This document shows, piece by piece, positions 1 through 64,000 of a stretch of 64,000 bases of DNA. The position numbers and the translations under genes are program-made. How positions within the stretch are numbered: position 1 is the first letter of the stretch; the number at the start of each line of letters is the position of its first letter. Source of the DNA: Candidatus Heimdallarchaeum endolithica (lineage in GTDB: Archaea; Asgardarchaeota; Heimdallarchaeia; Heimdallarchaeales; Heimdallarchaeaceae). The stretch lies in assembly GCA_021513715.1 (NCBI GenBank), contig CP084167.1, positions 544,001 through 608,000 of the forward strand, read 5' to 3'. Under the pieces are notes generated by a model. It saw only the letters and a program-made list of their open reading frames with translations. It was not told the origin of the DNA and ran no database searches.

Positions 1-431
1 ATTCAGAGGTTTTAGAATCATTAAAAAAAGAAAAATTTGATCTTGTAATCCTTGCAGCAGCTATGAACGACTTTGCAGCAGAGGAGATACCAGATGAAAA
101 AATCAAGTCAAAGTCAGAATGGGTTCTTAAACTGAAGCCTGTAGCCAAATTAGCAGACAAAATAAAAGAGATTTTACCAGAAACAACATTAGTTTTATTT
201 AAAGCAGAATATGCAAAGACAGATGAAGAATTAGTTAAAATAGCTAAACAAAGACTAGAAAAAGCTCAAGCAGACTATATTGTTGCTAACGATGTTTCTG
301 TAAAAAAGTATGGATTTGCAAGTGACCAAAATAGGGTAGCTTTGATATCAAAAAACTCAGAAAAAGTCCAATGGTTTGAAGGAAGTAAAAAAGAAGTAGC
401 AAGAAAAATACTAGAAAATATCAAAAAATAG
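1..431 (+). CDS. coaBC: Phosphopantothenoylcysteine decarboxylase/synthetase CoaBC, C-terminal part (truncated by window start)
   Basis: Frame is open from position 3 (SEVLESLKKEKFDLVILAAAMNDF). It contains the DFP-family motifs AAAMNDF, FKAE, ADYIVANDV and FASDQN. Confidence 0.85.
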   Translation, partial: SEVLESLKKEKFDLVILAAAMNDFAAEEIPDEKIKSKSEWVLKLKPVAKLADKIKEILPETTLVLFKAEYAKTDEELVKIAKQRLEKAQADYIVANDVSVKKYGFASDQNRVALISKNSEKVQWFEGSKKEVARKILENIKK

Positions 432-459
432 TAAAAAGAAAAAAAAATCATTTATTTTT

Positions 460-1191
460 TCAGTTACTTGAAACAACAGGAACTTCTGTTAGTTTATTGT
501 TTTTTCTATGGTCAATAATGAAGTTAAGCAAAAACAATACTGGTATTCCAGAATTGAATTCTAACAAACTGTCGAAAAGAATAATGGACAAACTTCCTTC
601 AATTGGTCTTATTCCTGAGATGTGTAATGTAAATTCCATTCCAAAGTGAACTAAAATACCTATTAAGAAGAGATAACCTATTCTCAAATAAGAAAAGTCT
701 TTCATTGGTTCATAGAACCATTTAACTAAAAGAATTATAAGATAGCCTATCCCAACCATCAGAATCTGTGTTAACCTTGCATTTGTCATATCTCTGTAAA
801 TAGAAATTGTGCGATCATCAAAAGGGATATATTGAGACATAAAAGCTGAAATTATCCAACCTAAATATAGAAAAACTGTCCAGAAAAAAGCTTTCTTTAC
901 ATTTTTTGATCTAATCATAATTACAGCATAAGAAAATTCTATTACTCCATAAGTAAAAGAAAAGTATAACAAGAATAAGTCAGACTGTAAGGGGGCATCA
1001 ATAACCCTTGTTCCCTTTAGATGAAGCCAAATAACATCATCTGTAAAGAAAACTACCATGAATCCGAATAGTCCAAAGAAAAATTCTCTATAGTATTTTT
1101 TCCTTAGTAAAACTAAAATCCAAATTAGACAGAATAATAAATCGAAATAAATAAAATCGAAATTAAACACTCTGGCAACAATATTATTCAT
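460..1191 (-). CDS. Multi-pass membrane protein of unknown function
   Basis: 243-aa ORF with about 7 hydrophobic segments and two similar-looking halves. Confidence 0.7.
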   Translation of the reverse strand: MNNIVARVFNFDFIYFDLLFCLIWILVLLRKKYYREFFFGLFGFMVVFFTDDVIWLHLKGTRVIDAPLQSDLFLLYFSFTYGVIEFSYAVIMIRSKNVKKAFFWTVFLYLGWIISAFMSQYIPFDDRTISIYRDMTNARLTQILMVGIGYLIILLVKWFYEPMKDFSYLRIGYLFLIGILVHFGMEFTLHISGIRPIEGSLSIILFDSLLEFNSGIPVLFLLNFIIDHRKNNKLTEVPVVSSN

Positions 1192-1332
1192 TAATTTCGA
1201 GACAATTTGTGTGGTTAATAAGATTTATCTACATTTTTATGGAATTTAATTTTTAATTAATTGTATTTGATATGTTTTTGCTGTGACAATGAATAGTGTT
1301 ATAAATTCTCTCTTTAGAGTCAAGATGGGAAA

Positions 1333-2244
1333 TTGAATAGGCAAATAGAATATCAATGTAATCAATGTAAGAAATTAAGAATGCTACTTATTTCAGATGC
1401 AATTGAACTCAAAAGTTTTATGCACGATGTCGGAACTATAGAATTTGTTGATGTTCACGAATGTATAAACAACAAAATCAAAGCATCCCTACTTTATGTT
1501 GACACTCATCACAAAGTTCGATCTCAGTGGATAATAGAAGCAGAAGAAAATGGTTATTCTGATGCTAAGTTAGGAGTAGATATGTCAATTCCAGTTACTC
1601 CAAAAGCTGATCTTCCAAAGATACAGATTGTGCCTACTTCAGATTTTGGTTCATTCAATTTAAAGGGATTTAAGATTAAAGATAAACTACGACAATGTTA
1701 TTTTTTACTTAATGAGAATTCAAAAGGAGAAAAAATTAAAGCTATATCACCTTTAAAATTCATAGAATTTGAAGCTACTATTGCTCCAGAAATAGATAAA
1801 AAAATAGCTGAACTTTGGATAAAAAGAACAGCCAAGTTGATTGAAAGTGTTCCTATTTTAGAAGAAATAGTTATTACTTTTCTTCCTTCATACCTTGATA
1901 ATTTTATTACTTTTGAACCAAAAGAAAGAGAAATAAATGAACTAGAATTACTTTTTAATTCCCCTATAAGTGTAATTTACACATCACAAAACAAAAAAAG
2001 TCTTTTTCAAGAAAATTGGAAAACTATTTGCCCAGATATAGGAAGTACAGGATATAGAATGTACTATTCAATATTGAGAGAATGCGCAGATGAACTTGAA
2101 AAATCTATTATCGATGTTTATTTCCAAATAGGCTCACAATATACATTTCCTTACTTTTTGGCTTCAATTAATGAGCTAATTTCACTAGACTTGATCTGCT
2201 TTGAAAAATTTGAATTTGTTACTATAAAACAACCAGATAATTAA
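1333..2244 (+). CDS. Hypothetical protein with N-terminal putative Zn-binding motif (CxxC...HxC)
   Basis: 303-aa ORF with TTG start; motifs CNQC and DVHEC; no family recognised. Confidence 0.65.
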   Translation: MNRQIEYQCNQCKKLRMLLISDAIELKSFMHDVGTIEFVDVHECINNKIKASLLYVDTHHKVRSQWIIEAEENGYSDAKLGVDMSIPVTPKADLPKIQIVPTSDFGSFNLKGFKIKDKLRQCYFLLNENSKGEKIKAISPLKFIEFEATIAPEIDKKIAELWIKRTAKLIESVPILEEIVITFLPSYLDNFITFEPKEREINELELLFNSPISVIYTSQNKKSLFQENWKTICPDIGSTGYRMYYSILRECADELEKSIIDVYFQIGSQYTFPYFLASINELISLDLICFEKFEFVTIKQPDN

Positions 2245-2338
2245 AAGAAATATTAAATAAACAATTGATTGTTTATTCATTTTCAAGATTTTTTTGATAA
2301 ATAGGACACATTTAAAAAGGGGAACAAAGAAAAACCCT

Positions 2339-4721
2339 ATGAAATAAAAAAGATATTTTTTCTCTACTATTTTCATAACTTTAATTGTATTTGCTGTTCC
2401 AAAAGGATTATACAAAGAGGTTGAAGCAGGATATACACAATCAACTCCTATTAACATATATTCAGATTCAGACTTAGAAAGTCATTCATTTCCTGGTTCA
2501 GGAACTGAAGCTGACCCGTATATTATAGAAAATTATAACATAACAGTTACAAGTGGATATGCTATTTTAATTAGAGCAACAACAAAATATGTAGTTATTC
2601 GAAACAACTTTATTCTGGCTTCAGATTCAGGAAATGGTATATACATTTTTTCTGGTGCAGCTAACAGTGTTCAATTAGTAAATAATACAATTGTAAATGG
2701 ATATAATGGAATTTATGTTAGTTCAGGAGGAGGAGGAATTCTGATTGAAAATAATACTGTAACAGGAGGAGAATCTGCTTATTATCTAATGACAACACCA
2801 AACATTAATTTTACAAATAATAAGGCTATTAATCCCACAAAATATGGTCTTAGAACTTATAATTTAAATTATTTCAGAATGGATAATAATACCTTAATAG
2901 GTGCAGGAATAAGTCTAAGTACAAACAGTTTGTCTTTATATCCCAATTATGATTTTGAAAATAATACTATTAATGGAAAACAATTAAAATTTTTGTATTC
3001 TGCCTCAGACCAAGTATTAGATAAAAATCAATATGGACAGATAATAATAGCAGATAGTACAAATATAACCATCAGAAATTATATTTCGAGTAAAAATTCA
3101 TTTGGTGTCTATATCTACTATTCAGAAAATATAACTATTGAAAATAGTTTCTTTTCTAAAAGCATTTCATCAATTAAATCATTGCATTCTTCAAATATAA
3201 AAATAAGAAATGTAACAATTGAAAATATGCTCGAATTCGGCTCTTATTTCGATAATTCACATGATGTTATTATAGAAGACTCTTTTGTTAATAACTCTAT
3301 TAGTGGACAATATATTAGAAATTCCTATCAGTTTGAAATCAAAAATGTCAGCTTTATGGATAATAATAATTATGGTATTTATTTATGGCACACTTCAAGT
3401 ATAAATATTACTGATTCAAACTTTTCTAACTGTAAAGATGGACTATTTTTAAAAGATTCAGAAATAATCAAATTAGAAAGCAATATATTTTCAGATTGTT
3501 ATCATTCTGGTATTTATCTCTATGTTTCAGACAATGTAATAATTAAGAATAACATTCTAAACAACTGTGGTGTGAATCTTATTCATAATAGTGTTGAATG
3601 GAACTATGAGTTTGAAAATAATATAGTAAACGGAAAGCCTTTAGGGGTATTTTACAATGAAACAGGTTTAACTATTGATTCTTCCTATTCTCAATTAATT
3701 TTAATAAATTGTACAGATTTTACTATTGAAAACGCTATTTTATCTCAAATTGAAACTGGAATTAACATTATTTATGGAGATAATATACTAATAAAAAACA
3801 CTTCTATCTACAACTTTACACAATATGGAATAAAGGTAGAATATTCAAAAAACATTGATATGCGAGAATTATACATTGATGGAGAAAATAAAGAAGTATA
3901 TGGATTGTATGCTTATAATGTTTCAACTATTTTTCTAAATCATTCAATCTTTACCCAATGTATCTATAGTTCTATTTATGGAGAAGAAGTAGCTGACTCA
4001 TTGTTTACCTATAATATCTTTAATAATAACACTGAATATACATTATATTTGTCTTATTGCACTAATCTTTCAATTTACGGTAATGATTTCTTACTTAACG
4101 TTGATGATCCTTATATTGAAGATTCTAGTGATTGTTATTTTTTATAATTCTGAATTAGAAATAGGAAACTGTTATTCAAAATGGAATGGTTCTTCTAGAT
4201 ATCCTATTGAAACAGATTATGGTTTCATTTATGATGAATTTCCAATTAATGATACAGATAGAGATCAATTAAATGATAGTTTAGAAGTATTTAATTATGA
4301 AACAGACCCATTTCTTGCTGACTCTGATGGAGACTTACTCAATGATTTCGATGAATTAATAAATTATGGAACTAATCCTAACTCTTCTGATACTGACGAA
4401 GATGGTATGCCTGACAAATGGGAAGTAGACAATAGTCTTGACCCGACTACAGATGATACTGATGAAGACCCTGATAATGATGGATTAACTAATATACAAG
4501 AATACTTGAATAACACAGACCCCAACAATCCAGATACTGATGGAGATGGGTACTCAGACTCTGAAGAAATAGAGAAAGGCTCTAACCCTACGGATAATAC
4601 AGATAAACCTCTTAATTTGGGATTAATTCTTGGTTTATCCCTTGGTATTCCAGTTGTAATTATTGCTACCTCTTTATTCATAATGAAGAAAAAAGGTTTA
4701 CTTTTCTTTAGGAAGAAGTAA
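2339..4721 (+). pseudogene. Disrupted cell-surface protein: signal peptide, NosD/parallel beta-helix repeats, Ca-binding DxDxDG (TSP3-like) repeats and C-terminal TM anchor
   Basis: ATG AAA TAA at 2339-2347 is followed by an in-frame signal peptide and FPGSGTEADPYIIENYNI that runs into ORF 2789-4147. Removing one T from the T6 run at 4138-4143 joins it to ORF 4083-4721 (DCYFYNSELEIGNCYSKW...DTDGDG...TM-KKK). Confidence 0.75.
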
Positions 4722-4766
4722 ATTTTTTTATTTTTTATTTTTCAACAAAAAGGATAAGAAAAGAAG

Positions 4767-5654
4767 TTAATAGAATTCTTTAGTTATAATTTCTATTTGT
4801 TCATCGCTTAAACCTAATTCTTCATGTGCAGGAATATATCCTTGGTTTAAGGCAAAATCTCTTTCCTCGTATGTTGTTTTGTTTTCAATTTGGTAAAAAA
4901 TTCCTATTGGCAAATGATCCCTTACAAATCTTTGATTAGCTAAATCTAGAGCCGCATGGAAATCTTCTTTGTCGTGTTCTGTTTCTTCAATTTTATATAT
5001 TCTTGCTCTAAAGAAATCAAAAGTCTGGTTTTTGTTGAAAGTTATACATGGACTAAAAACATCAACAAATGCAAATCCTCTGTGTTGTATTGCTTCTTTA
5101 AAGATATATTGTAAGTGTTTTGCATCACCGCTAAATCCTCTTGCCACAAAAGTTGCACCAGCAGAAATTGCTAAAGAAACTGGATTCAAAGGATTTTCAA
5201 TACTTCCTCTCGGGGTAGTTTTTGTTAATGTTCCAACTGGAGAAGTAGGAGAAGCTTGACCTGTTGTTAAACCGTAAATGAAATTGTTGGAAACTATTGT
5301 TATAATGTCTACATTTCTTCTACAAGCGTGTAAGAAGTGATTCCCTCCTATTCCATATATATCTCCATCCCCACCATAAACCAAAACAGTTAATTTAGGA
5401 TTAGCAAGTCTTACACCTGTTGCAACAGGAATTCCTCTACCATGTACGGTTTGCATCCCATAAACATTTAAGAAATTGGGCATATGAGAAGAACATCCAA
5501 TTCCTGAAGCTAATACAACATTTTCAGGAGGAATTTCAAGTTCAGCTAGAGCAGCTCGTATAGCTCTCCATTGAGCAAAGTTCCCACAACCAGGACACCA
5601 TGTGGGCCTAAAATCGCTTTTATAATCATCAGCTTTATATTTTCTTTCAGTCAT
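4767..5654 (-). CDS. korB: 2-oxoacid:ferredoxin oxidoreductase beta subunit (TPP-binding)
   Basis: WCPGCGN, SGIGCS, HGR, GGDGD and NFIYGLTTGQ motifs. The ATG at 5654 overlaps the alpha-subunit stop. Substrate specificity cannot be determined. Confidence 0.92.
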   Translation of the reverse strand: MTERKYKADDYKSDFRPTWCPGCGNFAQWRAIRAALAELEIPPENVVLASGIGCSSHMPNFLNVYGMQTVHGRGIPVATGVRLANPKLTVLVYGGDGDIYGIGGNHFLHACRRNVDIITIVSNNFIYGLTTGQASPTSPVGTLTKTTPRGSIENPLNPVSLAISAGATFVARGFSGDAKHLQYIFKEAIQHRGFAFVDVFSPCITFNKNQTFDFFRARIYKIEETEHDKEDFHAALDLANQRFVRDHLPIGIFYQIENKTTYEERDFALNQGYIPAHEELGLSDEQIEIITKEFY

Positions 5655-7398
5655 TTTTAACAATCTCCTTTACTTTTTCTACTATTTGGCTAGGAACAAT
5701 TAATTCTCCATCATATCTTCGTAAGTGATGCTTAATATCAAAAGCAGTTTGCATGCAGATATATCGCTGCATCTGACCAGAAAAATTCTGTTCTATTATC
5801 AACACTTCTTTTGCATTCTCTAAAATTTCTTTTACTTTTTCTTTTTGGAAGGGAAGAATATACTTAATGTGAAGATGGTTAGCTTTTATTCCTTCTTCTT
5901 CAAGATTAATTCTCGCTTCTCTAACAATATTTAGTGTTGAACCCCAAGAAACGAGTGTAATATCTGCATCTTTGTCTCCTTCAAAAATAGGTTCTGGTAT
6001 CTCTTTTGCTACTTGTTTCAGTTTTCTAGCTCTTTTTTCAACCATTGCATTTCTAATAGGTAAAGTTTCAGGAAGACCTGCTAAAGTTGATGCAATTGAA
6101 AAACCTTTTTCATTTCTTTCACTAGAACCAGTAAAATGCATACCTTTAGGTGTTCCTGGAAGTGTTCTAGGTGAAATTCCACTTTCAGTTATTTTGTATC
6201 TGAGATAATCGTCATCTACTTTATCTAAAATCCCATATCTTTTTGTTTTGTACTTTAGATTAAGTTTTCTAACTGTAGCTATTCCTTCTGATAAATAGAG
6301 ATCCATTAAAACTATTACTACCATCTGATATTTTTCAGCTAATTCTAAAGATTCTATACCCACATTAAAAGCATCTTCTATATCATTTGGGGCAATTATG
6401 ATTTTAGGAAAGTCTCCTTGACTTGCTCCATAAGCCTGGAACAAATCAGCTTGTTCAGTTTTTGTCGCCATTCCAGTTGAAGGGCCAGCACGCATGGAAT
6501 TAATTATAACTAATGGGACTTCTTGGATTGAAGCCATTCCTACAATTTCGGTCATGAGCGCAAAACCTCCTCCAGAAGTTCCTGTAGCAGCTCGCGCACC
6601 GCAGTATGAAGCGCCTACCGCCATTCCTGCTGCTGCAATCTCATCTTCAGTTTGTTTAACAATAATCCCTAATTTAGGTAAATACCTTGTGAGAAAGTGA
6701 ATAATTGAAGTAGCAGGAGTCATAGGATAACCAGAATAATACTTTAATCCTCCAGTTAAAAGACCTAAAGCTAATGCTTCATTTCCTGTAATAACCATCT
6801 GTTTTCCTTTTTCGAATTTAAGTTTTTTAGAAACTTTTTCCCAGTTATTGTTTTTGGCAAATTCTATTCCTAGGTCTAAAGCTTTAAAGTTAACTTCCAC
6901 TAGTTCTTTTCCCTTATAACCAAACTGTTCTTCCAATACTTCCTTAATAAGTTCAGTATCTAATCCTAATATATGTCCTAAAGCTCCAAACACGACAATA
7001 TTCTTAATTACAGAAAGCTTAGAAACTTGTTTTGCTAATTCTTTCATAGGAATAGGTAGTTTTTCTATTATGTCAGAAGGGTATCCTAGTTCATCTAAAT
7101 CAACATAGTCTTGATCGTAAACTATTTTCGCGTTCTCATTCACTCTTGGAAGATGTAATGAAGCAACTTGTTTATTTAATAACACTATAATATCTGCTTC
7201 TTCACCGACAGAATAGACTTTCTCGTCGCTGAATCTTAGCTGGTATTCATTGTATCCTCCTCGAATAACAGACTGGTAACTTCTAAATCCTACAAGATTT
7301 AGATTGTGTTTTTTAATAATTTTAGCAAAAAGCCAACCTAAAGAGACTAAACCATCTCCAGCACTGCCAACAAATCTTACTGAAATATCTTGATTCAT
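5647..7398 (-). CDS. korA: 2-oxoacid:ferredoxin oxidoreductase alpha subunit (fused gamma-alpha)
   Basis: GSAGDG and IRGG in the gamma domain; GNEA, YPMTP, EDEIAA, TSGGG and RAGPSTG motifs. Confidence 0.92.
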   Translation of the reverse strand: MNQDISVRFVGSAGDGLVSLGWLFAKIIKKHNLNLVGFRSYQSVIRGGYNEYQLRFSDEKVYSVGEEADIIVLLNKQVASLHLPRVNENAKIVYDQDYVDLDELGYPSDIIEKLPIPMKELAKQVSKLSVIKNIVVFGALGHILGLDTELIKEVLEEQFGYKGKELVEVNFKALDLGIEFAKNNNWEKVSKKLKFEKGKQMVITGNEALALGLLTGGLKYYSGYPMTPATSIIHFLTRYLPKLGIIVKQTEDEIAAAGMAVGASYCGARAATGTSGGGFALMTEIVGMASIQEVPLVIINSMRAGPSTGMATKTEQADLFQAYGASQGDFPKIIIAPNDIEDAFNVGIESLELAEKYQMVVIVLMDLYLSEGIATVRKLNLKYKTKRYGILDKVDDDYLRYKITESGISPRTLPGTPKGMHFTGSSERNEKGFSIASTLAGLPETLPIRNAMVEKRARKLKQVAKEIPEPIFEGDKDADITLVSWGSTLNIVREARINLEEEGIKANHLHIKYILPFQKEKVKEILENAKEVLIIEQNFSGQMQRYICMQTAFDIKHHLRRYDGELIVPSQIVEKVKEIVKND

Positions 7399-7481
7399 AC
7401 ACTTATTCGCTCTTCTAAGCTTCTAAGAGCACATAATTTATAGAGATAAAAAATCTTGCTAAATGGATATAATTTAATTCT

Positions 7482-8504
7482 GTGAGAATATTAATGTCTC
7501 AAAAATGCTTAAAATTTAAGAATAATAGTGCATATTTACATTTGGTGGTCTTTATTTCAAAAGAGAAAAATTTTAACGGGAAAAAAGAATTTGAAGATGA
7601 ATTTGATCAGTTTACAATAAAAAAGCCTTCAGTTTTTAAATGGATAATAGTAGTATTTATAACTCTTGGCTCTAATTTGCTTTGGGTTGCACTAACAGAA
7701 ATTCCTCTTACGCTATTGCTAGTTGTTGTTAGTGGAGTAATATTTTTTTCAATATTCTTTTGGTTTATAACTGGACAATGGAGTGTAAGGATACTTGTTC
7801 TTAAGAACATTAAACGTATCCATGTTGGAAAAATGGGATTCTTTCTCAAATATTCAATGAAATTTCTGGGAATGCATTTTGATAAAAATAATAAATATTT
7901 CTTAGAAAAAATAAGCTATTTAAGAGATTACAATAGTGTAAAAGAATTATTTTATGATAGACTTCTTGATCCAGTTTCATCATCTCTAGGATTAGGTTTC
8001 TTAATCATAACTTTTGTCAAACCTTTGATAACTACTGTTCCACAAGCAATGATTATTGCAAATATAGTTCTTGTTACTACTCCTTTGCTCTCAGGTTTCA
8101 TAATCCCATTCTATTGGGTGATAAAAGATTCAAGAATAAGATATATAAATGAGAAAAACGATGTCTTTAAAGCAGAAGAAAATATAAAAAATAGTACATT
8201 AAACAAATTTCTGGGTTTTTCTGGTTTTGTAGCAGGGATAAATTTCTTATTAGAAAGTTTACCAGAACATCCAGCATTTGCTCATGTCCATTCGACTTTA
8301 GTTTTATTCATACTAGCAGTAATAATACTTCTTTTCATAAGTTTAATAATCGCAGGAATAAATCTCTTTGTGGCAACGGTCTATTTAACAACTAAACATC
8401 AAAAATTAGTAAATGAATTAAGAAAAAAAATTACAAATTACATTCCTGTTGGGGAAACAAGGGTTTTATTTAATAATGAAAAAACTGAAGTAATTATCTT
8501 ATAA
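7482..8504 (+). CDS. Multi-pass membrane protein of unknown function (true start probably downstream, ~7542-7554)
   Basis: About 6 hydrophobic segments; the N-terminal ~20 codons look non-coding. Confidence 0.65.
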   Translation: MRILMSQKCLKFKNNSAYLHLVVFISKEKNFNGKKEFEDEFDQFTIKKPSVFKWIIVVFITLGSNLLWVALTEIPLTLLLVVVSGVIFFSIFFWFITGQWSVRILVLKNIKRIHVGKMGFFLKYSMKFLGMHFDKNNKYFLEKISYLRDYNSVKELFYDRLLDPVSSSLGLGFLIITFVKPLITTVPQAMIIANIVLVTTPLLSGFIIPFYWVIKDSRIRYINEKNDVFKAEENIKNSTLNKFLGFSGFVAGINFLLESLPEHPAFAHVHSTLVLFILAVIILLFISLIIAGINLFVATVYLTTKHQKLVNELRKKITNYIPVGETRVLFNNEKTEVIIL

Positions 8505-8607
8505 TTTCTTTCACTTTTTTTCATTTTCATTCAATTAGGAAACAAACATTTTTTAATTTTTAACGAGAAAATTATTTGATTAATATCTATTAAATACTTT
8601 ATTTATA

Positions 8608-9147
8608 ATGTCAAATCTTCACATTTCTGTTGTTGGGGGAGAAAATATTGATAAGTCAACACTTCTCTTTAAGCTTGCTGAAGAAAAAGAATATTCAAAT
8701 ATTTTCGATCAACATGTCCAACAATACGATGAAATTGGTTTTACTCCAATGAGTATTAGTTTCAAGATAGAAAATAAATATGTCCCTTTAGTTTTTTACG
8801 AAATGAATAGTTTATCAAGATATAAATATATAAGAACAATTTATTTTAAACGAGCCAATGCTTTTATACTTATTTACGATTTGACTAATCGCCAATCTTT
8901 TGAAATTATGAAGAATCTTTATTTTAGTTCAGTAAAAAGAAAAAGAGAAGAAAAAAACATTCCTTGTTTTCTTTTAGCTAACAAAAAAGATAAAGAAAAA
9001 GAAAGAGAAGTTTCATTCAAAGAAGGAGAAAGGTTCGCTAAAGAAGAATCAATAAATAAATTTTATGAAGTTTCTTCAAATAATTCTTTTGTTTCGATAT
9101 TTGATGAATTTGCCAAATATATATTCTACTCAATTAAACAAAAGTAA
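8608..9147 (+). CDS. Divergent Rab/Ras-like small GTPase with degenerate G1 and G3 motifs
   Basis: GGENIDKST (G1-like), YFKRANAFILIYDLTNRQSF, ANKKD (G4), REVSFKEGERFA and FYEVSS (G5). Confidence 0.8.
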   Translation: MSNLHISVVGGENIDKSTLLFKLAEEKEYSNIFDQHVQQYDEIGFTPMSISFKIENKYVPLVFYEMNSLSRYKYIRTIYFKRANAFILIYDLTNRQSFEIMKNLYFSSVKRKREEKNIPCFLLANKKDKEKEREVSFKEGERFAKEESINKFYEVSSNNSFVSIFDEFAKYIFYSIKQK

Positions 9148-9255
9148 ATTAGAAAAGCTGAAAAAAAAATTACAACAACTTCATTTTAATTGCAAGAATA
9201 TTTTTTACGTTATGAATAAATTGTATAATGAACCTAAATTAAAAAAGAAAGGAAA

Positions 9256-11163
9256 TTAGTAGATTTTTTTCAATTGTTTAAGCAGAGGAGTATAAATATC
9301 ATACTCTTCTTTTAGATCTTTTGCTATTATTAGTTCTTTCAGATTCTGTGCAGATTGTAAAATAAAAGTTGGTGCAGTACTCTCAATTAATGGATATTGT
9401 TTTGATTTATATCCTGCTAAAACAGTATTGTTCTTCAGGCAAATAGAAGTCAATAGTTTAATTTCTTCTTCTTCGTTTAGTTCTTCTCCTTTTTCAAATA
9501 ACCAGTTTATAGAACCTTTTTCTGCTATACTGCCTACCCAGATTAAAAGAAGATAATCATAGATGTCGTTAGGGACGCCTAAACTATTGTATTTGTTAAA
9601 AACAGAAAATAAATCGGCAAATTGTTCTAACTCTTTATCATCTTTACTTACCATCATTATTGAGATAAGAAAATCTTTTTGAACATCTGTGAGAGTATCT
9701 AAAAGCTCTTTCTTTATTTTTAACAATTCATCTTTTTTTTCTTTAATTTCTTCATAACTTTTATTGTTTATTTGGTAATTTCCAATTATCTCATCAAGAT
9801 GTTTTTTCCTTTCTTCTTCTAAACCTTCTAAGTCTTTTGTATAATTTTCAATAATCTCTTTAAGAGTTTCTTTAGCTTCTTCTACTTCTTTCTCTGTAAC
9901 TTCTTCATTAGTGATGGTCTTTCCTTGCATTGCAGCTTTTGTCTGTTTTTGCCAACTAAGTGCATCTTTCAAACTTTTATCGTTTAATAAAGAATTGATC
10001 AGCTTTGCAACTATGTATTTAATTTCTACACTAGAATTAGCATCTTTAGCAGCTATTGAAAGATATAGGTGCAAAACATTAGGCATCAAATTATAAGGAT
10101 CAATTTGTTGATTTCCTCTCAATGCACTGAAATTAAAGTTTGATAATGCCCATTCGTATAAAGAGCTTCCAACGAAATTTGAAGGGGGGTTAAGAGCAGA
10201 AAATATAGGTAAAGAAGTATACATATTACCTATTGACAATAAAACATTATGCCAACCAAAGGTCGAAGAATCAAATTCTTTAATTCTTATTTCTTTACCT
10301 GAAATCAGAAATTCCTCAGTTAAATAGTAAATTAAATGTTTGTTTAAGCTGATTGAAGAAAGAGAATCTGCTTCGTATTTGGTCTCGTTGCTGTTTAATA
10401 CCGATATCAGTTCTATATTGTTAAATAATTCTGCTTGATTAGCGTCATCAAGTATTTCTTTAATTGATTCTTGGTTTTCAGGATATAAAGCTTCTATAAT
10501 GTGGTATATCCAATGAATAATGTAAGCATAAACATTCTCATTTTGTTTAAGCACTTTTCTCCATTTAAACCATTGTTTTAGCTTATTCAGATAGATTTCA
10601 CTCATCTTTTCAATATCTGAATCGCTTAATTCTTTTGTTGAATAGCGCAATGGAAAGATTGAAACAGGCTCTTTGTTATTAAACAGCACTTCTTTTATGT
10701 TTTTAATTAGAGTGTTTATTATTAGTTCAAGATCCATTATTGCATATCGTGAGATCACTTTTGCTTCTTTAAAATAATCAAAAGAGCAGCTACCATTTCT
10801 CAAGAAGATAGGTTCATGAATGTAACTAATTATTTTATCAAAAAATTCTTTTCCTTTTTCATCTAATTGATCAATAAGTTCTGATGCTTCTTGAAAGATA
10901 TAGGCATTAAGAAAAGCGTTAAACGCTGTTCCCATAATTTTTGCATTAGAAGCATAACTCTTGATAATTTTATTAATTTCTGGACTGTTCTTTTTTATTT
11001 TACTCAAATCAATGTCATCTGGAATTTTAACTAATTCTTTATTACTATCTCGTGGCCTAAGAAATTTTCCTTCACTCTGAAAGACAAGTAGTTTATTCTT
11101 TGTATCCAAACCAAAAATTATTTCCTTGTCCAACAATTTACCTTCAAAAATTTTTATATCCAT
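9256..11163 (-). CDS. Large soluble hypothetical protein, helical/coiled-coil rich
   Basis: 635-aa ORF, charged and helical in composition; no recognisable motif. Confidence 0.7.
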   Translation of the reverse strand: MDIKIFEGKLLDKEIIFGLDTKNKLLVFQSEGKFLRPRDSNKELVKIPDDIDLSKIKKNSPEINKIIKSYASNAKIMGTAFNAFLNAYIFQEASELIDQLDEKGKEFFDKIISYIHEPIFLRNGSCSFDYFKEAKVISRYAIMDLELIINTLIKNIKEVLFNNKEPVSIFPLRYSTKELSDSDIEKMSEIYLNKLKQWFKWRKVLKQNENVYAYIIHWIYHIIEALYPENQESIKEILDDANQAELFNNIELISVLNSNETKYEADSLSSISLNKHLIYYLTEEFLISGKEIRIKEFDSSTFGWHNVLLSIGNMYTSLPIFSALNPPSNFVGSSLYEWALSNFNFSALRGNQQIDPYNLMPNVLHLYLSIAAKDANSSVEIKYIVAKLINSLLNDKSLKDALSWQKQTKAAMQGKTITNEEVTEKEVEEAKETLKEIIENYTKDLEGLEEERKKHLDEIIGNYQINNKSYEEIKEKKDELLKIKKELLDTLTDVQKDFLISIMMVSKDDKELEQFADLFSVFNKYNSLGVPNDIYDYLLLIWVGSIAEKGSINWLFEKGEELNEEEEIKLLTSICLKNNTVLAGYKSKQYPLIESTAPTFILQSAQNLKELIIAKDLKEEYDIYTPLLKQLKKIY

Positions 11164-11343
11164 TTCTGTCCCCTTTTCTCGCTATAAATGAAAATTTTGT
11201 AAAGTTTTTATTTGTTTGCTTGTATGACATACAATTTTAACGTCAAATAATAATTCTAAATATTAATTTAAATTAGGTCCCTTTAAAAAATCTTAAAAAA
11301 TAAATAAGTTATTCATTTTATCGATTATACAGAGAATCTAGAA

Positions 11344-12642
11344 ATGAATAAAGTAAATTATCTTTCAGAGAAAGGAATATTTATCGAGAAAAATGTTAAT
11401 CTTTCAGCAGGAACTCTTGCTTGGGGAAGTAAAGCAAGGCAAAGAGCTAAAGAAGTTAAGGGTTTTATAGACGCAACAATTGGCTCAGCAAAAAACGATG
11501 AAGGAAAGTTATTTGCTTTTAAAACCTTTGAAGAAGAATTAAAAGGATTATCAGCAGATAAGATATTTGGCTACGCAAACGTTAGGGGACAAAAAAGATT
11601 TACAAGAGCTTGGATGGAAGATACGTTGGAAACCTTTCCAAGTGAACATAGAGAAAAATCTCGTTTGTTATCAACAGAACCTATAACAACTTGCGGAGGG
11701 ATTACAGGAGGATTAACTATTGCAGGCCAACTCTTTTTCGATAAAACAGATAATTTACTTGTTCCTAATTCAAGATGGAGTAATGTAGACAATTGTTTCT
11801 TCAAAAACCAACAGATAACAGAATTAAATTATAATCTGATTGATAAAGAAGGAAATCTATCTTTTGATGACCTTATAGAAAAAATCAAAATTTTAGAAAA
11901 AGAAAATAAAAAGATAGGTATATACTTTAACTTTCCTAACAATCCCAGTGGTATAAGTCCCACTCTCTCACAGATAAAAGCAATCCAAGAAACTTTAAAA
12001 GAAGTAAAAGTTCCAACAGTTATTATTTTAGACGATGCTTATGAAGGTTATGTCCATTCTGATGAAGTTTTAGATCATTCAATTTATCCTTATCTAATCG
12101 GGCTAAATGAGAATGTCTTAACAATTAAAGTAGATGGCATGAGTAAAAGATATTCTGCTTATGGAGTAAGATTAGGTACAATTATGCTTGGTTTTGGAAA
12201 AGAGGTTGATGAAGAAGAAAAAGAAGATTACCGAGAACTGATAGCTAAAGGTGCAAGAACCTTAACTTCTAGTTCTCCAAGAGGTCCTCAAGAAGCTTTC
12301 GCTAACATTTCAGAAGACAAAAAGAAGAAAAAACAACTTAAGAAAGAAAAAGAAGAGTTAAAAAATCTATTAAAAGAGAGGTATCTAGAAATAAAAAGAT
12401 TAATAAAAGATAGAGAAAACAAAACTATACATCCTGTTGATTTTAACAGTGGATTCTTCGGATATTGGATTATTAAAAATAATCTTCTATCATTTGATTT
12501 AGGAGAAAAGTTATTAGAAAAAAGTTTAGGAACTGTACCATTCTATAATAAAACATCAGGACTAAATGGAATAAGATTAGCTTTTTGTTCAATAAAAAGA
12601 GATGACCTCGAAAAAGCTATTGATATTCTTTATTCGGTCTAA
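11344..12642 (+). CDS. PLP-dependent aminotransferase class I/II
   Basis: NFPNNPSG, DDAYEG, DGMSKRYSAYGVRLG (PLP lysine) and IRLAF motifs. Confidence 0.88.
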   Translation: MNKVNYLSEKGIFIEKNVNLSAGTLAWGSKARQRAKEVKGFIDATIGSAKNDEGKLFAFKTFEEELKGLSADKIFGYANVRGQKRFTRAWMEDTLETFPSEHREKSRLLSTEPITTCGGITGGLTIAGQLFFDKTDNLLVPNSRWSNVDNCFFKNQQITELNYNLIDKEGNLSFDDLIEKIKILEKENKKIGIYFNFPNNPSGISPTLSQIKAIQETLKEVKVPTVIILDDAYEGYVHSDEVLDHSIYPYLIGLNENVLTIKVDGMSKRYSAYGVRLGTIMLGFGKEVDEEEKEDYRELIAKGARTLTSSSPRGPQEAFANISEDKKKKKQLKKEKEELKNLLKERYLEIKRLIKDRENKTIHPVDFNSGFFGYWIIKNNLLSFDLGEKLLEKSLGTVPFYNKTSGLNGIRLAFCSIKRDDLEKAIDILYSV

Positions 12643-12813
12643 ATTTTCGTTTTCTTTTAAGTTTTTTACTTTTCCACTTTTTCAGTTTCTAAAAAAAAAT
12701 AGTTATTAGACAAATAAGTAATTTATTACCCAATAGAACAAATTTATGATGAGTTAATATTCTATTTAATTTTAGAAAAAATTTATAAAATAGCTATTGC
12801 ACAAAAAATTGAA

Positions 12814-14331
12814 ATGAATTTACTAAAGACTATTGTAAAAATAACTCCAGTTCCTATATTGCGTAAAGTTAAATCGTTTTCATTAAAAAAACCCAGCAGA
12901 ATTAAATTCCTATTTAAAGTATCTAATGAAGAAGCTTTAATCGAAATAGGAAAAAAATTAGCATTTAACAATTTCAAAAAAGTATCCAAGAATACACTCG
13001 CTTACAAGAAGTTCTTGGAAAGTAATGGAGTCAATGCAAAGAAAGTTAATAGCTTTAAGAAATTTATTGAAATTGTTCCCACTACAGATAAGAACAACTA
13101 TATTGCCAAATACCCAATGAACGAACTATGTATAAACGGAGATCTTTCACCTCTAGCTGTAATAGATAGAAGTTCAGGATATTCGGGAAAATCCATTTAC
13201 TTTCCAATATCCAAAAAAGAAAACCTTTTTGATGAACTAGTCATGGCAAATTGGTTTAAAACACAATTCAATATCACAACCAAAGATTTACTCATAAATT
13301 GCTTCTTTTTAGGATCATGGGTAGCAGGACTAAAAATAGGTAACTCTGCTAGAATGATAGGAACTTCAATAAATACAGGACCTCGTTTAGATGAAATAGT
13401 AGAAACAATATTCGATCTAGATAAATACTATGAAAGAATAATTATTTTATCCTATCCTCCCTTTGCAATGATGCTTGTTTACAAGTTAATAGAAGCAGGA
13501 TATGATTTCAAAGGTAAAAACTTCTTGTTTTTGGTAGGAGGAGAAGGATATAACCTGGAGTTCAAACAAAAATTACAAGAACTTACAAAAAAAAGTAGCG
13601 AAATTTTTGGAGCTTTTGGTAGCACTGAAACAGGAATAAGAATAGGAAATGAAACAGTCGATACACACATGCTTAAGCAAATGGCAGCATCAAACAAAGA
13701 ATTCTGCAAGAAAATGTTTGGAAAAGAATTCCCACCAAATATCTTTCAATATGATCCAACAAACGTTCATTTATTCACAAAAAAATATAAAAACGGAAAA
13801 GATGCCCTGATTTTCACCTCAGCTTCTAAAAGAGCAGTTCCAGTAATTAAATACAACTTAAAAGATGAGGGAGGAGTACTAACACAAAAGGAAGTAAAGA
13901 AAATAATAAAAGAAGTATTTAACATGGACTTCAATTTTAAACTACCTTTACCAATCTTTTATGTGTATGGAAGAGTGGATGATACAATATCAATAGCAAG
14001 TGCAATATTCTATCCTCATCAAATAAAATCAGGACTGTTGGAGTTCATGGATAATGTAATAGATTACAGATTGGAATCAAAAACAACAGATACAGGAGTA
14101 ATTTATCCAGCTGTTTATGTAGCAGTAAAAGAAAAAAGAAAAGCTTCCAAAAAGAAAATAGAAGAAAGTATTTACAAAACGTTATTAAAATACAGTAGCA
14201 CCTACTCAGAATCAATAAAAGAAGGAATAGCAGATAGACCTATAGTTTTCCTATACACAGAAAAAGACTTCCCCTTTGAACTAAACGAAATAACAAAAGA
14301 TCAAGTAAAAGAAAAGCATTTAGTAAATTAA
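12814..14331 (+). CDS. Phenylacetate-CoA ligase-like (PaaK/F390 synthetase-type) adenylate-forming enzyme
   Basis: PTTDK, RSSGYSGK (A3-like), GGEG, FGSTE, PVIKYNLKD and GRVDD motifs. Confidence 0.75.
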   Translation: MNLLKTIVKITPVPILRKVKSFSLKKPSRIKFLFKVSNEEALIEIGKKLAFNNFKKVSKNTLAYKKFLESNGVNAKKVNSFKKFIEIVPTTDKNNYIAKYPMNELCINGDLSPLAVIDRSSGYSGKSIYFPISKKENLFDELVMANWFKTQFNITTKDLLINCFFLGSWVAGLKIGNSARMIGTSINTGPRLDEIVETIFDLDKYYERIIILSYPPFAMMLVYKLIEAGYDFKGKNFLFLVGGEGYNLEFKQKLQELTKKSSEIFGAFGSTETGIRIGNETVDTHMLKQMAASNKEFCKKMFGKEFPPNIFQYDPTNVHLFTKKYKNGKDALIFTSASKRAVPVIKYNLKDEGGVLTQKEVKKIIKEVFNMDFNFKLPLPIFYVYGRVDDTISIASAIFYPHQIKSGLLEFMDNVIDYRLESKTTDTGVIYPAVYVAVKEKRKASKKKIEESIYKTLLKYSSTYSESIKEGIADRPIVFLYTEKDFPFELNEITKDQVKEKHLVN

Positions 14332-14497
14332 CAAACCCTTTTTTATTTTTATTGATAAACAACTTTCTACCTTGCGTAAATAGTTTTGTTTATTTATAGA
14401 AAATTGAAAAAAAACAGAACTAAACATTATAAAAAGTTTTATCAAAAAATGAAATCGTGTTTTAAAATTTAAAAATAAAGAAAAAAAGAAATTTTCA

Positions 14498-17400
14498 TTA
14501 TTCTTTCTTCTTACCTTCACCTATAATTTCCCAATCACGATATTGGCTAAGTAAACGGTCAATCTCATTATCAATATCAATAGTTTCTTTTCTTACAAAA
14601 GATTGCTCAAGTTCATAATATTCACCAATATCAGGGTTAGCTTGTAGGATATCTTTGAGATACTCTTCAACAACAGATTTAGAAAGACCGCTAAGTTCGG
14701 AAATTCGTTGCAAAGTAACAGAAATGTTAGGTTTGAATTGGTTAAGCAAATTAATGAGAGTTTTATATTCTTCTTCTCTCTTCAATGCTTTCATGTACTC
14801 AGATTTAGTTTTATAACCTTGAGCAGAGATTTCCTCCCACTCAGACTTAGTTTTAAATCCTAACTTCATTGCTGTAAACATTTCTTTGATAGAAGAAAAA
14901 CCAAAAGAAGAAGCTCTTTTACGAAGATAAAGTCTAATTCCTATAAAAGTCAAAAAAGCAACAGCACCAGTAACAATGACAGCACCTGTAACTATTGAAA
15001 TAATTGTGATCATTCTTTTAACTTTCAATTTATTTTCTAAATTCGATTTAGGATTAAGGGGATTAAGACCATTTTCTATTTCCTTACCATCTTTATCTCC
15101 ATCTCCATCAGTGTCAGAATTGTTAGGGTCTGTTCCATAAATCTTTACTTCTTCATAATCAGTTAATCCATCACTATCAGAATCACTACTTGTGGGGTTA
15201 GTAAAATATTCTTTAATCTCTTCATAATCAGTTAATCCATCTTCATCTGTATCAGTACTATTAGCAAACGTACCAACATTAAATTCTTCAAGATTGGTTA
15301 AACCATCACCGTCTAAATCAGAGTTGGAATCATCTGTTAATGGGTCTAATCCAGAATGAACTTCATAACCATCAGGCATACCATCTTCGTCAGTGTCTGA
15401 GTTGTTAGCGAAAGTACCAAGAGTATATTCCTCAAAATTAGATAAGTTATCGTTATCGAAATCAGAATTATTATCATTAACAATTGCGTTTGTGCCTGTT
15501 TGAACTTCCCACAAATCATCCATCAAGTCACCATCTGTATCAGTATTATTAGCAAACGTACCAACATTAAATTCTTCAAGATTGGTTAAACCATCACCGT
15601 CTAAATCAGAGTTGGAATCATCTGTTAATGGGTCTAATCCAGAATGAACTTCATAACCATCAGGCATACCATCTTCGTCAGTGTCTGAAACCAAAGGAAC
15701 AGTACCATAAGTGTTAACCTCTTCTCCATCAGTTAAACCATCACTGTCAGTGTCAGAAACCAAAGGATCAGTACCATAAGTGTTAACCTCTTCTCCATCA
15801 GTTAAACCATCACTGTCAGTGTCAGAAGTAGTAGGATCAGTTTTATAATTTACTACTTCATTAAAATCATCCAATCCATCACTGTCAGTATCAACCTTAC
15901 TCATATCTGTCCCTAAAATCTCCTCCTCATGATCAAACAACCCATCACTGTCTGTATCTAAATATGTTCCAGTTCTTTGATTGGTAACTGAATCAGTATA
16001 GAGAGGAGCATATCCAAGACCAAAAGAATTCCAAACAGACACACCATTGTTGTATACAGCAATTATTTCTAGTTCTGAATCATTATCTATATCAGCAACA
16101 GCTAAAGAAGAAAAAGAAACATCACTAATTGTTTTTTTTGGCCAACCAGGAATAACAGTACCATCAATATTCCAAATCGTTCCTCCCCCTCCATACCCTG
16201 CAATTACTTCTAAGGATGAATCGCCATCAACATCAGCAACTGCTAAAGAAGAAACGGAACCAAGCGCTGTTTTTGGCCAATCAGGAATAACAGCACCATT
16301 ACTATTCCAAATAGTAACTCCACCTTCATACCCTGCAATTACTTCTAAGGATGAATCATTATCAATATCAGCAACAGCTAAAGAATAAACAGAACCACTT
16401 GTTGTTTTTGGCCAACCAGGAACAACAGTACCATCACTATTCCAAATAGTGACTCCACCATTTAAAGTTTCTCCATCAAAATATCCTGCAATTACTTCTA
16501 AGGATGAATCATTATCAATATCAGCAACAGCTAAAGAATAAACAGAACCATTTGCTGTTTTTGGCCAATCAGGAATAACAGTACCGTCACTATTCCAAAT
16601 AGTGACTCTACTATCATCCCCGGCAATTATTTCTAGGGATGAATCGCCATCAACATCAGCAACAGCTAAAGAATAAGTATATCCACTTGTTGTTTTTGGC
16701 CAACCAAGAATAACAGCACCATTACTATTCCAAATAGTGACTCCACCTTCATACCCTGCAATTACTTCTAAGGATGAATCATTATCAATATCAGCAACAG
16801 CTAAAGAATAAACAGAACCACTTGTTGTTTTTGGCCAACCAGGAACAACAGTACCATCACTATTCCAAATAACTACTTCACTATTATACCCTGTAAGTAT
16901 TTCTAGGGATGAATCGTCATCAACATCAGCAACAGCTAAAGATCTAACAGAACCACTTGTTGTTTTTGGCCAACCAGGAACAACAGTACCATCACTATTC
17001 CAAATAGTGACTCCACCATCGTTGTAATCACCGTACCCTGCAAGTATTTCTAAAGATGAATCGTCATCAACATCAGCAACAGCTAAAGAATAAACATAAT
17101 CACTTGTTGTTTTTGGCCACGAAGATAAAATTGAATAATAATTAATAAAAAAGTTATAACGAGTGTTGGTGGTATCATAGTTAATTGATACCCAATTAAA
17201 AACATTAGTGCTGCTAATTTGAGCAGCTAAAATATAACCAGAATAATCGATATAGTATAAATATTGACCTTGAATAGTAATTATTCCATTTGTATGCAAA
17301 TAACCCGATAATAATTGTTCATTCGTGGATGAGGAATAAAAGTGCTTTGCATAAACATTTGAAGAGGAACAATATAGTAATTCCCAATCATAATCACTAT

Positions 17401-18643
17401 CCACATCTGTAATTATAGGTTCTTCCTGAATATTTAGCCCTAAAGAACTACTATAATCATTTAGTATCTCTCCGGTAAAAGAAAAACTTTTTTGTTCTCC
17501 GAGTGTTGATAAAGAGATTATTTCATACTCTCTATCCCAATTAATATCAACAATTATTGGACCTAACCACTCGGAATTAGTTGAATCAGTAAGCCAAGAA
17601 TGAATAGTAGTACCATTATTTGATAAAAGATAAAGATTTCTTCCTGCAGGGCAAACAATGTCTATTTTACTGTCTTTGTTGATATCTGCAACAGCAAGAG
17701 GATGAGTAATAGGATCAGTTAAATCTTTGGGAAAATTTGAGATAATGTCTCCATTTCCTTTCCACGCGTAAACTTTTCCATCGGTACTACCTACAATAAC
17801 TTCATTGGAACCATCATTGTCTACATCAGCTAAAACTGGTGCTACTATTACTTCTCCTCCTGTTGTTTTAGGCCAACCAGCTAAAAGATTTCCACTTCCA
17901 TCAAATGCATAAACTTTTGAACTGTTAGATCCAACCACTATCTCATTTTTATTGTCTCCATTAATATCTCCGACTGCTAATGTTTCTTCTACTGGCCCCT
18001 CACAATTGACTGGCCAACCTGGTATAATAGAACCATTACCGTAAAATGCGTAAACCGACCCATTAGCTGCCCCTATAATTATTTCTTCAGTTGCACTATT
18101 TCCATCTATATTAGCTAACATTGGTATGGATGTTAAGGCAACACCTATGCTTTTTCCACCTACCCAATTTGAAGATTCTGTACCATCTGTCTCGTAAACT
18201 CTTATTATACCATTTAATGTTCCCACGACAATTTCATAATTTCCATCTCCGTCTATATCTCCTGTTCCAGGCCCTCCTTTTAACTGTCCCCCTACATATA
18301 TTGGCCAACTACCAAAAGAATTAAGAGATTGAGAGATTTTTTTACCTGAAAAATTGTTATCTAAAAGTTCAGAACGGGAAGAAGTTGTTTTGATCTCTAT
18401 GTCGTTGTTCGCTTCTTCAACTCTTTGTAAATCTGTGTGATAATCATTATTTTGACTTACATTATTTTGACTTACATTATTTTGACTTACATTATTTTGT
18501 TGTGAATCTAAAATGATATTATTAAAATCTTTCATCACTAGAGAATTTGTAGTCATTGAACTTGTAATTATAATTAGTAATGCTACTACCATTCCTAAAT
18601 ATTTTGATTTCCCTCTAAAACTTTTTTTCATTCGTTTCATCAT
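14498..18643 (-). CDS. Large surface protein: signal peptide, two FG-GAP/VCBS-like beta-propeller blocks, TSP3-like DxDxDG repeats, TM helix and cytoplasmic winged-helix-like tail
   Basis: Repeated (G/A)DxDxDxxxEI(V/I) motifs, many DTDSDGLTD repeats, a hydrophobic TM near residue 1225, and C-terminal ISVTLQRISELSGLSKSVVEEYL. Confidence 0.85.
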   Translation of the reverse strand: MMKRMKKSFRGKSKYLGMVVALLIIITSSMTTNSLVMKDFNNIILDSQQNNVSQNNVSQNNVSQNNDYHTDLQRVEEANNDIEIKTTSSRSELLDNNFSGKKISQSLNSFGSWPIYVGGQLKGGPGTGDIDGDGNYEIVVGTLNGIIRVYETDGTESSNWVGGKSIGVALTSIPMLANIDGNSATEEIIIGAANGSVYAFYGNGSIIPGWPVNCEGPVEETLAVGDINGDNKNEIVVGSNSSKVYAFDGSGNLLAGWPKTTGGEVIVAPVLADVDNDGSNEVIVGSTDGKVYAWKGNGDIISNFPKDLTDPITHPLAVADINKDSKIDIVCPAGRNLYLLSNNGTTIHSWLTDSTNSEWLGPIIVDINWDREYEIISLSTLGEQKSFSFTGEILNDYSSSLGLNIQEEPIITDVDSDYDWELLYCSSSNVYAKHFYSSSTNEQLLSGYLHTNGIITIQGQYLYYIDYSGYILAAQISSTNVFNWVSINYDTTNTRYNFFINYYSILSSWPKTTSDYVYSLAVADVDDDSSLEILAGYGDYNDGGVTIWNSDGTVVPGWPKTTSGSVRSLAVADVDDDSSLEILTGYNSEVVIWNSDGTVVPGWPKTTSGSVYSLAVADIDNDSSLEVIAGYEGGVTIWNSNGAVILGWPKTTSGYTYSLAVADVDGDSSLEIIAGDDSRVTIWNSDGTVIPDWPKTANGSVYSLAVADIDNDSSLEVIAGYFDGETLNGGVTIWNSDGTVVPGWPKTTSGSVYSLAVADIDNDSSLEVIAGYEGGVTIWNSNGAVIPDWPKTALGSVSSLAVADVDGDSSLEVIAGYGGGGTIWNIDGTVIPGWPKKTISDVSFSSLAVADIDNDSELEIIAVYNNGVSVWNSFGLGYAPLYTDSVTNQRTGTYLDTDSDGLFDHEEEILGTDMSKVDTDSDGLDDFNEVVNYKTDPTTSDTDSDGLTDGEEVNTYGTDPLVSDTDSDGLTDGEEVNTYGTVPLVSDTDEDGMPDGYEVHSGLDPLTDDSNSDLDGDGLTNLEEFNVGTFANNTDTDGDLMDDLWEVQTGTNAIVNDNNSDFDNDNLSNFEEYTLGTFANNSDTDEDGMPDGYEVHSGLDPLTDDSNSDLDGDGLTNLEEFNVGTFANSTDTDEDGLTDYEEIKEYFTNPTSSDSDSDGLTDYEEVKIYGTDPNNSDTDGDGDKDGKEIENGLNPLNPKSNLENKLKVKRMITIISIVTGAVIVTGAVAFLTFIGIRLYLRKRASSFGFSSIKEMFTAMKLGFKTKSEWEEISAQGYKTKSEYMKALKREEEYKTLINLLNQFKPNISVTLQRISELSGLSKSVVEEYLKDILQANPDIGEYYELEQSFVRKETIDIDNEIDRLLSQYRDWEIIGEGKKKE
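15244..15688. repeat. Near-identical 157-bp direct repeat (15244-15400 and 15532-15688) inside the TSP3-like region
   Basis: The copies lie 288 bp (96 codons) apart and differ at about one position by eye. Confidence 0.85.
15690..15827. repeat. 69-bp tandem duplication (DTDSDGLTDGEEVNTYGTxPLVS x2)
   Basis: gtaccataagtgttaacctcttctccatcagttaaaccatcactgtcagtgtcagaa occurs at 15702 and 15771. Confidence 0.85.
16030..17120. repeat. Eight tandem ~135-153 bp coding repeats (WPKT..SLAVADxDxDSSLE..GVTIWN.DG)
   Basis: High nucleotide identity between units, e.g. ttgttgtttttggccaacc and atcagcaacagctaaaga recur. Confidence 0.9.
18445..18499. repeat. 15-bp tandem repeat, ~3.7 copies (cattattttgactta; encodes QNNVS)
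   Basis: Perfect copies start at 18445, 18460 and 18475, with a partial copy at 18490. Confidence 0.9.
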
Positions 18644-18894
18644 TTATTTGAATTACCTATATTTAATAAATTTTTTTTTAATAATAATTCTCTAAGAACA
18701 CGTTTAAATTTTTAAAAAATTTCACTTCGCTACTTCTCACAAGTCTGTTTCAATTTATCATATCTATATATATAATAGACACTTTTTTAGGAAATTTATG
18801 ATGGGAATGCAAATAATTACGTATTAGTTATTCAAATGTTTCTATTTTCAATTTTATCCGATATCTTTAAATTTTAAAATACTTTTTTGCAAAT

Positions 18895-20019
18895 ATGATT
18901 TCTTACTATTCCATAGGCTTATTCTTATTTGAGCAACTTACTTTTATTACTAGTAGCATTATTCTATTTAGAACTTACAAGCAGACTCGTTTTCTTTCTC
19001 ACTTCCTTTTGGGTACTAGCTATCTTTTGTGGATTTTCAATTCTATAGGAAGATTTATTACTTCTTTTTTCAGTGAAAATGTAATAATCTTTAACAATAC
19101 TCGACTTATTTCACTTATTTGGATCATTGTTAATTGTTTATTAATTCTTGGAATGATTTTCGTTTTTTATTCTTTTATTTATTTCAAGACTAACAGATTA
19201 CATCCTATAATAAACATAGTTAGTTTTTTAGGAGGAGCATTATTTCTTGCATTTATAATACCTGATTTCACTGAAATAGCTTACTCTGAACAACTTGGAG
19301 CTTGGTCAGCGAAATATAATATTTGGATATCTGTTCTAGTTGTTCCGATGCTTCTATTCTTCATTTTTTCTTTTATTCTTCCCATTTATACAAAACTTAT
19401 TAGAACTACAGACAAAGATATTCGTAAGCAACTGTTTGTTCAGATAGTCGGGCTTATTATTGTAATTGTCTGGGCATTTTTCGCTGGTTTTACTAACAAT
19501 GCTGTACTTCGAGCTGTTCGTCCTTTCCTTATGGCAGCAGGTTGGTTTATCTGGTCTTTAACTTTGATTATGGATCCTTTCAATATAATGATTTCTAATG
19601 CCAAAATTAGTCAATTATTAATTACAACAACTAGCGGTTTACCTATCTATTATGACGACTTTACTTTTGATGAAAAAGAAGTAAAAAATGAGATTTCTGC
19701 AGATCTAGCTTCAGGTTTAATTTCAGGAGTTACCCAAGCTTTAGAGCAAATAATGGAAAGAAAATCGGAATTAAACACTGTTGTGTATAAAGACAAAGTT
19801 ATAGGTACTACTACAATAGGTTATCTTCAAGCGTATATTTTTGGAGAAAGATTTGATAAGGCTTTAAAAACGGTATTAAATGTTCTTCTAAGAGAAATAC
19901 AAGATAATCCAGCTCTTGCTTTAAAAATAACTCCTAACTTTGTAGATCTAGATGGGGCTTCAGGAAAAATCTTGAAACTTATAATTGAAAGAAATCTAAA
20001 ACGAATATTAGTTATTTAG
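18895..20019 (+). CDS. 7-TM membrane protein with C-terminal longin-like domain
   Basis: Seven hydrophobic segments, then KISQLLITTTSGLPIY...LASGLISGVTQALEQIM, a pattern typical of Asgard longin-like domains. Confidence 0.7.
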   Translation: MISYYSIGLFLFEQLTFITSSIILFRTYKQTRFLSHFLLGTSYLLWIFNSIGRFITSFFSENVIIFNNTRLISLIWIIVNCLLILGMIFVFYSFIYFKTNRLHPIINIVSFLGGALFLAFIIPDFTEIAYSEQLGAWSAKYNIWISVLVVPMLLFFIFSFILPIYTKLIRTTDKDIRKQLFVQIVGLIIVIVWAFFAGFTNNAVLRAVRPFLMAAGWFIWSLTLIMDPFNIMISNAKISQLLITTTSGLPIYYDDFTFDEKEVKNEISADLASGLISGVTQALEQIMERKSELNTVVYKDKVIGTTTIGYLQAYIFGERFDKALKTVLNVLLREIQDNPALALKITPNFVDLDGASGKILKLIIERNLKRILVI

Positions 20020-20166
20020 TTTATTTGCCATTTTTTTCTCCCTTTTTTGCTCATAACTCTACTTTTTTTGGTAAATGATTTAGTTTTGTTGGTGTAATTT
20101 AAAATAGATATAAAACAATTGATTAATGTGAAATAAACTTTTAAATAACCAATTTTAGGATTAAAT

Positions 20167-20895
20167 ATGATTGCACCAACTATTGATTCGTTATTGTCTG
20201 CAGCTTTAGGATATTTTTTTGGTTCAATACCTTTATCCTTTATAATTGTCAAAGTTTTTCTTGATGGATTAGATATCCGTACGGTTGGATCAAAAAATGT
20301 CGGTGGAAGAAATGTTATTAGATCTTTCAAGTATAAAGGAAAATCGAATAATGTTGCTTATACTATGGGGTTAATTGTAGCTATCTTTGATATATTAAAA
20401 GGATACTTTGCTATGTGGTTATCACAATACCTATCTTACAATTTTGGAAATAAAGATCCCTGGAGTATTTGTTTTGCAGGTATTTTTGCTATTCTTGGAC
20501 ATAATTGGCCAATATGGTTATTAAGTCATGGCGGAAGAGGAGTAGCAACAACTCTTGGTAACTTAATGTTTTTCAATCCTATTTTCTTTTTAATATGGCT
20601 AGCAACGTTTTTCTTACTCAGTTTTCCTCTGATGTATTCAGCTATTGTTTACATTACTAGTTTTATAGTTATGGGAGTTATTCTATACTTCTGGCCCTGG
20701 TATGTAAGTCCGATGGTAGCAGAACTGAAAAACGACCCAAATCTTGGTTTTATTTCAATGATAATGCTTTTTGGTATAACTCTTGTTGTTCTTTCTCGTC
20801 AAAAATCTAATTTCATGAAAATTAAGAATGGCGAAGCAAAAAGAATGAAACTGTGGAAGATATTCCAAGGAAAGGCAGATGAAGCCCTGAAATAA
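20167..20895 (+). CDS. plsY: Glycerol-3-phosphate acyltransferase PlsY family
   Basis: GYFFGSIP, DIRTVGSKNVGGRN, DILKG, GHNWP and GGRGVAT motifs. Motif 3 reads RQKSN instead of RHxxN. Confidence 0.9.
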   Translation: MIAPTIDSLLSAALGYFFGSIPLSFIIVKVFLDGLDIRTVGSKNVGGRNVIRSFKYKGKSNNVAYTMGLIVAIFDILKGYFAMWLSQYLSYNFGNKDPWSICFAGIFAILGHNWPIWLLSHGGRGVATTLGNLMFFNPIFFLIWLATFFLLSFPLMYSAIVYITSFIVMGVILYFWPWYVSPMVAELKNDPNLGFISMIMLFGITLVVLSRQKSNFMKIKNGEAKRMKLWKIFQGKADEALK

Positions 20896-20935
20896 ATTCA
20901 TTTTTTCTTTTTCTATCTTTTTAACAATTTTTTTA

Positions 20936-21679
20936 TTATATTTGTATTAATTCTGAAGATTCTATTTCCAGCGAAAGAGTCTCTTTTTCATTTTGTATTC
21001 TTAAAAGTCCATTATCCTCAATTCCTTCTACTGTATAGTCTTGATTTTTGTAGATAATATTATTTTTGCATAATATATCGTAAGAATTAAATTCTTTTAA
21101 GATTTCTTCAAAATTATTTCTTAAAACTTTGTTAATATAGTTTTTAATTTGCTTATACAATTCTTTTGTTAATTTCTCATTATCTGCTTTTATTTTCAAG
21201 GATTCATTTATTGAAATAGCTATAGAATTGACTGGAGAGTCTAAAGAAAGAACTTTGTTATTTGTATTTATTCCTATTCCAACGAGTAGAAAATTACAAT
21301 TTGTATCTTTCACTGTATCAATTAAAATTCCGCCTAACTTTCTTTTTTCTAGAATTATATCATTTGGCCATTTAATTTTAACAGGTATAGACAGAATTGT
21401 TTCTATTGCTTTTCTTACTCCTAAAGCAATAGAATAATGAAGAAAAGCATATTGCTTTTGATTTATTTCTTCTTTTTTACAAAAAACAAACGTTCCCCAC
21501 CAACCTCCTTTTGGAGAAAACCATTTATTCTGTTTTCTTCCAATACTTGCAGATTGTTCCTCTGCTATTATTAACAAATCTTCATTTTTTGCTAATTCTA
21601 AATAAGACAAAGCTACATTTTGAGTGGAAGGAACAGATTGAAAATGAATGATTTTCAAGGAAAAGGATTCTTGAACCAT
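20936..21679 (-). CDS. birA: Biotin--protein ligase (no N-terminal HTH)
   Basis: VPSTQ, AEEQ..GRK..KWFSP, IKWPND, KLGGIL and VGIGIN motifs. Confidence 0.9.
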   Translation of the reverse strand: MVQESFSLKIIHFQSVPSTQNVALSYLELAKNEDLLIIAEEQSASIGRKQNKWFSPKGGWWGTFVFCKKEEINQKQYAFLHYSIALGVRKAIETILSIPVKIKWPNDIILEKRKLGGILIDTVKDTNCNFLLVGIGINTNNKVLSLDSPVNSIAISINESLKIKADNEKLTKELYKQIKNYINKVLRNNFEEILKEFNSYDILCKNNIIYKNQDYTVEGIEDNGLLRIQNEKETLSLEIESSELIQI

Positions 21680-21792
21680 TATTTTCGTCGAAAAACACTT
21701 TTATTTAAACTTTTTTTTGTTTTATCAAGATAAAATTATTTAATCATAAAAACAAATTGGGTTTTTAAAAGACCTTTTTTTCTTTAAACTTA

Positions 21793-23367
21793 ATGGCTCG
21801 TATTACTCATATTGGACATGATAAAGGAAATTTGGAAGAAAAAAGACAAACAATACTTTCACTAAGAGAAATTTCGCTAAAAGGTGGTGGAGAAGAAAAA
21901 ATAGCTAGTCAACACAAAAAAGGAAAGCTTACAGCAAGGGAGAGAATAGAGTTATTAGTTGACGAAAATTCTTTTTGCGAAATAGATCAAATAAGAAAAT
22001 CTCAGCATTCTGAATTAGAAATGGAGAAAATAGAAGGAGACGGGGTAGTAACAGGTTATGCAACTATTAATGGTAGACGAGTCTTTATTTATAGTCAAGA
22101 TTTTACAGTTTTGGGAGGAAGTTTAGGAAAAACTCATGCAAAAAAAATATGTAAAGTTATGGATCATGCTCTACAGAGTGGGTGTCCTATAATAGGCATA
22201 CTTGACTCAGGAGGAGCAAGAATTCAAGAAGGAATAGATTCTCTAGCAGGATATGGCGAAATTTTTTATAGGAATGTAATGAGCTCAGGAGTAGTTCCCC
22301 AAGTTTCAATTATTTTAGGTCCCTGTGCTGGAGGAGCTGTCTATTCTCCTGCACTAACTGATTTTATTATTATGAATCAAATTAATTCATTTATGTTTGT
22401 TACTGGTCCTCAAGTTGTTAAGACAGTTACAGGGGAAGATGTTTCATTCTATGATTTAGGTGGAAGTGAGGTACATGGTTCTCTTAGTGGAGTTAGTCAT
22501 TTAGTAGGAGAAGATGAAGAGGAAACAATAAATTTAGCTAAAAAACTTTTATCTTACCTCCCATCGAACAATTTAGATGACCCTCCACAAGAAATAGATG
22601 ATATAGAAGAAAATGGTCAAGATATTCTTTCTGATATTATTCCAGAGCAGGAAAACGAGCCTTATGATATGAAAAAAGTAGTTGAAACAGTTTTAGACCA
22701 AGACAGTTTCTTTGAATTACAAGAAAGTTGGGCAAAAAATATTATTGTTGGCTTTGGGAGGTTAGATGGTTTAACTGTTGGTATTATTGCAAACCAACCT
22801 TTATTCCTTGGAGGTGCTATAGAATATAATGCTGCAGATAAAGCAGCTAGATTTATTCGTTTTTGTGATTCATTTAACATCCCCATAATTACTTTCGTTG
22901 ATGTACCTGGATTTATGCCAGGGGTAAAACAAGAGCATGAAGGAATAATTCGTCATGGAGCTAAAATGCTTTTTGCTTATTCAGAAGCTACTGTCCCAAA
23001 ACTTGCAGTAATAACAAGAAAAGCTTATGGAGGAGCTTATATTGTTATGAGCTCAAAGCATTTAGGAGCTGATATTAATTTTGCTTGGCCTACAGCAGAA
23101 ATAGCTGTCATGGGGGCAGAGGGAGCTTGTAATATTATTTATAGAAAAGAACTGAAAAAAGCTGAAAATCCAGAACAAGCTTTGCAAGATTTTGTTGCAA
23201 AATACAAAAAACAATTCAGCAATCCTATTCGAGCAGCTGAAAAAGGATATATTGACAAAGTTATTTTGCCTGAAGAAACAAGGATTGAACTTTCTAATGC
23301 CTTGAAATTTTTACAAAATAAAAGAATAGATATCCCGAAAAGAAAACACGGGAATATTCCACTTTAA
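21793..23367 (+). CDS. pccB: Acyl-CoA (acetyl/propionyl-CoA) carboxylase carboxyltransferase subunit
   Basis: GKLTARERI, GDGVVTG, DFTVLGGSLG, DSGGARIQEG, GPCAGGAVYSPA, DVPGFMPG, RKAYGGAY and KRKHGNIPL. Confidence 0.93.
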   Translation: MARITHIGHDKGNLEEKRQTILSLREISLKGGGEEKIASQHKKGKLTARERIELLVDENSFCEIDQIRKSQHSELEMEKIEGDGVVTGYATINGRRVFIYSQDFTVLGGSLGKTHAKKICKVMDHALQSGCPIIGILDSGGARIQEGIDSLAGYGEIFYRNVMSSGVVPQVSIILGPCAGGAVYSPALTDFIIMNQINSFMFVTGPQVVKTVTGEDVSFYDLGGSEVHGSLSGVSHLVGEDEEETINLAKKLLSYLPSNNLDDPPQEIDDIEENGQDILSDIIPEQENEPYDMKKVVETVLDQDSFFELQESWAKNIIVGFGRLDGLTVGIIANQPLFLGGAIEYNAADKAARFIRFCDSFNIPIITFVDVPGFMPGVKQEHEGIIRHGAKMLFAYSEATVPKLAVITRKAYGGAYIVMSSKHLGADINFAWPTAEIAVMGAEGACNIIYRKELKKAENPEQALQDFVAKYKKQFSNPIRAAEKGYIDKVILPEETRIELSNALKFLQNKRIDIPKRKHGNIPL

Positions 23368-23388
23368 AATTATTAAGAGGAGAATTTT

Positions 23389-26300
23389 ATGAAAACTCAA
23401 AAAGAACTAAAAAATGAACTACAAATTAAATATCCAATTTTCGGATATAATCCTATTGGACTTACTGATCCCACGTTTGCTATTGAAATCTCCAGACTTG
23501 GAGGAGTGGGATTATTTAACACTATTGGACTTGAACAAGAAGAACTAACTAAGATTCTTGATCAATGCGAACTTAATCTGCCCACACAACTATGGGGCGT
23601 AAGGATTAACGATCTTTCTCACATTAAATGGATAAATCATGAACGAAGTATTCCAATCGTCATCCTACCGGAGAAACCTACAAGATTACAACTGGATAAA
23701 CTGCGTAAAATAAGTAAATTTATTGTCTCTGAAGTTTTATTTGTTGAAGAAGCAAAAAGTCATCTTGAATGGTCAGATTTCTTTTTAGTTAAAGGTATTG
23801 AAGCAGGAGGAAAAGTAGGTACAAAAGCTTCTTTTATTCAGATTCAAGAGTTTTATGAAACTGGATGGCCTTTTATCATTCAAGGAGGAATTGGAGCTTT
23901 TAATATTAGTTCTGCTCTAATAGGAGGAGCAATAGGAGTAGTTTTTGAGGGACAATTATACCAATTTCCTGAATGTCCTCTTTCTGAAGAAGTGAAAAAA
24001 TATCTTGCTTCTTTAGGTGAAAATGATTCTTTTATTATCAATGAAAGTGGTAAAGAAGGTTATAGAATTTCTGGAAAATTAGCAAATAAGGCTATTAGAG
24101 AGATAAAGCAATTAGAAGAAGAATCAAGTGAGGAAAAAATACTTGATAGGATCACTGAATTTGAAAAACCACATGAACAATTTGGTTTTAAGAGTCAAAA
24201 CATAAAACACGCATTTTTACCACTAGGTAATGATGTTTTCTTCTCCACATTCTTCAAAAAAAGATTTGGAAATTTAGCAAATTTTGTGAAACAAGCTCTT
24301 AAGATAGCTGATGAACAAATAGAAATTGCTCTAAAAAATTGGCCTTTTGCAAAAGGATCTCCTTTATCCAATTTTCTTGGGACAAAATATCCTATTATCC
24401 AGGGGCCTATGGCTAATGTTTCTGATAATGTAGATTTTGCTGTTAATGTAGCGAAAAGTGGAGCTCTACCTTTCTTAGCTTTAGGTGGACTACTAAAAGA
24501 AGAAACAGAGGAGCTGTTTGATAAAGTTAGAAAAAGTGAACTTTTGAAATATTCCTACGGCTGTGGAATTATAGGTTTAGAAGCAGTTAAACAAAGGAGA
24601 GAAGAGCATCTATCTTTAATGAGAGAACTTAAACCCCCTTTTGCTTTAATTGCTGCAGGAACAGTTAATTTAGCAAAACAAGTACAAGAGATGGGTTTTA
24701 AGACTTTATTACATACTCCTGCTCTATCAATGTTCAAAGATTCTATCAAAAATGGGATAGATCTACAGATTTTAGAAGGGAGTGAATGTGGAGGTCACAT
24801 TGGTCTCCTTTCATCCTTTATTTTATGGGAAAGCATATTGGAATTTTTAGATGAAAATAGAGAACAGATAGAAAAACCTTTGAAAATAGTTTTTGCAGGT
24901 GGGATATCTGATGGAACTAGTTCTGCGATGTTAGCAACCATGATCGCTAAACATCTAGATATAATAGAACCAGCAATACAAATGGGTACATCCTATTTAT
25001 TTACAGAAGAAATTTTAGAAACAAAAGCTTTAACTGGATTTTATCAAGAGCTTCTTCTTAATGCAAATTACACCAGAATAATAGGTTCAACAGTAAATAC
25101 TCGGGCACGAGCTGCACCTTCTCCTTTTGTAGATCAAACAATTAAAAGAGAAAGAGAGAGAATTAGACAAAAAATACCAATAAAGGAAAGGAAAGAACTT
25201 TATGAGAAAGATAATCTAGGTGCTTTAAGAATAGCAGCTAAAGCTGAAAAATGGAATAACAATCATATTCCTGGTACAGGAACTACCCAATTTATAAAAA
25301 TCGATGAAAAGGAACAAAAAAACTTTGGATGTTTTATGGCAGGAGAAGTAATAGCTAAAAAACGAAGTATATACAAGATAGAAGATTTACATTATGATAT
25401 TTCAATAATTGGAAAGGAAATTCTAGAAAAACAGTCAACTTCTATTGCTGAATATTTAGTTCCAAATGAAAAACTGGAAGTTTATTCTAAGGAACAAAGT
25501 CCTCTTGTTATAGATAGTAGTAATAAAATTGCTATTGTAGGAATAGGCAGTTTCTTTCCTGATGCTCCAAACACTGAAAAGTTCTGGGAAAATATTATTA
25601 ACAAACATTATTCTATAACAGAAGTTCCCATTGAAAGATGGGATCCTAAATATTATTATGATGAAGATCGAACAGCTCCAGATAAAACTTATACTAAAAT
25701 AGGAGCGTTTGTAAAAGAATTCAAATTTAAACCAATTCAATTCAAGATTCCTCCTAAAGTAGCTGAAAAGATGGATGAAGTACAGAAATGGTCATTAGTT
25801 GCTGCAAAAGAAGCTTTAGAAGATGCTGGTATTCCAACAGATGGAAAGAAGCGTCTACCTATAGGAGTAATTGTAGGAAATGCTTTAGGTGGAGAGAATC
25901 AGAGATTAACTAACAGAAGGTTACACTATCCTGAAATTGAAGAACAACTAAGAGTTTTGTTAAGTTCGAAATTATCTGATGAAGAAGTAGAAAAACTTGT
26001 TTCTTCTTTTAGAAAAGAATATCTCAGTAAATACGCAGAAATCACAGAGGATACTATGCCTGGAGAATTGTCTAATATAGTTGCAGGAAGAATAGCAAAT
26101 ATTTTCAATTTATCTGGTAAATCAATGACTACAGATGCTGCTTGCGCATCTTCTCTAGCTGCTCTAGATATAGCTGTAAAAAGTTTGTTGAACAATGATT
26201 TTGAAACAATTCTTGTGGGTGGAGCAGATAGATCAATGGATGTTTCTTCTTATGTTAAATTTAGTAAGATCGGTGCTCTTTCTGCAACTGGTTCTCGACC

Positions 26301-29300
26301 TTTTGATTCCAAGGCAGACGGTTTTGTAATGGGAGAAGGATGTGGTTTTATAGTCTTAAAAAAATTGAAAAAAGCTATTAAAGACAATGACAAAATTTAT
26401 GCCATAATTGATGCTGTTGGTTCTTCCTCTGATGGTAAAGGAAAAGGAATTACTGCTCCAAATCCTTTAGGACAAAAAGAAGCTATTAAAAGAGCTCTTG
26501 AACAAGCTAAAGTTTCTCCTTCTGAGATAGATTTAATTGAAGCACATGGAACTTCCACTATCGTAGGAGATAAAACAGAAGTTCAAGTTTTAAATGAAAT
26601 TTTCACAGAAAAACAAAAAGAAAGAAAAAGGAAAATAGCTCTTGGTTCAATTAAAAGCCAAATTGGTCATTTAAAGAGCGCATCGGGTATAGCTTCTGTT
26701 ATTAAAGTTGCTTTAGCTCTTGACAAAAAAGTTCTTCCACCAACAATAAATGTTCAAGAACTTAATCCTACTATTGATTGGAATAATTCTAATCTTTTTG
26801 TCAATCTTGATGCTCAACCATGGGAAAAGGTTGACAACTCTATAAGAAGAGCAGGAGTTTCTGCTTTTGGTTTTGGAGGAACAAATTATCATACAATCTT
26901 GGAAGAATATATTCCAGAAGCGAAGTACATAGAAAAAGAAAAACAGCCTATAGTTGAGTTAAAAGAACAAAAAGATGAAGTTTGCTTCCTTTATACAGGG
27001 CAAGGAAGCCAATATTTAGGTATGATAAAGGAACTTTATGATAATTATCCAACTGTAAGAAAAACAATAGATGAAGCCTCTGTTCTTGCTAAAGAGGATT
27101 TAAATACTGATTTACGTGAAATAATTTTTGGCTCATCTCAACTTTCCAAAGGTGAAAATGAAGAAAGATTAAAGCAAACAGAATACACTCAACCTTCTCT
27201 CTTTGTAGTTGAAGTTGCTTTAACTAGACTATTGAAAGAAAAAGGAATTGAACCTACAAGAGTAGCTGGGCATAGTTTAGGAGAATATACTGCTTTAGTT
27301 GCTTCAGGAGTGTTCTCTTTTGAAGATGGACTAAAAGCTGTAATAGAAAGAGGAAAAGCAATGGCAAAAGCTTCTAAAAGTATCCCTGGAGCAATGGCAG
27401 CTATTCTTACATCTCAAGAAAAAGTTAAGGAAATTATAGAAAAAGTAAATGAAGGTTATATTACTGTAGCCAACTATAACTCATTAAACCAAACTGTGAT
27501 TTCTGGAGAAGAAAAAGCTGTAAACAAAGCAATAGAACTTTTCTCTGCAAGAAAAATAAAAGCAATAAAACTAAACGTTTCGACAGCTTTTCATTCTGTT
27601 ATTGTTAAAGATGCAGAAATAGAAATGGAAAGAGTGCTCAACAGCCTAAATTACAATAAGCCTTCAATTCCTGTCTATTCAAATGTAACTGGAGGTTTGT
27701 ACCCTGACGAGCCCTCTAAAATTAAAGAACTTCTAATTAATCAGCTCTGTAATTCTGTTCAATGGGTTAAGATAATTGAAGAGATGTATAAAGATGGAGG
27801 AAGAATTTTTGTAGAAGTAGGACCTAAAAAAGCATTATACAATTTCGTCAGAGATATTTTGTCAGAAAAGGAAGATATTCAAACTTTTCTTACTTTAAAC
27901 CCTAAAGTAGGAGAGTTGAAATCTTTTAATGATACTGTCTCTAAATTAAAAATGAACAAAAGAAGAGAAATCGAAACCCCGGTTCAAACTAAGGAAAAAA
28001 TTGTTTACAAAGAAACAGCGCTAGATGTTTTACTTAAAAATAAAGAAATTAACAATTTGGTTTCTAAACCCTATTTCAGTGAGTATCTGAAAGAGAATAG
28101 TAATCTGCTTTCATCTATAATGAAACAAGGTTACCAGCAGTTTTCAAAGTACAGAGAATCATTGGTTATTGCTGAAAAAGCTAAATATTGGGATATAAAC
28201 TTTGATCTCATTGGAGTAACTGGGGTAGGAATTGGTCTCCCAGGAAAGAATAGAACTGTTTTCTCAGATGATAACTTTGATCTTATTCTTAATGGAACAA
28301 ATCTTATAGAATCTGTTGATGATATAATAAAGCAAGAAACTTTAGACAAAAACATTGTTAGGTTAGTTAAATCCCCAGATGGTAACGCAACCTTTGAAGC
28401 GATTGACGATATAAATAAAGTTATTCAACTTGCAGCACAAATAGGAGAATTAAACTTTAAAGAATTAGGCATAGAAGATAAACTGGCTAAAGCTTTAGAC
28501 TCCACTTTTATTATGGCTATAGGCGCAGGGCTAGAAGCTTTGAAAGACGCTGGCATCCCTCTCGTTGAAAGCAAAATAGTTACTTCAACTGGAAAAACAT
28601 TAAAGGGGAGCTGGACTTTACCAGAACCCTTACAACATGATACTGGAATAGTTTTTGCTTCTGCATTTCCAGGATATGATAATTTAGTAGATGAAGTAAC
28701 AAGACATCTTGTGGCTAAATTTGAAAACAAAACAAATAAAGAGGTTGAGGAGATATTTGAACAATTAATAAATGTTGTATCAAATCCTGAAGCAAAAGAA
28801 GAGATCTCTAATTGGTTCTTGGAAAAACAATCTCTATTAGAAGAAAAAGAAGAACAAAAATATACTTTCAGTAGGGAGTTCCTTTACAAAGTTTTATCGA
28901 TGGGACATTCTCAATTTGCTCAATTTATTAAAGCTAAAGGACCAAATACACAAGTTAATGCTGCTTGTGCTTCCACAACTCAAGCAATAGGGGTAGCAGA
29001 AGATTGGATAAGAACTGGAAGATGTAAGAGAGTAATAGTAATAGCTGGAGACAATGCTGCAAGCAAGAATCTATTACCTTGGATAGGTGGAGGATTCTTA
29101 GCTGCTGGGGGAGTAACCACAAAAGCAGACGTTAAAGAAGCTGCTCTACCTTTTGGAAAAGAAAGACATGGATTAATTGTAGGTTCAGCTTCTGCAGGTC
29201 TTGTAATTGAAAGCAGAGAATCCTATGAAGAAAGAGGAGTTAAACCTATAGTAGATCTTTTAGGTACATTTATGGCAAATAGTGCTTATCATGGTTCTCG

Positions 29301-36993: not shown

Positions 36994-38397
36994 TTAGTTT
37001 TGAGATGAGATGTTTATTCCTTTAGTTTTGATATAAGGAGTTTCTAAATAACCACTAACTTTCTTTGTTTCCTTGCTTAAAGATAGGATATTTTTCAGTA
37101 CATCGAAAACATTACCTGCAATAGTCACATTGGTTAAAGGTGTTGTAATTTCACCATTTTTTATGAGTTGAGCACCTTTAGCTACTCCAGAGAATATACC
37201 ATTCTCTGATCTTTGAGAACCAGCAAAATATTCAAAGATTATTCCTTCTTTTATATCTTCTATCATTTCATCATATTTTATATCTCCTGGTTTAATTACT
37301 GGTACATTTGGAAAAATATTATTTGGAGGATTCATAAAACTACTATTAATAAATCCACGATAAGAATTTCCTGTTGATTGAGTGTTTGCTTTATTTGCAG
37401 TCTTTATATCAAACAAATGTGTCATCAATACTCCTTCTTTAATTATTTCTAGTTCTTTGACAGGTGTTCCTTCGTCATCAAAAGGTCTAGCTGTAGAGGA
37501 TTTTCCATCCAATGAATTATCTATAAATGAAAAGTCGTCTATCGCTACTTTTTCACCTATACTATCTTTCCAAAGTGATTGATTGTGTTGTGTTCTTTCT
37601 GCTGATATAGCCATTGCCATAACAATAAATAAGGGACTAAGGACGGCATCAGGCTTGAAAACAACTATATCTGAATCTATGCTTTTTAATTTTTCAACAT
37701 TGACATTTCTAATAGCTCTTTCTACTAGTTCTTTGCCAAATTTGTAGAAATCAACTTCTTTTTGATCTTTTACACTAAATGAATCTAATACAAAAGAACC
37801 TACTTTCTCTCCTTCTCTCGCAATTGCAAGAAATGAACTATCAAGACTATTTCTGATATAATTTCCTTCAACCCCAAGAGAGTTTACTATTCCCACATAT
37901 TCTTCAGAAAGGATGATTCGACTAAGGTCTGTTCTAACGCTTATAGGTGCTTCTTCAAAAGGTAATAGTATCTGTTTAGCACCATCTATTAGTTCTTCAA
38001 CTGTAAAACTAGATAATCGTTTCGAAAAAAGTCCTTCTATTGTTGAGTAGGAACTGGGAGGAGCCAGAGCTATTCCTTCTTTTTTAGGTTTGACTTTTAA
38101 CATTACAATTGCTTGTTCTACTGTTTGTTCTATTGCTTTTTTATCTGCCTTATTGGTATAACTAAATCCTTCTACAGAATCCTGTAAAACTCTTATTCCA
38201 AAACCTAATTCTTGCACTTCTTTCTCATTAACTATCTCTTTTCCAGAGCAAGTAACTTCTAGTTTTTTGTTATCAGAGAAAAATACTTCAGCATCTCTAA
38301 CTCCTTTCTTTTCAGCATACTCAATAGCATGTTGTGCAAGATAATAAGCTTCATCTCTATTAATATTTGATTCACTCATTTTAGTTTCCTCCTGCAA
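36994..38397 (-). CDS. pmbA: TldD/PmbA family protein, PmbA (TldE) type
   Basis: GFGIRV, RPFDDEG, STGN and NVTIAGN motifs; no HExxGH motif; lies directly downstream of tldD. Confidence 0.85.
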   Translation of the reverse strand: MQEETKMSESNINRDEAYYLAQHAIEYAEKKGVRDAEVFFSDNKKLEVTCSGKEIVNEKEVQELGFGIRVLQDSVEGFSYTNKADKKAIEQTVEQAIVMLKVKPKKEGIALAPPSSYSTIEGLFSKRLSSFTVEELIDGAKQILLPFEEAPISVRTDLSRIILSEEYVGIVNSLGVEGNYIRNSLDSSFLAIAREGEKVGSFVLDSFSVKDQKEVDFYKFGKELVERAIRNVNVEKLKSIDSDIVVFKPDAVLSPLFIVMAMAISAERTQHNQSLWKDSIGEKVAIDDFSFIDNSLDGKSSTARPFDDEGTPVKELEIIKEGVLMTHLFDIKTANKANTQSTGNSYRGFINSSFMNPPNNIFPNVPVIKPGDIKYDEMIEDIKEGIIFEYFAGSQRSENGIFSGVAKGAQLIKNGEITTPLTNVTIAGNVFDVLKNILSLSKETKKVSGYLETPYIKTKGINISSQN

Positions 38398-39781
38398 GCA
38401 TTGCTTTAACTGCTATATGTGGACCTCCAGCATCTACCTTTGCTGGTTGAATCTTCCCACAAGTACCTGAACCCAAAGAAATAACAAAATCGTTTCCAAC
38501 TCCAATAATGTTAGATAAAACTTCAAAAGCGTTTCCAGTTAAAACTGGACTTTGGAAAATTTCATCAGTTATCTCTCCTTTAGTAATTTTGAAAGCTTCT
38601 AATGCTCCAAACATAAATTCTCCACTTGAGTCTGCTTGTCCATTCTGTAAGGATTTAAGGTAGTAACCATCACCTATTGCTTCTAAAAGTTCTTCAAAGC
38701 TCATATCTCCAGATTCGATGTAAGTATTCCTCATTCTAACTATTGGTTCATCAGCAAATGTAAAAGCTCTCGCATTTCCTGTAGGTTCAACACCTAATTT
38801 CGTTGCTAGCTCCCTATTTGTCATATATCCTGTCATAACTCCATTGGTAATGATTTTCACTTCTTTTCCTTTTACTCCTTCATCATCGAAAGGTAACCAT
38901 CCTACACCCATCCAGTTAGTGCTTTCTTTAAATGGGGCATCTACTATAGTTATCCGCTCATCACAAACTTTTTTCCCCAACTTACCTTGAGTAAAAGAGC
39001 CTGCAAGAACTAAATCTGCTTCTGCAGTGTGCCCTATAGCTTCGTGTGCAAGAACACCTACTATTTGGTGATCTAATAACAAATTGTGTATTCCTGCAGG
39101 GGGTAAAGTTGCATCTGCTAATTGAGAAGATTTTTCACAGGAAGATTTTACTAGTTCATCTAGAGGATGTAAGTCAAAAAACTCTGCTCCACAAGTATGA
39201 GACCAGGATTTATATCCACCAGCTATTTTTCCTTCTTTTGAAGCAACAGCATAACTAATAACTGTTGGTTTCATATCTTCCCATTCAACTCTCGTTCCTT
39301 CATTAGTAAAAATAATTCTCTTATCAATTACTTCATTGTAGCTAATTTGAAGACTCTTGACTGCTGAATAGTCATTTTTTAATTTAGAAGCTTCTTGTAT
39401 CATCTTTATTTTTTCTTCAAATGAGATATCTAATAAGCTAATTTTCCTCGGTGAAATAGCTTTTTCATCAATTATTTCTACTTCAGCTAATTGAACTTTT
39501 TCACTTTTTGAGTTCGCTGAGTTTCTAGCTAACAAAACAGCATTAGATACTATTTTCTCAGCATTTTCTTTGCTTAACTTATTCGTACTAACAAAAGCCC
39601 AACTTCCATTCACTAGAACCCTAATTCCTATTCCGTTTCTAGATCCTACATTTGTGTTAATTTCTCCATTCTTATATACTAGATCTGCAGAATATTTGTC
39701 TTGAAACCTAGCTTCTACATATTGTGCTCCTTTTTTTTCAGCATATTCAAGTACATAATTTAATAAATCTCTTATTTCCAA
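38381..39781 (-). CDS. tldD: Metalloprotease TldD
   Basis: GIGIRV, HEAIGH..EAD, FDDEG, PTGNARA, RMRNT and CGK.Q motifs; GGTGA SD before a TTG start. Confidence 0.92.
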   Translation of the reverse strand: MEIRDLLNYVLEYAEKKGAQYVEARFQDKYSADLVYKNGEINTNVGSRNGIGIRVLVNGSWAFVSTNKLSKENAEKIVSNAVLLARNSANSKSEKVQLAEVEIIDEKAISPRKISLLDISFEEKIKMIQEASKLKNDYSAVKSLQISYNEVIDKRIIFTNEGTRVEWEDMKPTVISYAVASKEGKIAGGYKSWSHTCGAEFFDLHPLDELVKSSCEKSSQLADATLPPAGIHNLLLDHQIVGVLAHEAIGHTAEADLVLAGSFTQGKLGKKVCDERITIVDAPFKESTNWMGVGWLPFDDEGVKGKEVKIITNGVMTGYMTNRELATKLGVEPTGNARAFTFADEPIVRMRNTYIESGDMSFEELLEAIGDGYYLKSLQNGQADSSGEFMFGALEAFKITKGEITDEIFQSPVLTGNAFEVLSNIIGVGNDFVISLGSGTCGKIQPAKVDAGGPHIAVKAMLAGGN

Positions 39782-39918
39782 GTAATCACCTTTGATAAAT
39801 AAGCACTAAAATCAAATTATTATACTATTATTAAAACATATACAAAAAATATGAGTAGTAATATTTATATTATTCAAAGCAATAAAGTTTTACTTAGAAC
39901 ATCTTTTTGGGGTTCAAA

Positions 39919-42900
39919 ATGAAAAAGAAAATATTTTTTATAGTTAGTACTCTAGTAATTATGCTATTGTTTTCTTCTTCAACCTTCGCTCTTGTGAAGC
40001 CAAATAGTAAAAGAAACAACATAACAATAACAAACGTTGAAGAATTTAACTTAGAAGATAAACAAGCCATTACGGGAGGTTATAAAGAATTCTGCTATGG
40101 ATGGATAGGAACAGACGGTTGGGTAAATAGTTACATTGGATTTGAAGGAATAGGGTTAGTAGTAGGAGACTTGGATTTCTCAACTATTCCACAGATGTAC
40201 CTAGAAAATTTAGATTGGGTATCTCTTTCTACTCATTATTCTGGAAACCCATTCGACTTAAATACCAATCTTGATATTGATTTTAGAGGACTAAGTTTTG
40301 AAGATGCACAAAATGCAGCAAATTTAGTAAAAGAAATAATTCAACAGTTCTTAATAGTAGAGTTAGAATTTGAAGGTTCATATAGCCATGATGAGTGGAG
40401 AGGAGAATGGGTAGAAATACTGTCATTCAGATATTCAGGGCATGCAGATTGGTCAAATATAAAAGAATTATATGAAGGAAGTATTCCAACAGAAAAAGGA
40501 GGAATAGCAGCAACAATAGATATTTCAGAGGCGAATGAATTAAGATTTGAAGGATGGTATAATAGCTATGAACAAGAAATAGTAGGCAGAATAGGTTTTT
40601 CATTTGGTTTTCAAAAAACAACCTTAGTCGGTGGACATTCAATAAGCTTGAAAGAAATCTTCCATATTGATAAGTTTGAAGCTTCATCAGAAGCAACAGA
40701 CCCATTGAACATATATGTTGAGTTACCAGATGTAGAAAATGTGGCATTAAGCCCTTGGTACAACGATACACAACTAATGATGTACTTACAATATCACCCA
40801 AATATAGAAGAACCTTGGAACAAAGATTCAACTTATTCAATTATCATAAATTTAAGTTCAGGAAAGTACATCAGCGATTTTATTATTTCCTTTGACTATA
40901 TTTTTGTTCCTTGGGATTTAAGAATTCGCGAGGAAGCAGGATATTTCATAGATCCAAGAGGATATGATAATCGATATATTGGTTACCAAGGAGATTATGC
41001 TTCGTTGTCAATTGATACTTTTGATAAATCCATACTTGAAAATGTCTTTAATATAGATTTGTGGTACTATGTGAATGCTTATTCTGTTGCTGAATATGCA
41101 AATATAGTTATTGATTTAAGATATACTGGTCCAGGTCCTCACAACAATGACACAATAATTAATTACTTTGAATCAATTCTTGGTTATACTTTTACTTTTG
41201 ATGGAGTTATAACAGAATATTCGTGGGACGATTTTCAACAACAAGATGTAGAAATAACTAGATACACCTCACATATAGATAACTTCCCTAAAACAGATTT
41301 TGATAACATATTAGCAAATAGTATAGCCTACAAACATTCTTCTATGATTAATAGTTCTAACATTCTTCCAGATATAACTAGATTCCACTGGAAAATAGAT
41401 TATTTATCAGCTTTTGACGACTATAGACAAGAAATAAGTTTCCTTGACTATGCTCTAGATGAGTACGACGAATCTCCAACAAAAGCATATACTGAAACAA
41501 GTGTTCCAAATACATATACAATTGATTTACTAAACAAATTTGGTTGGACTACATTTCCATATTCCTCTGAATCTAATGAAATGAAAATAGAATTTATGTC
41601 ACCAGTTACTAATTTAGACACAATAGTATTTGACCCTGATAAAGGAAATGGTTGGGGATATGATTCTTGGTTCTGGATAGATTGGAGGAATAATTATCAA
41701 TATATCTATTATAACTTTAACTGGTTTACAGAAACTCCTTATACTACAGACAATGACGGTAACAAAATTGATCCTGTTACAGCATTAAGTATTACTTTCG
41801 AAAATCAATTCGAACCAGATACAGTAGATATTGAACCTCCTAATATTAATGGACTATTATATTATCCACATCCAGATGAGTGGGATTGGGACATTTGGAG
41901 TTATTCTTATTCTGGAGTTAGTCTGTTTGGAGTAGATGTTGACGATAATGGATGGTTATACTATTATGACACAAGTGTAGGATATATGGTTCCCAGGTTT
42001 CCAGGAAGTGGAATTGCAAATGTAGATGGAAAATTATACTACAATGCTCTACCAACAGAATTTAGCGGAGTAACACAAAATGTTTCCTTCACCTGGAATT
42101 CTACAGCCAACCTTTATACTTCTTACATTGACTTTTCTAATGGAGAATTTGCAGACGGTGAATGGGGATTTGAAGTACATTCCAATGACTCTTATGGAAA
42201 TGATGCATGGATGTACGAAACTATAAATGTTGATAACTATGATGACGAAGAATATGTAAATCCTGCTTCAGTTGTCTGGACATCAACAACTCCAGAAGAT
42301 GGGGCTACAGTTTCAGGAGAAATAACTATTGAAGCAGAAATATCAGATGATGTAGGAGTATTCTTAGCTGTAATCTGGGCAAACTTTGGCGGATGGTTAT
42401 TTGAAGATCCTGATGAAGATGGAGTATACTCCAAGACAATAGATACAACTTACTATGTTGATGGACCACTAGAAATAATTATTGAAGTATGGGACATGGA
42501 AGGTCATCATACAGTTGTTTCTAGAACCTTTACAATAGACAATGTACCTTCTGGAGACCCACCATCGATTACTTTCATTTATCCTACTGATGGAGAAACA
42601 GTTACAGGAACAATCGTGATACAAGCTGAAGTTTTAGATGATATAGGGTTAAGATCAGTTACTTTTAGTGTAGATGATCGAACACCAATGGCTATGTATT
42701 ATAATGATGAAACAGGATACTATGAAGTAAGCTATAATACTAATCAGCTATCGAATGGAATGCATATATTCTATGTTACTGCAGTAGATCAAGATGAAAA
42801 CGTTCATACTGTTACAGTATCAGTAGAAGTAGAAGTATCAGGAAGTACAGGAACAGGAGAAGGCAATCCCCCAGAATACAATCTGGTAAATGTACCAGTT

Positions 42901-43329
42901 AATCAAACAGAAGAAGAATTAGCTACACAAATAACAGCAGCAGTAGATGAATCAAAAGCAGTTGTAGATGTATTTACTTGGGAAATAGAAGCAAAAGACG
43001 ATTATGGTCTAAATCAAATTTCTATATCTATTGATGATAACCTAACAGCAATGGAAGGAGCAGATGCTGGACCAGATACTTGGAGTACTTGGACATATGA
43101 ATGGGATAGCACACAAGTTAAAGACGGGGCTCACTACGCTGTAATAACTATTTCAGATATTGATACCAATCAACACACAGTAAAAATCGTCATAGGTTTT
43201 ACAACAAATAATGGAAATATAGGAGAAAAGAAAACTTTTGGAATTGATGGATACACATACTTCTGGGCTATTTTAGCAATATTACCTATCTCTATAATTA
43301 AAAATCTAAAAAGAAGAAGAAAACAATAA
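39919..43329 (+). CDS. Large secreted acidic surface protein with C-terminal Ig-like repeats and TM anchor
   Basis: Signal peptide MKKKIFF...ALV; repeated P.DG.TV.G.I.I.AE..DD.G Ig-like units; C-terminal DG-hydrophobic-KRRRK anchor. Confidence 0.8.
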   Translation: MKKKIFFIVSTLVIMLLFSSSTFALVKPNSKRNNITITNVEEFNLEDKQAITGGYKEFCYGWIGTDGWVNSYIGFEGIGLVVGDLDFSTIPQMYLENLDWVSLSTHYSGNPFDLNTNLDIDFRGLSFEDAQNAANLVKEIIQQFLIVELEFEGSYSHDEWRGEWVEILSFRYSGHADWSNIKELYEGSIPTEKGGIAATIDISEANELRFEGWYNSYEQEIVGRIGFSFGFQKTTLVGGHSISLKEIFHIDKFEASSEATDPLNIYVELPDVENVALSPWYNDTQLMMYLQYHPNIEEPWNKDSTYSIIINLSSGKYISDFIISFDYIFVPWDLRIREEAGYFIDPRGYDNRYIGYQGDYASLSIDTFDKSILENVFNIDLWYYVNAYSVAEYANIVIDLRYTGPGPHNNDTIINYFESILGYTFTFDGVITEYSWDDFQQQDVEITRYTSHIDNFPKTDFDNILANSIAYKHSSMINSSNILPDITRFHWKIDYLSAFDDYRQEISFLDYALDEYDESPTKAYTETSVPNTYTIDLLNKFGWTTFPYSSESNEMKIEFMSPVTNLDTIVFDPDKGNGWGYDSWFWIDWRNNYQYIYYNFNWFTETPYTTDNDGNKIDPVTALSITFENQFEPDTVDIEPPNINGLLYYPHPDEWDWDIWSYSYSGVSLFGVDVDDNGWLYYYDTSVGYMVPRFPGSGIANVDGKLYYNALPTEFSGVTQNVSFTWNSTANLYTSYIDFSNGEFADGEWGFEVHSNDSYGNDAWMYETINVDNYDDEEYVNPASVVWTSTTPEDGATVSGEITIEAEISDDVGVFLAVIWANFGGWLFEDPDEDGVYSKTIDTTYYVDGPLEIIIEVWDMEGHHTVVSRTFTIDNVPSGDPPSITFIYPTDGETVTGTIVIQAEVLDDIGLRSVTFSVDDRTPMAMYYNDETGYYEVSYNTNQLSNGMHIFYVTAVDQDENVHTVTVSVEVEVSGSTGTGEGNPPEYNLVNVPVNQTEEELATQITAAVDESKAVVDVFTWEIEAKDDYGLNQISISIDDNLTAMEGADAGPDTWSTWTYEWDSTQVKDGAHYAVITISDIDTNQHTVKIVIGFTTNNGNIGEKKTFGIDGYTYFWAILAILPISIIKNLKRRRKQ

Positions 43330-43385
43330 ATTTACTTCTTTTTATCTTTTTTTATTATTTTTTTATCTTTTTGAAAAAGACTAAT

Positions 43386-44624
43386 TTACAAAAAATCTTC
43401 TAATTTCTTCTGCTTCTTCTTCAATTCATAAATTTTAGATTTATTTTTATAATATTCAATTGAATAAGCTAAAACCTTAGGGATAAAAGAAAAAGCAGAA
43501 TCTAAAGTATCAGCCTTCAATATCTGATTTTGCATCGCTTGTCTTGCTCCTTGCCTTACAACCCATACACCCAAAGGTAACTTGTAATTCTGGTCAATTT
43601 CTCTAATTGCTATTACTTGGGCTTGTCTCCTTATTCTTCTGAGATGTTCAGTAACAGCTAATCTTGTTGCATAATATCCTCCAGCAACATTATTAGCATA
43701 TGTTTTCCTTCCATTGTATAACTCATAATCTGAAATACCTACATCTTTTGTACTTGGATTTAAATAAGCACCTTTGTACCAGACCTCAATTGCTTCAAAG
43801 CTCCAAAAATCAGGTATTAAAACAATGTAAAATTTGTTACCATAAAAGTAACTGGTAAAAACTTGAAATTCATTGATTGTTTGAAATTTTTTTATTTCTT
43901 CAATATATGATTTACTTAAAGTATCATCTACTGCAGTAATGCTCCAACGAGTAGGAACAAGTTTTCTTTTTTTTCTTAACCCCAACATCCCAGCTGACAA
44001 CACTCTGATCAAATTAGAAACAGAAATATTTTCTTTTCCTAAAATGGTAATAGCTTCTGAAGCTTTTAAATCAGTATCATAATAGGCTTTCTCTATTGGT
44101 TTTAAAGGAGTTTGATTTTCTGTCACATCCAATTTTCTAATAGGGGCAACTGGACCATGAGGAGCTAATCTAGGATCAATAGTTACTCTGGGAATAATAC
44201 TTCTTTCAAGTTCAATTTCAACATTAATTGGTTTTATTCCCAAAAGCATCTCGTGACTTTTTTGCATTATTCTGGATTCAAGAGGTTTTTTTGCATCAAT
44301 TTGTGCTTTTGTCCTAATCATCGACAATCTCATCATTATAATTTCTTCTTGGGTTTTATTATCCCACAAATCACTATCATCAACTATACTAGAGGGCTCT
44401 TTTAATGGAGTTAAAACCGGACCAGCATTTATTTCAGGATAATTATATCTTCCAACAAAAAAAGCAGGAGGAGCATAGACATCATCAATTCTATCGATTT
44501 TTTTTACTTGAACACTCATCTCATCCATCCACTTTTTTAATAGTGGACAAGGTGAAAAACCACATAAATTTCTTGAAGTTTTGCAGACTACGCATAACTT
44601 AAAGTCGATTTCCTGCTTTTTCAT
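43386..44624 (-). CDS. nreA: Archaeal DNA repair protein NreA
   Basis: N-terminal CxxC..CG..PCP; FVGRYNYP, LVPTRWSITAVD, GGYYA and PLGVWVVR; C-terminal PIP box QKKLEDFL. Confidence 0.92.
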   Translation of the reverse strand: MKKQEIDFKLCVVCKTSRNLCGFSPCPLLKKWMDEMSVQVKKIDRIDDVYAPPAFFVGRYNYPEINAGPVLTPLKEPSSIVDDSDLWDNKTQEEIIMMRLSMIRTKAQIDAKKPLESRIMQKSHEMLLGIKPINVEIELERSIIPRVTIDPRLAPHGPVAPIRKLDVTENQTPLKPIEKAYYDTDLKASEAITILGKENISVSNLIRVLSAGMLGLRKKRKLVPTRWSITAVDDTLSKSYIEEIKKFQTINEFQVFTSYFYGNKFYIVLIPDFWSFEAIEVWYKGAYLNPSTKDVGISDYELYNGRKTYANNVAGGYYATRLAVTEHLRRIRRQAQVIAIREIDQNYKLPLGVWVVRQGARQAMQNQILKADTLDSAFSFIPKVLAYSIEYYKNKSKIYELKKKQKKLEDFL

Positions 44625-44769
44625 TGTATTAAGATACTTTTTTCAATTTTTAAACATTAACAATAATAATCTAGCATTTTATATATATAATAAAAAGAAC
44701 TATTAACTATATATGTTAGAAATTTTCATAAAATTAATAAATGTGAAAAAAAATAACATATTGATTACA

Positions 44770-45231
44770 ATGAAAATTAATTTAATTTCAAAGAAAAAAA
44801 GTTTGATATTTGGGGTTCTATTGGTTTTAGCAATATCCCTTTCATGGGGAGTGAGAGCAGATAGTAGCATGAATCTTTCAATAACAACAGCAAATTACTG
44901 TGACATAGATGGAGATGGATTTGAAGATGATATTTATGCTGAAGCAGTAGTCAAAGCTGATAACGGTTTCAAGTTCTATTATATGGAATATTCCCTTATT
45001 TATCCATCAGGAAATGTATATTCAGATGAACATACTTACTACACTTTTGATAGTGAAACAACATTTGTTTTTAGCTTAACTAATGCAGCCACAGAATCTG
45101 GTTGGTACACTTTAGAAATAACTCTCTATGTTATAAATGGTGGAGGAATTACAATCCTTTACGATAGCTTAGAATTTGATCCCCCTGGTGGAAGTGGAGA
45201 TGAACCAATAGGTGGAGGAGTATCTCCTTAA
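44770..45231 (+). CDS. Small secreted beta-rich hypothetical protein
   Basis: Signal peptide starting at MKINL..., a DIDGDGFEDD motif and a C-terminal FDPPGG. Confidence 0.7.
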   Translation: MKINLISKKKSLIFGVLLVLAISLSWGVRADSSMNLSITTANYCDIDGDGFEDDIYAEAVVKADNGFKFYYMEYSLIYPSGNVYSDEHTYYTFDSETTFVFSLTNAATESGWYTLEITLYVINGGGITILYDSLEFDPPGGSGDEPIGGGVSP

Positions 45232-45266
45232 ATCAAGATGAAAAAATAAAAAAAAAAGGTAACTAG

Positions 45267-45331
45267 AACTCCTTAGGAATTTTATTCCGTCGCTCTCCCC
45301 CTAAGGAGTTTTATCTTTTATTTCTTTCTGA
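45267..45331 (+). terminator. 11-bp perfect hairpin followed by a U-rich tract (candidate intrinsic terminator or structured RNA)
   Basis: aactccttagg (45267-45277) pairs with cctaaggagtt (45300-45310) and is followed by ttatcttttatttctttc. Confidence 0.5.
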
Positions 45332-45414
45332 TTCTTAGCCTTTTAAACTATTTATCAATAGCTCTCTTGTACTTATTTAGTCAGAAAGAAATAAGGGGTA
45401 AAAATAGGAGGTGA
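45309..45414 (+). promoter_or_regulatory. Long inverted repeat enclosing a TATA-like box, ending just before a perfect SD (AGGAGGTGA)
   Basis: ttatttctttctga (45318-45331) and tcagaaagaaataa (45381-45394) are a perfect pair, extendable to 23 bp with three G-U pairs. ttttaaa lies at 45341; SD at 45406-45414. Confidence 0.55.
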
Positions 45415-45420
45415 ATAAAA

Positions 45421-46647
45421 ATTTATAGAATACCATTATTACAAGTAAAAATAATTCATGCATTACAAGAGAATCCTTTAGCTTCTTATGAAGAGATAGC
45501 AAAAAAAGTTAAAATTCCTTTAAGTACATTATACAGGAAAATAAGGGCTCTAGAAGAAAAACAAATTATTAGAAAAACTCTTTCTTCTAAGATAGCAGAA
45601 AAGATAGGCTTAACTCGCTATACTTTCGAATTTAAGATCAACTCACTTGAACAATTTCAACTAATGCAACTAGCTTTCCATGAGCATCCATTTACTTATC
45701 ATTATAATAGATTCTACGGCAACCAATTTGGCTTTTATGCAAAATTCGACATTCCTGAAGGAGGAATAAAGTATTTTGAATTATTTTTAAAAGAATTAAT
45801 AAATAAAGAAATGTGTGAAAGTTATAATTTATATGCATCTACTGGTCATTGGGTAGACATTCAAGAGCCCATACCGAACACAAAATTGAATCCTAAAAAT
45901 TTCAACCTTGTTGAATTTTGGGGAAAAAGACAAGAAATGAAAGAAACAAATGGGAAAAAAATTGAGAAAATAAACATTAAAAAGTTACACCCTATTCAGC
46001 TTTTGATTCTCAGAGATATTAACAGAAATGCAAAACAGAAACAGAAAGATCTTCTAGAACTTTATAAAAAAGCTTTAGAAAATGAAAAGGTAAATTCACA
46101 AGAGACAAAAATCATTCCAGAAACATATAAAACATTTATCAAGGAGTTTTTTGAAGACAGAAGTCAAGAAGCTATAATTATGGACTTTAATCGTAAATAT
46201 AATTTTGTTTTTGAGAATTTAGTAACTAACTTCAGAATCAACTTTTCCAGAAACTACTTTGAAATATATCCGATGCAGGCATATGTTATTAAAGACATAA
46301 GTTCAGAAGAGAGTTTCCAAACATTGAATCTTTTCAAGAAATATAGGCCACCTTTTAGAGCTGGTGTTGATATCTTAAACAGAGGATTGTTCATTACTGT
46401 TACTCTTCCACCTTTCTATGCTTCAAGATTCTCATATTTAATCTACAGTTCTTACTCTGATTTCAAATTCTATAACATGGATTTTTTTGGAGAACATGGA
46501 GTTGCTTATCCTTTTTACGTTAATAACTTTGATCCAAGAAAGAATGAATGGAAAACTGATAAAAAGTGGATAGTAGAAGATGTTTTTTCAAGAATTGAAA
46601 GCAAATTAAACAACGGAAAATATGGTGAAAATAACAATCACCATTAA
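45421..46647 (+). CDS. Lrp/AsnC-family HTH transcriptional regulator (extended, probable ATT start)
   Basis: The frame upstream of ORF 45664 is open back to a TGA at 45412. It encodes KIIHALQENPLASYEEIAKKVKIPLSTLYRKIRALEEKQII (AsnC HTH). A second LLILRDINRNAK unit occurs mid-protein. Confidence 0.8.
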   Translation: MYRIPLLQVKIIHALQENPLASYEEIAKKVKIPLSTLYRKIRALEEKQIIRKTLSSKIAEKIGLTRYTFEFKINSLEQFQLMQLAFHEHPFTYHYNRFYGNQFGFYAKFDIPEGGIKYFELFLKELINKEMCESYNLYASTGHWVDIQEPIPNTKLNPKNFNLVEFWGKRQEMKETNGKKIEKINIKKLHPIQLLILRDINRNAKQKQKDLLELYKKALENEKVNSQETKIIPETYKTFIKEFFEDRSQEAIIMDFNRKYNFVFENLVTNFRINFSRNYFEIYPMQAYVIKDISSEESFQTLNLFKKYRPPFRAGVDILNRGLFITVTLPPFYASRFSYLIYSSYSDFKFYNMDFFGEHGVAYPFYVNNFDPRKNEWKTDKKWIVEDVFSRIESKLNNGKYGENNNHH

Positions 46648-46784
46648 TTTTTTTCTAAGTTGAACTTAATAAATTTCAATTATTATTTACTATTTGTATG
46701 AAATTAACCTCTTAAGTAAATTTTAATAATATATAGTCTTTCCGAAATAGAATAGTTTTTGTATTCAAACGCTAATCATTATTT

Positions 46785-47903
46785 ATGGTGTCGAGTGAGT
46801 TAGAATTGTATGTTAAAATTGCACAAATAACTCTTATCTCTTTCATTTTAGCATACTTTATCTATAGAAGAATAAAAGATAAGATTACTGGTTTCAACTG
46901 GTTTATTTTCCTATTTATTTCTGCTTTAACACAAGGTATAGTTGAGATGATATTATATGGATTAACAAAAAATGGAATTATTTCAGAAAATTCTACATTA
47001 CAAGAAGTACATATTATTCCCTATGCTGTTGGATTATTTATCTTGTTTCTTTATTGTGAACTGATAATGAGAGAGAGACCAAATGAGATATTATTGAGTT
47101 TTATGACTTTACTACTTGGAGCATATTTAGCAACCTTTTCTCTCGAGTTAGTTTTTAACTTGAATCCTGATATCCTTCCTAAATATCGATTAAATCGATT
47201 AATTTTCAATATTTTCCAATTTTTTGTTTTATTGGAAGCTACTCTTATGTTTGCAATAGATGCTAAGAGAGTAGAATATAAGAAACTAAGAAGGATTTCA
47301 CTTGTTCTAGCTATTGCAATTGGGACATCAGCAATTTTTGCTTTCTTTAAAATATTGGAATATTGGGTTATACCCTTTTCTTTCTATGGAGCTATACCTT
47401 ATGGTATTTTGTTTGGTGTTTTAGCTCTAGAATTTATAGCCAACCCTTTCTTTGTATATTTATTACCTTCAAGAATAAACAAAGTAGTAGTTATTGATGA
47501 ATCAGGAGTTCTTTTATTTGCAGTAAGAGTAGGAAAAGAAGAGCCAAATATCGTTGAAGATACTCTTCTTTCAGGAACACTATCAGCAATGAAGTCAGTA
47601 ATTAAAGAAACAACAGGAACACAAACAGAACTCCAAAAAATAGAGTTCAGAGATAAATACATGATAGTTGCAGAAAATGAAGAAAAAACAATTTCTACAA
47701 TTATTATATGTGATAGAGATTCATTTATGTTACAAACAGCAGCCAAACAATTCATCAATGCTTTTACTAAAGAATTTAAGGAACATCTAGAGAAGTTTGA
47801 CGGGTCTATTGGCAAATTTAGAACTGCAACACATTTAGTAAGAAGAATCTTCCCTTTTGTTCCACCCAAAGAGATTGTAGAAGTAGAAGAAAAGGGAAAA
47901 TAA
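46785..47903 (+). CDS. 7-TM membrane protein with C-terminal longin-like domain
   Basis: Seven hydrophobic segments, then RINKVVVIDESGVLLF...LLSGTLSAMKSVIKETTG...F..EF...IFPF. Confidence 0.75.
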   Translation: MVSSELELYVKIAQITLISFILAYFIYRRIKDKITGFNWFIFLFISALTQGIVEMILYGLTKNGIISENSTLQEVHIIPYAVGLFILFLYCELIMRERPNEILLSFMTLLLGAYLATFSLELVFNLNPDILPKYRLNRLIFNIFQFFVLLEATLMFAIDAKRVEYKKLRRISLVLAIAIGTSAIFAFFKILEYWVIPFSFYGAIPYGILFGVLALEFIANPFFVYLLPSRINKVVVIDESGVLLFAVRVGKEEPNIVEDTLLSGTLSAMKSVIKETTGTQTELQKIEFRDKYMIVAENEEKTISTIIICDRDSFMLQTAAKQFINAFTKEFKEHLEKFDGSIGKFRTATHLVRRIFPFVPPKEIVEVEEKGK

Positions 47904-48125
47904 AGTTAAAGATCAATATTTTTTTCTTTTTTAATTGACATTATTTTTTATTCTTTTATCAACTCTTAGAACTTTAATTTAAACCAAATTTAATTATTTT
48001 TAGAGAAAATCTACAGAAGAACATAAAAGCGAATTAAAAAAAAGAGCAGATCAAATTAACAAAAAGAGATAATAGTTCACTAGAAGTATCAAAGTTTTTA
48101 AATAACTTAGTTACTTTTTTCAATT

Positions 48126-49232
48126 ATGGATTTGAATTTTATTGTTTCACTAACTATTAGTATTTTCATGTTTATACTAGGAATTATTTTCATTGTGCAA
48201 TCAGTAATAAAGAAAAGAACAGCTTATGTCTTTACAGCATCCATGTTCATAGGAATGATTGCTTCTTTAATAGAAGTTTTTAGAACAAGTATGTTACCTA
48301 ACTTAGATTTTAATTCAAGTGTCTTACTTGTGACTCATTTGTCTTTCTGGTGCTTAATGTATCTCCTTTCATTAATATTCTTCATTCAGTTGGAGAGAGA
48401 AAAGATTCTATCCTATGTTCTTCTAATAGTTATTATCATCTATGTTTTACACATTACATTTGGAATTTTCTGGATTTACTCTGATTCTTTTCCAGATCAA
48501 GCACAGAAAATAATAAACAGGTTTTGGGACTTAACCTATGCTCTCATGGGAATATTGACTTTTACTTACGGTGCTTATATCCATTTTAAAACTGGAATAA
48601 AGGCACATGAAAAAGAAGGTTATTTACTAGGTAGCGCACTTATCTTGATTAGCATTGGTTTTTTACTTGGTTTCATTAAAGACTTAGGTATAAATGTTGA
48701 CATTCAAAACATTCCTGTAGGCGAAGTGTTAAAATTAATAGGTATTTTTACTTTTATTATCTTCTATATTGTAAAACCAGATTACATCTTCAGATTACCT
48801 TTCCAAATTACCTCTGTTCTTGTATTTAATAGACTTGGGATGTTAATTTATTCTGCACAATATTTTACAGAAGAGAGTAAAGAAAAATTAGATCCTGATG
48901 ACACTTCAATGGATCTTATTACTGCAGCAGTAAACGCTTTCTCAACCTTTATGAAAGAAACAACAGGAAGTGAAGAACCCCTAAAAAGAGTGAAAACAGG
49001 AGATAAACTTTTACTTGTAGAACAAGGAGAAAAATGCTCTATAGCTATAATTTCTACTTCTTCTAGTTATTTCATGGTACAAAGTATGAGAAAAGTAATC
49101 AAAGAACTAGAAAAGAAATATGCAAAAGAACTAGAACTCGATTACACAGACTCTACATTCTTTAACGAAGTACCAAAACTCATTTCTTACTCATTTCCAT
49201 TTTTAGGAATACCAAAAAAAGAATTGTATTAA
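48126..49232 (+). CDS. 7-TM membrane protein with C-terminal longin-like domain
   Basis: Seven hydrophobic segments, then QITSVLVFNRLGMLIY...LITAAVNAFSTFMKETTG...SFPF. Confidence 0.75.
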   Translation: MDLNFIVSLTISIFMFILGIIFIVQSVIKKRTAYVFTASMFIGMIASLIEVFRTSMLPNLDFNSSVLLVTHLSFWCLMYLLSLIFFIQLEREKILSYVLLIVIIIYVLHITFGIFWIYSDSFPDQAQKIINRFWDLTYALMGILTFTYGAYIHFKTGIKAHEKEGYLLGSALILISIGFLLGFIKDLGINVDIQNIPVGEVLKLIGIFTFIIFYIVKPDYIFRLPFQITSVLVFNRLGMLIYSAQYFTEESKEKLDPDDTSMDLITAAVNAFSTFMKETTGSEEPLKRVKTGDKLLLVEQGEKCSIAIISTSSSYFMVQSMRKVIKELEKKYAKELELDYTDSTFFNEVPKLISYSFPFLGIPKKELY

Positions 49233-49246
49233 AAAATCTTTTTTTT

Positions 49247-50368
49247 CTATTCTTCTTCTTTTTCAAAAGGAAAGACATAATTTAGTTTAAGATCATCGCG
49301 TAAAAAGATTAAGTCTCTAGCAATACTATCATTAATAGGCACACCATTCTCTCTTACTCTCTTTTCAGCTTCGTATTCTTTCTCTCCAGCAGTATAAATT
49401 CTTGATTCACCAGGAGCTTTTTTAGAGTTCCTGAGCTCTCTACATATTGAACCAGAAATCTTTTTGAAAATATTTACATCAATAAAATGTTCTACGTTTA
49501 TCGCTATAAAGAAATGACCAATCATAAAGTGTCTAAAAGAACCATCTTCGTTCAACCCACTTAAATCCTTTAGGAATTTTCCATTCTGTAAAGCTGAAGA
49601 CAATATTTCTACAACAGTAGAATAACCATACCCTTTATGTCCTGATAATTCTTCTCCCTTTCCTCCAAGAGGTAAAAGTGCAGCCTTTCCTTCCACAAAA
49701 TCAGAGATGAGCTGCTCAGCATCAGTTCTATACTCTCCAGTTTCAGTGTCTATTACACAACCTAAAGGAAGATCTTTATTTTCTCTAGCATAAACTTCAA
49801 CTTTTCCTCTTTGAATAATAGATGTAGCACAATCCAAAACAAAAGGAAAAGCTTCATCAGTAGGTATACCAAAAGTCAAAGGATTAGTGCCTAACATAGG
49901 CTCAACACCAAAAGTAGGTGCAATAGCAGGACGAGCATTTGTACCAGTAATCCCTATACAGTTCTCTTTTACAGCCATAAGAGCATAATATCCAGCAATA
50001 CCATAGTGGGTTCCATTCCTAACGACAACCATACCAATACCAAACTTTTTAGCTTTAGAAATAGCAAGCTCCATTGCCTTAAAAGCTGTATAATGACCAT
50101 TCCCATGATGTCCATCAATAACAGCAACAGCATCTTTATCCTTTACAACCTCAAATTTGCTAATAAGATGTTGCTTTCTCATAATCCTATAATAATAATA
50201 CTTCAGACGCTGTACTCCATGACTTGTTATCCCACGAAGATCAGACTCAATTAAAACAGCAGCACTAATTTTAGCTTCCTCAACAGGATAACCTAAAGAA
50301 ACAAAAACATCTCTAATAAAGTCATTTAATAATTCAACTGAAACAAATTTCTGATATGTATTACTCAT
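49247..50368 (-). CDS. Ldh_2-family (malate/L-lactate/ureidoglycolate-type) dehydrogenase
   Basis: DLRGITSHG, THYGIAGYY, LGTNP, LDCATS, LLPLGG, HKGYG and YTAGEKE motifs. Confidence 0.9.
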   Translation of the reverse strand: MSNTYQKFVSVELLNDFIRDVFVSLGYPVEEAKISAAVLIESDLRGITSHGVQRLKYYYYRIMRKQHLISKFEVVKDKDAVAVIDGHHGNGHYTAFKAMELAISKAKKFGIGMVVVRNGTHYGIAGYYALMAVKENCIGITGTNARPAIAPTFGVEPMLGTNPLTFGIPTDEAFPFVLDCATSIIQRGKVEVYARENKDLPLGCVIDTETGEYRTDAEQLISDFVEGKAALLPLGGKGEELSGHKGYGYSTVVEILSSALQNGKFLKDLSGLNEDGSFRHFMIGHFFIAINVEHFIDVNIFKKISGSICRELRNSKKAPGESRIYTAGEKEYEAEKRVRENGVPINDSIARDLIFLRDDLKLNYVFPFEKEEE

Positions 50369-50802
50369 CTTATGGGTATTGAAAAAAAGAAGAATATAAA
50401 TATTAACCTAAAGATAAATTATAATTTTGAAACATTATAAAAACAAGAAATTAAAAAGCTATAACTCTAAGAATAAGTAAAATATAATTTTCAAAAAATA
50501 TCGAATATGAAACAATTAATATTAAATCTAAAACAATTAAACATAGTTTTACCATTTTTCGCTAATTTTCGCTATTTTTTGCAACTAAGAGACAAAATGA
50601 TTAAAAGCATAATTCAAAAAACGAATAATGTCAGTATCTTAAGGTCTAAAACTATTTTTCACATTATTCGCTAATTCTTCAAAAAGCTATTCAAAAAATT
50701 AGAAAACCAATTTAAAATTCTATTCTTATTTTTAAAAAATTTAAAACTACTATTCCTTTTATATATTTTTTATTCTAGTTTGATTTTTTTCTGATAAATA
50801 GA

Positions 50803-51366
50803 CTATCCCTTTTTCATTTCTAATTGGTTTACCAACCATGTAAACGCTTCATTTACTCCAGTTCCGTTTATTGCGCTACAATCAAAAACTGCAAAAGTTC
50901 TATCTTTCATTTCTAAATGAAGTCCTAAAAGTTGAATTAACATTGGTGCTTGAATGGATTCTGGTAAATCTTGTTTATTTGCTATTATTAGGCAAGGTAT
51001 TTTTTCTAGGTACGGGTTGTTAAACACATGTATTTTTAATATGTCTCTTGCTTCTGGCAATCGTTCTATATCTGCTGAATCTATTACAAAGATTACTGCT
51101 GAACTCCCTGGGTAGTGTACCTCCCATAGAAAACGGAATTGTTTTTGTCCTGCTACATCTACTATTGTTATATTCCAATCTGCAAAATTAACTGTATCTA
51201 TATTTTGCCCTATTGTTGGTACAGTATCTTTGAACACACCTGTGTTCACATATTTCATTAATGTTGTTTTTCCCGCTGAATCTAAGCCTAAAACGATGAT
51301 TTTAGCCTTTTTTTCTGATTTAAGTTTTTTCCTTAACCAATAAGAAAACGATAGTTTTGAGCTCAT
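50803..51366 (-). CDS. Arf/Arl-family small GTPase
   Basis: LGLDSAGKTT, PTIG, DVAGQKQFRFLW, VIFVIDSAD, ANKQD and CSAINGTGV.EAF.WL; N-terminal basic/aromatic helix. Confidence 0.93.
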   Translation of the reverse strand: MSSKLSFSYWLRKKLKSEKKAKIIVLGLDSAGKTTLMKYVNTGVFKDTVPTIGQNIDTVNFADWNITIVDVAGQKQFRFLWEVHYPGSSAVIFVIDSADIERLPEARDILKIHVFNNPYLEKIPCLIIANKQDLPESIQAPMLIQLLGLHLEMKDRTFAVFDCSAINGTGVNEAFTWLVNQLEMKKG

Positions 51367-51460
51367 TGTATATTATTTCTTAATTCTAATTACTCCTTAA
51401 TAAAAATTGTCTAAGTTCGTAAACAATAATAATTAAAAAAAATGAAAAATTAAAGAAGAA

Positions 51461-53653
51461 TTATTGATGCTTTTTTACTAGTTTTATTAATTCTGGAAAA
51501 TCAATTTCCAATTCTTTTAATTTTTCCACTGTAGGAACACCGTTTTCTGTCCATCCTCTTCTTTCATATACTGCTTTTTTCAGTTGTTCATATCTTTCTT
51601 CTCTGTACTTTCTTATTGCAGCCATCTTTTCTTCTATTGTCATGTTTGTTGGGTCTACTCCCACTTTTTCTTTCAGTTCTTTAAGATAATACTTATCTTC
51701 TCTAGATAGATATTCTTCTTTTGTTACTGGTCCCATAGCTCTAAAGGGTATACTATCTAGTTCTTTGTATGTTACACCCTCTGGAACGAATAATAGGTTC
51801 ATCACTCTTTGGAAATTGTACATTCTTTCACTCATTTTTATGTATTCTCTAGAATCAATGTTTTTTCCTGTTACACTATTGAAGTATTGAACATAGTTTA
51901 GCACATGTTCTGGAACTTTTGCGGGATCAGCTATATCTTCAGGAGCTCTCATTCCATATTTTTCTATTTTTCCTTCAGCGAATTCTTTGTTATCTTCTGG
52001 AACAATATCATTCCAAGGCAATTTGCAAAGACCTAGTAATCCAAAGGAAGTTCTCCACATTGGGAACCACCATAGAGCTTCAGCTTTTTTTTCGAAAGTG
52101 GGCATGAAATTATGAACCATATCTAAAAAGATTAACCATGCTTCATCATGTTGTGGTCCTTTTAATGTTAATCCGTATCCTCCTTGCTGAGCAAGTGACT
52201 CTTTAGTCATGTATTCACTAAATTCTAAACCTTTTGATTCCATTCCTATATCATCTAGAAGTTTAGCTTCTTCTTCGCTTAAGTTGAATTCTTTCTTGAA
52301 GTATTCTTTCATGTATCGTATTCCCTTTCCAAATATCTTACCGAATCCTTCACCTTTTGCTATTTGATGAATTACTTCCATTGCTCCTTCGAAATTACCC
52401 CAAGTAAGATCTATTCCTCCTGTTCTTTCCTTGTTTAATATTCCATATTCATAGCATTCCATACAGAAAGCCATACCTGTTCCAACGCTAATAGTATCTA
52501 AACCGTAGTTATCACAGTAAAAGTTTACTTCTATAACATTATCTGGATCCCACATATACCAATTTGAACCTACTCCTGCAGCCGTCTCATATTCTGGGCC
52601 ATCAACTGTTACTTTTTGACCTTTATATGGTCCAGTCTTGCACTCAAAGCTGCTAACACCATGTGTACAACCCACAGTACATCCTTTCCAACATGGGTCT
52701 GGACCTTTTTCAAACCTCTTGTAATAAGCTTCTTTACCTATTTTCTCTGATTGTGGGTCTGAACCAAATCTGAAGTTCTTTGTTGGCAAAAGGTCAAAAT
52801 CATTCATTATTGGAATTAAGTGTATAGTTCCAATATTTCTCATGTCATTTTGTTTAGGATCGAGTTCAGTAATTTCCTTACTGTGTCTTTTTGCTACTTC
52901 TTTTTCTGCCTCAGGGTTCGCAGGATTGTTAGATTTGACATTAACATTACTTTTTCTTACAACTAAAGCTTTTATTTTCTTATTTCTTAATACTGTCCCT
53001 GTTCCTCCTCTTCCAGCTTGCTTATAACGTACATATCCTCTTTTACCGTCAAACCAGCTGAAATTCAAGCAACCCATGTAAGCATTTTCAGCTCCTGGCC
53101 CAGCAGAAACGACAGAAATATTTCTTTTATCGTTTTCATCTTTAGCATATTTCTCAGTAAGCAATCTTCCTAACTGAAAAGTTTCTGAAGGTAAATCCTC
53201 TGCTTCTTCAATAAGTATTTTGCCATTATCTCCATCAATAAAGATGAGTAACTCTTTATCTGACTTACCTTGAATAGCCATTGCATCAAAACCTGCAAAT
53301 TTGAGAAAAGGACCAAAATATCCTCCAACGTTTGAATCAATTAAAATATTAGTTAATGGAGAGATAGCTGTTACAATGCTTTTACCTGAACCAGGGTAGT
53401 TAGTTGTTCCACCTAATGGTCCAGAAGCTATACAAAGAACATTTTCTGGGTCATCCCATTTTACTTTTTTGTCTTTAGGAATATATTTCCAAGTCAGCCA
53501 AAGATCAAATCCTCTTCCACCAATGAATTTTTCTTTCATCTCCTCTGTAACATCTTCTATTTTTGCTTCCAAAGTTTCTAAATTAATATACAATGTTTTG
53601 TTAGCGTATCCTTTTTCAATTACTGGAACTTCATAATTTATCTCTTTAATCAT
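51461..53653 (-). CDS. aor: Tungsten-containing aldehyde:ferredoxin oxidoreductase family protein
   Basis: FIGGRG, SPLT, SNVGGYFG, AGRGG.G, CxxCxxxC, DGPEYET, CDNYGLDTIS, GLCK and RGW..NGVP motifs. Confidence 0.92.
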   Translation of the reverse strand: MIKEINYEVPVIEKGYANKTLYINLETLEAKIEDVTEEMKEKFIGGRGFDLWLTWKYIPKDKKVKWDDPENVLCIASGPLGGTTNYPGSGKSIVTAISPLTNILIDSNVGGYFGPFLKFAGFDAMAIQGKSDKELLIFIDGDNGKILIEEAEDLPSETFQLGRLLTEKYAKDENDKRNISVVSAGPGAENAYMGCLNFSWFDGKRGYVRYKQAGRGGTGTVLRNKKIKALVVRKSNVNVKSNNPANPEAEKEVAKRHSKEITELDPKQNDMRNIGTIHLIPIMNDFDLLPTKNFRFGSDPQSEKIGKEAYYKRFEKGPDPCWKGCTVGCTHGVSSFECKTGPYKGQKVTVDGPEYETAAGVGSNWYMWDPDNVIEVNFYCDNYGLDTISVGTGMAFCMECYEYGILNKERTGGIDLTWGNFEGAMEVIHQIAKGEGFGKIFGKGIRYMKEYFKKEFNLSEEEAKLLDDIGMESKGLEFSEYMTKESLAQQGGYGLTLKGPQHDEAWLIFLDMVHNFMPTFEKKAEALWWFPMWRTSFGLLGLCKLPWNDIVPEDNKEFAEGKIEKYGMRAPEDIADPAKVPEHVLNYVQYFNSVTGKNIDSREYIKMSERMYNFQRVMNLLFVPEGVTYKELDSIPFRAMGPVTKEEYLSREDKYYLKELKEKVGVDPTNMTIEEKMAAIRKYREERYEQLKKAVYERRGWTENGVPTVEKLKELEIDFPELIKLVKKHQ

Positions 53654-54140
53654 AATAATACACCCGAGAATATCGTTATAAATACGAAAAAAATCAACTA
53701 TATAATTTTAACTCTATCTCGTCAACTATTAAAGAAAAACTTACTTTTTATATCTTCTAAAATAAAAAAAGGTTATTTACAAAGAATCATCATTTCTAAA
53801 TTTTTTAGCATTTTTAGGTTCATATCCAACTTCAAATGATTGAATCTCAAGAGTATATCCATCAGGGTCTTTGAAGAAAATGTTGTAAATGTGATATTTT
53901 TCGTACATACTAGGCTCTTTAGTTAGATTGACTCCCTTCTTTTTAAGGAATTCTGCCCAAAGATTAACTTCATTTGATGGTTTACTTTTTCCGAAATACG
54001 AGATTATAGGAAAAGGGGAAAAAAGAAGAGAAGAAATGAAAGAAAAAGAAGAAGGAAGGAGAGAAGAGAAAAACGGAGGACAGAGGAGGGAAGATGAGGG
54101 GTTTAAATAGGGAAAAAAAGTAAGAAGAAATGAAAAAAAA

Positions 54141-55385
54141 ATGAGTAGAAAAGTGTGGCGAACTGAGGAAATATGGGTGAAAGAATCGATCACTCTAAAA
54201 CAGTTGGCACACCAGGTAAAAAACTTGTATAATCAAGCAAATTACATTATTAAGTATCAGTTAAGAAAAAGTAAATATTTCACGAGAGAGTTCGAACTGA
54301 TGAATATTTTGAGATACCATCCGACTTACACAGCTTTACCGGGTCATACGGCACAACAGACGATAAAGTTTCTATGTTTAGCGTGGAAAGGGTATTTTAG
54401 GTCTTTAGAAGAATGGAAAAAGGAACCAGAAAAGTTTAACGGTAAACCCCGTCCTCCAAAATATAAGAAGAAAGATGGACTTGCTATAATCTATTTTACT
54501 AACTCTCAAGTGAAAATTAAAGAAGAAAAAGGTGAAGGTAAGTTCTTTATCTCTTTTCCTAAACGTGTAGGACTAAAGATAGTTACAAGACTTGACCCTT
54601 CAACAAAAGTGAAGTTTGCCCGGCTCATACCTATGGGAACGAAATTTAAATTAGAGATAGTTTACGAGAAAGAGATAGAAGAACGAAAAGAAGAGCGACC
54701 AGCAGAAAGAGTTTTAGCTCTTGATCTGGGAGTGAATAACTTAGTCGCAGGTTTAACCAGTATTCCTGGTGAAAAAGGTTTTCTGATAAATGGTAGACCC
54801 ATTAAAGCTGTTAATCAGTGGTTTAACAAACGTAGAGCAAAGTTACAGTCAGACTACGCTCGACAAGGATTAAACACCTGGGAAAGAAAAATGCTCGCCC
54901 TCCAGTTAGAACGAATGTTTAAAATAGCTGACTACTTCCATAAAGCAAGTAGAAAAATAGTAGACTACTGTTTAGAAAAAAACATTGATACAATAGTTAT
55001 AGGTTACAACTCCCGATGGAAACAGGAAGTGAATATGGGAAAGAAAAATAATCAAACTTTTGTTTTTATCCCCTTCCAATCCCTCATTGACAAAATCACT
55101 TACAAAGCAGAAGAAAAAGGAATAAAAGTTCTTCCTACCGAAGAGTCCTACACCTCTGTCTGCAGTTTCTTGGATAATGAAGAGATAGATTTTCACCTCC
55201 ATTATGTTGGCAAAAGAACTCACCGTGGACTGTTCATCAGTTCCCAAGGATTAAGAATTAATGCTGATATCAACTCTGCAGGTAATATCGGTCGCAAAGT
55301 ATTCCCTACGTTATTCTCCGTCGAGTCTAACTACGGGATAGTCTGGGGTGCAGTGGTTCACCCCGTCTGTTGGAAAATAAGTTAG
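54141..55385 (+). CDS. tnpB: RNA-guided endonuclease TnpB (IS200/IS605/IS607-type)
   Basis: KNLYNQANY, AQQTIK, PRPPKY, RuvC-I ALDLGVNN, DYFHKASR, RuvC-II EESYTS and RuvC-III INADINSAGNI; the catalytic D-E-D triad is intact. Confidence 0.95.
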   Translation: MSRKVWRTEEIWVKESITLKQLAHQVKNLYNQANYIIKYQLRKSKYFTREFELMNILRYHPTYTALPGHTAQQTIKFLCLAWKGYFRSLEEWKKEPEKFNGKPRPPKYKKKDGLAIIYFTNSQVKIKEEKGEGKFFISFPKRVGLKIVTRLDPSTKVKFARLIPMGTKFKLEIVYEKEIEERKEERPAERVLALDLGVNNLVAGLTSIPGEKGFLINGRPIKAVNQWFNKRRAKLQSDYARQGLNTWERKMLALQLERMFKIADYFHKASRKIVDYCLEKNIDTIVIGYNSRWKQEVNMGKKNNQTFVFIPFQSLIDKITYKAEEKGIKVLPTEESYTSVCSFLDNEEIDFHLHYVGKRTHRGLFISSQGLRINADINSAGNIGRKVFPTLFSVESNYGIVWGAVVHPVCWKIS

Positions 55386-55447
55386 TTAAGTTAGTTCAGC
55401 TCTTACGCTGTTCTTTCTTTTTTTCCACCGACTAAACTTACTCCTCC

Positions 55448-55472
55448 TTCCGATTTTGATTAAAAATCGGAA
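55448..55472. repeat. Subterminal 10-bp perfect hairpin at the element right end
   Basis: ttccgatttt-gatta-aaaatcggaa. Confidence 0.8.
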
Positions 55473-55763
55473 TTTGGAAAAAGGTAAACCATGTTTCAAC
55501 AACTAAAGTTAAGCATGTTTTCTCTGGAGTTAAGAACTCTTCACTTGTTTCACAAAATCCCCAGTAACCATTTGGACCTACATTGTAAATCACACAGTTT
55601 GCTTGTTTTAGAGCTATATTGAATTTTAACAATGTTGAATAAAAATTTCTATTTTCTTCCAAATTTTTTGTTTTTAAAAAGGTTATTGGATAAATAATTT
55701 TAGGAAGCATAAACTAGTTTACATATTCTTCTCTTAAAAATTTCTTTATAGAAAGTGCTCTTT

Positions 55764-56876
55764 TTAAGAGCCAATAGTTAATTTTCTTTCATCAACAAAT
55801 GGGAAGTAGGATGGAATATATTTAATTGCATCATCAAATACAGAAGCATCTCCACTGAAAGCAATAATTTGATTTTTAAATGTTGAATTAAACCTGTTTA
55901 CAAAGTGTTCTAAAGAAATCTCAAAGATTTTTACTCTTTTATCTACTATTAGCACACCAATGATATCTTCTTTTTCCTTTGTTATCATAACTCTATCTTT
56001 CAGTTCTACGTATTTTAGTAATTGATAGGCAGAATTTGTTACTTCTGATATAAAATGAGCAAAAGCATTAATCATTCCTCCAATTAACAATCCTTCTGTT
56101 TCCTTCTTTGAATAATTTGAAGCAGAGAAAAGAGTTGTCCCATTTTTATTTATTATTAAAAAGTTAAAGATCTCAGCAGAAGTAAATAAGACAAATTTAG
56201 GGTCAATTAAATAGATAATCAATGTTACTCCTAGAGCTAATCCAAAGCCTATTGCTCCATATGTATCTAAAGGAACTATATGCTCCAGGAATTCTAAAAT
56301 AGCAACAATAAATGCAATAAAGAAACTTATCCACAATAGTAGTGTATGATATTGAGCTTTATTGCCCACACTTTTAACAAATGTAAATGTTATTCCTACT
56401 AAACATACTGAAACAACGTATAATTGAAAAAAATCTAAAAACCAGATATATAAACAATCATTTTTTGTTGGGATTTTCAAATTTGTAGAAACAGGAGGTA
56501 AGTCAAATATAACATTTATTAAATAAGTCACAAATAGGGAAAAAATAATAATGTAACCTGCTTGAACTATTCTGCGGTCCCAAGCGTTGAAATTACTGAA
56601 GTGAATCAAGATAAAAAGAAAAACTATTGCATAAGGAATAATCTCTAAAGAAGGTAAATAGCTATTTTCCAAAAAACCCCATTGGTAACCTGCTAATCGA
56701 GAGAAAAAGAAAAAGAACTCTACTATACTTTGTAAAATAGCAAAAATTAAAGCAGCTATGAGATTTTTATATCCTTGTACTTTGTTAATAGAACTTCGAT
56801 ATATGAATACACTTAACATTATCAGGATTATAATTATTTGTATTAATTTGAATATAGCTTGACTCAGAGTTTCCAA
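55764..56876 (-). CDS. 7-TM membrane protein with C-terminal longin-like domain
   Basis: Seven hydrophobic segments, then EIFNFLIINKNGTTLF...LIGGMINAFAHFISEVT...YFPF. Confidence 0.75.
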   Translation of the reverse strand: METLSQAIFKLIQIIIILIMLSVFIYRSSINKVQGYKNLIAALIFAILQSIVEFFFFFSRLAGYQWGFLENSYLPSLEIIPYAIVFLFILIHFSNFNAWDRRIVQAGYIIIFSLFVTYLINVIFDLPPVSTNLKIPTKNDCLYIWFLDFFQLYVVSVCLVGITFTFVKSVGNKAQYHTLLLWISFFIAFIVAILEFLEHIVPLDTYGAIGFGLALGVTLIIYLIDPKFVLFTSAEIFNFLIINKNGTTLFSASNYSKKETEGLLIGGMINAFAHFISEVTNSAYQLLKYVELKDRVMITKEKEDIIGVLIVDKRVKIFEISLEHFVNRFNSTFKNQIIAFSGDASVFDDAIKYIPSYFPFVDERKLTIGS

Positions 56877-57010
56877 CGTTTATCAAATAAAAAAAGATTT
56901 CTCTTATATTAAATTTATGTAGTAAATTCCAAATATTTCAAAAAACAAATAACAACAATTTCATATAAAAAAATATCAGTTTGTATTACTTAGTTATTTC
57001 TGAAGTAAAA

Positions 57011-57298
57011 CTATCCTCCTGCAACAAAGGGAAGAATAGATATTTCTGTTTGCTTATTTTCTATAAAATAGGTTGACAGTTCTTCATGATGAATTGTTCT
57101 GTTATTTATCATTATATTATAAAAAGAGTGTATTTTTTTTCCAGAAAATAGAAGATCATCTAATTCTGGATGCTTTATAACCAATTTTTCTATTGCTTCT
57201 AGAATGGTTGTCTTTTCACTATCTAATTCAACTACTACTTCTGCCTTATTTTCCAAAGCTGATCTTAATTGACCAAATAAGCGAAAAACAATTCTCAT
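57011..57298 (-). CDS. moaD: MoaD/ThiS/SAMP ubiquitin-like sulfur carrier
   Basis: 95 aa with FRLFGQLR at the N-terminus and ISILPFVAGG at the C-terminus. Confidence 0.85.
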   Translation of the reverse strand: MRIVFRLFGQLRSALENKAEVVVELDSEKTTILEAIEKLVIKHPELDDLLFSGKKIHSFYNIMINNRTIHHEELSTYFIENKQTEISILPFVAGG

Positions 57299-57364
57299 TC
57301 TTTATCCTCTTATAAGATAAATATAAATTTGAGAGATAAAATTGTTATGATTTGTCAAATTCTT

Positions 57365-57925
57365 TCAAATTGTATTAACTTCAAAGAATTTGACTATATT
57401 CTCAATTAGAGTAATAAAAGCTTTTTCTACATTTTCTCCAGTTTTTGCTGAAGTTTCTATATATGGAACTTCGAATCCACTCCAATTACTCAAACTTTTA
57501 GCATAATCTGCTGCATATTCATAAGGAACTGAATTGGGTGTTGAAGATCTAAGGTCTGATTTATTTCCTATCAATAACATTGGAACAATTTTGTTTTTGT
57601 TATTCTTTATTATCTCATGTATCCAATTTGGTAATAATTCATATGTTTCTGGTCTCGAAATGTCAAAAACTAATAAAGCACCTGAAGTTCCTCTATAATA
57701 AACTTCTCTAACTGCAGAAAAACGCTGTTGTCCAGCTAAGTCCCATATTTGTAGAGTGTATTCTATATTATTTAGTTGCATCTTCTTTACTGCAAAGTCT
57801 GCACCCACTGTCATGGCATAGCCAGATTCAAAAGTTTCTCCTAAATATCGACGTCTTAATGATGTTTTACCTACTGCTCCTTCACCAAGCAATGAAACTT
57901 TAAAGATTCTCTGCACTTTTTTCAT
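57365..57925 (-). CDS. Rab-like small GTPase
   Basis: GEGAVGKT, TVGADF, WDLAGQQRF, YYRGTSGALLVFDI, GNKSD and ETSAKTG. Confidence 0.95.
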   Translation of the reverse strand: MKKVQRIFKVSLLGEGAVGKTSLRRRYLGETFESGYAMTVGADFAVKKMQLNNIEYTLQIWDLAGQQRFSAVREVYYRGTSGALLVFDISRPETYELLPNWIHEIIKNNKNKIVPMLLIGNKSDLRSSTPNSVPYEYAADYAKSLSNWSGFEVPYIETSAKTGENVEKAFITLIENIVKFFEVNTI

Positions 57926-58081
57926 CTCTCTTTATTTCTAAAGAACTCATGCATAACATATTATTAAATTATTTGTTTACTTGCAAAGTCTACTATTTAA
58001 GAAAGCTATTATATAGAAAAACTATTAGTATATTATACCTTTTAATTAGCTTTTTATAGTTCTTTAACAACTAATAACAAG

Positions 58082-59455
58082 ATGAGTGAAGAAACAGTTA
58101 ATATTCAAAATCCTTTGCTAGCTAGTAAATACATTAGAAAATTTACTCATTATCCTGATTTTGATAGTATTTTGATTAATAATTTAGTTTGGAAAGGAGA
58201 TGAAGCTATAGGAATATGTATTCTTCCAATTATAGATACTGTTCCATCAAAGAAGAATGGGATTTTCAGGATATTTGTTTCAAACAAAGGAGAAAAAGCT
58301 CTAAAAGTCAAAGTTCATGTGCGTAATTTTGGTTACTTAAATGAAAAAGAAAAATTGAATAAAAGTCAGGTTGCATTCAGAAAAATGATTATAGATGCAA
58401 ATGAAGTATGGTATAGAGATGTAATTATTCCCAGTGATATTAAATTAGGTAAAAACTTTTTCCAGCTTGTAGTCAAATATAAAGTCAATAAAAAGAAAAG
58501 AAGAATTTACGATATAATTGATTATAAAGAGATTATGCCTTTAGTTAATATAAAACAGATTGCAAGGAAAAACTTCTTGGGTTTAACTCAAAAACCTTAT
58601 ATTGATCCTTCTTCTATTGGCTATTGGATTTATTGCTCTCTTTTTGGGCCAAGAAATTACTCTAAAGAACCAACTTTCATATATCTTACAAAATGGATAG
58701 TTTTTCTTTTAAGTATTTCTACAATTAGTATTTCTTTCATTATTAGTTCTTTGCCTGAAATAGTTCTTTATGTTAGTTCAGCAGGAGCTTTACTTTCTTT
58801 CCTAACCTTTTTTACTGATTTAGACCGACATACCGTCCGTGAAATAAATGAATTGGGTTTAACTGAATTGAAAAGAAAAGCTTTAGTAGATAATATTCCA
58901 ACAAAAATTGACTGGTTCAAATTATTTACTCTAAAAAGTGAATACTTCTACTTTATTGAAGAAGAATTAAATTTTGCTTGGAAAACTAACTCTGATCATT
59001 CCTTCAAACCTGTGATTTACTCTTTGAATCAAGCTCTAAATAGCCAAATAAGCATTAAAGAAGGAACAAAAGAAGAAGAAGAGAGAATAATTAAAGAGAT
59101 AATTACTAACAAGAAAATTGAACAAAAAGAGACAAAAACAAAAGTGAAAGAAGAAAAGAAAGAGCATGAGGGAATTACTTTTGAAGAAGACCTATCTATA
59201 AGCTTTGACTCTAAAATTCAGATATTAGATAGTATAACTTCTTATTCAGTTCCTAGTAGTGCAATAGAGTTAGAAGACAGTTTTAAACTTCCTGTTGAAG
59301 TAATCAAAACAGAAACATTCATAGAGCCAGATTCTATAGCTTTTGATGTAATAGACAAACCTTTTACTACAGAGCTAGAACCAATAATTACAGACAGTGA
59401 AAGTATAGACTCCAAAAGTTCAATGAAATTCAAAAAAACAAATATAGAAGTATAA
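58082..59455 (+). CDS. Hypothetical membrane protein (two central TM helices, low-complexity acidic tail)
   Basis: 457-aa ORF with a hydrophobic hairpin at about residues 200-245. Confidence 0.65.
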   Translation: MSEETVNIQNPLLASKYIRKFTHYPDFDSILINNLVWKGDEAIGICILPIIDTVPSKKNGIFRIFVSNKGEKALKVKVHVRNFGYLNEKEKLNKSQVAFRKMIIDANEVWYRDVIIPSDIKLGKNFFQLVVKYKVNKKKRRIYDIIDYKEIMPLVNIKQIARKNFLGLTQKPYIDPSSIGYWIYCSLFGPRNYSKEPTFIYLTKWIVFLLSISTISISFIISSLPEIVLYVSSAGALLSFLTFFTDLDRHTVREINELGLTELKRKALVDNIPTKIDWFKLFTLKSEYFYFIEEELNFAWKTNSDHSFKPVIYSLNQALNSQISIKEGTKEEEERIIKEIITNKKIEQKETKTKVKEEKKEHEGITFEEDLSISFDSKIQILDSITSYSVPSSAIELEDSFKLPVEVIKTETFIEPDSIAFDVIDKPFTTELEPIITDSESIDSKSSMKFKKTNIEV

Positions 59456-59585
59456 GCAAATAGACTATAGAATAGATTAGAAATTTGTTGAAGAGTAAGA
59501 AAGTTAAATATGTAAATGAACAATTAAATTTGTTCAAAAACAATAAATAGAAAAACTTTATCATATACAAAGACTGGTCGAAACA

Positions 59586-60335
59586 ATGATTACAGGAACA
59601 CATCCTTCAACTCTCGCTAATGAAGATTATTTCTCTTTTATAGGTATTTTTCTTTCAATACCTGTTTTTATAACCTATTTTGTAAACGAGATGATACTTG
59701 CTGTATTCAGATTAACAAAGTATAAACGAGAGATAGGAACGGCAGTTACAGCTCCTTATCCTACTTGGAGAATGATTAATGCAATTACTTATGCTGTAGC
59801 CATTATAATACTGGCTCTACAAGTTTTAAGTTGGAGTGCAACTTTTCAAAGGTTTGAATTTAGAAAACTTGCTAAAAGAACAGTTCTTGCCTTTCTAATA
59901 ACAGCTATTTTTGTAGTTATTTTTGAGTATCTGCAAATTTCTATGCCTGTTCAACCTCGAGACCAATCTGATATAACTGTTCCATTTTTCACTTTAGTAG
60001 GTTTTCATTTGTGGTCTTTTATTAGTTTTAAACAAGTTATAGAGTATTTAGGAAAACATTACAAAACAAGAGTAGGAGATTCAATTTTTTATATTCTCTT
60101 TGCAAGTTATCCATTTATCAAGTTTGGTTTACCTATTATACTTTTAATATTTGTCAGTTTGGCAATGTCTCCTTACGCTTTTATCCTTTATTCTGAAATA
60201 ACAATGGCTTATTTAGTTGGTTTTATTGCTATTGCTTTAGGTGTAGTACTTATAAGAGATATAATAAGAGTAGGAAGAGCTCAAGACCATTATTTCTTTA
60301 CTAAAGAGATAAATGAAAAAGAAAAAGAAGTTTAA
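59586..60335 (+). CDS. Multi-pass membrane protein of unknown function
   Basis: About 6 hydrophobic segments. Confidence 0.7.
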   Translation: MITGTHPSTLANEDYFSFIGIFLSIPVFITYFVNEMILAVFRLTKYKREIGTAVTAPYPTWRMINAITYAVAIIILALQVLSWSATFQRFEFRKLAKRTVLAFLITAIFVVIFEYLQISMPVQPRDQSDITVPFFTLVGFHLWSFISFKQVIEYLGKHYKTRVGDSIFYILFASYPFIKFGLPIILLIFVSLAMSPYAFILYSEITMAYLVGFIAIALGVVLIRDIIRVGRAQDHYFFTKEINEKEKEV

Positions 60336-60976
60336 GTTTTTTTCTCTTTTCTATCTTTAATTTTATAGTATAATATTTCTATTCCAGGTTTAACCACAAA
60401 TGCTATAACAATGATGCTGACACCTATTCCAATTATAATAAAGAGTATCTTCAGCAAATCACTGTTATCTTGTTGAGGATTCGATATATATAGATCAGTT
60501 TCATGATTTATTGCTATTTTAACCTTTTCTTCAATAGTTGTAGCATAAGTGAATCCTTCAAAAATAGCCACAACATTGTTAAAATCATCTAAAATTATTA
60601 GAAAAGGGACTATTCTTATCTTATAATCTAATATTGTCTTATTAGTTACATATCCCATTATCCAGTTATCAGAAAGGTTATTTTCTTCTTTATAGTTTAA
60701 TATTTGTTCATTCGACTCGTTAAATTTAGCAGATAACCCAAAAATTGTTATGTTATAAGCATTTTCTACTTCTTTTATTTCATCTATTTCCTGATGGCAA
60801 TTTGGACAAGTGGGAAGATAAACAAAAACAATCTTTACTCCGGAATAATAAGTGACATCATCGTATTCATTATCTTTATTTATAAATGAAATACTTACAT
60901 TACTAGCGTGATTTAAGGTTGAGATTACTGAAATTGCAATAATAAATACTGATAAGAAATGAATTTTTTTTCTCAT
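60332..60976 (-). CDS. Membrane-anchored thioredoxin-fold (TlpA-like) protein
   Basis: Signal peptide, CPNC active site, YKIRIVPFLIILD and a C-terminal TM helix. Confidence 0.8.
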   Translation of the reverse strand: MRKKIHFLSVFIIAISVISTLNHASNVSISFINKDNEYDDVTYYSGVKIVFVYLPTCPNCHQEIDEIKEVENAYNITIFGLSAKFNESNEQILNYKEENNLSDNWIMGYVTNKTILDYKIRIVPFLIILDDFNNVVAIFEGFTYATTIEEKVKIAINHETDLYISNPQQDNSDLLKILFIIIGIGVSIIVIAFVVKPGIEILYYKIKDRKEKKT

Positions 60977-61098
60977 TGCAAATAATCTTGATAAAACACT
61001 TTTAAATCTCTTTATTGGTTAAAACTTGTGAAATTATTTATCCTTATATTAAAAAAAAGTTTTTAATTGAGAATAGACTATAACAATTTGAAGAGAGA

Positions 61099-63096
61099 TT
61101 GACTTTACAAAACTCAGACTTTGACATTCCTGAAGAATTTTCTTCTTATAGCCAATTTTTAATAGAAAATAAGAAAATTATTTTACCTAAAATAAAAGAA
61201 TGGATGAAAAAAGGAAAAACATTTTTCCAATCCTTAGTCTATGCTTGTGATGAGATAGGTTCTGAATTACCCACTCCTGACGTTTTAAAACCTACTTTTT
61301 TGGAGATAGCAATAATTGGTTATTTCTTGTTAGACGAATATGAAAAAGTATTGAAAATAGAGACTATAAGTGACAACTTTCTTTCAAACTACTTTAAATA
61401 CAAGTCTGCATGGCTATTAGGGCACAAAAAGGCACAATCGTTTCTAGCTGACCTTGTTCCTTCTCTAATGGAATTAAAGAAACAAAATAAAGAAATTTAT
61501 GAAATATGTAATAATATAATCTCTCTTGAAGTAAGTTTCATTTCATCTAACAAGGAAAATATATTAAAACATGCTGCACAGTTCAAACAAGACCTTTTCG
61601 ATAAGTCGCTCATTTCTACTTTTCCTCTTTTAGCAGTCGAAATTGCAGGAGATTTAGCTTATAGAGAATATAGAACAGGAGATCCTGCTTTTGCTGGATG
61701 GCTTGAAATCTATAAAGAATTAGTAGAAGCTTTTAATATGGACAGTAGGAGGTTGGACTGTTATACCATTTTAGGAGGATTATATCGGTATAAAGGATAT
61801 TTAGAAGATGCAGATGAATATTATAACAGAGCTATGGAATTATCAGAAAAAATAGGTAATGAAAAGGCATATGTCGAAATAATAGCGAGGATCGCAGATT
61901 TTGAGCATACTAGAGGAAACTTTGATGTTGCTTTAAAACTCTGTCTTGATGTTATTCAAAAAACTGAAGAAAAAGGAATAATAAACAAGTCTATTTATAT
62001 AAATTTAGGAGAAATACTCATAAAACAACAAAAATATGAAGAAGCAGTTAAATATCTTAAGAAATTAGAAAATGATGAATCACAAGAAACAGCAATAATT
62101 AATATTTTGCATGGATATGCACTAACTAAATTAGATGAAAAAGAATTATACAACAGTGGGATAAAGTTACTTGAAAAGGGGGGAGCTCTGAGCGAGAAAA
62201 CTGGAAATAGAAGGTTTTTAACTATTTACTACTATTATAGAGGAAGAGCTCATTTAGATAGCTATGATTTATCTTCTGCAATAAAAAACTTTGAGATGTG
62301 TTACAACACAGCAATAAATACAGAATTTCAGTATGTCCTTCTTTCTCAAATCTATTTAGCTGTAGCATATCTTCACAGATTCAAAGTTTCTCAACAAGAT
62401 GCTGACCTCACACAATCAAAACATTATGTGGCAAATGTGATCACAATATGTAAAGAACAAAATTTACCCATCTTAGCAAATATTCTATTACTTCAAGGCC
62501 AAATTCTGATGATTTTAGAGGAATATATTGATGCAAAACACATTCTGGAGCAATCAATGTTTGAAGCAGAGAAAGCTGAACTCTGTTGGACAAAAGAAAA
62601 AGCTGAACAATATTTAGAACTTTTATACTCTGAAGAACGAATAAAGAATCAAATTTTGATTAATGAGATAACTGAACTGATAGATAATATAGCTAAATTT
62701 TCTTTTACAAAAAATATAGAACAATTACCTAATTTCTACTTTTTAATGCTTACTTATAAAGGGAAAGAATTAATCACAAAGAGTTTTGATAAAGAGTTTG
62801 AAGAGAAAATCCACTTGATTAGAGATTTAATACATGCAGTGTCTAATTTCAATGAATATGAAGGAATAAGAAGCATTAATTTTGAGGGAATAACATTAAT
62901 AATAGAAAAAATAAGTAATACAACAGCTATACTTGCATGTGATTCAGACAGTTTTAATGCAAGAATCAAAATCATTGAAATATTAAAAAACTTACAAAAG
63001 TATCTACAATCTATTGTTACTGAAGAAGATGAAATTTTCATAACAATATTAAAAGATAAAGCAAAAAGAATAATCGAGAATACCTTTGAAAGTTAA
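61099..63096 (+). CDS. TPR-repeat protein with C-terminal longin-like domain
   Basis: LGGLYRYKGYLEDADEYYNRAMEL-type TPR units; C-terminal FYFLMLTYKGKELI...LIRDLIHAVSNF..GIRSINFEGITLIIE. Confidence 0.75.
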   Translation: MTLQNSDFDIPEEFSSYSQFLIENKKIILPKIKEWMKKGKTFFQSLVYACDEIGSELPTPDVLKPTFLEIAIIGYFLLDEYEKVLKIETISDNFLSNYFKYKSAWLLGHKKAQSFLADLVPSLMELKKQNKEIYEICNNIISLEVSFISSNKENILKHAAQFKQDLFDKSLISTFPLLAVEIAGDLAYREYRTGDPAFAGWLEIYKELVEAFNMDSRRLDCYTILGGLYRYKGYLEDADEYYNRAMELSEKIGNEKAYVEIIARIADFEHTRGNFDVALKLCLDVIQKTEEKGIINKSIYINLGEILIKQQKYEEAVKYLKKLENDESQETAIINILHGYALTKLDEKELYNSGIKLLEKGGALSEKTGNRRFLTIYYYYRGRAHLDSYDLSSAIKNFEMCYNTAINTEFQYVLLSQIYLAVAYLHRFKVSQQDADLTQSKHYVANVITICKEQNLPILANILLLQGQILMILEEYIDAKHILEQSMFEAEKAELCWTKEKAEQYLELLYSEERIKNQILINEITELIDNIAKFSFTKNIEQLPNFYFLMLTYKGKELITKSFDKEFEEKIHLIRDLIHAVSNFNEYEGIRSINFEGITLIIEKISNTTAILACDSDSFNARIKIIEILKNLQKYLQSIVTEEDEIFITILKDKAKRIIENTFES

Positions 63097-63108
63097 AAAA
63101 AAAGAAAA

Positions 63109-64000
63109 TTATAACTTTGGTAATATTTCTTTTGAGAAAAGCTTCATTTGTTCAATTTCTTGGTTTCCAGGAAACATAAATATGAAGTGACTTACTCCTA
63201 ATTTTCTGTATTCCTTGATTTTTGAAGTTATTTCTTCAATTGTTCCATGCATTGCTCCTTCGTATCTCTTTTCAAGTTCTTCTAAAGTAAAACCTCTTTT
63301 TTCTGCAATCTCTTTCCAAATTTTTATTTTTTCTTCTTCGCTTTCATATATTCTAGTCCATATACCATAGCTTCTAAGAAGTGAATCTGATTTTCTATCA
63401 TTTTTCTCACAAAGTTCATCTAACAAATTCATTTTCTCTTCAAAAACTTCAAGAGGATAAGCCCAAGCCAAATTTATTCCATCTGCATATTTAGAAGCAA
63501 GAGTGAGCATCTTAATTTTAGCATACATTGTTCCTACCCAAATTTTCATTGGCTTCTGAACAGGTTTAGGAAAAGAGATGGCTTCCTTTAAATGATAATA
63601 CTTACCTTCAAAATTAACTTTGTCTTCTGCCCATAACTTTCTAATTATTTGAATAGCTTCTTCAAGCATACCTAGTCTTTCTTTTACACTGGGAAAAGGG
63701 ATGCCATAAGCTTTATACTCCAACTCTTTCCATCCTGCGCCGAAACCAAAGTCAATTCGGCCATTAGAATAATTATCTAATGAAGCAATTTGTTTAGCAA
63801 GAACTGAAGGATAACGATAATTATTACATAAAACTAACGAACCAATCCTTAATTTAGTTGTATATGAAGCCGCTGCCATCATTGCAATGATACACTCTTG
63901 ACTTTCCAAATTTGTTGCATCTGCATTTAACATAAAATGATCTGAAAACCAAGCGTGAGTAAAACCCAATTTTTCTGCATTTTGAACTATTTCTTTTATT
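63109..64000 (-). CDS. LLM-class (probably F420-dependent) flavin oxidoreductase, N-terminus beyond window end
   Basis: GFTHAWFSDH, LRIGSLV, YRYPSVLAK, SNGRIDFGFGAGW, PKPVQ and YADG. The frame stays open to the window edge (IKEIVQNAEKLG). Confidence 0.9.
   Translation of the reverse strand, partial: IKEIVQNAEKLGFTHAWFSDHFMLNADATNLESQECIIAMMAAASYTTKLRIGSLVLCNNYRYPSVLAKQIASLDNYSNGRIDFGFGAGWKELEYKAYGIPFPSVKERLGMLEEAIQIIRKLWAEDKVNFEGKYYHLKEAISFPKPVQKPMKIWVGTMYAKIKMLTLASKYADGINLAWAYPLEVFEEKMNLLDELCEKNDRKSDSLLRSYGIWTRIYESEEEKIKIWKEIAEKRGFTLEELEKRYEGAMHGTIEEITSKIKEYRKLGVSHFIFMFPGNQEIEQMKLFSKEILPKL

Follow-up and report, generated by a model that had tools for sequence, protein, structure and literature searches.

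A fused, Pfa-related megasynthase as the probable sole ACP-dependent fatty-acid synthase of the Asgard archaeon Candidatus Heimdallarchaeum

The window analysed here is a 64,000-nucleotide stretch of the closed, circular genome of Ca. Heimdallarchaeum. It holds one very long gene, encoding a multidomain megasynthase, and around it lie genes for a PlsY paralogue, a biotin ligase, components of an acyl-CoA carboxylase (ACC), and an α/β-hydrolase (Table 1). Pfam and NCBIfam matches place the domains of the megasynthase in the order pseudo-ER, ER, KS1, MAT, KS2, three ACPs, KR, DH, and Sfp-type PPTase. An earlier note on this DNA had described the same single fused frame and domain order, and its coordinates agree with ours to within a few codons. 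The host is an Asgard archaeon, not a bacterium. The GC content of the megasynthase gene resembles that of the neighbouring DNA.

Table 1. Megasynthase domains and neighbouring genes (positions in the window; aa, residues of the megasynthase)
Feature	Position	Strand	Matches and remarks
Divergent PlsY paralogue (acyl-phosphate:glycerol-phosphate acyltransferase family)	20167..20895	+	PF02660, 117 bits
Biotin-[acetyl-CoA-carboxylase] ligase	20936..21679	-	TIGR00121, 139.4 bits (cut-off 83.1)
Acyl-CoA carboxylase carboxyltransferase, single-chain PCC-beta/MmdA type	21793..23367	+	PF01039, 631 bits; TIGR01117 subfamily, 755 bits
Megasynthase ORF (P0001)	23389..33936	+	single ATG-to-stop frame, 3,515 aa
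Predicted pseudo-ER (ER1), aa 1-310	23389..24318	+	colinear BLASTP match to ER2
ER2, FabK/PfaD-type FMN enoyl reductase, aa 326-618	24364..25242	+	NMO/FabK-type family match
KS1, PfaA-like ketosynthase, aa 712-1185	25522..26943	+	PF00109, PF02801, PF16197
MAT, malonyl-CoA:ACP transacylase, aa 1198-1499	26980..27885	+	PF00698
KS2, divergent second ketosynthase, about aa 1608-2115	28210..29733	+	FabF-like, 119 bits
ACP1	29944..30150	+	PF00550; DLGIDSIKAAE; attachment site Ser2217 (AGT, 30037-30039)
ACP2	30265..30468	+	PF00550; DLGIDTVKQAE; Thr2323 (ACA, 30355-30357) at attachment position
ACP3	30598..30801	+	PF00550; DLGVDSIKIAE; attachment site Ser2434 (AGT, 30688-30690)
Presumed structural half of KR	30802..31506		precedes KR catalytic subdomain
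KR catalytic subdomain, aa 2707-2931	31507..32181	+	PF08659, 108 bits
DH, PKS-type double hot-dog dehydratase, about aa 3005-3230	32401..33078	+	PF21089 (N-terminal part of the domain) at aa 3028-3097
PPTase, Sfp-type 4'-phosphopantetheinyl transferase, aa 3329-3515	33373..33933	+	PF01648, 54.5 bits; PF22624
Ser-Asp-His α/β-hydrolase	33972..34733	+	PF12146, other α/β-hydrolase families; PDB esterases
Biotin carboxyl carrier protein (BCCP)	34755..35237	+	PF00364; BCCP-type NCBIfam matches
Biotin carboxylase (ACC subunit)	35302..36807	-	NF006367, 621.9 bits (cut-off 597)

The invariance of catalytic residues was read from an alignment of 18 sequences, which are 32-59% identical overall, and all catalytic motifs of the megasynthase are invariant there apart from those of ER1. 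This first domain aligns colinearly with ER2 by BLASTP (25% identity over 197 aa, E 5e-4). FGYNP stands where QGPMA would be expected, no aligned member has QGPMA at this place, and the catalytic His is replaced by Lys, Ile, Leu, Phe, Arg, or Trp in 18 of 18. Judged by its motifs, ER1 is a degenerate duplicate of ER2 and a pseudo-domain, which may persist as a structural relic. Thus, where two ER-type domains had been counted in the earlier note, the second stands and the first does not. ER2 matches the FabK model TIGR03151 (101 bits) and the FabK structures 9pl0, 2z6i, and 7l00, and its QGPMA (338-342) and ECGGH (466-470) motifs are invariant.

KS1 is the best-scoring stretch of the match to the PfaA model TIGR02813 and has C919, H1053, and H1094. 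MAT matches FabD (TIGR00128, 247.5 bits) and retains S1296 in GHSLGE, R1321, and AFHS. The FabF-like score of KS2 comes from a genome-wide search for ketosynthases, and its best PDB matches are FabF and mitochondrial KAS. Its C1860, H2008 (SHETYTP), and H2048 (GHSMG) are found in 18 of 18 aligned members, archaeal and bacterial alike. With this Cys-His-His set, KS2 is not a chain-length factor, and by motif it is predicted to be catalytically complete. The conserved elements of KR are TGGARGIT, K2863, S2887, Y2900, and N2904. DH, whose homologues carry PF14765, has H3035xxxGxxxxP3044, FFHGPSF, and E3198xxxQ3202, in the last of which an invariant Glu (E3198) replaces the usual Asp. In PPTase, the PF01648-type match spans aa 3329-3480, and D3416, E3418, W3451, K3454, and E3455 are invariant, as are GIDIEK and WTAKESLTK.

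In the closed genome, the only FabF-type ketosynthase domains and the only carrier domains are those of the megasynthase. The sole PF01648 match is its integrated PPTase, so that the protein does carry its own PPTase, as had been proposed earlier, and this is the only one of the organism. The earlier observation of one PKS-type DH also holds, FabA/FabZ-type dehydratases being absent from the protein and the genome; the FabZ-type model finds nothing across the whole closed sequence. Genome searches found no PlsX and no FabH. The only FabH-like match is the archaeal HMG-CoA synthase, and the "FabH-like" matches at C1:1407357, considered as a priming ketosynthase, were rejected as this enzyme and its neighbours. 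FabF and FabZ were not found in the sister archaeal genomes searched either. Among bacterial hosts of the family, one (G177) is also without FabF and FabZ, and in Desulfocicer and Desulfobacter hosts the two are lacking (below cut-off); at least one host (G180) keeps a full FAS II alongside its family member.

The gaps between the carboxyltransferase, megasynthase, hydrolase, and BCCP genes are 21, 35, and 21 nt, an operon-like spacing. In five of five archaeal loci, the carboxyltransferase gene (copies 64-97% identical) lies immediately upstream of the megasynthase and the biotin ligase upstream of the carboxyltransferase. In the four with a downstream flank, the hydrolase follows immediately (47-99% identical) and BCCP is also downstream; biotin carboxylase is present in three of these (L044, L045, and L074) and was not picked up in L042. 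The conserved archaeal block is made up of biotin ligase, carboxyltransferase, megasynthase, α/β-hydrolase, BCCP, and biotin carboxylase. No such block of ACC, biotin ligase, and hydrolase genes was seen around the bacterial homologues compared, and the hydrolase is absent from the bacterial loci. No tailoring enzymes are found among the neighbours of the megasynthase. The hydrolase has a GESFGG nucleophile elbow, GDKDE, and GADHNF and is a candidate chain-releasing thioesterase. A lipoate ligase was considered for the BPL-family neighbour and rejected, as TIGR00121 identifies it as a biotin ligase.

Among the loci compared, PlsY lies beside the megasynthase only in the genus Heimdallarchaeum. 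The paralogue in the window scores 124.5 with TIGR00023, under the cut-off of 137.2, and the copy at C1:2094437 scores 174.6. Against Aquifex PlsY (5xj5), the former has GSKNVGGRN for GSGNVGATN and GGRGVAT for GGKGVAT. The open reading frame upstream of it (18895-20019) has no Pfam or NCBIfam match, and its only look-alikes are Asgard hypothetical proteins.

A search with the N-terminal 700 aa, together with the sizes of full-length candidates, gave about 90 full-length KS2-bearing database homologues in Asgard archaea, Desulfobacterota, Chloroflexota, and Actinomycetota. Thus, the domain order, which had earlier been called unusual, is constant across a large family already represented in databases. 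In the KS2 tree, the archaeal sequences, this protein among them, form one clan (support 99), and the ER-less Chloroflexota and Actinomycetota loci fall in the bacterial clan; these relatives have Thr-type ACPs and carry DH and PPTase after KR. Of 41 relatives, 32 carry the megasynthase, among them all 8 with high-quality genomes, and it occurs in each of the 13 genera. An internal, frame-breaking duplication of 1,991 bp splits the gene of the sister species, H. aukensis; it may be a long-read assembly artefact. The literature searched, all of it outside subscription journals, holds no characterised member of the family, no identical architecture with a known product, and nothing on an Asgard FAS, PKS, or megasynthase beyond a 2011 catalogue and a 2020 survey of biosynthetic gene clusters (BGCs).

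Several potential consumers of acyl chains are encoded elsewhere in the genome. LipB needs acyl-ACP; here it scores 153 bits (cut-off 84) and adjoins LipA, which is also above its curated cut-off. In a sample of 161 genomes from the phylum, 24 of 25 LipB-positive genomes carry the megasynthase, LipB occurs in 1 of the 130 without it, and 7 megasynthase-positive genomes are without LipB. No LipB match was obtained in four of four archaeal control genomes. The Corynebacterium control genome has LipB, and Corynebacterium relies on type I FAS. The Heimdallarchaeum genome also encodes three PlsY, nine DegV/FakB, and two FakA-N-like proteins. PlsY occurs in all 29 genomes sampled from families in which the megasynthase is near-universal, and Asgard lineages without the megasynthase have PlsY as well. 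Genome searches found no PlsC and no GpsA-type G3P dehydrogenase, and of FakA only the N-terminal domain (Dak2/FakA-N), with adjoining reading frames that have no family match. Since only these Dak2/FakA-N proteins are present, the acyl-phosphate step stays conjectural, and with PlsC, PlsX, and GpsA also missing, the route from fatty acid to diacyl phospholipid is incomplete.

The archaeal ether-lipid genes are kept. PcrB-type GGGPS was not found with HMMs or with tblastn using relatives' sequences, the real tblastn matches being hexulose-6-phosphate synthases. G1P dehydrogenase and two CDP-archaeol synthase (CarS) genes are present, and ether lipids are thus probably still made. Given these genes, we did not adopt the idea that archaeal ether lipids had been lost. 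In the published literature, cultured Asgard archaea have so far yielded isoprenoid ether lipids only.

How does the megasynthase relate to known systems? A "Type R" secondary-lipid (Pfa-like) cluster of uncharacterised product was catalogued in 2011 in Ca. Koribacter, Ca. Solibacter, Elusimicrobium, and Roseiflexus; it is defined by a pfaA homologue with the order KS-MAT-"CLF"-ACP(3-6)-KR and an associated PPTase, and the Koribacter cluster includes an ACC gene (Shulse and Allen, PMC3098273). Matched against this published definition, rather than against the sequences of those genomes, the megasynthase has the same core of KS, MAT, second KS-like domain, tandem ACPs, KR, and PPTase, in the order KS1-MAT-KS2-ACP3-KR with the PPTase fused. 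A chain-length factor, however, has no active-site Cys, and KS2 has C1860 and both His residues in every aligned member; judging by these motifs, the 2011 "CLF" label for the second KS-like domain seems positional only. Also unlike "Type R," the protein carries the pseudo-ER and FabK-type ER fused N-terminally and DH and PPTase C-terminally, all in one polypeptide, and it occurs in an archaeal host without FAS II, within a conserved block of ACC, biotin ligase, and hydrolase genes. It is best read as a form of the uncharacterised "Type R" Pfa-like lineage in which ER and PPTase are fused to the synthase.

The comparison with the PUFA synthases PfaA-E is also partial. The KS1-MAT-ACPn-KR-DH portion with its tandem ACPs is PfaA-like, ER2 is of PfaD/FabK type with both motifs intact, and PPTase would stand in the PfaE role, the last two being fused here; two ketosynthases are a PUFA-synthase trait as well. 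The earlier view of a fully fused Pfa-related synthase is upheld in that PfaA is the best NCBIfam match, although the score (969.1 bits in four stretches) lies just below the TIGR02813 cut-off of 1010.1. Unlike in PUFA synthases, PfaB is missing, KS2 lies between MAT and the ACPs, a single chain carries everything, and a saturated product is predicted; a PfaC-type KS-CLF with a FabA-like DH pair was not found in the protein or in the closed genome. Enediyne PKSEs are iterative type I synthases of the order KS-AT-ACP-KR-DH-PPTase that make a polyene with one KS, one ACP, and no ER. The integrated C-terminal PPTase and the iterative type I character are shared, but ER2 with intact motifs, two ketosynthases, and three ACPs set the megasynthase apart by architecture. 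Fungal and corynebacterial type I FASs each serve as a single primary FAS in place of FAS II and use an FMN TIM-barrel ER, and the fungal enzyme has an integrated PPTase. The megasynthase would share these features, but on a PKS/Pfa-type chassis with separate MAT, PKS-type DH, tandem ACPs, and a different order and ancestry; no NCBIfam or Pfam match to fungal-type FAS families was obtained in the megasynthase.

De novo synthesis of archaeal fatty acids has likewise been proposed for an ACP-independent complex of Sulfolobus, which works on CoA thioesters with thiolase/DUF35, SDR, MaoC, and MDR reductase components (bioRxiv 10.1101/2024.07.05.601840). That complex has no ACP or PPTase, whereas the megasynthase is ACP-dependent and unrelated. 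The same work states that archaea are without FAS I and FAS II and almost never have ACP or ACP synthase (bioRxiv 10.1101/2024.07.05.601840), and for Heimdall-group Asgards the present locus contradicts this.

We consider it probable, on the strength of motifs and gene context, that the megasynthase is an iterative, fully reducing type I FAS of Pfa/"Type R" ancestry and the only ACP-dependent FAS of Ca. Heimdallarchaeum. In the manner of a housekeeping FAS, it is the only predicted source of acyl-ACP in the genome and is linked both to a supply of malonyl-CoA and to primary consumers. In the mechanism that we envisage, malonyl-CoA would come from the neighbouring biotin ligase, BCCP, biotin carboxylase, and carboxyltransferase. 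The C-terminal PPTase would transfer phosphopantetheine from CoA to Ser2217, Thr2323, and Ser2434, and MAT would load malonyl units. KS1 and KS2 would share the condensations, probably with a division of labour that follows chain length or separates priming from elongation, and KR, DH, and ER2 would reduce each β-carbon completely to give saturated acyl-ACP. Medium-chain acyl-ACP could be drawn on for LipB/LipA lipoylation. Full-length chains would be freed by the putatively co-transcribed α/β-hydrolase and could be converted by FakA-N/DegV-type proteins to acyl-phosphate for the PlsY paralogues. Plain saturated chains are what one would expect from a full KR-DH-ER set without a FabA-type isomerase. 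The earlier preference for a saturated over a polyunsaturated product fits this pattern of DH and FabA, though it remains a prediction from sequence. The earlier note had further held that malonyl-CoA, CoA, and NAD(P)H would suffice; FMN for ER2, which we presume from its FabK-type family, and a separate release enzyme would be needed in addition.

The megasynthase could instead be a secondary-lipid or polyketide synthase with a specialised long-chain product, such as a hydrocarbon precursor, a glycolipid tail, or a signalling lipid, rather than general fatty acids. Its best family match is PfaA, its core is that of a cluster under which bacterial relatives were catalogued as secondary-lipid genes, tandem ACPs are a Pfa-type hallmark, a family member coexists with FAS II in at least one bacterial host, and the Heimdall gene was counted among PKS clusters in the 2020 BGC survey. 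We nevertheless think this unlikely. The gene is core rather than sporadic in the archaeal order, its neighbours are housekeeping ACC and biotin ligase genes without tailoring enzymes, and the reductive set points to saturated chains. Moreover, the genome has no other FAS and yet encodes LipB, PlsY, and DegV, which consume ordinary acyl chains. These consumers raise another possibility, that of an enzyme like mitochondrial FAS, whose essential output is octanoyl-ACP for LipB and LipA (and so for 2-oxoacid dehydrogenase and glycine-cleavage proteins) with an insignificant share in membranes. The adjoining LipB and LipA genes, the near-confinement of LipB to megasynthase-bearing genomes of the phylum sample, its absence from the archaeal controls, the retained ether-lipid genes, and the pairing of LipB with type I FAS in Corynebacterium are all consistent with this. 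But it presupposes that LipB reaches an ACP embedded in the megasynthase, some megasynthase-positive genomes do without LipB, three ACPs with a dedicated ACC and hydrolase suggest a flux beyond cofactor need, and the many DegV and PlsY proteins point to a cell that handles free fatty acids and acyl-phosphates. As the principal role, it seems to us quite improbable.

To read the gene as a remnant of bacterial transfer that is now inactive or decaying and has no function is scarcely credible. The degenerate ER1, the missing canonical Ser of ACP2, and the interrupted copy of the sister species might be read in this way. However, the 10.5-kb frame is open, the other catalytic motifs have stayed invariant at the overall identities given above, and the gene and its neighbourhood are conserved throughout the archaeal order. 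The state of ER1 and the Thr-type ACPs are conserved family-wide, unlike random decay, and an assembly artefact may account for the sister genome's duplication. Against the favoured reading, a fully reducing housekeeping FAS, we count the Glu for Asp in DH, the split sister gene, PlsY in Asgards that lack the megasynthase, the ether lipids of cultured Asgards, the incomplete acyl route to phospholipid, the cataloguing of bacterial relatives under secondary lipids, and the FAS II kept in G180.

The interpretation in the earlier note is, then, partly supported, and what matters most is that the host is archaeal, that no other fatty-acid synthase is present, and that ACC, PlsY, and LipB make up the context. 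Few known archaea are more closely related to eukaryotes than the Heimdall-group Asgards. Their order conserves together a fully equipped, ACP-dependent synthase predicted to prime itself, its malonyl-CoA supply, a candidate release enzyme, and the consumers LipB and PlsY, and this bears directly on the means by which lipids of bacterial style could be made in relatives of the ancestor of eukaryotes. Asgard PlsY and PlsC homologues have been treated in the literature as enzymes lacking a known acyl supply. We tentatively suggest that a complete ACP-dependent fatty-acid economy could reside on one self-activating polypeptide, with the cofactor on Thr in most members, and feed both the octanoyl groups of lipoylation and ester-linked glycerol-phosphate lipids made by PlsY, possibly on G1P. 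If true, this would identify the acyl source so far lacking for a membrane of mixed archaeal and bacterial type that preceded eukaryogenesis. The question of whether the archaeal ancestor of eukaryotes could make fatty acyl lipids is thereby brought to experiments on a single gene.

For enzymologists, the family is of interest as a compact FAS on a single polypeptide, with two predicted-active ketosynthases, and for its natural exchange of Ser and Thr at the site of phosphopantetheine attachment. In canonical carrier domains (PF00550), the acceptor is a conserved Ser where helix II begins. In the 87 other KS2-bearing homologues, every ACP is Thr-type, and Thr at the attachment position is, by sequence, the family-typical form. 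Our search for literature on Thr-type carrier proteins, again outside subscription journals, returned none. This megasynthase has Ser in ACP1 and ACP3 and Thr in ACP2, and it is a useful case for the Ser/Thr question because both kinds of site occur on a single chain.

The megasynthase is encoded by one uninterrupted frame (window positions 23389-33936, + strand; 3,515 aa) with a GC content of 0.31-0.34, the same as that of the flanking DNA. Pfam and NCBIfam models assign its domain order (see table), and the coordinates proposed in the earlier note are off by a few codons at most. The observation is real: the individual parts are ordinary, the whole is notable, and the protein is a variant among Pfa-like type I synthases. 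Its core is that of the uncharacterised "Type R" cluster (Shulse and Allen 2011, PMC3098273), but the PfaC-type parts of PUFA synthases are missing, and its score falls slightly below the cut-off of the PfaA model (TIGR02813). The openly accessible literature yielded no family member that has been characterised. A survey from 2020 recorded what may be a PKS cluster in one Heimdall MAG, and a 2024 preprint (bioRxiv 10.1101/2024.07.05.601840) describes archaea as being without FAS I, FAS II, ACP, and ACP synthase.

Domains and genomic features (domains by Pfam and NCBIfam; residues invariant among 18 full-length homologues; G000, H. endolithica genome, and C1, its contig; other G numbers, relatives; L042, H. 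aukensis locus)
Feature	Location	Invariant residues or remark
ER region, NMO/FabK-like, two parts (ER1, ER2)	aa 1-618	ER2: QGPMA, ECGGH
KS1 (KS)	aa 712-1185	C919, H1053, H1094
MAT (FabD-like acyltransferase)	aa 1198-1499	S1296 (GHSLGE), R1321, malonyl-type AFHS
KS2 (second KS)	~aa 1608-2115	C1860, H2008 (SHETYTP), H2048
ACP1-3 (three PP-binding domains)	between KS2 and KR	
KR	aa 2707-2931	TGGARGIT, K2863, S2887, Y2900, N2904
DH, PKS-type	from ~aa 3005	H3035xxxGxxxxP, E3198xxxQ
PPTase, Sfp-type	aa 3329-3480	GIDIEK, WTAKESLTK
Free-standing KS2-like proteins	G002:C1:136631-138184; G005:C12:45924-47504; G006:C197; G025:C171; G032:C190	
H. aukensis duplication	L042:7716-9700 (CP084166.1)	window 25783-27773
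DegV/FakB genes	G000:C1:3260909-3267470 (cluster)	five other sites
Dak2/FakA-N-like proteins	C1:684507-685136; C1:1748522-1749205	
LipB/LipA pair	G000:C1:2082826-2084340	~10 kb from canonical PlsY

This Heimdall-group archaeon most likely relies on the megasynthase as its only primary fatty-acid synthase. In searches of the whole genome as one contig (3,326,783 bp), the FabF model matched only KS1 and KS2, the PP-binding model matched all three megasynthase ACPs and nothing else, the AcpP model matched only two of these three, and the PPTase model matched only the C-terminal domain. FabZ and PlsX were not found in the same searches, and FabF and FabZ were likewise not found in three other archaeal genomes that carry the megasynthase. 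The best FabH-like match proved to be HMG-CoA synthase and was set aside. Several related Heimdall genomes encode a free-standing KS2-like protein of ~550 aa (45-49% identity to KS2); none was found in H. endolithica.

Every domain except ER1 keeps its catalytic residues unchanged throughout the 18-sequence alignment, in which overall identity is only 32-59%; in the DH, Glu is fixed at the position that is normally Asp. ER1 (aa 1-310) is colinear with ER2 (E 5e-4) but is without QGPMA and the catalytic His in every aligned member, which marks it, by sequence, as a conserved pseudo-domain. KS2, whose nearest structures are FabF and mitochondrial KAS, reads as a complete condensing enzyme and not as a chain-length factor.

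The carrier domains differ in their attachment residue, which is Ser in ACP1 and ACP3 (AGT in both) and Thr (ACA) in ACP2, in the motif DLGIDTVKQAE. Among 118 homologues, all 87 others bearing KS2 have Thr in every ACP, and the shorter ER-KS-AT-ACP-KR relatives, without KS2, have Ser wherever the motif was detected. The S-T-S pattern occurs only in the H. endolithica protein, its H. aukensis sister, and a further homologue (P0002); on the KS2 tree these proteins group together in a single small clade, from which we infer that Ser is their derived state. Their ACPs are unusually divergent within each protein (38-44% pairwise versus 46-81% in relatives). No paper describing Thr-type ACPs of this family was found in the openly accessible literature.

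The host genome encodes archaeal LeuRS, G1P dehydrogenase, and archaeal HMG-CoA synthase, and the closest homologues of the megasynthase are in Heimdallarchaeaceae, Hodarchaeota, and other Asgard archaea; the sister species, at 96% identity, is Ca. Heimdallarchaeum aukensis PM71. Of 41 relatives, 32 carry the gene, among them every one of the 8 high-quality genomes, and it occurs in all 13 genera. Phylum-wide it is patchy (31 of 161 sampled genomes), being near-universal in four related families and one further family. The KS2 tree separates an archaeal from a bacterial clan with a support of 99; it is unrooted and therefore does not give the direction of transfer. Bacterial members include the cultured Desulfocicer and Desulfobacter, as well as Anaerolineae and Actinomycetota, and most of their loci also have KR, DH, and PPTase after KS2. 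Neither FabF nor FabZ scored above curated cut-offs in Desulfocicer vacuolatum DSM 3385, Desulfobacter curvatus DSM 3379, or a Chloroflexi MAG, in which no KS was found outside the megasynthase; one bacterial host has both. Some cultured sulfate reducers may use a member of the family as their primary FAS.

In H. aukensis, a 1,991-bp internal tandem duplication takes in the greater part of KS1 and the beginning of MAT; this length is not divisible by 3, so the gene breaks into frames of 1,510 and 2,729 aa. The stretch that corresponds to window 33390-35237 (the end of the PPTase, the hydrolase, and BCCP) is duplicated as well, its second copy lying downstream. This represents either a genuine disruption or an artefact of long-read assembly.

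What would consume the acyl chains is suggested by several gene sets. H. endolithica has three PlsY genes, one of which passes the equivalog cut-off. PlsY was found in all 29 sampled genomes of megasynthase-bearing families and in other Asgard archaea too; reviews regard Asgard PlsY and PlsC as unexplained. Of two families in the phylum sample (f13 and f6), one has PlsY within ORFs of ~405 aa, so apparently fused to another domain, and the other has 6-12 copies per genome. Neither PlsC, also reported absent in the genome paper, nor a GpsA-type G3P dehydrogenase was found in the H. endolithica genome. The genome does encode G1P dehydrogenase (C1:2330534-2331604) and has two genes for CDP-archaeol synthase (CarS), which makes continued synthesis of ether lipids probable. 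Neither HMM nor tblastn searches detected a PcrB-type GGGPS there, and within the same family a strong match was seen in just one of 24 genomes.

The genome also encodes nine fatty-acid-binding proteins of the DegV/FakB type, with four of the genes in one cluster, and two stand-alone Dak2 proteins that match the FakA N-terminal domain far better than DhaL; the FakA C-terminal domain was not found in this genome. LipB requires acyl-ACP. The adjoining LipB and LipA genes are bacterial-type, each above its cut-off. Within the 161-genome sample, LipB is limited to megasynthase-carrying families; the megasynthase is present in 24 of 25 LipB-positive genomes, and LipB in only 1 of 130 megasynthase-negative ones, a genome that is 87% complete. 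Because related genomes are not independent, the LipB and PlsY counts are patterns, not statistical tests.

The genes upstream of the megasynthase encode a divergent PlsY paralogue, a bona fide biotin-ACC ligase, and a carboxyltransferase (CT), and those downstream a Ser-Asp-His alpha/beta-hydrolase, BCCP, and biotin carboxylase, with spacings of 21 nt (CT-megasynthase), 35 nt (megasynthase-hydrolase), and 21 nt (hydrolase-BCCP). Ligase and carboxyltransferase precede the gene in 5 of 5 archaeal loci examined; where the downstream flank is available, hydrolase and BCCP follow in 4 of 4 and biotin carboxylase in 3 of 4. None of this block was seen around the bacterial homologues examined, and the adjacent PlsY is restricted to the genus Heimdallarchaeum. 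No Pfam or NCBIfam family matches the 374-aa ORF (18895-20019, +) that lies upstream of PlsY at a distance of 148 nt, and its look-alikes are hypothetical proteins, almost exclusively Asgard archaeal. Farther out (14498-18643, -) is the gene for what is probably a large surface protein of 1,381 aa, which carries bacterial TSP3 repeats as well as seven FG-GAP-like repeats. Immediately after the biotin carboxylase lies a tandem TldD/PmbA metallopeptidase pair (36994-39781, -), and a TldD homologue also follows the block at another Heimdall locus (L044).

Follow-up and report, generated by a model that had tools for sequence, protein, structure and literature searches.

A tnpB-only element bounded by inverted ends and a repeated AT in Candidatus Heimdallarchaeum endolithica, possibly derived from the IS607 lineage

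In the 64,000-nt window analyzed here (positions 544001-608000 of the single-contig, 3.33-Mb genome of Candidatus Heimdallarchaeum endolithica, a congener of Candidatus Heimdallarchaeum aukensis), a 1.5-kb insertion with tnpB as its only gene and inverted ends splits a glyoxalase-like gene. The initial annotation had read it as a TnpB riding a non-autonomous DDE-type element; the element is indeed real, well defined and non-autonomous, and its inverted ends are in register, but no DDE partner transposase with these ends was found in this genome, and DDE capture now seems the less likely reading. The reading we favor, with confidence about evenly balanced for and against, is that it is a non-autonomous, tnpB-only member of the IS607 (serine transposase) lineage, whose repeated AT would be the crossover core.

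The junctions are sharply delimited. The dinucleotide AT occupies positions 53977-53978 on the left, where TTGAT is followed by GGTTTACTTTTTCC, and 55491-55492 on the right, where GGAAAAAGGTAAACC is followed by AT and then GTTTC, with the inverted ends between them, exactly as previously annotated. The interrupted glyoxalase/VOC gene lies on the minus strand, its 3' part at 53777..53978 (PF00903, E=2e-5) and its 5' part at 55493..55710 (orthologues in 5 relatives). Excising the insert together with one AT in silico restores a 139-aa frame in which LVVET is joined to SNEV, as had been proposed, and the suggested comparison of filled and empty sites is provided by the H. aukensis orthologue, which lacks the insertion, is collinear, aligns without gaps and reads CTGGT where the window has TTGAT. 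AT is present at both junctions in all five known copies of the element (see below) and, with this gap-free empty orthologue, this is the dinucleotide pattern of IS607 elements. The left AT (53977..53978) is thus repeated on the right (55491..55492), where it is conserved among the copies. Of the annotated apparent 2-bp AT duplication, the repetition of AT stands; a 2-bp duplication and a 2-bp recombination core leave the same pattern and are indistinguishable from sequence alone. The surroundings of the insertion (50803-57925 in the window) encode Arf-like and Rab-like GTPases, a tungsten AOR, a MoaD-like protein and a membrane protein.

The two ends match at 7/7 positions, then at 14/15 with one gap, and at 30/42 over a longer stretch, in agreement with the earlier description of close terminal matches that loosen inward; the score of the 25-nt end alignment was reached by 0/100,000 random AT-anchored pairs from the same genome. 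The left end (53979..54019, plus strand) is an inverted repeat of the right end, with the 14/15 core followed by looser similarity, and contains a T-run and a TTCCG-type motif. The right terminal inverted repeat (55476..55490, minus strand) is defined by the end alignment and conserved in the copies. A TATA-like box, TTTAAATA (54102..54109, plus strand), is preceded by a purine-rich leader and followed 32 nt later by tnpB; its putative promoter role is suggested by its sequence and by the sister elements, which have TTTAAATA or TTTATATA at the equivalent position. At the other extremity, the segment running into the right end (55340..55492, plus strand), which includes a hairpin at 55448-55472, is a predicted omegaRNA scaffold: it folds with z=-2.4 (4/200 shuffles were equally good) and is kept among the five copies exactly as far as the right AT. 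The adjoining right flank (55493..55512, plus strand), at which inter-copy conservation stops, is the guide predicted from the TnpB mechanism, and it matches the empty site directly after TTGAT. Conservation that ends at the right AT, combined with a better-than-shuffle fold, is what would be expected of a scaffold followed by a flank-derived guide. On the left, TTGAT (53974..53978, plus strand), the last bases of which form the AT, is the target motif and a predicted TAM, with nnGAT found at the 5 copies and at 15 sister sites.

The encoded TnpB is intact and 414 aa long (54141..55385, plus strand; NF040570 at E=2e-48, PF01385 and PF07282). Its RuvC residues comprise D195 (in DLG) and D376, with G288 at the canonical Glu position and an alternative Glu, E335; the RuvC-III motif reads NADIN, and the zinc finger, devoid of the C4 arrangement, is reduced to a single Cys, C341, six residues after E335. 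The combination of Gly for the RuvC-II Glu, a Glu ahead of the zinc-finger site and C341 identifies a rearranged active site of the RIIr/TnpB2 type, as judged from these residues, and activity has been published for TnpBs of this type (PMC10530073). The initial annotation had further suggested a prokaryotic parallel to Fanzor capture, which now appears weak. The Fanzor/pro-Fanzor signature couples DPG in RuvC-I with the alternative Glu (PMC10711439), and the query lacks DPG, having D195-L-G instead; by this motif it falls outside the pro-Fanzor clade and is no Fanzor precursor. No Fanzor was among its six PDB matches, all of them weak and named Cas12f/OrfB. Moreover, TnpBs inside TIR-bounded DDE elements have already been described in prokaryotes (PMC10691335).

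BLAST searches with both ends recovered no second copy in this genome, where the element is single. H. aukensis has four copies (~90% identity), the reading frames of which are all broken. The right end is CCAT in all five; the left flanks read TTGAT, TTGAT, CTGAT, AGGAT and ACGAT, the next bases on the right are G, G, G, A and A, and bases 2-7 of the left end differ among the copies. A 4-bp CATG duplication is ruled out for this family, which has GATG on the left and CATG or CATA on the right; its target is GAT, not CATG. Sister families at 52-57% identity likewise have nnGAT on the left and CAT on the right, and each of their ends carries an inward-facing TTCCG motif. Across the query clade the target preference lies on one side only: a G stands before the left AT at 20/20 distinct sites, and the mirror-image C follows the right AT at 0/21, counts in which the left ends were partly read by eye. 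Errors in automatic left-end assignments were put right by visual inspection or with motif anchors.

This combination of a fixed right end and a free right flank in the query clade would suit an ordinary IS200/IS605 (IS1341-type) element, inserted by a Y1 TnpA after nTGAT, ending in CCAT without duplication and with only incidentally inverted ends. TTGAT is the classic ISDra2 target, and this genome has one Y1 tnpA. We nonetheless consider this explanation highly improbable: the target tetramer varies (TGAT, GGAT, CGAT, AGAT), only GAT being invariant, the resident Y1 element has hairpin ends unrelated to those of the query, and H. aukensis, with its four copies, gave no Y1 match. A G also follows the right AT at 17/17 ends of a 391-bp mini-element described below, which single-strand insertion would not dictate, and the left ends of a second AT-ended clade are direct repeats and not hairpins. 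The initial annotation had kept a normal IS1341-like element ending in CCAT as an alternative, which the inverted ends, the non-strict tetramer and the unrelated resident Y1 ends make unlikely. It had also named two properties of further copies that would count against its DDE reading: the constant CCAT end, which all five have, and ends in common with a Y1 tnpA element, which were not found.

The second clade, whose TnpBs are 38-43% identical to the query and form a separate group in the TnpB tree, shows the same logic with other bases. Its elements have TTAT on the left, with T before AT at 24/24 sites, an invariant TCAT right end and a mixed right flank (G9 T7 A5 C3). Their ends carry a GTCAT motif in in-register inverted repeats with ~9 nt spacing, and the left ends are direct repeats without hairpins. 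Complementarity between the ends is 0.83 and 0.88 at positions 1-2, 0.44 at positions 3-8 and 0.88 at positions 9-15. In one AT-ended family the first inward bases differ, with G on the left and C on the right. Judged from these alignments, the invariant across families is AT, whereas the flank preference is one-sided and specific to the TnpB family.

We read AT as a crossover core because related TnpBs adjoin serine TnpAs, autonomous relatives with a GT core serve as a positive control, and IS607 anatomy has been published with a GG core (PMC6188088, PMC4058570, 10.1101/2023.11.20.567912). Among ~230 homologous TnpB loci, searched for transposase neighbors with IS607 serine TnpA and Y1 TnpA queries only, an IS607 serine TnpA lies immediately upstream of tnpB in 30 (TnpB identity 34-48%), Y1 TnpA stands beside just two distant homologues (30% identity), and neither adjoins the loci at 49% identity or above. 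In a TnpB tree built with FastTree, the query clade received 100% support and is surrounded by 24 serine-linked clusters, although the tree does not resolve the deep branches, including the placement of this clade among the serine-linked clades; the nearest Asgard outgroup likewise has a serine TnpA (L639, with a remnant at L647). The positive control comprises 11 autonomous IS607 elements from Heimdallarchaeaceae. Their left junction reads ACYGT and their right end closes with a second GT, beyond which the flank is random; the first bases of the left end vary, and the inverted repeat is subterminal. Serine-linked sisters from bacteria and viruses follow the same junction rules with a GT core. 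These autonomous GT-core elements (L363-L373) encode very long TnpBs of ~620-650 aa. Two Hodarchaeales loci (L663, L666) have a 245-aa ORF directly upstream of tnpB that matched neither the serine nor the Y1 transposase queries, and the DNA upstream of L642 and L660 is similar to theirs.

The premise that IS607 elements have neither TIRs nor TSDs, on which the initial annotation had relied, is overstated: imperfect inverted repeats close to the ends are on record, as is a dinucleotide shared by the two junctions that resembles a 2-bp TSD (PMC6188088; PMC4058570), and a mimivirus IS607 has been described with inverted terminal repeats (PMC10530073). The one-sided target fits the TGGG-type preference of CboTnpA (10.1101/2023.11.20.567912), the ~9-nt motif repeats of the second clade are like the repeated end motifs of IS1535 (PMC6188088), and the end motifs, TTCCG-type in the query and GTCAT in the second clade, are inverted between the two ends. 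On the IS607 reading, a serine recombinase supplied in trans would bind short repeated motifs that lie 9-28 bp in from each end and form inverted repeats, and would close the element into a circle containing a single AT. The AT of the circle would recombine with a target AT, preferably in nnGAT, leaving AT twice in the filled site and once in the empty site. TnpB with its omegaRNA (the right end plus ~20 nt of flank) would then cut empty alleles (TTGAT plus flank), favoring retention. The enzyme class, the circle, and the TAM and guide functions of this particular element are steps that we infer, the role of the TTGAT/nnGAT flank as a TAM and the 3' scaffold with its flank-derived guide being predictions.

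The element encodes no serine TnpA with an N-terminal HTH, which makes it at most a non-autonomous IS607 derivative; neither this genome nor that of H. aukensis, each a single contig, yielded an IS607 TnpA over the cut-off. The proposed search for an autonomous partner thus returned none with these ends in this genome, but did find serine TnpAs beside related TnpBs. Several observations weigh against the IS607 lineage: no AT-ended element with a TnpA was found, sister families have 99%-identical copies even though the genome lacks an IS607 TnpA over the cut-off, the inverted ends are terminal and in register where the IS607 repeats seen here are offset, the deep branches of the tree do not settle the lineage, end positions 1-2 are mostly complementary (0.83, 0.88), which is also DDE-compatible, and the mini-elements and three TnpB families have a palindromic CATG target. 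Absence of the TnpA alongside near-identical sister copies would mean that the enzyme was lost recently, was brought by a virus or plasmid, or is unrecognized; two end patterns had no match in viral contigs.

The element is part of a larger set. Through a shared leader and self-BLAST we located in this genome at least four further TnpB families, plus two mini-elements that lack genes, all with AT junctions and inverted ends, and catalogued ~100 AT-type ends (examples, in genome coordinates, at 1568710-1570561, 1464618-1466406, 3216736-3218223, 1123643-1124019 and 2657961-2658315; L357-L361). They include a 1.85-kb family with a 485-aa TnpB (~12 full copies), a 1.79-kb family with a 504-aa TnpB (2 copies, 99.2% identical), a 1.49-kb family with a 445-aa TnpB (3 copies), and mini-elements of 391 bp (~20 copies) and 360 bp (~7 copies), the latter having its right end in common with the 445-aa TnpB family. 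Sister families in this genome mostly lie in CATG. The ends of the 485-aa family (left ATGCTTTACTTTTT, right AAAAAGTAAATCAT) closely resemble those of the query, although the proteins are only ~26% identical, and similar ends recur with several unrelated TnpBs, lending support to the earlier idea of a shared vehicle with differing TnpB cargo. In one 485-aa sub-clade (L415-L423) the left region is longer, and a conserved hairpin (GGTTCCTCT...AGAGGAACC) precedes the gene. A 391-bp mini-element at 925506-925889 (L362) separates the left hairpin end from the start of the only Y1 tnpA, and probably disables that IS605. Both circular Heimdallarchaeum genomes have been described with 11 transposase families (PMC8813620), and a text search of that paper found no mention of TnpB.

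Such a shared end type, common to TnpB families only ~25% identical, is what a DDE-type non-autonomous element would explain, with true TIRs, a 2-bp AT duplication, several captured TnpBs and a transposase lost or unrecognized. The TIRs are in register and match beyond chance (14/15), most families keep the first G at either end, the mini-elements have palindromic CATG targets, and the one-sided targets could stem from TnpB selection. The usual DDE end has two parts, terminal bases and an inner binding site. DDE-linked TnpBs with TIRs and solo derivatives have been published (PMC10691335). Against this stand one family with G/C-mismatched termini and the resident enzymes: the DDE families of this genome (IS481-like, IS6-like and two DDE_Tnp_1 families) were rejected as partners, having other ends and longer TSDs, no DDE transposase sharing the query ends was found, and no IS630-type enzyme was detected in 5 genomes. 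The first 8 end bases of resident DDE elements match at 7-8 positions. We know of no prokaryotic IS with an AT TSD. On balance we regard a DDE origin as possible, though rather unlikely. The IS481-like family (30400-31413 in the genome) has TGT...ACA ends, 15-16-bp target duplications and ~25 copies.

None of the AT-ended elements examined contained a transposase, and paired-end and profile scans brought up none that did, the paired-end scan being insensitive and missing some known members. No IS110 transposase in this genome matched, and the single tyrosine recombinase lies outside AT ends. Another trans-acting enzyme, be it an aCas1 transposase, one of two host serine recombinases or an unrecognized protein, is a decidedly unlikely source of mobility. 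Giant aCas1-like genes do adjoin relatives of the 485-aa TnpB, and one of these loci (L477) ends in TTAGATCAT followed by G; however, neither this genome nor 30 genomes of the family yielded an aCas1, and four aCas1-TnpB loci showed no clear inverted ends. All three Pfam Cas1 loci of this genome score as canonical (one was checked, two lie beside CRISPR-like repeats), and a published GTTCACTCA motif, considered as a link between aCas1 and CTCAT ends, proved to mark the end of tnpB instead of that of the element. The two host serine recombinases (240-249 aa, C-terminal HTH-like parts; genome coordinates 316728-317450, L002, and 405348-406097, L003) have intact-looking active-site motifs and are conserved in 28/30 Heimdallarchaeaceae; they were not found in the other families searched, two of which have CAT-ended relatives; they are syntenic and never lie beside TnpB or AT ends. 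In Kari- and Thorarchaea (L473, L499, L517, L523, L525, L528), giant proteins of 1400-1900 aa with a weak N-terminal Cas1 match are encoded divergently from tnpB. Three loci in Kariarchaeaceae-like genomes (L478, L490, L491) have TAGATCAT plus ~20 nt directly before tnpB, with the same 20 nt again 70-230 bp upstream after TCAT; at L490 and L491 this stretch lies between tnpB and a giant aCas1-like gene. This arrangement looks like a guide against the element's own promoter region or a Cas1-made duplication.

Whichever enzyme is responsible, the data widen IS607-like junctions beyond GG, to AT here and GT in autonomous relatives, if the IS607 reading holds; they caution that TIRs with a 2-bp repeat are no proof of DDE on their own, and offer natural TAM predictions (nnGAT, TTAT, CAT) for compact nucleases. 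They also pose a puzzle: a circular Asgard genome with dozens of AT-ended elements, some recently copied, and no recognizable mobilizing enzyme. A bolder interpretation, which we think unlikely, is that Heimdallarchaeia have a self-standing system of elements with symmetric ends joined at AT, comprising several unrelated TnpBs and gene-less mini-elements; an unrecognized enzyme, possibly a host protein, would mobilize them in trans, and each TnpB family would set the bases left of AT to its own TAM (GAT, TTAT, CAT). If true, the closest relatives of eukaryotes would possess a new route of transposition.

Compared with known systems, the element is most readily set beside the IS607 family (IS607, IS1535, ISC1926, ISXfa1, CboIStron), with which it shares a dinucleotide at both junctions that occurs once in the empty site, short repeated motifs with an imperfect inverted repeat near the ends, a preference only upstream of the core, and related TnpBs that adjoin IS607 TnpA. 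It differs in its AT core, against the usual GG (the GT of autonomous relatives indicates that GG is not universal), in inverted repeats that are terminal and in register, whereas the IS607 repeats seen here are offset, and in the lack of tnpA from AT-ended copies. The DDE-associated TnpB branches DDE-1 to DDE-6 (PMC10691335) similarly have TnpB between inverted terminal repeats and solo copies moved in trans; unlike them, the query has no DDE gene with its ends, an AT junction instead of a family-typical TSD, and less constrained terminal bases. With the IS1341 group of IS200/IS605 (Y1, peel-and-paste) it has in common tnpB as the only gene, a TTGAT-like left target and a fixed right end; it departs from that group in its inverted ends, its non-strict target tetramer and the lack of ends shared with the resident Y1 element. 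Fanzors and pro-Fanzors resemble it in the alternative Glu and in inverted ends, as in mimivirus IS607 or Fanzors in eukaryotic TIR elements, but have DPG where the query has DLG. Finally, RuvC-II-rearranged TnpBs (RIIr-5, PMC10691335; TnpB2 such as TvTnpB, PMC10530073; Ealt with D-hydrophobic-G, PMC10711439) share Gly for Glu, the alternative Glu and NADIN with the query, whose zinc finger is down to one Cys and whose activity is a prediction.
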